Positions 1-32,000 of a stretch of DNA of 32,000 nt are shown here, piece after piece. A program made the translations under genes and the position numbers. Where the stretch lies: NCBI RefSeq assembly GCF_000223395.1, contig NC_015931.1, forward strand, positions 1,350,001 through 1,382,000, written 5' to 3'. Numbering within the stretch: the stretch's first letter is position 1; each line of letters begins with the position of its first letter. The notes beneath the pieces were generated by a model that was not told the origin of the DNA, did not search any database, and was given only the letters and a program-made list of their open reading frames with translations. The stretch is from Pyrolobus fumarii 1A. GTDB lineage: Archaea; Thermoproteota; Thermoprotei_A; Sulfolobales; Pyrodictiaceae.

Positions 1-150
1 AATGTGAATGCCCGTCTGCCCTTCTACACGACCAACATACAGCAACACTACACTAACGTCGTCGCCACAATTCCATAACTGAGCGGCAAGCGCATCGAGA
101 GACGCTAGAGTAGTGACAATGGCCGCGTTGATACAGGGAGTCAACCTCAC
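1..150 (-). CDS. possible 5' part of a CDS running off the left edge (unknown function)
   Basis: The minus-strand frame is open from the window edge up past position 150. Candidate starts are GTG (150) and TTG (144). The hand translation ...VRLTPCINAAIVTTLASLDALAAQLWNCGDDVSVVLLYVGRVEGQTGIHI looks protein-like. An AT-rich spacer at 190-270 separates it from sufC. No family recognised. Confidence 0.25.
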   Translation of the reverse strand, partial: MRLTPCINAAIVTTLASLDALAAQLWNCGDDVSVVLLYVGRVEGQTGIHI

Positions 151-275
151 CCACCACTGTTCCCCGTCGCAGGGTGTGCCGAGTTTAACGCCGTTGTTGG
201 AAACGTAGAAACTTGTTATTAGGAGTTTAGGTTGACCTAAAATTTCAGGCGAGGTAGTAGATTGGGTGAGAAGGT

Positions 276-1007
276 GTGACGTGGCTTCGCATAGAGGGTC
301 TAGAGGTTGAGGTTAACCAGCTTAAGATACTCCATGGAGTCACGCTTAGCATTGATGCTGGCAAAGTGGTGTACCTAATGGGGCCTAACGGGGCAGGCAA
401 GTCTACACTGATATACACGTCCATTGGATGGGAGGGTTACAAGGTTACACGCGGTAAGATCCTCCTGGACGACACTGATGTGACGAGCTGGCCTCCCGAG
501 AGAAGAGCGAAAGCAGGCCTAGCCGCCGCTCTACAGTCACCACCCCAACTTGAGGGTGTCCGCGTAGGCTTGCTGCTAACCAAGCTCGTTGAGAGATACT
601 GGCGCGTCTCGAGCATCGAAGCCATCAAGCTGATGAACAAGTTCCTCTCACTGGTAGGCTTGCCGGGTAGGGTACTGGAGAGGGAGTTTCACGTAGGGTT
701 CAGCGGCGGCGAGAGGAAGAAACTCGAGATGGTAAAGGTTCTCGCTATGAAACCGCGCGTAGCGCTGCTCGACGAGCCTGATAGCGGTGTGGATGTAGAC
801 TCGCTGAAAGGCATAGGCGAGGCGATCAAGATGATGCGCGATGAGCTGGGCACTGCCGTCCTCGTAGTGACTCACATGGCGAGGCTTAGCAAGATAGTAC
901 CGCCGGATCAGACGTACGTGATGCTAGGCGGTAGGATTGTTGCAAGTGGTGGCCCCGAGCTTGTCCGCGAGATAGAGGAGAAGGGATACTCTGCCTTCAA
1001 GAGGTGA
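276..1007 (+). CDS. sufC: Fe-S cluster assembly ABC ATPase SufC
   Basis: Walker A GPNGAGKST, ABC signature FSGGERKK, Walker B LALLDEPDSGVDVD and an H-loop THM. The ~243-aa size is typical of SufC, and a SufB/D gene follows with a 4-nt overlap. GTG start. Confidence 0.9.
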   Translation: MTWLRIEGLEVEVNQLKILHGVTLSIDAGKVVYLMGPNGAGKSTLIYTSIGWEGYKVTRGKILLDDTDVTSWPPERRAKAGLAAALQSPPQLEGVRVGLLLTKLVERYWRVSSIEAIKLMNKFLSLVGLPGRVLEREFHVGFSGGERKKLEMVKVLAMKPRVALLDEPDSGVDVDSLKGIGEAIKMMRDELGTAVLVVTHMARLSKIVPPDQTYVMLGGRIVASGGPELVREIEEKGYSAFKR

Positions 1008-2326
1008 TAGTCATGACCAGGCTATCTGAGATTCTCGGGTTCTCGAAGCGCGACCTAGAGGAGTATGCTAGGAGGCGCGGAGAACCTGAGTGGCTCGTAA
1101 GGAGGCGGCTTGAGGCGTACGACGCTCTGGAGAGGTTGCCGCCAGACCCGCTGATAGACGAGTATGTAAAGCAGCTCGACCTCGACGCTATCTTCGGATT
1201 CGGTGGTGGGCCGGATATCGAGGTGCCAAAGGAGTACTGGGACCTGGCTATTAAGAGGCTCGGCATTAAACCCGAGGAGCTTGAGGCTCTGACAGGCCTC
1301 GCTGTGACTATTGACAATCGTGTGGTTGAAGCACAGCTTCGCGCACTCCAGGAGAAGGGCGTTATACTAGAGCCGATGGACGAGGCTGTGAAGAAGTACG
1401 ACTGGCTGAAGGACTACATGCTCCGCATAATGCGCCCTGATAACAGGCACGCAGCATACCATATAATGCTGTGGGCGGGCGGCGTCTTCGTCTACGTACC
1501 GAAGGGTGTGAAGATAGAGTCTCCGCTCTACGGTGTCTTCCTGATAAGCGGCGAGGGCTTCAAGCAGACCGAGCATACGCTGATCATAGTCGAGGATGGT
1601 GCAAGTCTCACCTGGGTCGAGGGGTGCACGGCGCCCGTCCGTGCGAAGTTCAGCGTGCATCTAGGTGGCCTGGAGGCGCACGTAGGGCGCAATGCCAGGC
1701 TTAGCCTCTATAGCGTCCAGAACTGGGCAGGGCCGGTACACCACCGGCCCGTCAAGAGGCTCAGAGTGCTGGAGGGCGGAAAGCTAGAAGCCACGCCGAT
1801 ATCCTTTGGCGGCGCAAGCATAGTCGTTGACGAGACTGCGACCCTCCTTGGACGCGGAGCCTCCGCAAAGATACAGGGTGTTGGACTACTACGCGGCGAG
1901 ACCTGGGCCGAGACAAGACTCACTATTATCCACGATGCACCGGATACCCGGAGCGAGCTGCTATCCAGAGTTGTCGTGAAGGACCGAGCACGAGACCGGT
2001 TCATCGGGCGTTTGGTTGCGAAGAAAACCGCCAGAGGAGCAACCGGCCACATGGCATGCAATACCCTGCTGCTCAGCAGTGAGGCAAAGAGCGAGACACT
2101 ACCAGCCCTCCACTCCGAAATCGATGACGTGAGCTTCGGCCACGAGGCGAGCGTCGGTAGATTGTCAGCCGAGAAGCTCTACTATCTGCGAGCCATGGGC
2201 TTCGAGGAAGACGAGGCAACGTCGCTGCTAATCCAGGGCTTCTTCGAGCCAGTCTTCGCCGGCCTACCGTTCGATCTTGCCGTTGAAGTTAGGAAGATCG
2301 TCGAGCTTGCCCTACGCGGACACTAA
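1004..2326 (+). CDS. Fe-S cluster assembly scaffold protein, SufB/SufD family
   Basis: The C-terminal segment GHEASVGRLSAEKLYYLRAMGFEEDEATSLLIQGFFEPV matches the conserved SufB/SufD C-terminus. The GTG at 1004 overlaps the sufC stop (GTGA). An alternative ATG lies at 1013. Confidence 0.85.
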   Translation: MIVMTRLSEILGFSKRDLEEYARRRGEPEWLVRRRLEAYDALERLPPDPLIDEYVKQLDLDAIFGFGGGPDIEVPKEYWDLAIKRLGIKPEELEALTGLAVTIDNRVVEAQLRALQEKGVILEPMDEAVKKYDWLKDYMLRIMRPDNRHAAYHIMLWAGGVFVYVPKGVKIESPLYGVFLISGEGFKQTEHTLIIVEDGASLTWVEGCTAPVRAKFSVHLGGLEAHVGRNARLSLYSVQNWAGPVHHRPVKRLRVLEGGKLEATPISFGGASIVVDETATLLGRGASAKIQGVGLLRGETWAETRLTIIHDAPDTRSELLSRVVVKDRARDRFIGRLVAKKTARGATGHMACNTLLLSSEAKSETLPALHSEIDDVSFGHEASVGRLSAEKLYYLRAMGFEEDEATSLLIQGFFEPVFAGLPFDLAVEVRKIVELALRGH

Positions 2327-2346
2327 CGTACAGCCCCGAGACCCCC

Positions 2347-2354
2347 ATTTAAAC
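2347..2354 (+). promoter_or_regulatory. TATA-box-like element upstream of the amidotransferase gene
   Basis: ATTTAAAC lies about 40 nt upstream of the ATG at 2392. This fits the archaeal TATA position of about -26 from the TSS with a short leader. Confidence 0.4.
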
Positions 2355-2391
2355 GTGGGATGAGCGTGGGGTTGCGCTGGGGCCCACACCG

Positions 2392-3327
2392 ATGTGTGGC
2401 ATTGCCGGCGTTATTTTCAGGGAAGGGTACGGACCGGTAGGCAAAGTGCTTGTCGCGATGCTATCGGCGTTACAACACCGTGGTTTTGACAGCGCCGGCG
2501 TCGCGGTCTACAACTGCCTGGGTTTTGGGGACGGAGACACGTACATCGTTAGGACTCTGACCGCTGATGTGCTAGGCGCGCTCGGCAAGGTGGCATCCGC
2601 GCTCGGAGAGATAGGAGCGAACATAAGAAGTGTTGAGATGAAACCGCTGCACGGTGTCAGCTTTGACCGCTTTGTTGTAAAGTATCGCGGCGATCTACGC
2701 GACCTTATAGACGTGATAAACAAGACCGGCGTTGCCCGCGTCATTAGCATAGGCAGATGCGTAGAGATTTTCAAGATGACTGGCAAGGTTGGCGATCTCG
2801 AGGAGTCTTTCAACGTATCCAGGCTGGAGGGTAGCCACGGCATCGGCCATGTACGCTTTTCCACAGAGTCGGGAGTAGACTTGTTCCGCGCCCACCCCTT
2901 CCAGTCCACCATAAACCCGGATGTCACTGTGGTACACAATGGCCAAATAACCAACTATTGGAAGATGAGAGCGTTCCTAGAGAGGCAGGGTGTCAACTTC
3001 ATAACTGACAACGACTCCGAGCTAATAGTCCATTACATTGCGTGGCTCTTGGAGCAGGGGTTTAGCCTAGAAGAGGCGCTCAAGAGGAGTGTACGCGATC
3101 TTGACGGCCCCTTCGCATATATTGTGGCAACGCCCGATGCTATTGGCATCGCACGTGATCGTCTGGGCCTCCGCCCATTGATAGCCGCGGAGTCTGTCGA
3201 CGGCGAGGTTATAATCGCGGCCTCGGAGGAGGCGGCCTTGCACGCCGCCTCTAAGCTCCTGGGCGTCAGGTTCAACACAAGGTATCTGAGGCCGGGGCAG
3301 GTGATGGTATGGCGGGTAAGACGGTAA
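2392..3327 (+). CDS. class-II (Ntn) glutamine amidotransferase, glutamate synthase amidotransferase subunit, with an ACT-like insertion
   Basis: N-terminal MCGIAG provides the Cys nucleophile after Met. Other class-II motifs present are LQHRGFDSAG, GIGHVRFST and VVHNGQITN. The gene sits directly upstream of, and overlaps, the GltS FMN/GXGXG gene. Confidence 0.85.
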   Translation: MCGIAGVIFREGYGPVGKVLVAMLSALQHRGFDSAGVAVYNCLGFGDGDTYIVRTLTADVLGALGKVASALGEIGANIRSVEMKPLHGVSFDRFVVKYRGDLRDLIDVINKTGVARVISIGRCVEIFKMTGKVGDLEESFNVSRLEGSHGIGHVRFSTESGVDLFRAHPFQSTINPDVTVVHNGQITNYWKMRAFLERQGVNFITDNDSELIVHYIAWLLEQGFSLEEALKRSVRDLDGPFAYIVATPDAIGIARDRLGLRPLIAAESVDGEVIIAASEEAALHAASKLLGVRFNTRYLRPGQVMVWRVRR

Positions 3328-5474
3328 GGATACACGCGGGGGGTAAAGCTCCCCGCGAGGTCAACAGAGAGGTAAAGCGGGCTGTCGAGAGCGGCGCCTC
3401 CAGGATAATTGTAGAGGATCCTGGAGGCATCCATTATCTCGCCGTCGGGCTAGAGGCGTCCGTCGAGATAGTCGTGAGAGGCTCCGTGGGATACTTCGTT
3501 GGCGGTCTGGCACATGGACCTAGGATAGTCGTCGAGGGCAATGCGGGTTGGTTCCCTGGCGACAACATGACATCTGGAGAAGTGATAGTCGAGGGCGATA
3601 CTGGCAATGGTGCTGGCCAGTACCTGTTCGGCGGGACTGTCGTCATTAAAGGCGATGCTGGCGACCGTGTTGCCGCGCTCGCCAAGAGAGGTTTCGTGAT
3701 AATCGGCGGGGACGTGGGCCTCGCCGCAGGCCTCTACATGATGGGCGGCACGCTAGTCATACTCGGCAACGCTGGACCTGCCACCGGAGAGATGATCATA
3801 GGCGGCACGATATACGTAGGTGGTGACGTCGAGAGCCTCGGAAAGAATGCAAAGCTCGCCGAGGCTAGTGCCGAGGAGGTAGAGCAGATCAACCAGATAC
3901 TCGCAAGGTATGGACTCAGAGGTAAGAGTAGCTATTACAAAGTGACTCCAATATCCAGGAGGCCCGCCTATCAGCCGCCAAAGCGCCTACCAACCAAACC
4001 CCTTGTGCCAAAGTTCCGGGTTGAAGTCGAACCCTTGGCATGCATAGGGTGTGGAGCATGCGTCCAATGGTGCCCCAAGAAGGTTCTAGAGCTACGCGAG
4101 GTTAATGGTCGTAAGGTGGCGGTACCCGTCCGCGTGGTAGAGTGTGTTGGTTGCTTCTCATGTGTCAAAGTGTGTCCAACTGGTGCTGTCCGGGTATACC
4201 CGCTACCGGAGCTCAAGCGCGGCGTTTGGACAAGTTCGATACTAAACTACCACCAGGAGGCAATGTCCACTGGCATACCGCCTGTTCGCGGCACCGGCGC
4301 ACGAGAGATTAGGCTACCGAGTCTTGACGACCTGGTTATACTGCCAGGTCAGTTATCTAGACCGCCGATAGACCCATACAGAGAGCCTTGTGACACCGAA
4401 GTTGTACTTGGTGCTAGGTTCGCGGAGAGACCGCTGAGGCTCAAAGCACCAATAATCATCGGTGCCATGAGCTTCGGTAGTATAAGCAAAGAGGCAAAGA
4501 TAGCGATCGCAAAGGCGGCTGCAAAGCTAGGCATAGCCGTAAACACCGGCGAGGGTGGCATGCTACCAGAAGAGAGGCAAATCGCACCCATACTGATCGC
4601 GCAGTACGCTAGTGGAAGGTTCGGAGTCTCAGCAAGGTACCTCAAATCAGCCGATGCTATCGAGATCAAGATTGGACAAGGAGCCAAGCCTGGACAAGGC
4701 GGTCTTCTGCTTGGCGAGAAGGTGACCGAGGAGATAGCCCGGATCCGCGGCATACCTGTAGGCGCCGACGCAGTTAGCCCTGCCCGTCACCTCGACATCG
4801 TCGGCCCCGAGGACCTGAAGATGAAGATAGAGGAGCTGAGAGAGGCTACAGATTGGAAAATACCGATAGCTGTCAAGATAGCTGCGGGCAGGGTCGAGGA
4901 TGACGTGAAGATAGTTGCAAAAGCTGGCGCAGACATAGTCGTTATTGACGCTAAGCCCGCTGGTACCGGCGCCTCACCCCACATAGTCACCGAGCACGCC
5001 GGCTACCCCCTGATGGCTGCCGTGGTTGCCGCGGATAGGGCACTCAGAGAGATAGGCCTACGCGACGAGGTGAACATTGTCGTCTCCGGCGGTGTCAGGC
5101 ATGGAGCAGATATCGCAAAGCTACTAGCACTTGGAGCCGACGCCGTCGCTATAGGAACAGCCGCGCTCATAGGCATCGGTTGCACGCTCTGTGGACTATG
5201 CCACACCGGCAGATGCCCAGCTGGCATAGCGACGCAAGACCCGAAGCTCAGGAAGCGTCTGAACGTCGAAATGGCAGCTAAGAAGCTCGAGAACCTTCTA
5301 AAGTCCATGATAAAGGAGATGTGTATGCTAGCACAGCTGGCTGGCAAAACAAGCCCGCTAAACCTCGAGAAGGAGGATTTGCGTGCATTGAGCGTAGAGG
5401 CTTCAATGATAACAGGCGTCAAGCTGGTAGGGCTTGAGAGGCCCGTTACTCCACGCGACCTTGACGGACTGTAA
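3309..5474 (+). CDS. gltB: archaeal-type glutamate synthase large-subunit protein: GXGXG domain + 2x[4Fe-4S] ferredoxin + FMN-binding GltS domain
   Basis: The N-terminus carries repeated G-x-G-x-G beta-helix repeats (VVEGNAGWFPG, VIVEGDTGNGAG, VVIKGDAGDRV, VILGNAGPATG). Two CxxCxxCxxxCP motifs follow (CIGCGACVQWCP, CVGCFSCVKVCP). The C-terminal half has the GltS FMN-domain motifs GEGG and IKIGQGAKPGQGG. The start overlaps the upstream stop by 19 nt. Confidence 0.9.
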   Translation: MAGKTVRIHAGGKAPREVNREVKRAVESGASRIIVEDPGGIHYLAVGLEASVEIVVRGSVGYFVGGLAHGPRIVVEGNAGWFPGDNMTSGEVIVEGDTGNGAGQYLFGGTVVIKGDAGDRVAALAKRGFVIIGGDVGLAAGLYMMGGTLVILGNAGPATGEMIIGGTIYVGGDVESLGKNAKLAEASAEEVEQINQILARYGLRGKSSYYKVTPISRRPAYQPPKRLPTKPLVPKFRVEVEPLACIGCGACVQWCPKKVLELREVNGRKVAVPVRVVECVGCFSCVKVCPTGAVRVYPLPELKRGVWTSSILNYHQEAMSTGIPPVRGTGAREIRLPSLDDLVILPGQLSRPPIDPYREPCDTEVVLGARFAERPLRLKAPIIIGAMSFGSISKEAKIAIAKAAAKLGIAVNTGEGGMLPEERQIAPILIAQYASGRFGVSARYLKSADAIEIKIGQGAKPGQGGLLLGEKVTEEIARIRGIPVGADAVSPARHLDIVGPEDLKMKIEELREATDWKIPIAVKIAAGRVEDDVKIVAKAGADIVVIDAKPAGTGASPHIVTEHAGYPLMAAVVAADRALREIGLRDEVNIVVSGGVRHGADIAKLLALGADAVAIGTAALIGIGCTLCGLCHTGRCPAGIATQDPKLRKRLNVEMAAKKLENLLKSMIKEMCMLAQLAGKTSPLNLEKEDLRALSVEASMITGVKLVGLERPVTPRDLDGL

Positions 5475-5514
5475 TTGCCCCGGCTTTTGTATACCTCCAC
5501 AATTGTCTCTTAGA

Positions 5515-6594
5515 GTGGGTGTCGTGTTGTCGGTAAGGGAGTTTGCTAAAGACGGTTTTCTAGATGCAACGCCATACCCGCTACCAAAGAGGCATCCTGG
5601 AATAACCTACCTTGATCTTAACGAGTGCCCATTTGAGCCGCCAGCGTTTGTCCAGGAGGCGGTTTGTAAAGCAGCACGCCGGGGCAACCGGTATCCCACG
5701 CTAGATGATTATTACACGGTAGAGAGGCTGATTGCCGACTACGCTGGTCTAGAGCCAGACTATGTAGTGCTGACCGCGGGTGGCGACGAAGCCCTCAGAG
5801 CCATATTTGATGTGTTCGTCGGCCCCGGTGACAGAGTGGTACTTCTTGAGCCCGGCTTTGCAATGACGAGATTCTATACGATCGTGAGGGGTGGCGTGTA
5901 CCAAGCGGTGAAGCTTAGGGAGGAGGGACGACGATTCCTGCTCGACGAGAATGAACTACTCGAGGTGGCAAGCGGCGCACGCATGATCGTGATCGAGAAT
6001 CCCCATAATCCAACGGGTAGCCTACTAGCTAACGAGGAACTAGCTATTCGTCTCTTAGACGAGACTGATGCGATAGTAGTATTTGACGAGGCTTATTACG
6101 AGTTCGCTGGACTAAGCATAGCCAGGTTGACACAGCGCTACGACAGGCTGATAGTAGTACGCACCCTGAGCAAAGCCTTCTGTCTTGCTGGCTATCGCGT
6201 AGGATATATCCTCGCTCATCCAACGGCTTCGGAGCTTCTCCGCAAAGCATTAACACCATTCAACCTTAGCGTGGTTCAGCTTGCAGCTGCTCAAGCTGCC
6301 CTAGAGAATAGGGACTACGTTGAGAAGGTCATAGCTCACGTTAATAGCGAGAAGGATAGGATGACCAAGAGGCTTGAGGAGCTGGGCCTACGCGTGTATG
6401 AAAGCTACACGAACTTCCTCCTAGTGAAGACGGGCGTACCTGACATTCACGAACTTCTAGCCAAGCATGGCGTGGTTGTAAAGCAGATTAAGAGTCTAGG
6501 TAGCGACTACATTCGCGTAACAATAGGCACACGCGAGGAGAACGACAAGTTCATACACGCAATTGAGCAAGCAGTTGCCTCTGTTACACGCTAA
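5515..6594 (+). CDS. hisC: histidinol-phosphate aminotransferase
   Basis: Class-II aminotransferase motifs ENPHNPTG, FDEAYYEF and RTLSKAFCLAGYRVGY (PLP lysine). The tracked ORF starts at 5434 inside gltB, so I prefer the GTG at 5515 (or 5524), downstream of the gltB stop. Confidence 0.85.
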   Translation: MGVVLSVREFAKDGFLDATPYPLPKRHPGITYLDLNECPFEPPAFVQEAVCKAARRGNRYPTLDDYYTVERLIADYAGLEPDYVVLTAGGDEALRAIFDVFVGPGDRVVLLEPGFAMTRFYTIVRGGVYQAVKLREEGRRFLLDENELLEVASGARMIVIENPHNPTGSLLANEELAIRLLDETDAIVVFDEAYYEFAGLSIARLTQRYDRLIVVRTLSKAFCLAGYRVGYILAHPTASELLRKALTPFNLSVVQLAAAQAALENRDYVEKVIAHVNSEKDRMTKRLEELGLRVYESYTNFLLVKTGVPDIHELLAKHGVVVKQIKSLGSDYIRVTIGTREENDKFIHAIEQAVASVTR

Positions 6595-6686
6595 CACGTT
6601 TTCCAACCGAACATATGTTCGGCTAAAACGACACAAGCACTAAGAGTAGTCGACACACCCTTTACACTCTCCAAAGGGTTTATGCC

Positions 6687-7538
6687 ATGCCGCGTGTAAG
6701 CATAGAGCACGTAATTGATATGGACTACGAGGGCGTAACGAAGGTGCTAACAAGTTTCGTACGCGGCATTGTATCTAAGAGTGGACTGAGAGGCGCGGTT
6801 GTCGGCGTTAGCGGAGGCGTTGACTCGGCAACGACACTGGCTCTTCTAGTTAACGCGCTTGGCTCAAACCGAGTTATTGCGCTAATCATGCCCGATTCAC
6901 GCGTAACTCCCGACGATGATGTCAATGATGCTATAGGCCTCGTAAAGTCGTTTGGGGTAGACTATCGAGTGTACAGGATAGACTCTATAGTGGATAGTTA
7001 TACGGCAGTGACCGGTGGAGGCAGCAAGAAGAGCATTGGCAACTTGCGCGCTCGTATTCGTATGACTCTACTCTACTTTACCGCCAACGAGGAAAACATG
7101 CTAGTAGCCGGTACCGGCGACCGTAGCGAGATACTCATAGGCTACTTCACGAAGTATGGTGATGGAGCCGCAGACTTCATGCCCATAGCGACACTATACA
7201 AGACGCAGGTTAGGAGGCTAGCTGTCCATCTAGGTGTTCCGAGGAAGATTGCTGAGAAGCCTAGCGCGCCTAGACTGTGGGAGGGTCACGTGGCTGAAGA
7301 GGAGCTTGGCGTCAAGTACGAGGATATTGACGTGACACTCTTCTCACTTGTTGATCTAGGCTTGACGCCGAAGAAGGTCGTAGACGTGACCGGGCTTAGT
7401 GATGGTGTGGTCGAGCGTGTAGTCGAGCTTATGAACGCGGCGCGCCACAAACAGCTGGAGCTTCCAAGCCCAAGTCTCGAGAGCATCTATGCATACTGGC
7501 CCGGCTTCGAGAATGCACGTAAAACTCTAGGTGGTTAA
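6687..7538 (+). CDS. nadE: NH3-dependent NAD+ synthetase
   Basis: PP-loop motif GVSGGVDSA plus GTGDRSE and YFTKYGDG. About 283 aa. Confidence 0.9.
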   Translation: MPRVSIEHVIDMDYEGVTKVLTSFVRGIVSKSGLRGAVVGVSGGVDSATTLALLVNALGSNRVIALIMPDSRVTPDDDVNDAIGLVKSFGVDYRVYRIDSIVDSYTAVTGGGSKKSIGNLRARIRMTLLYFTANEENMLVAGTGDRSEILIGYFTKYGDGAADFMPIATLYKTQVRRLAVHLGVPRKIAEKPSAPRLWEGHVAEEELGVKYEDIDVTLFSLVDLGLTPKKVVDVTGLSDGVVERVVELMNAARHKQLELPSPSLESIYAYWPGFENARKTLGG

Positions 7539-8816
7539 CCCCCTTCTGCTCTTTTCTAACCAGTAGCGTAGAGACTCTGCGTGCCACTTGAAGCCCTCTG
7601 CTTCTGCAAGCGCTATTGCTGCTTCTACTAGCTGGGGGTGCACTAGGCGGCCCGACACCACTACACTAACTTTGACGAAGTCGAGTGGTGTTAACCCTCC
7701 ACGTACTCTCGCGTAGCCGCCAGTGGGTAGCACGTGGCTTGGTCCCGCCGAGTAGTCGGTTAACGCGGTAGGGATACCAATGCTAACGATGCCAGCGTTT
7801 CTTATCCTTGCTGCGAGTTTCTCGGCACCATCGGCCTCGATGTAGAGGTGTTCTGGTGCAAACTTTTCGACTATCTTAACTCCTTTCTCCAACGTGTCAA
7901 CTTTTACTATGATTGCGCGGCCCATGTTCTCGCTCTTCACGTGCTTCTCTAGCAGGAGCTGGACAGCTTCAACAAGCCACGGGGAGTTGGTGACTAGCAA
8001 TGCTGTCGAGAAGGGACCATGCTCCAGCTGCGACAACATCTCTAGTGCGATGCTCCTCGCGTCAGCCTTTCCATCAGCTATCACCGCTACCTCGCTAGGC
8101 CCTGCTACCATGTCTATACCTACACGGTGAGACACAAGTAGCTTAGCAGCCTCAACATATGGGCTGCCCGGCCCGACTATCTTGTCCACAGGTTCTAGCA
8201 CACCTTTCAAACCGTAGGCTAGCGCTGCAATCGCCTGTGCCCCGCCTGCAACAAGGATCTCAGTAGCGCCTGCCAGCACTGCTGCAGCCACAGCGAGGGG
8301 GTTCGGCAGTCCGGCGTTGTCCCCCTCCCTCATAGGCGGCGTGGCGACCACTATACGCTCGACGCCTGCCACCCTCGCCGGCACGACTGTCATTACAGCC
8401 GAGGATGGGTATGGATGCTCGCCTCCAGGCACATAAGCGCCTACACTCTGAAGCGGGCGTATCAGAGGCTTGAACGTTATGCCCATTCGGGCAAAGCTTC
8501 TAGGCGTGCTTAGCAACTCCTCATACAGCCGCATGTGGAACGCATAGACAGCGTCAATGGCCCTCTTGAGCGCATCTAGAATCCTAGCTTCGACCTTCTT
8601 GACTATCTCCCATGCCTCCAGCGCATCTATGACTACGAACTTGGGTTCAACCTTGTCAAACTTCCTGCTATACTCGCGTAGGGCTTCTAGACCCTTCTCC
8701 GCCACGTCACGCACAATCGGGCGAACCTTCTCAACATACTCTTCAATGTTGTACGGTCGGCGCAGTAACTCTGGCAGACGCGGATCGTCAAAACTCGTGA
8801 CTACGAGTTCTCCCAT
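7527..8816 (-). CDS. hisD: histidinol dehydrogenase
   Basis: 429 aa with GPGSPYVEAAK, AGPSEVAVIAD and the C-terminal HAESLRYW-type region typical of HisD. Its 3' end overlaps nadE convergently by 12 nt. Confidence 0.9.
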   Translation of the reverse strand: MGELVVTSFDDPRLPELLRRPYNIEEYVEKVRPIVRDVAEKGLEALREYSRKFDKVEPKFVVIDALEAWEIVKKVEARILDALKRAIDAVYAFHMRLYEELLSTPRSFARMGITFKPLIRPLQSVGAYVPGGEHPYPSSAVMTVVPARVAGVERIVVATPPMREGDNAGLPNPLAVAAAVLAGATEILVAGGAQAIAALAYGLKGVLEPVDKIVGPGSPYVEAAKLLVSHRVGIDMVAGPSEVAVIADGKADARSIALEMLSQLEHGPFSTALLVTNSPWLVEAVQLLLEKHVKSENMGRAIIVKVDTLEKGVKIVEKFAPEHLYIEADGAEKLAARIRNAGIVSIGIPTALTDYSAGPSHVLPTGGYARVRGGLTPLDFVKVSVVVSGRLVHPQLVEAAIALAEAEGFKWHAESLRYWLEKSRRGLTT

Positions 8817-8862
8817 AGCCGGTGCCCGTGAACGCCACTAAAGGCTAGGCGTTAAAACAACG

Positions 8863-10176
8863 CTACTTTGTGCTAGGTTGTACACCCTTGCCTTTCAGTT
8901 TCCTAGCCCACTTCTCGAGTACTAGACACGCGCATAAGCTACCACACATAGTGCATGATGGTAGGTTTGTTCCGAACTGGGTGTGTATCTTCCAGGCGCG
9001 CTCGGGGTCCAGGCTATTGTCTATCATTGTCCTCCAGTCCAGCCTAGCCCTAGCCTCTGCGACGAGCCGATCCCAAGCAGCAGCCTTCTCGCCAAGCTTG
9101 ACTATGTCACCCGCATGGGCCGCTATGCGAGCCGCTATGAGGCCCTCCTTCACCTGCTCGGGAGTCGGCAGTGAGAGGTGCTCAGCCGGAGTCACATAAC
9201 AGATGAAGTCTGCGCCAGCTGCAGCTGCAAGCGCTGCGCCTATCGCGGACCCTATATGGTCGTAGCCCGGCGCTACATCAGTCACAAGCGGGCCTAACAC
9301 GTAGTACGGCGCGCCTCTGGTCACAGCCTTCATCAGCTTGACATCCTCGACAACCCGGTCTAGAGGGACATGGCCAGGCCCCTCCACCATCACCATTACG
9401 CCCGCCTGCCTAGCTTTCTCCACAAGCCTGGCGTTGTTCACGAGCTCGGCTATCTGTAACTGGTCATGCGCGTCATGGATGGCACCGGGCCGGAGGCTGT
9501 CACCCAGGCTTATAGTCGCATCATACTCTGCGAAGAGCTCTAGAATATAGTCGAAGTTCTTCCAGTATGGATTCTCGCTGCCCGTCTCGAGCATCCAGGC
9601 TGCCAGTAGCGCACCGCCCCTACTGACTATCGGTTGTATCCGGTTGCTCTTCACAGCCTTTTCTGCAAGCTCCCTCGTGATAGCCGCGTGTATAGTCATG
9701 AAGTCTACTCCATCCTTCAGATGACGCTCCACAACCTTGATGAAATGGTCCTCGTCGGGAAGCCCCTTACCCTTGGCAACGGTCTCCATCCAAGCCTGGT
9801 ATGTGGGGACTGTGCCCACTGGCAACGGAGCAGACTCTCGAAGTATCAGACGCCTAATCTCGTCCAGATCACCGCCAATACTGAGATCCATTATAGCATC
9901 AGCACCGTACTGCTTTGCGATCCTAACCTTCTCCAACTCCATATCTATGTTGACAACGTGCGTGCTCGTACCAACATTCACGTTAACCTTTGTACGGAGC
10001 CCCTCACCTATGCCAAGAGGCTTAACACCTTCACGCTTAACATTACGGACGATAATTACGCGACCCTCAGCCACCCTATGCCTAAGCTTATTGACGTCAA
10101 CTCCCTCTTCACGAGCGACGATTTCTAACTCGGGTGGCGTCCCACCACTTCGCGCTATCCGCATTAAAGTAGTCAT
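8863..10176 (-). CDS. thiC: phosphomethylpyrimidine synthase ThiC
   Basis: The N-terminus (MTTLMRIARSGGTPPELEIVAREEGV) is ThiC-like. A VNVNVGTS motif is present. The C-terminal radical-SAM-type cluster motif is CTMCGSLCAC. Confidence 0.9.
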   Translation of the reverse strand: MTTLMRIARSGGTPPELEIVAREEGVDVNKLRHRVAEGRVIIVRNVKREGVKPLGIGEGLRTKVNVNVGTSTHVVNIDMELEKVRIAKQYGADAIMDLSIGGDLDEIRRLILRESAPLPVGTVPTYQAWMETVAKGKGLPDEDHFIKVVERHLKDGVDFMTIHAAITRELAEKAVKSNRIQPIVSRGGALLAAWMLETGSENPYWKNFDYILELFAEYDATISLGDSLRPGAIHDAHDQLQIAELVNNARLVEKARQAGVMVMVEGPGHVPLDRVVEDVKLMKAVTRGAPYYVLGPLVTDVAPGYDHIGSAIGAALAAAAGADFICYVTPAEHLSLPTPEQVKEGLIAARIAAHAGDIVKLGEKAAAWDRLVAEARARLDWRTMIDNSLDPERAWKIHTQFGTNLPSCTMCGSLCACLVLEKWARKLKGKGVQPSTK

Positions 10177-10351
10177 CTTTTAACCAACCCGGAAAAGAAG
10201 GTTCGCCGATGGGCACTGATAGAGTTTCCACTTGACCCACCCGCAGAGCAACCATAACCACAATCATCGTCTCTAACATCACATGGTGCCACAACTCTTA
10301 TTAAACCTTTGCTGTTTGTTTGTCTTGTAACGGTGGGTGGCGGGGTAGGGG

Positions 10352-10428
10352 AGCGGGGTAGGGTAGCCTGGTAGCCCGCGGGGCTCATAACCCCGAGATC
10401 GGTGGTTCAAATCCACCCCCCGCTACCA
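10352..10428 (+). tRNA. tRNA-Met (CAT), initiator type, CCA encoded
   Basis: The sequence AGCGGGGTAGGGTAGCCTGGTAGCCCGCGGGGCTCATAACCCCGAGATCGGTGGTTCAAATCCACCCCCCGCTACCA folds as a cloverleaf. It has an A1:U72 acceptor end and three consecutive G:C pairs in the anticodon stem (GGG/CCC). Both are initiator hallmarks. The T-loop is GGTTCAAATCC. Confidence 0.93.
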
Positions 10429-10727
10429 ACGCGGGCCCCGCCGCCACATTCTCCTTGTCATCCTCCCTTCACAACACCCATTCCAGATCTAGCCGGACAC
10501 GTCACTCTATCGGGAGACTACCCTAACACATGTTTACAAAAACCCATCATAACGAGAGATGAGAGAGATAAGAGGCACCTACTCATGCTGAAATTGGATC
10601 CTAAACATAAACCGTTACTCGTTTCTACGCTACAGCCTTTACTCTTAGTTGGGATGAGGAGGCCCCTACTAGCGGGGGTTCCCACGCAGACCTGGTGACG
10701 AAGGTCCCATTCTCCGACCGTACATTC

Positions 10728-11486
10728 CTAGAGTCTCACAGGTATACCTTTTGACGCCAGGTAGTCTTTCACCTGCCTTATGGTCAGTATCCTAAAGTGG
10801 AATACTGATGCAGCGAGGACTGCAGATGCTTTCCCGTACACCACAGCCTCCCAGAAGTGTTCTAGCTTTCCAGCTCCTCCGCTGGCTATCACCGGCACGG
10901 GAACCTTCTCGGCTATAGCCCTTGTAAGCTGGATGTCGTATCCTTGCTTTGTGCCATCCATGTCTATGCTTGTCAATAGTATCTCACCTGCACCTCTCCT
11001 TACAGCCTCGATAGCCCACTCTACCGCGTCAAGTCCTGTTGGTACTTTACCCGCTGAGACGTAGACTTCCCATTTCTGTGGACCCACCCTCTTAGCGTCA
11101 ATAGCTACGACTACAGCTTGGCTGCCATACTCGCGAGCAGCCTGGGTTATGAGGTCGGGGTTCCTGACTGCCGCTGTGTTTATCGAGACTTTGTCTGCAC
11201 CGCTATCCATTAGTTTCTCGAAGTCCTTGAGGCTACGGACACCTCCGCCGACCGTGAGGGGTATGGATAGTACGCTTGCCGTGTCACGAACCACGTTGAT
11301 GAGGGTCTCTCTGCCCTCAGGTGTTGCAGAGATGTCCAGGAATACTATCTCGTCTGCTCCTTCCTCCTCATACCTAGCTGCGAGCTCCACTGGATCGCCG
11401 GCGTCACGTAGGTTCTCGAAGCGCACGCCCTTAACCACGCGTCCATCCTTGACATCGAGGCACGGGATTATCCTGATAGCCTCCAC
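10728..11486 (-). CDS. hisF: imidazole glycerol phosphate synthase cyclase subunit
   Basis: [36 protein letters not shown] and ASGGAG are classic HisF motifs. Confidence 0.93.
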
Positions 11487-11489
11487 TGT

Positions 11490-12197
11490 TCACACCCTCG
11501 CTGCGAGAACAGAGGCCTCGACCACATCTAAGAGTCCTGCGTGGAACGCCATCCCCAGTATAGCCGCGTCTACTCCCAGCTCTGCTAAACCTAGTATGTC
11601 GTCGATTGTCGCGATGCCCCCCGCGTACTGGAGCCCATAGGGCCATACTCCTCTGAGCCACGCTACACGCTCCAGGTCCGCGCCTGTCAACTTGCCCTCG
11701 CGTTCGACACTCGTGTATAGTATCTGCCGGACGCCAAGCCCATATACGAGGTCTAGCATGTCTCGTAGGCTCTTAGCTTCCTTCCGCCAGCCCTCAATGA
11801 CAACCATACCCCATTTCGCGTCTAGAGCCGCTACTATCCGATCGCCGCCATATTCTTCTACGACGTCTTCAACCAGGCGAGGGTTGCGATGCACTAGTGT
11901 CCCTATCACAACCCTCTCCACACCAATCTTGTCGAGGAGGAGCTCGACATGCTCCTTTGCGCGTATCCCGCCTCCATATTGCACGTGGAACCCCATCCTA
12001 ACGAGGCTCTCTGCTATCCCCACATTGACTGGTTTCCCAGCCTCAGCACCGTCAAGGTCAACCACGTGTAGCCACTCGACCCCCTTCTCCCACAACCTCT
12101 TGGCAACTTCCAACGGAGAGCCGACAACAAGACCCGTACCTTTCACGCCCTCAACGCGTTTGACTACACGCCCCGCTTCTAGGTCGAGCGAGGGCAT
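11490..12197 (-). CDS. hisA: ProFAR isomerase
   Basis: [29 protein letters not shown] and YGGGIR match HisA. The gene lies 3 nt upstream of hisF. Confidence 0.9.
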
Positions 12198-12212
12198 AAC
12201 GAGCAGAGCGGA

Positions 12213-13085
12213 TCACCTCGTAACCTTCTCTATAGGCACGACGACTATGTCGCGCGCACCTCTCTCTTTAGCCGCGAGTATAGTCTCGGGCAACTCATCC
12301 TCATCGACAACAATCATCACCTCTACCATGGGCTCTGGCGTTCTCTCTATGCGAGCCACAGTCGGCCCAGCCATTGCGGGCAGAACCTCGAGTACCCTGC
12401 TGAGGAGCCTCTCGGGCACATTCATCAGCACAAGCTTCTTCTTCTGCGCCTCTAGTACACTACGTATCAACTCTACTATGCTAGTCACGAGGCGCGCCTT
12501 GGGCCCCTGTAAGCTCTTCTTGCAGGCTATGAGGCGCGCGCTTGTCTCCATCACTGTAGCTATGGGGCGCAACTTGTGTATCGCAAGCGTGGTGCCCGTG
12601 CTAACAACATCTAGTATAGCATCGGCGGCCCCAAGCAGCGGCATGACTTCTGTGGAGCCGCTCACTCTTACTATCCTCGCCCTGATGCCCTTCTCCTCGA
12701 AGAACTTTCTCGCGATATTCACGTACTTCGTCGCTACGCGCACACCGTCCGGTAGATCCTCGACGCGTTCGTAGCCGCTACTCTCTGGGACCGCGACTAC
12801 TAGACGAGCCCTGCCGAAGCCCAGGTCCTCAAAAACCTCTACATCAGCGTCATACTCCTTCACGAAATCGAGCCCGGTTATCCCTAGGTCCGCGGCACAA
12901 CTCTCCACGACTGATGGGATGTCCTCCGCTCTAAGCCTCACCAACGTAACCCAATCGAGCTTCGTGGGCAACATGAGTGCACGATCGTCGGTATAAAGCG
13001 GCTTTATGCCAGCAGCTTCAAGGAGCTTTAGCGTCGGTTCTAGCAAGCGCCCCTTACTGGGTATCGCGAAGCGTATCGTGACCAC
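12213..13085 (-). CDS. hisG: ATP phosphoribosyltransferase (long form)
   Basis: [17 protein letters not shown] and VSTGTTL motifs. At 290 aa it includes a C-terminal regulatory-domain-sized extension. Confidence 0.9.
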
Positions 13086-13110
13086 GCTATTCCCACCCGC
13101 AGGGCTAAGG

Positions 13111-13117
13111 TTTATAG
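13111..13117 (-). promoter_or_regulatory. TATA-like box for hisG (divergent from tbp)
   Basis: The minus strand reads CTATAAA about 29 nt upstream of the hisG start at 13085, consistent with a leaderless or short-leader transcript. Confidence 0.4.
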
Positions 13118-13133
13118 CTCACCGTTATAATGC

Positions 13134-13142
13134 CTTTTTAAG
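13134..13142 (+). promoter_or_regulatory. TATA box for tbp
   Basis: CTTTTTAAG is centred about 24 nt upstream of the ATG at 13162, consistent with a leaderless mRNA. Confidence 0.5.
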
Positions 13143-13161
13143 CCCGGAGCAGGTCGGTACC

Positions 13162-13785
13162 ATGTCTGCCTCTACACAGCAGAGTAGCACTAGGGTAGTG
13201 CGCCGCACCCCCGTTATAGAGCCGCCGGAGCCCTCCTACCGCATTGAGAACATCGTTGCAACCGTCACGCTTGACCAGAATCTCGACCTGTATGCCATCG
13301 AGACCAGCATACCGAATGTAGAGTATAACCCGGAGCAGTTCCCTGGCCTAGTGTTCCGCCTCGAGGAGCCCAAGGTAACGGCACTGATATTCAAGTCTGG
13401 CAAGATGGTTGTCACCGGCGCCAAGAGTACACAGCAGCTGATCGAAGCCGTTAAGAAGATAATAAGGGAGCTCAAGAGGCACGGTATCGTGATAGTGGGT
13501 AGGCCCAAGGTACAGATACAGAACATAGTGGCCTCGGCCAACCTCAACGTATGCGTCGATCTAGAGAAGGCTGCGTTGACCCTCGAGAACAGCATGTATG
13601 AGCCCGAGCAGTTCCCTGGCCTAATCTACCGCATGCAGAACCCGCGCGTCGTGCTACTCATATTCAGCTCCGGCAAGATGGTCATTACGGGCGCCAAGCG
13701 CGAGGAGGAGGTCAAGGAGGCTGTGTACAACATTCGCGACACGCTAGCCAAGATGAGAGCGCTGAGACCCTGCCCATCCGAGTAA
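13162..13785 (+). CDS. tbp: TATA-box binding protein
   Basis: Two TBP repeats are present: [20 protein letters not shown]...[11 protein letters not shown]...[16 protein letters not shown] and [21 protein letters not shown]...[11 protein letters not shown]...[17 protein letters not shown] prefer the ATG at 13162 because the tracked ORF start at 13006 lies inside hisG. Confidence 0.93.
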
Positions 13786-14553
13786 CCCGCCAGCCTCCTC
13801 CGGCGCTAGTATCTCCTCGAGCTCGCCCAGCTCGGGGAACTCTAACACACCTAGACCCTCAGCTATAACGAACGGCTTCATCTTATGCAGGTCCACCTCT
13901 TTTCTCAGTATGGGCGATAGGTACGTCTCCGGCATTGTAGAGACTGTTGTACCCGTCTGGTAGACGCCCGTCGCCGGCAGAACTATGAGTGTCGCGCCGG
14001 TCGGCTCGTGGCGCCCCACGAGGAAGCATGGGGCTTTTGCCACGTATCCTACCTTGTCCTTCAACGATATACTGGGGTGCTCGTGGCCCATGATTATGAT
14101 TCTCGGCTTTACTCCCTCCGGGAGCTGCTTGTGCCCGTGGATGAATACTATACCGTCTATCTCAAGATGCCCCTTTACAACTTCAACGTCATAGTCCTTC
14201 GCCACAACCACTAGGTAACTATCGTGGTTGCCCTTGACGATCTTTACCTCTACACCCTTCTGCTTTAGGTACTCGAATAACTTGGCTACTTCCTCCCTCT
14301 CGAGCCTAGTCAGCCTCTCGAACGTGTGTTTCACGTCGCCGACTATGATTACCCTATCCGGGTCATAGAGGCTGAAGGCCTCCTCTAGCATCTTCAATGC
14401 TCTCTTTAGCTGAACGCGTGGCAGGAAGTAGCCGTGCTTAGCAGCCTCCTCCTCAAACCCCAGGTGTAGATCTGCAAACACCAGCGCCCTCAAACTACGT
14501 ATGTATACTGCGGGGTGCTCCGCTACTGGCTCTATTCCAGGCACCAGCTCCAC
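13744..14553 (-). CDS. calcineurin-like metallophosphoesterase
   Basis: Motifs FADLHLG, VGDVKH, GNHD, HGH and GHEH. GTG start at 14553. The 3' end overlaps the tbp 3' end by 42 nt. Confidence 0.8.
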
Positions 14554-15526
14554 ACTCTACACCGGTATTATCGCGTGCAGACACCCCGTGATAAGGCAAG
14601 AGCGGTGTACCAGACACTCGACCGGTACACCCACCCCCATCGTTCACAACAACAATCACGCGACGACGATTATCGGGGACTTCTGTTCAGCCGACACTAG
14701 CATTAACACACACCACACGAGCACACTACAAGAGCGCAACTTCACACCCTACACGGTACACCACACTACAACACTACGATGATATCAGAGTATAACCAAG
14801 TAATCGTACTATACGCATTGCACACCAACAATCCATCTCGTTACCCGCGTTCATTATCGTAGAGTGGTTGACACGCTCGATCCTATGCTATCATGCACGT
14901 GCAGAGCCTAGTTGGAGACACTCAAACCAATACATGGAGTGTGATCAGTCGAGCTGCATGACGCCACGTATATCGCTAAACACCAAGATGCATTACTCCC
15001 AGTGTATACGCTCATTACCGGGAACCTACCATGCACGAAATGCGTACCAATGCCGCCAGAGACTCCTTCAGCACCTAGAGCTGTTTACACGATTCGCCTC
15101 TAACACCTCTAACGTCCAAACCCACATCTATCACCGCTAAACTCACACAGGTGCAACCAGTGTTAGCGTCCGCTGTACACAACCTGCAAAGCTGGGTGCA
15201 CCAGTCTACCACCCGATACAACTACCGGTACACCGTCTAGTATTAGGGACAGTTCACTATTCTACTAGGCAAGGCGCAAATACCAAATACTTACGCTCAA
15301 CGCGAAAAACAGTCACACTGCACGCATCGCGACACACGCTTTACTCGACTCGCAGAGATCAGCGCATATCCGAGAAGCATCTGCCCATCGGCGTGTCGGA
15401 CTTTACTGCTTATATCCTCCTTTGACCTCGCAAAGATTCTTGTATCAAGGCGCTGGCCACACGCTTAACTGTTGATACGAACATACGAGCTTCTCAAAAT
15501 TCCATGCCCACAAGACGTATGTGAAA

Positions 15527-15828
15527 GTAACACGGGGCCATGCACGCTCCAGCTGCGGGATCCGTAGTGAGCTAGGCCGCACAGCCTCCACACTATGCAC
15601 CTACACCAAACGCGTATTACTATCCGGCGCGTGTTACCACCAGACTCTCTGCCGCTATCCCCGCTGCGTAGAGAGCTAGGTCACGCAACCAGCAAACAAC
15701 CCATTCGACTCCACAACGTATTACTAGCAGTGTGTAATACGGGTCTTTGCTGCTCACCGCTTCTGGTTAGCGTTTGGGCATCCCCATCTGACCCCCCAGC
15801 GCTATACCCTGCCCCGCCAGCGTATTAC
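15527..15828. repeat. phased CGTRTTAC motif array
   Basis: CGTATTAC occurs at 15613, 15717 and 15821 on the + strand, exactly 104 bp apart. A partner copy lies 17 nt downstream of each of the first two: CGTGTTAC at 15630 (direct) and GTAATACG at 15734 (inverted). A further GTAACACG lies at 15527. Confidence 0.7.
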
Positions 15829-15962
15829 TTTGCCTTGCGCTACTCCCGATGCCTCACGGATATTCCGCCATATCCTGTTACCCCGCCGCCTTGGGCCGCG
15901 AACCATCACCCAAATCACACCATCGCTCTACATCGGTATGGTTGTGGCGGGATGTAGCCCCA

Positions 15963-15993
15963 CGGTGAAGTTAACTGGCGGTTAACTTCACCG
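15963..15993. repeat. perfect 13-bp inverted repeat with a 5-nt spacer
   Basis: CGGTGAAGTTAAC tggcg GTTAACTTCACCG. It sits where the strand composition switches from C-rich to G-rich. Confidence 0.8.
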
Positions 15994-16027
15994 CCGGTAG
16001 ATTTAACCACAGTTTCTTGTGGAGGCA

Positions 16028-16215
16028 TGGAGGGGTCTTGGAGGAGCTAGCGTTGCAAATGGTTATGGCGGGTTGCTGTGGCCAGTTGCCGTACCCGCCG
16101 AACTGTTGCCTTCTCACCATTGCCCCTGGCTCCCAAACAGGTCGAGGGTTCCTGTGATGCTGTTCGCAGGGTTTGACCTTAAGTGCACTAGTGTATTAAC
16201 CGGTGCACCGTCCAA
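16028..16215 (+). ncRNA. candidate small structured RNA (class unknown)
   Basis: A TATA-like ATTTAACC at 16001-16008 lies about 25 nt upstream. The segment is G-rich and has several complementary blocks: GGCGGGT 16068/ACCCGCC 16093, AGGTC/GACCT, a CTG-TTCG-CAG hairpin, and paired GTGCAC sites. No known RNA family motif was recognised. Confidence 0.2.
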
Positions 16216-16227
16216 TCCACTCGTGCA

Positions 16228-16240
16228 GAAAATAAATATT
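16228..16240 (-). terminator. oligo-T tract downstream of eL38
   Basis: The minus strand reads AATATTTATTTTC immediately after the eL38 stop. This fits the archaeal oligo-T terminator type. Confidence 0.35.
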
Positions 16241-16246
16241 GGAGTG

Positions 16247-16537
16247 TTATGATAGTTGTTGTTCTACGTCCTTGTCTAGTACGACTAGGTTGCCTCCGCA
16301 CACTTCGCCCTTTGCAACCATGTCTTTCAACTGCTTCGCGAACTCGAGTCCTTTCTCGTAGTCCTCGAACTTCAACGTGTATAGGTAGCGACGTGTTCTA
16401 GCCTTGACCTTTAGGATGGGCCTTTTCTCAACACCATTCTCCGTTTTGACATACACATAGCTCTTCTTTACGCGGCACTCACTCGCCCTCTTAGCCGCCT
16501 CGAGGAACTCTTCTACAGTTTTTACCTCCTTGGGCAT
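16247..16537 (-). CDS. rpl38e: ribosomal protein eL38
   Basis: MPKEVKTVEEFLEAAKR...KVKARTRRYLYTLKFEDYEKGLEFAKQL parallels eukaryotic L38 (MPRKIEEIKDFL...[28 protein letters not shown]). It is longer than eukaryotic L38, with an internal insertion and a C-terminal extension. Confidence 0.8.
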   Translation of the reverse strand: MPKEVKTVEEFLEAAKRASECRVKKSYVYVKTENGVEKRPILKVKARTRRYLYTLKFEDYEKGLEFAKQLKDMVAKGEVCGGNLVVLDKDVEQQLS

Positions 16538-16691
16538 TCTGCTCGCCCATGCCGCTCGGCTAGCTCAACCCCTCTTAACTCCTCGCGAGGGATAGACGAA
16601 TGACGCAACGTTTTGAGGGGTGGCTTGCCCCGTAGGATGCTGGTGGTTATAGGGGTGACTTCGCCTCTCCTAGTAGCGTAGGGTTGGCGAG

Positions 16692-17966
16692 GTGAGCACA
16701 GTGAGTGTAGAAGTTGAAGTGCTTGGCGGGGCACGTGAAGTCGGCCGTGCTAGCATAGCACTGCGGTACAAAGGTAGAGTCTTATTGCTAGATGCTGGCG
16801 TAAACTTCGATGAGGAGGATAAGCCCGTCTTCGCGCGCACTGTACCACCGAGGGATGTCGACGGCATTGTACTGACTCATGCGCACCTGGATCATATCGG
16901 TACTGCCCCGGCCTATTACATTACCTACCAGCCTCCGATAATCGCGACTAAGCCTACGTTCGAGATGGCGCGGTTGATGTGGGAGGACTTCCTGAAACTT
17001 AATGGCTACTACTCTATGTATGAGGATGCTGAAGTCAAGAGGCTCATGGAAGCCGCAGTCTACGCGAGATACTATAGCCCGATAAGAGTTGGGGACGAGT
17101 TCTCCGTGACTCTATATCCTGCAGGCCATATACCTGGTAGCGCGATGGTCTATGTGGAGGTTGGCGGCCGCCGCATACTCTACACGGGCGACGTTAACAC
17201 CATCTACACGAAGCTTATGGAGCCGGCCCGTGTTGACGGCATGCCTCCGGTCGACCTTATGATAATGGAGGCTACGTATGGAGCGTCAACACACCCGCCT
17301 AGGAAGATTGTCGAAGAGAGGCTCGTTGCGATTGTCGAGGAGGTTGTGGATAGAGGCGGTACTGTGTTGATACCGGCTTTCAGCATTAGCAGAGGACAAG
17401 AGGTTATGATGATACTGGCGGAGCGCGACCTTGGCATCGACGTTGCGGTTGACGGGATGGTTAGACAGGTTACCGACATTTTCCTTGAGAACCCGTCGTA
17501 CATTCGCAACGTCGAACTATTGGCTAAGGCTAGGGAGGAGTTCCTCTTCGTCCAAGGCTGGCAGGATAGGAGAAAGGTGTGGAAACGACCCGGCGTCATA
17601 ATAGCGTCTGCTGGCATGTTGAAGGGCGGCCCAAGCCTCTACTATCTCAAGAAGATTATGGGCAACCCGAAGAACGCGGTCGTGATGGTCAGCTTCCAGG
17701 CGCCTGGTACGCCAGGCCGCAAGATACTCGAGGAGGGTCTGTTCCATGAGACCGGCGAGCCTATCAGAGCGAGAGTAGAGTGGCTTGACCTGTCTAGCCA
17801 CGCCGACCGTAGAGGGTTACTCGAGCTGGTAGCGCGCATAAAACCAGCCAAGGTGCTAATAGTTCATAGTGATGGTACCGTAGCCGATAGCTTTGCCCAA
17901 CTTGTAAGGGATAAGCTTGGCGTTGACGTGGAGGTTGCCGAGGAGGGGAGGAAATACACCCTTTAG
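16692..17966 (+). CDS. metallo-beta-lactamase / beta-CASP family ribonuclease (aCPSF2-like, no KH domains)
   Basis: The HxHxDH motif is THAHLDHIG. Downstream acidic and His motifs (EATYG, SSHAD, VHSD) are spaced as in beta-CASP proteins. 424 aa. Confidence 0.8.
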   Translation: MSTVSVEVEVLGGAREVGRASIALRYKGRVLLLDAGVNFDEEDKPVFARTVPPRDVDGIVLTHAHLDHIGTAPAYYITYQPPIIATKPTFEMARLMWEDFLKLNGYYSMYEDAEVKRLMEAAVYARYYSPIRVGDEFSVTLYPAGHIPGSAMVYVEVGGRRILYTGDVNTIYTKLMEPARVDGMPPVDLMIMEATYGASTHPPRKIVEERLVAIVEEVVDRGGTVLIPAFSISRGQEVMMILAERDLGIDVAVDGMVRQVTDIFLENPSYIRNVELLAKAREEFLFVQGWQDRRKVWKRPGVIIASAGMLKGGPSLYYLKKIMGNPKNAVVMVSFQAPGTPGRKILEEGLFHETGEPIRARVEWLDLSSHADRRGLLELVARIKPAKVLIVHSDGTVADSFAQLVRDKLGVDVEVAEEGRKYTL

Positions 17967-17967
17967 A

Positions 17968-18075
17968 CTAATGATGAGTGTTGATTGCGGCCGGGAGTGA
18001 CCCGACCCCTGCCCATCGAGCCCCGACGACACGGGGTCGCGTCGCAGGGGACCGGGGAGCCATTCACATCATTAG
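17968..18075. ncRNA. long imperfect GC-rich hairpin (candidate structured RNA or palindromic element)
   Basis: Complementary blocks are CTAATGATG 17968-17976 with CATCATTAG 18067-18075, CCCCTGC 18006-18012 with GCAGGGG 18044-18050, and CCCCG 18021-18025 with CGGGG 18032-18036. It starts 2 nt after the beta-CASP stop. The strand is undetermined. Confidence 0.3.
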
Positions 18076-18109
18076 GCTCACCCTGGTCTTTAGCTTAGCG
18101 GGTTATGAG

Positions 18110-18203
18110 GAGTAGCGGGGGAGCAACCGGATACCCGCCTTCACCCGCGCGCCCTGCGGCGCTGTCTGGCGGGTGACCCCGGTTGCCATTCTGAAAGCTA
18201 CTC
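18110..18203. ncRNA. 94-nt rod-like hairpin (candidate structured RNA, class unknown)
   Basis: Four nested perfect helices give 26 Watson-Crick pairs separated by internal loops: GAGTAGC 18110/GCTACTC 18197, GCAACCGG 18123/CCGGTTGC 18179, CCCGCC 18134/GGCGGG 18168, and GCGCC 18149/GGCGC 18158. The apical tetraloop is CTGC (GCAG on the minus strand). Confidence 0.3.
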
Positions 18204-18277
18204 GATCTCCGGGTTTAACTATAGTGTCGTTTAGTTTCGACTTTGAGTCCCGGTCTACTGGTGTATAGCTTAGTCGA

Positions 18278-18646
18278 GTGACGGGTGTACCCGTCTTGCC
18301 AGCGAGAGGCGAGGCTACAGTTCTCTCGTCGGCACTGCTTCTTGGCATCACTTTGGTTCTTGGCACTGTGCTAGCCATTTACGCTGCAACTGTAGCTACG
18401 GGAACCAGCACCGATACCAAGCCGTGCACGATAAGTACGTTGAAAGTTGCTGATGGCGTGCTCGTGTACAACTCGTGCCCCTATGCGGTCAATATCACGT
18501 TTCTGCCGCCAGGCGCCTATACAGTGTTGACAACGTCTGGCAGTGTAAACGTGTCAATGGTTACCCTCGAACCTGGAGAGGCTATTCTGGTAAAAGGCGG
18601 TGTAAAGGCTGTTGAGTCTGAGGGTATCATCATCGAGGTGAGCTAA
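18278..18646 (+). CDS. small secreted/membrane protein with an archaeal class-III (type IV pilin-like) signal peptide
   Basis: The N-terminus ...PARG/EATVLSSALLLGITLVLGTVLAIYAA has a short basic head, an RG motif and then a ~22-aa hydrophobic helix. The rest is Thr/Val-rich and beta-like. Start is GTG 18278 or TTG 18296. Confidence 0.55.
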   Translation: MTGVPVLPARGEATVLSSALLLGITLVLGTVLAIYAATVATGTSTDTKPCTISTLKVADGVLVYNSCPYAVNITFLPPGAYTVLTTSGSVNVSMVTLEPGEAILVKGGVKAVESEGIIIEVS

Positions 18647-18666
18647 CACCATGCTAACACTCAATG

Positions 18667-18681
18667 ATTTAAAGTTTAAGG
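18667..18681 (+). promoter_or_regulatory. TATA-like elements upstream of the 533-aa membrane protein gene
   Basis: ATTTAAAGTTTAAGG lies immediately before the ATG at 18686. This position would favour the ATG at 18713 (MKYRRTLAS...) as a leaderless start. Confidence 0.35.
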
Positions 18682-18685
18682 GGTT

Positions 18686-20287
18686 ATGTATACCCACGGC
18701 ACGGTGCACGATATGAAATATCGAAGAACACTTGCCAGCATCTATGCTTTTGTATCCCTGACGTTGTACCTCTACGTGTATCCATTGGTTAGCGATGAGC
18801 TAACATCGCTTGCTATAGCAGCCGCTGTGGGCTGGGCCGCAGCCTATACAGCTTATACGGTGCCACGATATAGTGGTATCATTTTCAGTCTAGCCGCCAT
18901 AGCAGCGATGCTTTCGCTGGCATCGGCTTCCCCCGCCCATTGGCTTTACATCGCACTTTCAGATTTCATTGTACTATTGTCTTATGTGATGTTAACGCTA
19001 GCGTTGCTTGCCGCAGGCGTAAGCATAAGGAGATATATTGGCATTATAGCCGCGAGTACCGGGCTACTAGCTGGTGCTACACTACACGCTCCCTACGGTC
19101 ATTTGGCTGCCATTGGTTTACTGGCCATGTATGCCGCGCTGAGCGGCAGCGTATCAAGGACGCTCATAGCGCTCCTGTTTGAGGAATATACTAGGTTCTC
19201 ATTATCAATGTGCATTGCGAGCATGGGCATTGTTAAGTGTTTTGACGGGTTCACAGAGGTGCCTACAAGACCGATAAAGCCGCTGGTAGATGCGCTACTA
19301 GAGCCCATAGGCAAGATGAGTCCAGAAGTAATTCAGGTGTTGTATAAGCCTTTGTCGTTCTTTGTCCTCACGTTCGCAGGGGCTATGCTAGTCTATGGTG
19401 TCACAGCCGCCGTAGCATCTAGTGTTGAGAGGCGTCTGGCTAGGTGGACCCCCGAGGCCGCTGCTATAACAAAGCATAGCATCATTCTGTCATCAGCACT
19501 CTCATTACTGTCTTACTTCACGGCACTAAACTTATTCGTAACATCATCCTGGCTACTCTCTTGCAACTTTAGAACACCATTTATACCAACATTCATAATA
19601 GCTGCATCAATAGCAACTACATCTATACTTGTGAAGCTACTTCACTATATATCGTCTATACGCTCTCTAAGTGAGGAAAAGAACAGCCTCATAGAGTCTA
19701 TAGATGCACTACGCCAGGATGTTATTAGGCTCTTGAACGAGTCACGCACCTCGAGGGTCACTCCGAGAAATACGAGTGAGAAACTTAAGGCTCTACTTGA
19801 GAAGCTAGATAACCTCAAGGCTAGGGTTGTAAAAGCAGGTCTACTGGAGCTGCCCAACTTAGAGAGGCTGCTCACCGAGTTTGAAGCCGAGTATCGCGAT
19901 ATCGGCAACAGCATTGTAGCTAGTCTTGAGCACACACTATCTGCTATACATGATTCTTGCAGGATGTTATCACGGTGGGCGAGTGAACACAGCCTACCTA
20001 AGGATTGCCACGAGGCACCACTTGATATACGAGGCCGAGATGCACACAGAGCAATTATCGAGGTTGAACGTGCAGCCCAGAAGCTCCTAGAATACATCGA
20101 GTTACTCCTGGACGAGATAGAGGTTGAAGCCGAAGAGGCAAAGATAGAGGCGAAGGAGCTGCTAGAGCTTAGAAAGCTAGTAGAGAGTATAGACTTTAGC
20201 GACCCCGAGACCTTGAGAAACCAAACAAGAGAGTTCATATTGAAGGCGTCTAGCATACTCGGAAGGGTGTACACGAGACAAGCCTAA
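18686..20287 (+). CDS. polytopic membrane protein with a ~200-aa C-terminal coiled-coil domain (unknown function)
   Basis: The N-terminal ~320 aa consists of successive hydrophobic segments, roughly 9-10 predicted TM helices by eye. The C-terminal part is heptad-like and E/K/L/R-rich (EKNSLIESIDALRQDVIRLL..., EVEAEEAKIEAKELLELRKLVE). No family recognised. Confidence 0.65.
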   Translation: MYTHGTVHDMKYRRTLASIYAFVSLTLYLYVYPLVSDELTSLAIAAAVGWAAAYTAYTVPRYSGIIFSLAAIAAMLSLASASPAHWLYIALSDFIVLLSYVMLTLALLAAGVSIRRYIGIIAASTGLLAGATLHAPYGHLAAIGLLAMYAALSGSVSRTLIALLFEEYTRFSLSMCIASMGIVKCFDGFTEVPTRPIKPLVDALLEPIGKMSPEVIQVLYKPLSFFVLTFAGAMLVYGVTAAVASSVERRLARWTPEAAAITKHSIILSSALSLLSYFTALNLFVTSSWLLSCNFRTPFIPTFIIAASIATTSILVKLLHYISSIRSLSEEKNSLIESIDALRQDVIRLLNESRTSRVTPRNTSEKLKALLEKLDNLKARVVKAGLLELPNLERLLTEFEAEYRDIGNSIVASLEHTLSAIHDSCRMLSRWASEHSLPKDCHEAPLDIRGRDAHRAIIEVERAAQKLLEYIELLLDEIEVEAEEAKIEAKELLELRKLVESIDFSDPETLRNQTREFILKASSILGRVYTRQA

Positions 20288-20407
20288 CGTAAAACAACTA
20301 GGAGTGTTTAACCGCCACCCATACGTTCATCCAAACGGCCGATGAGGGTTTTGGCTACCTCCAGAGGCTCTCGGCCGGTGAAGAAACCCGGCCTTACCGA
20401 CGGCCGT

Positions 20408-21682
20408 CTAGTCCTTCACCACGCCCCAGCCCACGAGCCTCCAGCGTCCACGCACCTGACGCGAAATCGCTACATGAGCACCGGGCCAAGCTACTACGGG
20501 TCGTCTTAGTGCGACTTCCATCTCGTCACTTGTCACTCTAGTCACAATGCCCATTGTTATTGCCGTTCCCACGGTTATCATGAGCGGTTCGCGCACTCTT
20601 ATTGGCTGGACTCTAACTAGGTCCTTAGTACCAACAACCCTCTCTAGGAGCCTATATTCGAGGCGTAGAGTATTGTAAGTCGGCGGTAGATGCCCAGGCT
20701 TGCCGACCACGTTACCCACTAGGCTATCAGCTTTAGTTACGCTTGGATCAAGCTTAGTGCCTACCGCTACTAGGCCTCCAGGCTTAGCCTCCTCGACCTC
20801 CAGGTTGTCAAACCGCAGGCTCACAACTTCTGTTACAAGAGGCTCGTACTCTACGCGCCCGCCCTTCTTCTCCACACGAACACCCGGCGCTATCTCAATT
20901 TCATCGCCTACCCTAAGCACACCCTGGACTAGACTACCGCCCAGCACACCACCAACCATCTTCTCTGGTGGTGTTCCAGGCTTGTTAACGTCGAAGCTTC
21001 TCGCCACGAACATCAGCGGCGGTTTGGATAGGTCGCGTTGCGGCGTTGGGATGAAAGCTTCAATAGCCATCAGCAACGCGTCTATGTTTACCTTGTGTAG
21101 CGCGCTAACAGGTATTACTGGTAGCTTCTCAGCCCACGTGCCACGCAAGAACTCGCGTATCTCCTCATAGTTCTTCTTAGCCTGCTCGGGCGTCACAACA
21201 TCAACTTTGTTCTGGACTATCACTAGACGCCTAACACCTATTATGTCGAGCGCTACAAAATGCTCGCGGGTCTGCGGCTGGGGGCACTTCTCGTTGGCCG
21301 CAATGACTAGAAGCGCGCCATCCATCAGCGCTGCGCCGCTAAGCATCGTAGCCATCAAAACCTCGTGACCGGGAGCATCGACAAAGCTTACTTTGCGTAG
21401 CAGTTTGGGTGTTGTGCCTGGTGGACATTTCTCTGGCGCAGGCTGATAGGCGTCAGGCTCCTCGGCGCCCTCACAGTACCATATCTCGCCAGTTGCATAG
21501 CCTAGCTTGATGGTCATACCTCTCTTTAGCTCCTCACTGTGCTTCGCCGTCCACACGCCAGTTATCGCTTGCACTAGAGTAGTCTTACCGTGGTCCACGT
21601 GACCAACGGTACCGATGTTAACTTCTGGCTGCCTACGCCTCTGAGCTTCAATCTCCTCCTTATCCACGAGGCTCAAGTGCAC
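20408..21682 (-). CDS. eif2g: translation initiation factor aIF2 gamma subunit
   Basis: [19 protein letters not shown] (G1), [22 protein letters not shown] (G3) and NKVD (G4). The length and domains II/III are typical of aIF2-gamma. Confidence 0.93.
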
Positions 21683-21758
21683 CCTACCGTGACCAAATCC
21701 GCCACACTAGGCCTAATAAGTAGGGTTTTCCTCGCCACGACGCTATAGGGTAGGACGT

Positions 21759-22373
21759 ATGTTCAGAATCCTTCATGTTTCTGATATCCACTGCAGCCTT
21801 GATAATCTAGAGGAGGTGGTGGAGGCTGAACGAGGGAACTTCGACGTACTTGCCATAACTGGCGATATATGTTGCAACTCTCGTCTACGCAGAATACTGA
21901 GTACAACCGGTAGCAAGGTGCTCGCCGTAACCGGCAACATGGATGACATACATATTGCGAGGCTTTTACGCGATTATGGATGGCTGCTTGACGGTCGTGT
22001 AGAGGTTATCGGTAAGTATGTCATAGCGGGTGTTGGCGGCTTACAACCTGTGCAGGATGTAGCGAGGCTCGAAGAGCTACTCCCCAAAGCACTGACGCGA
22101 GAATCCATCCTTATAGTGCTGGCCCACCACCCTATCCACGGTTACCTTGACGTCACGTTCGCTGGTGTACACGCAGGATTATATGAAACAAAGAAGCTAG
22201 TAGATCATTTCAAACCACACGTCTACCTTCACGGACATATACACGAGGCCAGAGGTGTAGCACACTACGCTAACACTCTGCTTGTCAACCCAGGGCCCCT
22301 CGCCCACGGCTACTACGCAATGATAGAGATGGACGATAGCGGCAATGCACATGCAGAACTAAGAAGCCTTTAG
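21759..22373 (+). CDS. metallophosphoesterase (YfcE/MJ0936-like small phosphodiesterase family)
   Basis: ILHVSDIHC, ITGDI, TGNMD, AHHP and HGHIH motifs in the canonical order. 204 aa. Confidence 0.8.
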   Translation: MFRILHVSDIHCSLDNLEEVVEAERGNFDVLAITGDICCNSRLRRILSTTGSKVLAVTGNMDDIHIARLLRDYGWLLDGRVEVIGKYVIAGVGGLQPVQDVARLEELLPKALTRESILIVLAHHPIHGYLDVTFAGVHAGLYETKKLVDHFKPHVYLHGHIHEARGVAHYANTLLVNPGPLAHGYYAMIEMDDSGNAHAELRSL

Positions 22374-22378
22374 CCTAG

Positions 22379-22406
22379 AGTTTAACCGCTAGAACAGTTT
22401 AACCGC
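22379..22406 (+). promoter_or_regulatory. tandem direct repeat AGTTTAACCGC x2 (TATA-like) upstream of the surface-protein gene
   Basis: AGTTTAACCGC occurs at 22379-22389 and 22396-22406, 17 nt apart start to start and 50-75 nt upstream of the TTG start at 22456. The related GTTTAACCGCC also occurs at 20306-20316. Confidence 0.4.
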
Positions 22407-22455
22407 GCGAGTGTAAATACGACACCGCTGCTGCCCAAGCAGGGGGTTAGAACCT

Positions 22456-23829
22456 TTGACAGTACCAACACTTACTAGCTCATGCCACATCCCAGTTAGA
22501 CTGGTATCAACTTCTTCGATCCTATTAGCGACGCTAACATTAACCATTATCATCACAACTTCGCTATCCACAGTTGTGGGTCACGCCGCTACTCACAGTA
22601 TTGTCCTTGAAGTCACGCCGCGCATCGTGTCAACAGACGGCACTCTGCGTATTAAGCTGGTTCAGACGTCACCCGAGTATGAGACTGTCGCAGTTAGATT
22701 AGAGGGGCCGAGCAGCACAGGCTATATGACGTTGAGTGCCGGCTCTATAGTGGCCATAGATTTGAGCACGTACAGGTTACCTCCAGGACTCTATTATGTC
22801 ACCGCATATGATACTCCTGGCGGCAAACGCCTCACATCTGTACCCGTGCTACTCGTCAACGTCAAACTAACATTTACACCGCCAAGACCAAGCATAGGCC
22901 AAGAGTTCCTTGCAACACCATTGATAGAGCCGCCCGGCTACGACTATCGCATCACTATAAAGGTTGACAACAAGATTATTGGAGAGACAGAGCCAGGCAC
23001 TGGCGTGAAACTCAGGTTAGACACTAGAGGACCACATACAATATGCATCGACATCTCAGCAAACATACAAGGCCAGATCTACAACGAGGCTAACGTGACA
23101 TGTACTCAATTAGTTTTGAACGTCCCTCCGACAATAGGCGCCCAGACAATGCTAGAAGGCAATTACATAACCTTATTGCTGGACGTGCGCGACCCAGATG
23201 GCGTACTCATCTCGGCATCCTACAATTGTACAATTGATGGACTTACTTGGAGCGGATACCTACCAGGCGGCATTTCACGCGTAAAACTACTGACCATAGA
23301 TGACGCATATACCATTCTAAACGAGACGAGCGGCCTCGCACTACTCAAGTGCACTATATCCGCAGTTGACGACTCAGGAGCCAGGGCTACAAAGCTCTTG
23401 GTGGAGCGTCTCGCAGACATACTTGCAGCAACCACTATAGAGGAATCGAATAGACAAACAGGGACACCTAAGAGAACGGCACAAAAAGAGACTGCAACCA
23501 CAACACAAGCGTCACATGGAGGGTCACCACCCTTACCCTCCGAGATTCTCATACCACTAGCTGCCATCATACCCCTAGTAGGCGGCTTAGCCGCTCTGTT
23601 CATACTGCGCAAGAAGAAGATGGGTATGAAGCAAAAGACTGCACCACCAAAACCTGCGAGAGAGCGTACCGCGGTGGAGCAAAGCAGAGAGGAGCTAGCA
23701 AACGTGATAGCTAGACTTGATAAGCTCGAGAGACAAATGGAAGAGCTTATAGGGATAGTTGGCGAGCTTCGTGGCGAAGTAGACGAGCTAAGATCTCATG
23801 TGAAAAAGCTCGAAGAGCGTAGGAGATAA
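22456..23829 (+). CDS. type-I membrane-anchored surface protein with a cytoplasmic coiled-coil tail (unknown function)
   Basis: It has an N-terminal hydrophobic signal-like segment (SSILLATLTLTIIITTSLS). About 300 aa of beta-rich ectodomain follows, then a Thr-rich linker (TGTPKRTAQKETATTTQASHGG). The TM anchor is ILIPLAAIIPLVGGLAALFIL followed by RKKK. The tail is 70 aa with heptad character (LANVIARLDKLERQMEELIGIVGELRGEVDELRSHVKKLEERRR). TTG start. Confidence 0.65.
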   Translation: MTVPTLTSSCHIPVRLVSTSSILLATLTLTIIITTSLSTVVGHAATHSIVLEVTPRIVSTDGTLRIKLVQTSPEYETVAVRLEGPSSTGYMTLSAGSIVAIDLSTYRLPPGLYYVTAYDTPGGKRLTSVPVLLVNVKLTFTPPRPSIGQEFLATPLIEPPGYDYRITIKVDNKIIGETEPGTGVKLRLDTRGPHTICIDISANIQGQIYNEANVTCTQLVLNVPPTIGAQTMLEGNYITLLLDVRDPDGVLISASYNCTIDGLTWSGYLPGGISRVKLLTIDDAYTILNETSGLALLKCTISAVDDSGARATKLLVERLADILAATTIEESNRQTGTPKRTAQKETATTTQASHGGSPPLPSEILIPLAAIIPLVGGLAALFILRKKKMGMKQKTAPPKPARERTAVEQSREELANVIARLDKLERQMEELIGIVGELRGEVDELRSHVKKLEERRR

Positions 23830-23904
23830 CCCATCTACATCAACGTCCTATGGGGGGTCTGTGAGGATAAGCACCTCCTCTGAGAGCGGTGAAGACCGGA
23901 CACC

Positions 23905-24465
23905 TTACCGAGACCCCCGCCACGGCGACGACTTCAACCCTAAGTTACATGCTAACTCGCCCGCTTCTCCTGGATCTCGTGTATAGTACACACCTCGCCC
24001 GATACGCTCATCAAAGACACCATTAGGGTATGCTTCGCTAAGCTTGTCACTTGGAAGCCCTGTACCAGTTAGGTAAACTACCGGCACACCTATGCCATAG
24101 GCCGCTAACGCTTCCAGCATGGTGCCGGAAGCACCACCAGCCACTATAACGACATCACAGCTTCTTACCAGAACCGCGCTCCTAGCCTTGGAGTCCATAC
24201 CCGTACGTACTATAATGGCGCCATCAGGCTCGTCAACAAGCTCGTAGTCACGAGGTATCACGAGAACCACGGGAACCCCATGCTCTATGAGTCTGGCTGC
24301 TGCTACACGCATCAATCCACGGTATCCACCCAAGAATCCAACAAGCTTCACCCCTCTACGACTACACGATTCTACAAGTGCATCCACAAGCTGCACTACT
24401 TTCCTCGCCACATCCTCGCCAGCCTCACCACTGTAAGCAGCGATACAGACTTGCAAGTATCTCAT
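23905..24465 (-). CDS. LOG / TIGR00725-like Rossmann-fold protein (lysine-decarboxylase-like family)
   Basis: GGYRGLMRVAA and the AGGASGTMLE motif (a variant of the PGGxGTxxE LOG signature). The short ~186-aa size fits. I prefer the Met at 24465 (MRYLQVCIAAYSG); the tracked ORF extends to 24495. Confidence 0.6.
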   Translation of the reverse strand: MRYLQVCIAAYSGEAGEDVARKVVQLVDALVESCSRRGVKLVGFLGGYRGLMRVAAARLIEHGVPVVLVIPRDYELVDEPDGAIIVRTGMDSKARSAVLVRSCDVVIVAGGASGTMLEALAAYGIGVPVVYLTGTGLPSDKLSEAYPNGVFDERIGRGVYYTRDPGEAGELACNLGLKSSPWRGSR

Positions 24466-24565
24466 GGGGGGCCCTGCCCTACTCCAACCCCTCATCAGAT
24501 TTGAGTATTAGGAGATTTTCAGCGTCTAGCAGCTCCGGTCATCGGGCCCCCATAATAGTAACCTG

Positions 24566-24573
24566 GTTTAACC
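24566..24573 (+). promoter_or_regulatory. TATA-like element for the 24621 operon
   Basis: GTTTAACC lies about 50 nt upstream of the GTG at 24621. A GGGGTGG Shine-Dalgarno-like tract lies 6 nt before that GTG. Confidence 0.35.
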
Positions 24574-24620
24574 AGTTAGGATGTAACGCTTTCACGCTGA
24601 GTCTACAGTGGGGTGGCATC

Positions 24621-25097
24621 GTGTCAGCCGAGATTCGAGCTAAGTACGACGATGTGTATAAGGCGCTTGAGCCGCTTCGTGGTTTAAACTTACTCGGCAC
24701 ATTGAATGGTCCCCCGACAAACCGTTTCCCTCTACGCGAGCTCGTAGAGAAGCTTTCCAACGAATTCATAGAGGATACGGAGTATCGCGGCCATAGGATA
24801 GTTGTGTTTCCTCTCGCCAATAACCGTATAGTGATATGCCATTTTGGTCTAGAGGAAGCTGACGACTTCTGTATCTGTGTTGAGGGCGAGAATGCGTGGA
24901 AAAGGATACACGAAGCTACCGTCAAATTATCAAAGCTCTTCAAGGAGTCATATACGCTGATGCTCCAGGCTATTGTGCATGCACTGCAGGGCATGATAAC
25001 AGCTGAGGAGGGAGCTAAGGAGAAGATAGAAGATCCCGACGAGGTTATCGAGGAGCTTCTAACGTGGCTCCCCGAGTACGTGGCTATAGAGGAGTGA
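24621..25097 (+). CDS. hypothetical acidic protein (158 aa)
   Basis: The E/K/L/V-rich composition is typical of real hyperthermophile proteins. The opposite-strand 236-aa ORF is Ser/Arg-rich and looks like a shadow ORF. The upstream part of the tracked ORF (24378-24620) overlaps the LOG-like gene, hence the GTG at 24621. It ends 12 nt before the IMPase-family gene. Confidence 0.55.
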   Translation: MSAEIRAKYDDVYKALEPLRGLNLLGTLNGPPTNRFPLRELVEKLSNEFIEDTEYRGHRIVVFPLANNRIVICHFGLEEADDFCICVEGENAWKRIHEATVKLSKLFKESYTLMLQAIVHALQGMITAEEGAKEKIEDPDEVIEELLTWLPEYVAIEE

Positions 25098-25109
25098 GGG
25101 CTGCGCACC

Positions 25110-26012
25110 ATGGAGTGGAGCCCGCCCGAGCTTCGCAAAATACTCACACGCGTGGCAGGCGAGGCTGCAGGCTTCCTACGGGACAAGTTTGGCAGTATCA
25201 ACCTCCTAGAGGTGCACGGAGTTAAAGCCCGAGATGAGACGATGCGCATCGACCTTGAGGTTGAAAACTACGTATTCGAGCTATTAAAGGCCGAGGGTTT
25301 GAAGTGTCTCGTTGCAACTGAGGAGCGAGGCGTCGTGAAACTAGGCAACGATCCAGTGGTAATAGTGCTTGACCCACTAGATGGTAGCAAGAATTTTGCA
25401 TCATTCGTGCCGTGGGCTGCTGTTAGTCTAGCCGCTGCACCAATAAACAACACTGAACCGCCACGTTTAACCGACATTGTAGCTGGTGCTGTCGCACCGA
25501 TTTTCAACTGGCCGGTTATCAGCTTCGCAAAAGGCGAGGGAGTACACGAAGGCGAAGATAAGCCTCTAATGACTCCTACACGACGCCTACTGCTCTATTA
25601 CGCCGAGAATGCACAACAAGCACTTATCGTCGAGAAGTTAATCGAAGCGTTAAAAGCTAGAGGCATGAGGGTAAGTGCACGTTCACTTGGCTCTGCTTCC
25701 CTAGAGGTTAGTTGGGCTGGCATAGGAAGAGCGTTGGCATTCATAGACGTGCGGGGTAAGCTACGCACTATAGACATTACCGCAGCCGTCCACATAGCTC
25801 TAGAGGCTGGTAGCTACGTTATCGTCGAGCGCTGGGGAGCTAGGATAGACCGCGTAGAGGAGGTTGGCACAGTAATCGTTGCACCCCCCGACACATGGGG
25901 CATAGTGAAGAGTGTGTTATGCGAAACAGGCCACTGTAATCTGGTCGACCAAGCTCTGAGTAGGAAGGAGACGCAACTAATACCCGTAGCTCGTGCCACG
26001 CAAGGCCACTAG
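25110..26012 (+). CDS. suhB: inositol monophosphatase / fructose-1,6-bisphosphatase family protein
   Basis: The EERG metal-binding motif, VLDPLDGSKNF (the DPxDGT/S motif) and a C-terminal IDITAAVHIALEAG block (the WDxAAG-equivalent region). Confidence 0.75.
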   Translation: MEWSPPELRKILTRVAGEAAGFLRDKFGSINLLEVHGVKARDETMRIDLEVENYVFELLKAEGLKCLVATEERGVVKLGNDPVVIVLDPLDGSKNFASFVPWAAVSLAAAPINNTEPPRLTDIVAGAVAPIFNWPVISFAKGEGVHEGEDKPLMTPTRRLLLYYAENAQQALIVEKLIEALKARGMRVSARSLGSASLEVSWAGIGRALAFIDVRGKLRTIDITAAVHIALEAGSYVIVERWGARIDRVEEVGTVIVAPPDTWGIVKSVLCETGHCNLVDQALSRKETQLIPVARATQGH

Positions 26013-26023
26013 GGTTACAGCTA

Positions 26024-26767
26024 ATGCCACGGCTGAGGGCTCTCGCGGTAGACATAGATGGCACTCTGACAATCAACAGAGGCATCTTCACACTCGATCT
26101 AGAAGCCATCAATATGCTACGCGAGCTATCGTCTCACGGTATACACATTATACTCGTTACTGGTAACAGCCTCCCCGTAACGGCTGGCCTCGCGCGCTAC
26201 CTCGGCTTTGACTATTCACCTCACGTCGCCGAAAACGGATGCATGGTGTTTTACCGCGGTTCGAGAATAAGGACGTGCACCGGAGATGCTAGCACGGCCG
26301 CTAGACTTGTAGAAGAGCATCTCTCGGATATACTCTATCCTAGCTGGCAGAACCCCTATCGACACTGCGACTATGCCTTTAATCTTAGAAGTGGCGTCGA
26401 CCCACAAGCAGCACTAGAGAAGGTACGTAACTTGCTACATAGAGAGGGTCTTGAAGGCATCAGCATAGGATATAGTGGTTACGCTATACACGTGAAGCCA
26501 TCATGTGTTAGCAAGGCACGCGGCCTCCTAAAAGCTTTAGAGCTTGTCGGCGTTAAGACGACAGAAACTGTAGCTATAGGCGACTCGGCTCTCGATGTAG
26601 AGCTTAAGCATGCCAGCGCAGTCCTAGTCGCTGTTGGCAATGCCGATGAGGAGCTAAAACAAGCTGCTCATATCGTAGCACCTGGTAGAAGTAGCGAATC
26701 TGTCAAGTGGCTCGTCAAGCTCCTGCTGGAAAAGAATCTTGAACTAGATGGGCTTCTTAGTCAATAG
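26024..26767 (+). CDS. HAD-IIB hydrolase, archaeal phosphoglycolate phosphatase-like
   Basis: LAVDIDGTLT (the DxDGT nucleophile motif), LVTGNS, AENG and AIGDSALD motifs in HAD order. About 247 aa. Confidence 0.75.
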   Translation: MPRLRALAVDIDGTLTINRGIFTLDLEAINMLRELSSHGIHIILVTGNSLPVTAGLARYLGFDYSPHVAENGCMVFYRGSRIRTCTGDASTAARLVEEHLSDILYPSWQNPYRHCDYAFNLRSGVDPQAALEKVRNLLHREGLEGISIGYSGYAIHVKPSCVSKARGLLKALELVGVKTTETVAIGDSALDVELKHASAVLVAVGNADEELKQAAHIVAPGRSSESVKWLVKLLLEKNLELDGLLSQ

Positions 26768-27929
26768 GACTTAGCCCTGTCTCTAGTATCTTCTGCACCT
26801 CGCGCCACGTATCCTTAACCTTTCTTATCCTCGCGACAATACTACCATCACTACGTTGCTCTACCCCAGCAACTATGATGTCAACACCTAGAGACGCCAT
26901 GTAGTCCAGGAACTCTTCAAAATCGTCTCTAGTATCGAAAGGCAACATGAACTCCTCATACAACATTTTACCGTTTTTAACCTCCTTTACAGCCTCGATG
27001 GCCGGCTCCAGGATAGCCTTCCCCAAGTTCTGCTCTGCAAGTAACAAACGCCTATCATCCCATCCCTCCTCCACAGCCTTGAATATTTCACGTAGTATTC
27101 GTGAGAAGAGGTAGTTTCTACCCTCATCAAACGGGAATCTCATACCAATCTCGATGTCGTGTATGTTTATGAAGCTCGTAGTGTATTTCAAGGGTGGGAC
27201 TCGATACTCTGGGTCTTTAAGGACAACACCCTCCCTTCCACGTCGTTCAAGATCCTCAATTATCTTCCTGAAGGCCTTGATATCGTTTTTATCTATCTCA
27301 CCTAGCACGGGAACGTGTAGCAATCCATGCTTTTCAACTATCTCTTTTCGCTCATGTGGAGGCAGAAACTTCTCACCATGTACAATATCGAAGATGAAAT
27401 AGGCAAACCCTCCGGCCTCGGGGTAGTAGAAGCGCACGTATGGATTCTCTAGCCCTATGACCTCACCGGCTACTACGAGTTCCTCGCCCTCCTCTCGGAA
27501 TAGGCTAGTTAGTTTATCACCGTAGAGTTTACGTATACGCTGCGTCGTGTATGGACAGATAAGACCGCCTCTTGTTACAGCAACGATCTCGTCGCGTAGT
27601 TTAACAACTCTAACGTTATACCCATTCAGCTTCTCCTCAACAACTATCTTATCAATGAAGTGTTTGGGCAGCGCTACACTCGGGAGGAGCACTCGCTGTA
27701 TAGACGGGTATCCTGGGACTACACGGTAGCCGTCAGGCCATACGGCTATTAGCGTGCCTTCACGTAGACCGTAAACGTCCTTGCGCAGAGAGAAGTATGT
27801 GACATTCCTCCATTTCATTAGACGCACAACGTTACGTCTTCGTGCAAGCCGCTCGGCCTCCTCAATATTCACGTTAAGCGCCTCTGCTAGCTTCTCAATC
27901 ATCCACCTTTCTAGAGGTATACGTATCAA
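26757..27929 (-). CDS. ATP-dependent RNA ligase, Pab1020/Rnl3 family
   Basis: The nucleotidyltransferase motif I is EEKLNGYNVRV (KxNG lysine). The ~390-aa size and overall layout match archaeal homodimeric RNA ligases. The 3' end overlaps the HAD gene 3' end by 11 nt. Confidence 0.7.
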   Translation of the reverse strand: MIRIPLERWMIEKLAEALNVNIEEAERLARRRNVVRLMKWRNVTYFSLRKDVYGLREGTLIAVWPDGYRVVPGYPSIQRVLLPSVALPKHFIDKIVVEEKLNGYNVRVVKLRDEIVAVTRGGLICPYTTQRIRKLYGDKLTSLFREEGEELVVAGEVIGLENPYVRFYYPEAGGFAYFIFDIVHGEKFLPPHERKEIVEKHGLLHVPVLGEIDKNDIKAFRKIIEDLERRGREGVVLKDPEYRVPPLKYTTSFINIHDIEIGMRFPFDEGRNYLFSRILREIFKAVEEGWDDRRLLLAEQNLGKAILEPAIEAVKEVKNGKMLYEEFMLPFDTRDDFEEFLDYMASLGVDIIVAGVEQRSDGSIVARIRKVKDTWREVQKILETGLSPID

Positions 27930-28025
27930 TGTGCGTAACCCTTTGAGTGAAACCTAGCTCCACCCTCTTATTCAGCCCGGCTTGCAGAACATGTGAGTTT
28001 GGAAGATGAGAACCGGGGGACATAG

Positions 28026-28532
28026 ATGAAGAGCCGTCAAGTCAGACTTGTACGTGGGTTTGAGATAACACCCGCCCATCTGGAGAGTCTTGCAATGTAC
28101 CACGCCGCTATTGATCCTGACTCTGGTCATCTAGTCTGCCACGGATACAGCCTGCAAGTTGTAACTCTGGTTGTAGATGGTAACCCCGTTCCAGCATTAC
28201 TGATCGATGAGAGTCTCATATACACGAGCGGCTCCAGGAATGTTGAGTTGCTAGTAAAGGCTTCATCCAAGAAGGTCGAGCATGTAACCATCGACGGCAA
28301 TGCAATTGTGGCAGATGGTATACGCTTGTCAAACCCCTGGATATTCCACGCCATTAGCATGGCACGAGATTTTAAGTCTGCACCCACACTCTACATAATC
28401 ACTCTCAAGGTTGACGAGGACCGCGAGAGCAATGCCCTCATGCTAGTCTATACTAAGCCGGAGCACCACGCCTTCATAGCACTAGAGTATGGAAGGCCAC
28501 GAGAGGATAAGCCTCCTACCTTACACGTCTAG
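28026..28532 (+). CDS. hypothetical protein (168 aa)
   Basis: A clean ORF with an ATG start, plausible composition and no competing ORF apart from an 86-aa antisense shadow. No motif recognised. Confidence 0.5.
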   Translation: MKSRQVRLVRGFEITPAHLESLAMYHAAIDPDSGHLVCHGYSLQVVTLVVDGNPVPALLIDESLIYTSGSRNVELLVKASSKKVEHVTIDGNAIVADGIRLSNPWIFHAISMARDFKSAPTLYIITLKVDEDRESNALMLVYTKPEHHAFIALEYGRPREDKPPTLHV

Positions 28533-28570
28533 CAACCCACAGCGTGCAACAATGCTAAGCCAGTTTTAGG

Positions 28571-28588
28571 AATGTTTAAAAAAACATT
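28571..28588. terminator. AT-rich perfect hairpin between convergent genes
   Basis: AATGTTT-aaaa-AAACATT forms a 7-bp stem, preceded by a TTTT run at 28564-28567. It overlaps the stop codon of the minus-strand dehydrogenase gene. Confidence 0.4.
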
Positions 28589-29459
28589 ATCTTATTTCAC
28601 GCGCGTTGCGAGCAACTCGTTCATACGTACACCTTATAACGCTTGTATAATCAACATTCTCATCGCATTCTAGTAGTGCATCTAGATACTCATTTAGTGC
28701 GCCTGCAGATGCAGGTACGGGAGCACCTCTCCTCCTAGCAGCCTCGATAAACAGTGCAAGGTCTTTGACGGCGCCAGCCAGGCGGAAGTGTGTTTTCGCT
28801 TTACCCCATGCTCTATCCCAGTACCTCTCAATGAGTATGCGCATCCACGTGGATTCCATTAACTTCTTCAATAGCTCCTTATCAACCTTCCACGCCGCGA
28901 GTAACTTGAAGCTATCCGCTATGCCCGCAACAAGCGTGAATAGTATATTATTGAAAGCTAGCTTAACTACCATTGCGCTGGGAGGCTCACCAGCTTCTAT
29001 TATCGTAGCTGCCAACGCCTCAACAACCGGCCTCGCCTTGTTCCACGCCTCACTGTTCCAATAGGCTACTATAACGGGGAGCTTTCCGTCACGCGCTACA
29101 CGAGGCCCCGCAGCAACCGGCGCTTCAACGTAACGCTCTCTTCCCACGATCTCGCCAGCTTTCATACTAGCTTGTGGCGATACCGTTGACGTGTTCACTA
29201 CAATCGACTCGCCGTCCTTCACTAACTCTGCAAGCCACAGGAGGTAATCATCATCCCATCCAGCAACTACCAATACGGTGTCACGGTGTTTCATATCCTC
29301 TAGTGTGGCTGGCCGCGAGTTTATCCTCTTGGCAACTTCTCCTGCTACTCCACTGCGCCTAGCGTATGGGAGTACATTGAAACCCTGTGAGGAGAGCCTA
29401 TCCACATAGGCTTGCCCCATGAGCCCGAGGCCTGCAACTACAACCTTCAAGCGTCTCAC
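28587..29459 (-). CDS. NAD(P)-binding beta-hydroxyacid dehydrogenase family protein (3-hydroxyisobutyrate/6-phosphogluconate dehydrogenase-like)
   Basis: The N-terminal Rossmann motif is KVVVAGLGLMGQAY. Also present are YVEAPVAAGPRVARDGKL, KLAFNN and AVKDLALFIEAARRRG. I prefer the GTG at 29459, which gives ~291 aa with a TATA-like CCTAAACTCC about 45 nt upstream. The tracked ORF extends to 29567. Confidence 0.75.
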   Translation of the reverse strand: MRRLKVVVAGLGLMGQAYVDRLSSQGFNVLPYARRSGVAGEVAKRINSRPATLEDMKHRDTVLVVAGWDDDYLLWLAELVKDGESIVVNTSTVSPQASMKAGEIVGRERYVEAPVAAGPRVARDGKLPVIVAYWNSEAWNKARPVVEALAATIIEAGEPPSAMVVKLAFNNILFTLVAGIADSFKLLAAWKVDKELLKKLMESTWMRILIERYWDRAWGKAKTHFRLAGAVKDLALFIEAARRRGAPVPASAGALNEYLDALLECDENVDYTSVIRCTYERVARNAREIR

Positions 29460-29496
29460 CGCCTGCCTGCTAGGAGAGGGGCGTGTAAGAGAATAC

Positions 29497-29955
29497 TTGG
29501 AGTTTAGGTTGCGGGAGGCTGGCATCAGCGTAGTTGAGGAGTGCATATCCCCCGATTTGCTGGTCATCGCCGGAAGACTCGACGAAGAAGGAGCTACACG
29601 AGTTAGGAATATCGCGTGTAAGGGTGGAAGGCCTCATGTCGAGCTTATAGCTGTGTGCGGCACCGAAGCTATACTAACACTTGCGAACACGGGATTACTC
29701 TGCGGCGTTGTTGTCGCGGCTCCTCCCAACTACTGGCATCTTATCGAGCGCACCGGGGCCGCACCAGTGCCCCGTATACTGCACAGCGATTGCCGCGTGA
29801 TTACATGTCACGATACACGCTACACACATGTCTTCATGCGTAAGTTGCTAGAGGAGGTAGAGTGTATCACCACCGGGTGGTGTCTATCCGGCTTTACACG
29901 CCCCTGCTTTAACTGTGGGGCAAAGTGCTTGGAGAGTAAAGGGCGTGCAGATTGA
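29497..29955 (+). CDS. questionable Cys-rich ORF upstream of aroB
   Basis: The tracked frame is open from 29419 to 29955, and its stop overlaps the TTG start of aroB (TTGA). The C-terminus is Cys-rich (CRVITCHD...CITTGWC...CFNCGAKC). Two points count against it: a TATA-like CTTTAACTG at 29908-29916 inside it would serve aroB, and its start is undefined (TTG 29497 is one option). Confidence 0.3.
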   Translation: MEFRLREAGISVVEECISPDLLVIAGRLDEEGATRVRNIACKGGRPHVELIAVCGTEAILTLANTGLLCGVVVAAPPNYWHLIERTGAAPVPRILHSDCRVITCHDTRYTHVFMRKLLEEVECITTGWCLSGFTRPCFNCGAKCLESKGRAD

Positions 29956-31064
29956 CATCCGTGTTTGCTGTTAGGCTGGTATCGCCTCGCTATTCGCCCC
30001 CATACCCAGTGATTATAGGCAAGGATCTTGTCAAGGATCTCGGAGACATTCTAGCCGAGTATACCCGCCTCAATCCACTCAACTGTCTAGTTGCATACCC
30101 GCAGCCCCTGGAGTGGCTCGCCAATACGGTCGTACAGGGCTTGTCCAGTTTCTGCACGCACGTGTACAAATTTGCTCTACCAGACGGCGAGGACGCTAAA
30201 CGTCTCGAAAAGGTCCTAGAGCTTGTGGAGTTTATGCATAGACTGGGCTTCTCGCGCAGGGACTTAGTCGTAGTCGCTGGGGGAGGCGCTGCAAGTGATT
30301 CTGCAGGTTTCGCGGCTGCCATCTATAAACGTGGCGTACCATACGTCAATATTCCTTCAACTCTTCTCTCAATGGTTGATGCTGCTATTGGAGGCAAGGT
30401 TGCAGTTAACCATGCCGGCCTTAAGAACCTCTTAGGCACTTTTTACCAGCCACGAGCGGTCATAGAAGATGTGTCGCTACTTGCCACTCTACCAAAACTC
30501 GAGGTTCTAAGTGGTCTTGGCGAGATAGTGAAGTACGCATATACGTTAAGCGCAGAGCTACACGACATGCTCGTCAAGCACGGTACTAAGGTTGTTGAGG
30601 AGCCCAACCTGCTAGCCGAGGCGGTTAGCTACTCTGTCAACTCTAAAGCTAGGATAGTAGAGCTTGACGAGAGGGAGGAATACGGCCTACGCGAGATTCT
30701 CAACTTTGGTCATACTTTCGGCCATGCGCTCGAGGAGGCAGCCAAAGGAGAGGTTAAGCACGGCATAGCTGTGGCGTGGGGCTGCGTTGTTGAGTCTTGG
30801 GCAGGTGTGCACCTGGGGTTTACTCCGAGGTGGGTAGCCGAGGAGCTAGAGTCGCTGGTTCGTAGACTCGGATTTCCCCAGCCAAAGCTACCAGAGTTTG
30901 ATATCCTCACTACGCTAATGGCCAAGGATAAGAAGGTACATGGCGACGTTATTAGGGGTGTGTTCCCACTTGCTCCTGGAAGGGGCCTAGTCGTAGACGT
31001 GAGGTTAAAGGATTATGTCGAGGCGGTTAGACGCGCGGCTGCAAGAGTCTGGAGGGGAGAGTAA
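29952..31064 (+). CDS. aroB: 3-dehydroquinate synthase
   Basis: VVAGGGAASDSAGFAAAIYKRGVPYVNIPSTLLSMVDAAIGGKVAVNH and NFGHTFGHALE are DHQS motifs. Start is TTG 29952 or GTG 29961. Confidence 0.9.
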   Translation: MTSVFAVRLVSPRYSPPYPVIIGKDLVKDLGDILAEYTRLNPLNCLVAYPQPLEWLANTVVQGLSSFCTHVYKFALPDGEDAKRLEKVLELVEFMHRLGFSRRDLVVVAGGGAASDSAGFAAAIYKRGVPYVNIPSTLLSMVDAAIGGKVAVNHAGLKNLLGTFYQPRAVIEDVSLLATLPKLEVLSGLGEIVKYAYTLSAELHDMLVKHGTKVVEEPNLLAEAVSYSVNSKARIVELDEREEYGLREILNFGHTFGHALEEAAKGEVKHGIAVAWGCVVESWAGVHLGFTPRWVAEELESLVRRLGFPQPKLPEFDILTTLMAKDKKVHGDVIRGVFPLAPGRGLVVDVRLKDYVEAVRRAAARVWRGE

Positions 31065-31116
31065 TACTCTTAGCGGGGGTGAAGCCCACCCCCCTCCCAC
31101 CACGAGGGCCGAGGAA

Positions 31117-31902
31117 ATGAAGATAAGCGAGCTACGCGATATAGCGTTGAGGATCAGGAGACGCATACTACGGATGGCTGCGGTAGACAAGAGTGTGCAT
31201 GCTGGCGCATCACTTAGCGTTACCGATATTCTTGTGGCTCTTTACTTCGGCATAGGTGTTAGACTGGAGGGTCCTAAACCAACGCATCGCGACTGGGTGA
31301 TACTCAGCAAGGGTCATGCCGTGCCCGCGCTTTACGCTATTCTTACAGAGTTGGGTCTCCTCGAGGAAGCGGAGCTAGACAAGATACGCACTATTGATGG
31401 CTTGGAAGGGCACCCTGACTTCACTACGCCAGGCGTCGATGTCTCTACGGGTAGTCTGGGTCAAGGGCTTAGCATTGGAGCTGGCATAGCATACGCTATG
31501 CGCCTTGACGGCACAGAGGGCAAATACAATGTGTTCGTGATACTGGGCGACGGTGAACTCGACGAGGGTCAAGTGTGGGAGGCAGCCACAACCGCCGCTC
31601 ATCTACGCCTACGTAGCCTCGTGGCTATCGTAGACGTGAATGGATTCCAGCTAGACGGTCCTACGGACAAGATAAAGTCCAAGGGTTCGATTGCAGCACG
31701 CTGGTCCAGCATAGGCTGGCATGTCGTAGAGGCCGATGGCCACAGTTTCAAGAGCCTCTTATCCGCACTTGAGGAGGCAATCGCCTATCCTGGCCCAGCT
31801 GTTGTTCTCGCATACACGCGTCGAGGTAGAGGCCTAGGTATACTCGAGAAGACAGGTGGTCAGCATGTCAACCCTGAGTACGCGAAACAATTCATCGAGT
31901 AA
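31117..31902 (+). CDS. tkt: transketolase, N-terminal (TPP-binding) subunit
   Basis: HAGASLSVTDILVALYF, LSKGHAVPALYA, GSLGQGLSIGAG and LGDGELDEGQVWEA. I prefer the ATG at 31117 because the tracked ORF start at 31015 lies inside aroB. Confidence 0.9.
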   Translation: MKISELRDIALRIRRRILRMAAVDKSVHAGASLSVTDILVALYFGIGVRLEGPKPTHRDWVILSKGHAVPALYAILTELGLLEEAELDKIRTIDGLEGHPDFTTPGVDVSTGSLGQGLSIGAGIAYAMRLDGTEGKYNVFVILGDGELDEGQVWEAATTAAHLRLRSLVAIVDVNGFQLDGPTDKIKSKGSIAARWSSIGWHVVEADGHSFKSLLSALEEAIAYPGPAVVLAYTRRGRGLGILEKTGGQHVNPEYAKQFIE

Positions 31903-31927
31903 CCTATCCGAGGTTCAACGCTTGACT

Positions 31928-32000
31928 ATGAGGGATGCCGTTGGAAGAGCACTTGTCGAGCTAGGCGAGGAAGATCCAGACATGGTAGTAGTTACTGCCG
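31928..32000 (+). CDS. tkt: transketolase, C-terminal (pyrimidine-binding) subunit, 5' fragment
   Basis: MRDAVGRALVELGEEDPDMVVVTA... is the typical start of the split-transketolase second subunit. It runs off the right edge of the window. Confidence 0.8.
   Translation, partial: MRDAVGRALVELGEEDPDMVVVTA

Follow-up and report, generated by a model that had tools for sequence, protein, structure and literature searches.

Results

The window analysed here, a 32-kb stretch of the Pyrolobus fumarii 1A genome, contains a gap of 1702 bp without open reading frames (Table 1), in a genome that is 87.7% coding (PMC3156397) and among spacers that elsewhere in the window measure 614 bp or less. Two minus-strand genes bound this island: a PdeM/SbcD-like phosphoesterase gene that starts at 14544, and rpl38e, whose stop codon lies at 16247-16249. 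The phosphoesterase matches TIGR00024, a putative archaeal SbcD-related phosphoesterase family, above cut-off, and also resembles PdeM, a ligase-associated DNA-damage-response endonuclease, below cut-off. That the island holds no credible coding sequence, as proposed in an initial annotation made from the letters of this DNA, was borne out by the lack of any gene or protein-family signal: the minus strand, said to be free of ORFs of 60 aa or more, has none above 54 aa within the island, and for the plus-strand ORFs suspected of being artefacts (93, 90, 120 and 77 aa) Pfam gives no hit up to E<=1, having returned zero matches for every island ORF of at least 48 aa. Rfam, searched at the gathering threshold and at E<=10, gave nothing in the island except a chance miRNA match on the palindrome described below, and ARAGORN found no tRNA in it. 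Among the neighbours, the proteins of unknown nature had no match in PDB sequences or NCBIfam.

The ends of the gap carry what are probably the ordinary signals of the flanking genes. The TATA-like CGATAATA is probably the promoter of the phosphoesterase gene, transcribed as a leaderless mRNA, and the T-rich tract ATATTTATTTTCT (16227-16239) probably the terminator of rpl38e in P. fumarii. Three copies of ATTATCG had been noted in the island and are indeed present, at the corrected positions 14567, 14669 and 14853; their enrichment is only marginal (seven copies window-wide versus 2.65 expected, a number reached in 3 of 100 shuffles), and the TATA-like character attributed to the complementary CGATAAT is plausible for the copy at 14567-14573, given its distance from the phosphoesterase start, but not for the others. 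The palindrome was also considered as a hairpin terminator of rpl38e and rejected, being 254 nt from the stop codon, with no T-run after it and with its outer pairs missing in two species.

Table 1. Features of the island, in window positions (strand "." where none applies)
Feature	Positions	Strand	Remark
Whole ORF-free gap	14545..16246	.	phosphoesterase gene to rpl38e stop codon
P. fumarii-specific extension	14545..15176	.	most A+C-rich part
TATA-like CGATAATA	14567..14574	-	~26 nt upstream of GTG start at 14544
Near-palindromic GGTRYACC pair GGTGTACC, then ACCGGTACACC	14604..14631	.	duplicate of 15195-15235 block
Ancestral phosphoesterase-side boundary boxes GGTGCACC ... ACCGGTACACC	15195..15235	.	
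Two degenerate 31-nt direct repeats	15563..15697	+	104 bp apart, in register with GTATTAC array
GTATTAC array	15614..15828	.	15614(+), 15718(+), 15734(-), 15822(+)
Sole alignable block among four Pyrolobus-like species	15913..16073	.	~70-75% identity
13-bp palindrome, 5-nt spacer	15963..15993	.	only inner 8 bp and spacer invariant across species
Third GTTAA-type half-site GGTTAAATC	16001..16009	-	between ORB-like box and palindrome
ORB-like box CTCCACAAGAAACTGTGG	16007..16024	-	core TCCA-NNN-GAAAC
G+T-rich segment, core to rpl38e	16025..16246	+	length and bias kept in relatives, sequence not
Boundary box GGTGCACC, rpl38e end	16202..16209	.	
T-rich tract ATATTTATTTTCT	16227..16239	-	8-20 nt past rpl38e stop codon; absent in relatives

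The comparison with relatives proposed in the initial annotation, which had rightly looked to the Pyrodictiaceae for them, shows that three other Pyrolobus-like species are gene-free here as well, with an ORF-free gap of 822-893 bp between flanking proteins that are ~80-93% identical to their P. fumarii counterparts. The long gap is thus retained, with at least 0.8 kb of gene-free DNA in four species. Only ~160 bp of it can be aligned, and the flanks of this core are unalignable between species. The ~630 bp of 14545-15176 have no counterpart in the gaps of the relatives; no coding, RNA or repeat signal was detected in them beyond the second copy of the GGTRYACC block, and they appear to be lineage-specific, unconstrained DNA outside the conserved module. 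In one relative, an ABC-transporter operon is inserted at the same boundary. Between a pair of strains, all 10 differences in the gap are distal to the core, and their frequency is roughly double that in the flanking genes. Tandem Repeats Finder reported in the island only a weak 13-nt x2 repeat, within the most skewed stretch.

These comparisons bear on the suggestion that the island is a degraded pseudogene block or what is left of an integrated element. The conserved ~1.07 kb lends this suggestion no support: the relatives have no gene at this position, so that there are no traceable frames, and phages, plasmids and viruses provided no match, whether by blastn against phages and plasmids or by exact-pattern scans of viral contigs. 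The ABC operon inserted in the relative does not match the island in tblastn, and no integrase, tRNA or direct-repeat borders accompany the Pfam-negative ORFs. Decay is possible if limited to 14545-15176, which is orphan DNA specific to this lineage and lies at a boundary that accepted an operon elsewhere; as an explanation of the island, it is extremely unlikely.

The perfect 13-bp inverted repeat reported earlier was confirmed (CGGTGAAGTTAAC / GTTAACTTCACCG, arms at 15963-15975 and 15981-15993). Its invariant part reads, on the minus strand, AAGTTAAC-CGCCA-GTTAAYTT, which can also be written AAGTTAAC-CGCCA-GTTAACTT, and L085 and L089 have not kept the outer arms. Next to it stands a box that resembles the origin recognition boxes (ORBs) of archaeal initiators, TCCACAAGAAAC-TGT-GG in P. 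fumarii. In each of the four species the distance from the start of its core to the palindrome is exactly 35 bp, and the core varies only at the NNN positions, save that L005 has A instead of C as the final core base. In each of the four gaps, local alignment of the A. pernix-type ORB 22-mer, which we take to be ORB4, scores highest at this site, and in three of them its score is reached by at most 1 of 200 shuffles. The core also fits the published ORBs of Sulfodiicoccus (PMC6647314) and Pyrococcus (PMC1904270), and the Pyrococcus ORB, taken as a whole oligonucleotide, gives no significant match in the island. The GGTTAA of the third half-site is likewise invariant in the four species, and it is found at the same distance in L094.

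Indeed, the palindrome extends beyond these relatives. Its 21-mer occurs in two other archaeal lineages, the L094 group and L104, within ORF-free gaps of at least 1.1 kb, accompanied by an upstream GGTTAA in the former and by copies of GTATTAC in the latter; an ORB beside the palindrome is absent in both. The core was absent from all 80 TBP-linked loci of other Thermoproteota searched, the phosphoesterase gene of other lineages is not preceded by a long gap, and an extension of the L094-type lineage through MscS homologues found no synteny. The sequence of the palindrome was not found in the literature.

Such a long, ORF-free region, conserved in position, could in principle encode one or several large structured non-coding RNAs that have not yet entered Rfam. 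The palindrome region is indeed more stably folded than its shuffled versions (z as low as -3.9), and the gaps of the relatives (58-63% GC) are slightly GC-richer than their loci. Outside the palindrome region, however, folding z-scores stay within +/-1.8 on both strands, and Rfam is silent apart from the chance match mentioned above. Consensus folding of both strands reveals neither covariation nor compensatory changes: two species have lost the outer pairs of the palindrome, its loop is the same in all, and sequence conservation ends with the 160 bp of the core. Structured RNA is therefore very improbable here, and the non-conserved outer arms, together with the lack of covariation and the unremarkable folding, favour sites for DNA-binding proteins over RNA.

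Two families of short motifs mark the gap specifically. Both are retained among the species, where they occupy equivalent sites at a distance from the core. The GTATTAC array comprises four of the six copies in the window, those on the plus strand being spaced by 104 bp, and the relatives carry theirs on the same side of the palindrome, at 150-370 bp from it. As for GGTRYACC-type boxes, all relatives have two CCGGTRYACCGG-like boxes at the phosphoesterase end of the gap and tandem AGTACACC boxes, inverted relative to the former, at the rpl38e end. This inverted arrangement at both gap ends is found in all four species, with a sequence unlike the published TACTACTACTAC.

The island also shows a strong strand asymmetry. 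The base counts first made by hand are exact (A23 C23 G7 T7 for 14701-14760; G28 C7 for 16021-16080), and 14554-15934 has a GC skew of -0.26, an AT skew of +0.12 and a keto skew of -0.19, approximately the minimum among all 1381-bp windows in the 32 kb, while in 15935-16246 the GC and AT skews are +0.14 and -0.15. The reversal had been placed at about 15935, and within the island the cumulative G-C and keto curves do reach their minima at 15934 and 15932, 29 nt from the perfect palindrome. The excess of C over G, given as 1.4- to 3.3-fold in every 60-nt line, holds in direction for 20 of 21 lines, with ratios of 1.15-3.29, but line 15721-15780 has more G than C. Checked on the scale of the window, the whole curve has no turning point at the island: cumulative skew tracks the orientation of the genes. 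The flanking genes to its left and right alike have, at their four-fold degenerate sites, an excess of C on the plus strand (~0.13) and a slight excess of A over T, so the regional neutral skew shows no switch there. The local polarity (negative to positive, 5' to 3' on either strand) is origin-like and is kept in the four species, the switch point lying in the relatives 100-300 bp off the palindrome and not on it. The segment between core and rpl38e measures ~195-240 nt across species and is more skewed in the relatives, where A falls to 7-14%. No conservation of canonical G-quadruplex motifs was found across the gaps. The island is a clear case of a strand-asymmetric composition that is maintained without conservation of sequence.

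Much of this could arise in mostly unconstrained spacer DNA around a small conserved operator. Function would be limited to the ~160-bp core and a few short boxes, which would serve as ordinary sites for transcription factors or nucleoid proteins, and the rest, especially 14545-15176, would be neutral. The A+C excess would then reflect a regional mutation bias that coding does not damp, together with cryptic expansion of CA/ACC-rich low-complexity sequence. The neutral sites of the flanking genes (~-0.13, with slight A>T) have the same sign as the left part of the island, and a weak tandem repeat sits in the most skewed stretch; the unalignable flanks of the core, the ~630 extra bp in P. fumarii, the operon inserted in one relative and the faster, core-distal divergence between strains agree with such neutrality. 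Yet this is a compact genome and four species keep at least 0.8 kb free of genes; the rpl38e-side segment is skewed against the regional bias, the more so in the relatives, and has a conserved length; and GTATTAC and GGTRYACC boxes recur at equivalent positions away from the core. We therefore regard a mostly neutral spacer as unlikely.

Discussion

The initial annotation left four explanations side by side for this island: a replication origin or other protein-loading platform, long divergent non-coding transcripts, a decayed element, and a pseudogene block. The first is the best supported of them, through an ORB-like box, a palindrome and two motif arrays found in four species, although canonical features of origins are in part missing. 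The clustering of conserved motifs around an initiator-type recognition box makes an unannotated, atypical origin its most likely identity, and our tentative conclusion, which remains somewhat short of probable, is that the island is a conserved non-coding protein platform, either an atypical origin or an initiator-binding locus derived from one. The conservation, the motif content, the asymmetry and the lack of coding or RNA signals are observed, whereas initiation, the binding of proteins and the source of the skew are inferred. The functional heart of the island would be 15913-16073, where an Orc1/Cdc6 paralogue may bind the ORB and a dimeric factor the palindrome, while the flanking arrays would recruit or phase additional proteins. 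Strand opening, or some other strand-asymmetric process, would then spread outward from the core and leave the outward 5'-to-3' strand G+T-rich on each side, as would follow if C-to-T (and A-to-G) deamination acted on that exposed strand at temperatures of ~100 degrees C and above.

Several features speak against a canonical origin. At one mismatch or less there is a single ORB per gap and no inverted partner at a conserved position, candidates with two mismatches having no conserved positions. An AT-rich unwinding element is absent: the richest 50-mer of the island (66% AT) is at 14770, in its non-conserved part, and the core does not exceed 0.56 AT. The ucm TTATACAAAC has no match at one mismatch or less in any gap (a match with two mismatches exists in P. 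fumarii only and is not conserved, and the ucm 30-mer aligns at chance level), and the WhiP-type TACTACTACTAC repeat is absent from the gaps. No ORF of the 32-kb window contains a Cdc6/Orc domain, and within +/-15 kb there is no orc1/cdc6 gene and no whiP gene recognisable by family searches of the neighbours, which contained no WhiP model. An adjacent initiator gene is also missing in Aeropyrum pernix (PMC5333045) and at the origins of Hyperthermus butylicus (bioRxiv 10.64898/2026.08.15.744077), the nearest studied relatives, where this is normal. The regional skew that does not turn at the island, the position of the switch point off the palindrome in the relatives, and the lack of an ORB beside the palindrome in the L094 and L104 lineages likewise count against an origin.

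The resemblance to known origins is accordingly partial. Orc1/Cdc6 origins such as A. pernix oriC1, Sulfolobus oriC1 and H. butylicus oriC follow the pattern ORB(-)/DUE/ORB(+), and the island shares with them a long intergenic location, the ORB core TCCA-NNN-GAAAC followed by GG, and an origin-like local skew polarity; as in A. pernix and H. butylicus, no initiator gene lies next to it. It differs from them in having one ORB without inverted partner, no AT-rich unwinding element and no ucm, in carrying GGTTAA in place of the G-string of a full ORB, and in a regional neutral-site skew that does not switch. WhiP-type origins (Sulfolobus oriC3 / A. pernix oriC2) are organised as IR(+)/ucm/IR(-); like them, the island has several hundred gene-free bp and a distinct central element, and would not rely on a classical ORB pair. 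Short inverted boxes at its two boundaries may be comparable to theirs, but they are of the GGTRYACC type rather than TACTACTACTAC, its centre is an ORB with a GTTAAC palindrome rather than ucm, and no whiP-like gene was recognised nearby. Similar in concept is the mORB/C3 composite of Sulfolobus solfataricus oriC2, bound by Orc1-1 and Orc1-3, in which an ORB-type site abuts the site of a different protein, although its sequence similarity to the island is at chance level. Since the partner site of the island is a palindrome, a dimer is suggested as the partner, and not a second Orc1 monomer.

One could go further and propose that the ORB, the AAGTTAAC-CGCCA-GTTAACTT core and the GTATTAC array define a class of origin or initiator-loading site not yet described in Thermoproteota, the same palindrome core being found in at least three lineages, each time in a long gap without genes. 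Such a site would need no AT-rich unwinding element; a G+T-rich, extremely A-poor flank that is chronically single-stranded or prone to R-loops could replace it and provide a route to DNA opening at 100 degrees C or more. We consider this proposal quite improbable.

Only around a dozen archaea have replication origins whose positions were established by experiment (PMC4010727). We found no replication origin described for P. fumarii in the literature. This organism grows at up to 113 degrees C. If the island is an origin, it would combine an initiator box with a palindrome that is new and shared between lineages, and would dispense with an AT-rich unwinding element, which bears on the mechanism of DNA opening in such heat and on the diversification of multiple origins in archaea. 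Even if it is not an origin, the island offers a compact set of conserved DNA motifs for the direct capture of the proteins that bind them.

Alternatively, the core could be a bidirectional promoter-operator driving divergent, unstructured transcripts, that is, a regulatory hub. The TTAAAT/ATTTAA half-sites would be TATA boxes, a dimeric repressor would have the palindrome as its operator, and an Orc1-2-type regulator would bind the ORB-like box. One transcript would run leftward to the phosphoesterase gene and the other, antisense, rightward to the 3' end of rpl38e, and the exposure of the non-template strand would enrich each RNA-sense strand locally in G+T. The long divergent transcripts put forward in the initial annotation survive in this form, since they predict the same skew polarity, but as structured RNAs they are disfavoured, with no Rfam family, no covariation and ordinary z-scores. 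The polarity is indeed that expected from transcripts diverging at the core, and the skew is restricted to the gap and absent at the neutral sites of the neighbouring genes; such confinement is easier to reconcile with a local process linked to transcription than with one that acts along a whole replichore. Moreover, Orc1-2 is reported to act as a transcription regulator in Sulfolobales (PMC9738581). The adjacent gene falls in a putative SbcD-related phosphoesterase family, with its resemblance to PdeM below cut-off, and phage contigs contain GTTAAC-type palindromes whose spacers differ, about as many as chance would give. Several points count against divergent transcription. The core promoter elements are putative, and the BRE-like GAAAC does not directly adjoin the TATA-like element but stands 5 nt off. 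With a TATA-like box of its own 26 nt upstream of the start codon, the phosphoesterase gene does not need a leader of 0.6-1.4 kb. Coding strands in the window have C>G, not G>C, at four-fold sites, and transcription-linked deamination is therefore not visible elsewhere. Finally, the motif arrays at both ends are left unexplained. Overall, a regulatory hub seems to us somewhat unlikely.

The operators of dimeric HTH/RHH proteins, such as the phage GTTAAC-N5-GTTAAC, resemble the palindrome in their 8-bp inverted half-sites, 5-nt spacer and additional half-sites nearby. Unlike them, the palindrome has a spacer that is invariant across archaeal lineages, and it lies in at least 0.8 kb of gene-free DNA, not in a promoter 30-60 bp from a gene. 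The short GTA(A/T)TAC-like boxes of the island are reminiscent of the aCcr1-box of Sulfolobales, aCcr1 having been described for Sulfolobales only. As for the GTTAAC-type palindromes of the phage contigs, some lie just upstream of ribosome-binding-site-like sequence, which gives them the look of operators.

A gene-free island among housekeeping genes

The neighbourhood is one of archaeal housekeeping genes (his genes, TBP, a PdeM/SbcD-like metallophosphoesterase, rpl38e, a beta-CASP nuclease and eIF2-gamma), and the phosphoesterase gene borders the island with its 5' end, rpl38e with its 3' end. The rpl38e product matches the L38e protein of Pyrolobus fumarii 1A at 100% identity, and public read assemblies contain identical contigs. 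The absence of a credible coding sequence, claimed in the initial annotation, is borne out: the gap measures 1702 bp versus at most 614 bp for every other spacer of the window, its minus strand contains no ORF longer than 54 aa, and its plus-strand ORFs are without any family match. Since a TATA-like CGATAATA precedes the GTG of the phosphoesterase gene by ~26 nt, the left part of the island is unlikely to be the leader of this gene. The TBP (plus) and phosphoesterase (minus) genes are convergent, and their adjacency is widespread across Thermoproteota, in variable orientation.

Coordinates of the island, its parts and other features of the window
Feature	Position	Strand	Remark
Second-largest true spacer	10177-10727		contains tRNA-Met
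tRNA-Met gene	10352-10428
TBP/phosphoesterase overlap	13744-13785		42 bp
PdeM/SbcD-like metallophosphoesterase gene	13744-14544	minus
Island	14545-16246
Lineage-specific extension	14545-15176		A+C bias peaks here
Phosphoesterase-end block, two copies	14604-14631; 15195-15235
Left skew part	14554-15934
Conserved module	~15177-16246
GTATTAC copies	15614-15828		4 within 215 bp
Aligned core	15913-16073
Right skew part	15935-16246
Palindrome	15963-15993		13-bp arms
ORB	16007-16024	minus
rpl38e	16247-16537	minus
122-aa gene	18278-18646
533-aa gene	18686-20287
457-aa ORF	22456-23829

A short core conserved within a retained gap

Searches with TBP and rpl38e added three Pyrolobus-like species to the comparison (L005/L087/L088, L085/L086 and L089/L090), with flanking proteins ~80-93% identical to their P. 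fumarii counterparts. Whether relatives keep the island or carry genes in its place had been asked at the outset: a gene-free gap of 822-893 bp immediately follows rpl38e in all three, and its core can be aligned across species, over only ~160 bp. Pseudogene decay and a decayed integrated element, both entertained initially, fail for the conserved part because the relatives are gene-free at the site and a three-gene ABC-transporter operon, which in L085 (7114-9779) separates the conserved gap from the phosphoesterase gene, leaves no remnant in the island by tblastn. Phage and plasmid records likewise show no similarity to the island; in scans of viral contigs the exact 25-mer was absent, and a looser pattern retrieved unrelated phage palindromes at chance level. 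We regard a pseudogene or mobile-element remnant as very improbable. The L085 operon sits at the same boundary as the ~630 extra bp of P. fumarii, so this edge tolerates insertions.

The invariant centre of the core reads, on the minus strand, CTCCA-YNN-GAAAC-NNN-GGTTAA ... AAGTTAAC-CGCCA-GTTAAYTT-CACC. Of the 13-bp palindrome arms of P. fumarii, L085 and L089 retain 8 bp, with the spacer invariant throughout, and consensus folding of the region found no compensatory changes, a pattern that fits DNA-protein recognition and not an RNA hairpin. A structured RNA is highly unlikely on other grounds as well: apart from the palindrome, sliding-window folding of both strands is ordinary (|z|<1.8), and Rfam at E<=10 returned nothing over the island except a chance miRNA match on the palindrome. 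No tRNA was found in the island, nor any tandem array besides one 13-nt x2 repeat.

The archaeal ORB core is TCCA-NNN-GAAAC followed by GG, as published for Sulfodiicoccus (TCCAGTGGAAACAGAGGGGT; PMC6647314) and for Pyrococcus ORB1/2 (PMC1904270). One such box is present per gap, starting exactly 35 bp before the palindrome in all four species, and its variable positions are those of the consensus NNN, save for a C-to-A change of the last core base in L005. In unbiased local alignment the 22-mer TCTCCACAGGAAACGGAGGGGT, which we take to be ORB4 of A. pernix, had its top match at this site in 4/4 gaps, with a score reached by at most 1/200 shuffles in three of them. The same 22-mer has been used as a test duplex (PMC5376975). 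On the strength of this box and of elimination, we tentatively rank first the possibility that the island is an origin-like platform for initiator binding. Origins without adjacent initiator genes exist in the nearest studied relatives (PMC5333045; bioRxiv 10.64898/2026.08.15.744077). The defining ORB(-)/DUE/ORB(+) pattern is missing, as the island has a single ORB and no AT-rich element, and we therefore do not class it as a canonical origin; ucm and the WhiP repeat were not found in the gap either.

Strand asymmetry and its polarity

The base counts reported initially are exact on recount, although C exceeds G in most, not all, of the lines counted (G>C in 1/21), and ATTATCG is present with merely marginal enrichment. 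The left part of the island is the extreme of the window (GC skew -0.26, AT skew +0.12, keto skew -0.19), and the signs are opposite in the right part. The claimed reversal near a perfect palindrome holds: the in-island cumulative minima (G-C at 15934, keto at 15932) fall 29 nt from it. In the relatives, the switch lies 100-300 bp away from the palindrome. Polarity is kept in 4/4 species although the flanks are unalignable: on the rpl38e-sense strand, C+A richness beside rpl38e gives way to G+T richness in the direction of the phosphoesterase gene; the rpl38e-proximal segment of the relatives spans 195-240 nt, with A down to 7% on the G-rich strand. An origin would be expected to show such polarity, as would a site from which transcripts diverge, and the depletion of C and A on the outward-reading strand is what deamination of exposed single-stranded DNA would be expected to leave.

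On either side of the island, the flanking genes show a plus-strand C excess of ~0.13 at their four-fold degenerate sites, so there is no switch of the regional neutral skew at this locus, as if the entire 32 kb belonged to a single replichore. The excess follows from the GC skew at such sites over the whole window, -0.24 and -0.20 for plus-strand genes and ~0 to +0.06 for minus-strand genes; the left-part bias has the same sign as this background. A promoter-operator acting in both directions, with divergent transcripts that lack structure, would account for a skew so locally confined, but it leaves the boundary and array motifs unexplained, and we hold it rather doubtful.

Repeated motifs and a lineage-specific extension

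These motifs are of two kinds. The plus-strand copies of GTATTAC are spaced 104 bp apart, and the remaining 30 kb of the window contains only two further copies of the motif; in each relative exact copies are almost confined to the gap, on the same side of the palindrome and at a distance of 150-370 bp. GGTRYACC (full form about CCGGTRYACCGG) occurs 11 times in the window versus 2.07 expected, six of them within the island. In the relatives the phosphoesterase end bears two boxes, and at the rpl38e end AGTACACC boxes stand in tandem, inverted. In P. fumarii the phosphoesterase-end block is duplicated, from which we delimit a conserved module and a lineage-specific extension. The strains L089 and L090 (6295-7116) are 99.4% identical, and the gap accounts for 10 of their 32 differences; these are partly clustered and without exception distal to the core (6628-6957), with none in the first 333 nt. 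A small operator inside a neutral spacer would explain both the extension and this faster distal change; it seems unlikely, leaving unexplained the retention of at least 0.8 kb and the conserved opposite-sign bias beside rpl38e.

Similar palindromes elsewhere and minor observations

The inner 18-mer, scanned for as an exact pattern in metagenome contigs, was matched 13 times, roughly the chance expectation, yet two archaeal groups resemble the core beyond this pattern alone. In a 44%-GC Thermoproteota lineage (L094/L097/L102), GGTTAAC lies 21 nt upstream and CTTTACCG downstream of the element, which is on the margin of a gene-free gap (1.16 kb, 34.5% GC) that separates a DUF973 gene from an MscS gene, the latter adjoined by RuBisCO. 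In the second, L104, the element is preceded by several TTAAC half-sites and followed by three copies of GTATTAC (equalled by 2/200 shuffles), within at least 1.1 kb free of ORFs. No ORB was found in either. The L094 gap also holds a GC-rich stretch (690-830), by eye possibly foldable, without an Rfam match at gathering threshold. The full 21-mer AAGTTAACCGCCAGTTAACTT recurs in L093, L098 and L103, ~40%-GC metagenome contigs with unrelated flanks, where it is probably an independent operator-like palindrome.

Elsewhere in the window, the 122-aa and 533-aa genes adjoining the beta-CASP nuclease gene are kept as a pair in all Pyrolobus-like relatives and have no match in Pfam, NCBIfam or PDB sequences. 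The 457-aa ORF, also without a family match, has a counterpart of similar size (448-459 aa) called in L085 and L087.

Follow-up and report, generated by a model that had tools for sequence, protein, structure and literature searches.

Characterized archaeal replication origins hold several ORBs, which are inverted around an A+T-rich unwinding element. In Sulfolobus oriC1, a 130-bp segment with the order ORB3-DUE(ucm)-ORB2 carries two outer Orc1-1 sites and a central ucm (UBP); none of the three elements is dispensable, substitutions in the intervening DNA are tolerated, and the ubp gene has been reported in Desulfurococcales as well as Sulfolobales (PMC12141716). The array that we describe here in Pyrolobus fumarii 1A shares with this segment a layout in which outer sites flank a central site for a putative second factor within ~100–130 bp. 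However, the Pyrolobus outer sites are 7-bp palindromes rather than 20–30-bp ORBs, the center is GGGCTAGCCC rather than ATTATACAAAC, the interior is not A+T-rich, and the unit is tripled in tandem. A further likeness, to oriC1 of Aeropyrum pernix, concerns a conserved core beside the array, in which one box matches CTCCACAGGAAAC at 12–13 of 13 positions and keeps the CCAC...GTGG dyad, and the locus likewise lies away from orc1. In contrast to A. pernix oriC1, each Pyrolobus locus has one such box instead of four, its G-string is off the canonical position and there is no ucm.

Among helically phased wrapping regulators, sites of the Lrp/FL11 and Ss-LrpB type are 13–15 bp long with A/T-rich centers, lie ~30–40 bp apart and occur in promoters. 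Arrays of this type resemble ours in consisting of several palindromic sites in which the spacing rather than the intervening sequence is constrained, whereas the Pyrolobus sites are 7 and 10 bp long, lie 43.5 bp apart and are of two alternating kinds. An earlier reading of this DNA from its letters alone (hereafter, the sequence-only reading) had proposed a model of this kind, with Lrp- or Orc1-type proteins as candidate binders; nothing that we tested points to an Lrp-type protein, but an Orc1-type initiator is plausible through the ORB-like box of the core. The plasmid centromere arrays F sopC and R1 parC and the Xer accessory cer/psi sites are similar in that regularly spaced short inverted repeats serve one large complex beside a single-copy cis site or as that site itself, but their repeats are homologous over the whole unit, the systems are bacterial, and the Pyrolobus locus has no partition or recombinase genes nearby. 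The GATC clusters of Escherichia coli oriC (SeqA/Dam) offer a parallel of another kind, namely, a short palindrome of ordinary genome-wide frequency that is concentrated and phased at one maintenance locus; at the Pyrolobus locus, however, nothing implicates a methylation system, the sites are spaced far more strictly and a second motif alternates with the first. The Thermococcales glycolytic motif (TGM, the TrmBL1 site) has the consensus TATCAC-N5-GTGATA, i.e., inverted hexamers around a 5-bp spacer, and has no match at two or fewer mismatches in any of the gaps examined here, where some of the 7-bp boxes merely include TATCAC or GTGATA.

The 7-bp boxes (hereafter, A) sit inside a gene-free gap of 1693 bp in a 32-kb stretch of P. 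fumarii DNA (hereafter, the window, i.e., the whole stretch analyzed), where the neighboring genes are archaeal and encode TBP, ribosomal protein L38e, a beta-CASP nuclease and eIF2-gamma (Table 1). The gap contains no long ORF, the gene caller of the public assemblies calls none there, and its only 120-codon ORF (15595-15957) has no Pfam or NCBIfam match. Coding conservation is absent as well: six-frame tblastn among the gaps matches the core block alone, and does so in every frame. The gene order HisG, TBP, phosphoesterase, gap, L38e, beta-CASP is common to P. fumarii and four other genomes, i.e., L001 (a Pyrolobus sp. MAG with a beta-CASP 87% identical to that of P. fumarii), L032, L033/L034 and L042, with phosphoesterases of the last three being 81%, 74% and 76% identical, respectively. 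The orthologous gaps of these relatives span 815–862 bp, and the P. fumarii gap holds ~900 bp of additional unique DNA. Of the four gaps compared, three are at least as G+C-rich as the genes that flank them, and GGTRYACC palindromes crowd near the phosphoesterase start in every genome. Flanking coding DNA is ~75% identical between P. fumarii and L001, the sole relative compared directly; within the gap, BLAST aligns these two genomes over a 66-bp block only (15959-16024).

We looked for the element beside the same genes in Hyperthermus, Pyrofollis, a Pyrodictium MAG and other, more distant Desulfurococcales and found none, and it is likewise missing from a relative whose phosphoesterase is 69–71% identical and has different neighbor genes. 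Viral contigs yielded neither the unit pattern described below nor the core palindrome, and a search of species-representative genomes gave no copy of the locus. Judging by these searches, the element appears confined to one narrow clade.

Table 1. Coordinates of the features of the locus (window positions; A, GTRWYAC box; B, central 10-bp palindrome)
Feature	Position	Strand	Details
Phosphoesterase gene	13744-14544	-	Left border of the gap
Gene-free gap	14554-16246		Bounded by the phosphoesterase gene start and the L38e gene end
GGTRYACC motifs	14604, 14624, 14755, 15195, 15227, 16202		At both gap ends
Unit 1	15527-15620		A GTAACAC 15527-15533; B GAGCTAGGCC 15569-15578; A GTATTAC 15614-15620; score 24/24
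Unit 2	15631-15724		A GTGTTAC 15631-15637; B GAGCTAGGTC 15673-15682; A GTATTAC 15718-15724; score 24/24
Unit 3	15734-15828		A GTAATAC 15734-15740; B GGGCATCCCC 15776-15785; A GTATTAC 15822-15828; score 22/24
Flanking direct repeat, left copy	15938-15954	+	ATGGTTGTGGCGGGATG; counterpart in relatives (GT)AAATGGGYATGG
Perfect 13-5-13 palindrome	15963-15993		CGGTGAAGTTAAC-TGGCG-GTTAACTTCACCG
ORB-like box	15996-16026	-	Minus strand reads CCTCCACAAGAAACTGTGGTTAAATC; 190 bp right of the last A box
Core of the ORB-like box	16012-16024	-	CTCCACAAGAAAC
Flanking direct repeat, right copy	16059-16075	+	ATGGTTATGGCGGGTTG
L38e gene	16247-16537	-	Right border of the gap

The sequence-only reading had placed three (+)-strand copies of CGTATTAC (15613, 15717 and 15821) and one (−)-strand copy (15734), together with CGTGTTAC at 15630 and its reverse complement at 15527. 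All of these positions are correct, and a repeat search returned the same-strand CGTATTAC copies at spacings of exactly 104/104 bp in P. fumarii. The 32-kb window contains four copies of CGTATTAC, all of them within 15613-15828, against ~1.0 expected, and only 2 of 100 shuffles reach four. Comparison of the clade genomes revealed, however, that the motif is not the directional CGTATTACTW proposed at first but an orientation-free palindrome: all boxes fit the 7-bp self-complementary pattern GTRWYAC, so that calling partner boxes "direct" or "inverted" becomes meaningless. Typical archaeal regulators use sites longer than 7 bp, which weighs against protein docking at these boxes. The total of GTRWYAC sites in the 32-kb window is ordinary (17 seen vs 15 expected), but 6 of the 17 fall within 302 bp (P ~2.5e-6 under random placement), and each orthologous gap holds 6–7 A boxes, i.e., 3.5–8.5 per kb compared with 0.15–0.36 per kb in the flanks. 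At its central W, the A box favors neither strand (16 T and 14 A in 30 half-units), and paired A boxes are complementary at this position in 9 of 15 units, which is the chance level. An unbiased W together with pairing at chance suggests that recognition is of a duplex palindrome and not of RNA or a cruciform, and, given the palindromic form of the sites, any proteins that bind them would probably be dimers.

The six A boxes and three copies of the 10-bp palindrome GGGCTAGCCC (hereafter, B) make up three dyad-symmetric 94-bp units with the layout A-N35-B-N35-A. The B motif was found by stacking the spacers, which revealed a conserved element at their exact midpoint; its distance from each box center is 42.5–44.5 bp in the 12 units for which we measured it, and the three L042 units show it just as clearly. 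In unit 1, for example, the A-box starts are 87 bp apart and B is 43.5 bp from each A center; unit 2 starts 17 bp past the start of the final A box of unit 1, and unit 3 starts 16 bp past the start of the final A box of unit 2. The presence of B also revises the earlier statement that the DNA between the boxes is not obviously repeated. Specifically, two 31-nt blocks, at 15563 and 15667, are 74% identical and contain GAGCTAGG, i.e., the second conserved motif, at the exact midpoint between boxes, and the likeness of the two blocks arises because the B motif and its flanks sit there.

Across the five genomes, the quantity that is kept is a pair of A boxes 86–88 bp apart, three times per genome. 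The successive A-box start spacings are 87, 17, 87, 16 and 88 bp in P. fumarii; 86, 7, 86, 16 and 86 bp in L001; 87, 16, 87, 7 and 87 bp in L032 (in its own orientation); 86, 16, 87, 16 and 86 bp in L033, whose degenerate first box (GTATTCC) was admitted with one mismatch; and 87, 7, 87, 16 and 87 bp in L042. The linkers between units thus measure either 7 or 16–17 bp, start to start. The distance of 104 bp, which the sequence-only reading had emphasized, is the sum of 87 and 17 and therefore a period particular to P. fumarii; the first unit pair is 93–94 bp apart in L001, L032 and L042, and the conserved distance is instead the 86–88 bp between paired boxes with GGGCTAGCCC at the center. The 15 long spacers between A boxes range from 79 to 81 bp in the five genomes (79.7 ± 0.6, mean and SD), while the distance from the array to the core drifts from 132 to 199 bp and the phosphoesterase start lies 74–139 bp away from the array in the relatives and 973 bp away in P. 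fumarii.

We combined two boxes at 86–88 bp and the center motif into a composite unit score (maximum, 24), which detected exactly three units in each orthologous gap, scoring 22–24. No further unit with a score of at least 22 occurred in the window and flanks or in any shuffled window, and none with a score of at least 21 in all 457 kb of DNA scanned. Since the A and B consensus was derived from the same sequences as most of these statistics, L042 provides the only independent test, and the model fixed on the other four genomes picked out in this held-out genome exactly three units, joined by 7- and 16-bp linkers.

The DNA between the sites behaves quite differently from the sites themselves. 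Between orthologous units the spacer interiors share 33% identity and between non-orthologous units 34%, i.e., the random level for their composition, and in 30 half-units the information is confined to A positions 1–7 and B positions 43–52, with no more than 0.34 bits elsewhere. A formal alignment of four units gave box columns and scattered matches only, with no decayed duplication. The orthologous gaps of the four relatives, far from lacking the boxes, hold them at their spacing while the interiors have diverged to random, which marks a spaced array of short sites, not a plain tandem duplication. Nor is it a CRISPR array, as noted at the outset: such an array would have identical repeats of at least 24 bp and spacers of 26–72 bp, whereas the elements conserved here are degenerate and measure 7 and 10 bp, and the window has no cas genes. 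In all five genomes, site sequence and distance are conserved and the intervening DNA is unconstrained, as in a phased site array. The original observation is therefore confirmed and is stronger than reported at first; a phased binding-site array was the right kind of object, and the errors were in its details, namely, the 104-bp distance and the direction of the motif.

Spacing that is kept while the interiors are randomized points to a constraint on spacing at the DNA level, such as a cooperative or wrapping complex would impose. Given this pattern, we consider it highly probable that the array is a selected, DNA-level array of protein sites, at which binding is predicted. In the mechanism that we propose, sequence-specific proteins, probably dimers, would occupy the A and B sites on double-stranded DNA and assemble into a higher-order complex, the geometry of which would fix the A-B distance at 43.5 bp and leave the DNA between sites free to vary. 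The array would then be one module of a conserved noncoding locus, acting as an architectural or loading platform.

The geometry of the units is compatible with such a complex. DNA twist drops with temperature, and a helical repeat of ~10.8 bp is expected near 100°C; by this estimate, 43.5 bp is very nearly four full turns, and all three sites of a unit would share one face of the helix. The two linker classes differ by 9–10 bp, i.e., about one helical turn, so that the rotational relation between units would be preserved. Within the spacers, evidence for a 10-bp compositional periodicity was unconvincing, and the apparent peaks came from the central motif.

The core lies 132–199 bp to the right of the array in the genomes compared. 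We examined it in seven related sequences, including two metagenome contigs from a scan for the core palindrome, both of which end at the palindrome and add the right half of the locus only. The inner 24 bases of the palindrome match GGTGAARTTAACTGGCGGTTAACT in all seven, with 23 positions invariant and one being A or G, and the palindrome is directly followed in the seven sequences by a common GGTGGATTTAACCAC...GTTTCC.GTGGAG. Changes in the arms of the potential core hairpin break pairing and are uncompensated. The ORB-like box next to the palindrome is likewise conserved in 7 of 7 related sequences, and a match to the ORB core at two or fewer mismatches occurs once in the 32 kb and once per gap. 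Its core matches CTCCACAGGAAAC, the core of an A. pernix 22-mer, at 12 of 13 positions in P. fumarii, and the L001 counterpart, TCTCCACAGGAAA, matches at 13 of 13 the core of this 22-mer, TCTCCACAGGAAACGGAGGGGT, which we take to be A. pernix ORB4. The sequence of the 22-mer is given in PMC5376975, and the box also resembles the euryarchaeal ORB consensus, GTTCCAGTGGAAAC (PMC1868953). A repeat of the AAATGGGYATGG type stands on either side of the core at fixed distances across variable sequence; specifically, the right copy is 32–34 bp from the ORB-like box in all genomes, and the sequence between them varies.

The palindrome and the ORB-like box beside the array indicate that the locus is most likely an origin or a closely related chromosome-maintenance site. 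Our full explanation, namely, a docking array of A/B sites at a likely origin or chromosome-maintenance locus, stands in our judgment at about an even chance, and the narrower proposal that the locus is a chromosomal replication origin is tentative and falls somewhat short of that. In its favor, the ORB/mini-ORB consensus is matched as described above, in L001 and L032 no 50-bp window of the gap has a lower G+C content than the core (42–50% G+C), and the GC skew passes from negative to positive toward the core-proximal half in all four gaps compared. Two or more inverted ORBs around an A+T-rich unwinding element were not found, with one ORB-like box per gap, and any unwinding element would be at best weakly A+T-rich. 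The 32-kb window contains no orc1/cdc6 or WhiP-like initiator gene; its unannotated ORFs have no PDB, Pfam or NCBIfam link to Orc1, Cdt1 or WhiP and encode a membrane/coiled-coil protein, a pilin-like protein and a surface protein. The orc1 gene of A. pernix has no ORB within 10 kb, so that an origin away from orc1 has a precedent in the order and the missing orc1 neighbor is not decisive. The Sulfolobus ucm, ATTATACAAAC, which is bound by UBP, has no match at two or fewer mismatches in the gap, and its matches across the window are at chance. The locus is at most a candidate member of the known origin family. A more specific possibility, which we regard as unlikely, is an undescribed origin-associated module in which three tandem A-B-A platforms would reproduce the geometry of the helicase-loading ORB3-ucm-ORB2 segment with unrelated motifs and a putative pair of binding proteins, with one Orc1 box and a palindrome beside them.

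Transcription control would also place proteins on such sites. Under this explanation, which we rate as rather improbable, an oligomerizing repressor or activator would cover the A and B sites and control, in the manner of an operator or enhancer, either the phosphoesterase gene or divergent noncoding transcripts from the core, where AAGTTAAC and ATTTAAC stretches could serve as TATA-like boxes. The gap does lie upstream of the phosphoesterase start, by which GGTRYACC palindromes cluster in all genomes; dimeric transcription factors typically use palindromic sites; and the switch of the G-rich strand at the core would be expected from two divergent G-rich transcripts no less than from an origin. 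However, nine sites over 300 bp, at 74–973 bp from the gene, go far beyond known archaeal operators, and the gene caller and Rfam find no gene in the gap. Moreover, relatives with a 61–71% identical phosphoesterase have a short upstream region and no array, which indicates that the array is not tied to the phosphoesterase gene. A promoter scan of the gap used bacterial-type models and is uninformative for archaea.

The core and the array could instead form a chromosome-segregation or dimer-resolution site, in which the core would be the site of a recombinase (Xer/dif-like, 11-7-11) or of a centromere protein and the A-B-A units would be wrapped accessory DNA that builds a synapse or partition complex. 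A perfect palindrome with an invariant spacer, present once per locus and adjoining a strictly spaced block of ~300 bp, is what such a site might look like, and the sites are spaced at 43.5 bp, close to the 43-bp length of the sopC repeat on the F plasmid. We nevertheless hold this explanation to be quite improbable, since the window contains no recombinase or partition gene, the ORB-like box would be left without a role, and the inner arms of the palindrome read GTTAA/TTAAC and not the ATAA/TTAT of bacterial and archaeal dif sites.

A structured noncoding RNA, or a structure in single-stranded DNA, would require the boxes to pair with one another, as CGTATTAC at 15717 could with GTAATACG at 15734, or GTAACACG at 15527 with CGTGTTAC at 15630. 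Several box pairs are indeed perfect 8-bp inverted repeats in P. fumarii and its relatives, and the G+C content of the gaps relative to flanking genes, described above, would suit an RNA; but copies of any palindromic pattern will necessarily pair over most of their length, and at the central position, where this is not so, pairing in 9 of 15 units equals chance. The minimum free energy of the units has a z-score of about −0.7 on average on both strands, with 4 of 24 below −2, and consensus folding of the orthologous units (Alifold) gives z-scores of −1.2 to +0.4 against shuffled interiors. No source searched had an Rfam match at gathering thresholds and the window gap had none even at permissive thresholds, and the arm changes in the core hairpin are uncompensated. 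A structured RNA is thus contradicted by the folding, Rfam and W-position tests, and we consider it very unlikely. Least credible of all is a decayed 104-bp tandem duplication or mobile-element remnant without present function, which the comparative data contradict: units 1 and 2 share the 31-nt block (74%) in register, offset 104 gives the highest autocorrelation of the region (34%) and the P. fumarii gap has ~900 bp of extra unique DNA, but Tandem Repeats Finder reports no repeat, the shared block is the B motif with its flanks, the units occur at the syntenic position only and are absent from viral contigs, and neutral decay cannot hold 15 spacers at 79–81 bp over five genomes that are not near-identical strains (L001 coding DNA, ~75%; other phosphoesterases, 74–81%) while sequence randomizes and neighboring distances drift by tens of base pairs.

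A docking array of A and B sites beside a probable origin or chromosome-maintenance core is the explanation that we carry forward. The Pyrodictiaceae include the most heat-tolerant cultured archaea, and we know of no experimental work on their replication origins or chromosome-maintenance sites. The locus offers a compact and precisely defined target for such work, with nine sites, two motifs and a fixed 43.5-bp spacing, and the strictness of that spacing predicts that insertions of 5 bp would destroy function and that insertions of ~11 bp may not. It also presents a clear case of selection on distance without selection on sequence, which alignment-based conservation scans miss. If the origin-module interpretation is true, the array would represent a new way to organize initiation, or to mark an origin, in an organism that grows above 100°C.

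We found a cluster of GGTRYACC copies, often as part of the longer form CCGGTRYACCGG, at either end of the gene-free gap in P. fumarii and in each of the related loci L001, L032, L033 and L042. The core of this motif, GTRYAC, is the A box of the array (GTRWYAC) minus its central base. The left and right clusters were mostly opposite in orientation in L001 and L032. The array of L033 is accompanied by a seventh box, GTGTTAC, which lies outside the three-unit frame, 72 bp past the last regular box, and has no counterpart in the other genomes compared.

The distance from the phosphoesterase start to the array was 973 bp in P. fumarii versus 74 to 139 bp in the four related genomes. The ~900 bp of additional noncoding DNA is absent from all four of these genomes and showed no similarity to the rest of the window or to any of the compared loci. 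On the other side of the array, two independent metagenome contigs carrying the right half of the locus both terminate 12–46 bp from the core palindrome, and assembly may break at the palindrome itself or at variable DNA past it.

The gene-free gap of Hyperthermus butylicus (892 bp) lacks A/B units. It opens with ~130 nt of very high G+C content in which complementary runs are nested (GTTGTGGGCCGCGGGGGAATCCGCCCGCGCATCCACAAGGGGGCC...). This stretch looks like a small structured RNA, although Rfam returned no match for it at gathering thresholds.

Features of the window and of the compared loci
Feature	Location	Size	Description
GGTRYACC copies	window 14604, 14624, 14755, 15195, 15227, 16202
Additional noncoding DNA	window 14560-15520
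TBP (+)/phosphoesterase (−) overlap	window 13744-13785	~40 bp
Conserved ORF	within window 18278-20287 and 22456-23829	122 aa	pilin-like hydrophobic N-terminus
Conserved ORF	within window 18278-20287 and 22456-23829	507 aa	multi-pass membrane protein, long C-terminal coiled coil
Conserved ORF	within window 18278-20287 and 22456-23829	457 aa	C-terminal anchor and coiled coil
Seventh box	L033, reverse complement 2801
G+C-rich stretch	L037 (Hyperthermus butylicus CP000493) 5870-6000		immediately 5′ of the phosphoesterase gene
Metagenome contig	L039	1145 bp	L38e and beta-CASP
Metagenome contig	L040	1679 bp	L38e and beta-CASP

Elsewhere in the window, the TBP and phosphoesterase frames are convergent and overlap at their 3′ ends; every related locus shows this overlap in its gene calls. 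Three conserved ORFs were without family assignment, and the product of the 457-aa one is probably a surface protein.
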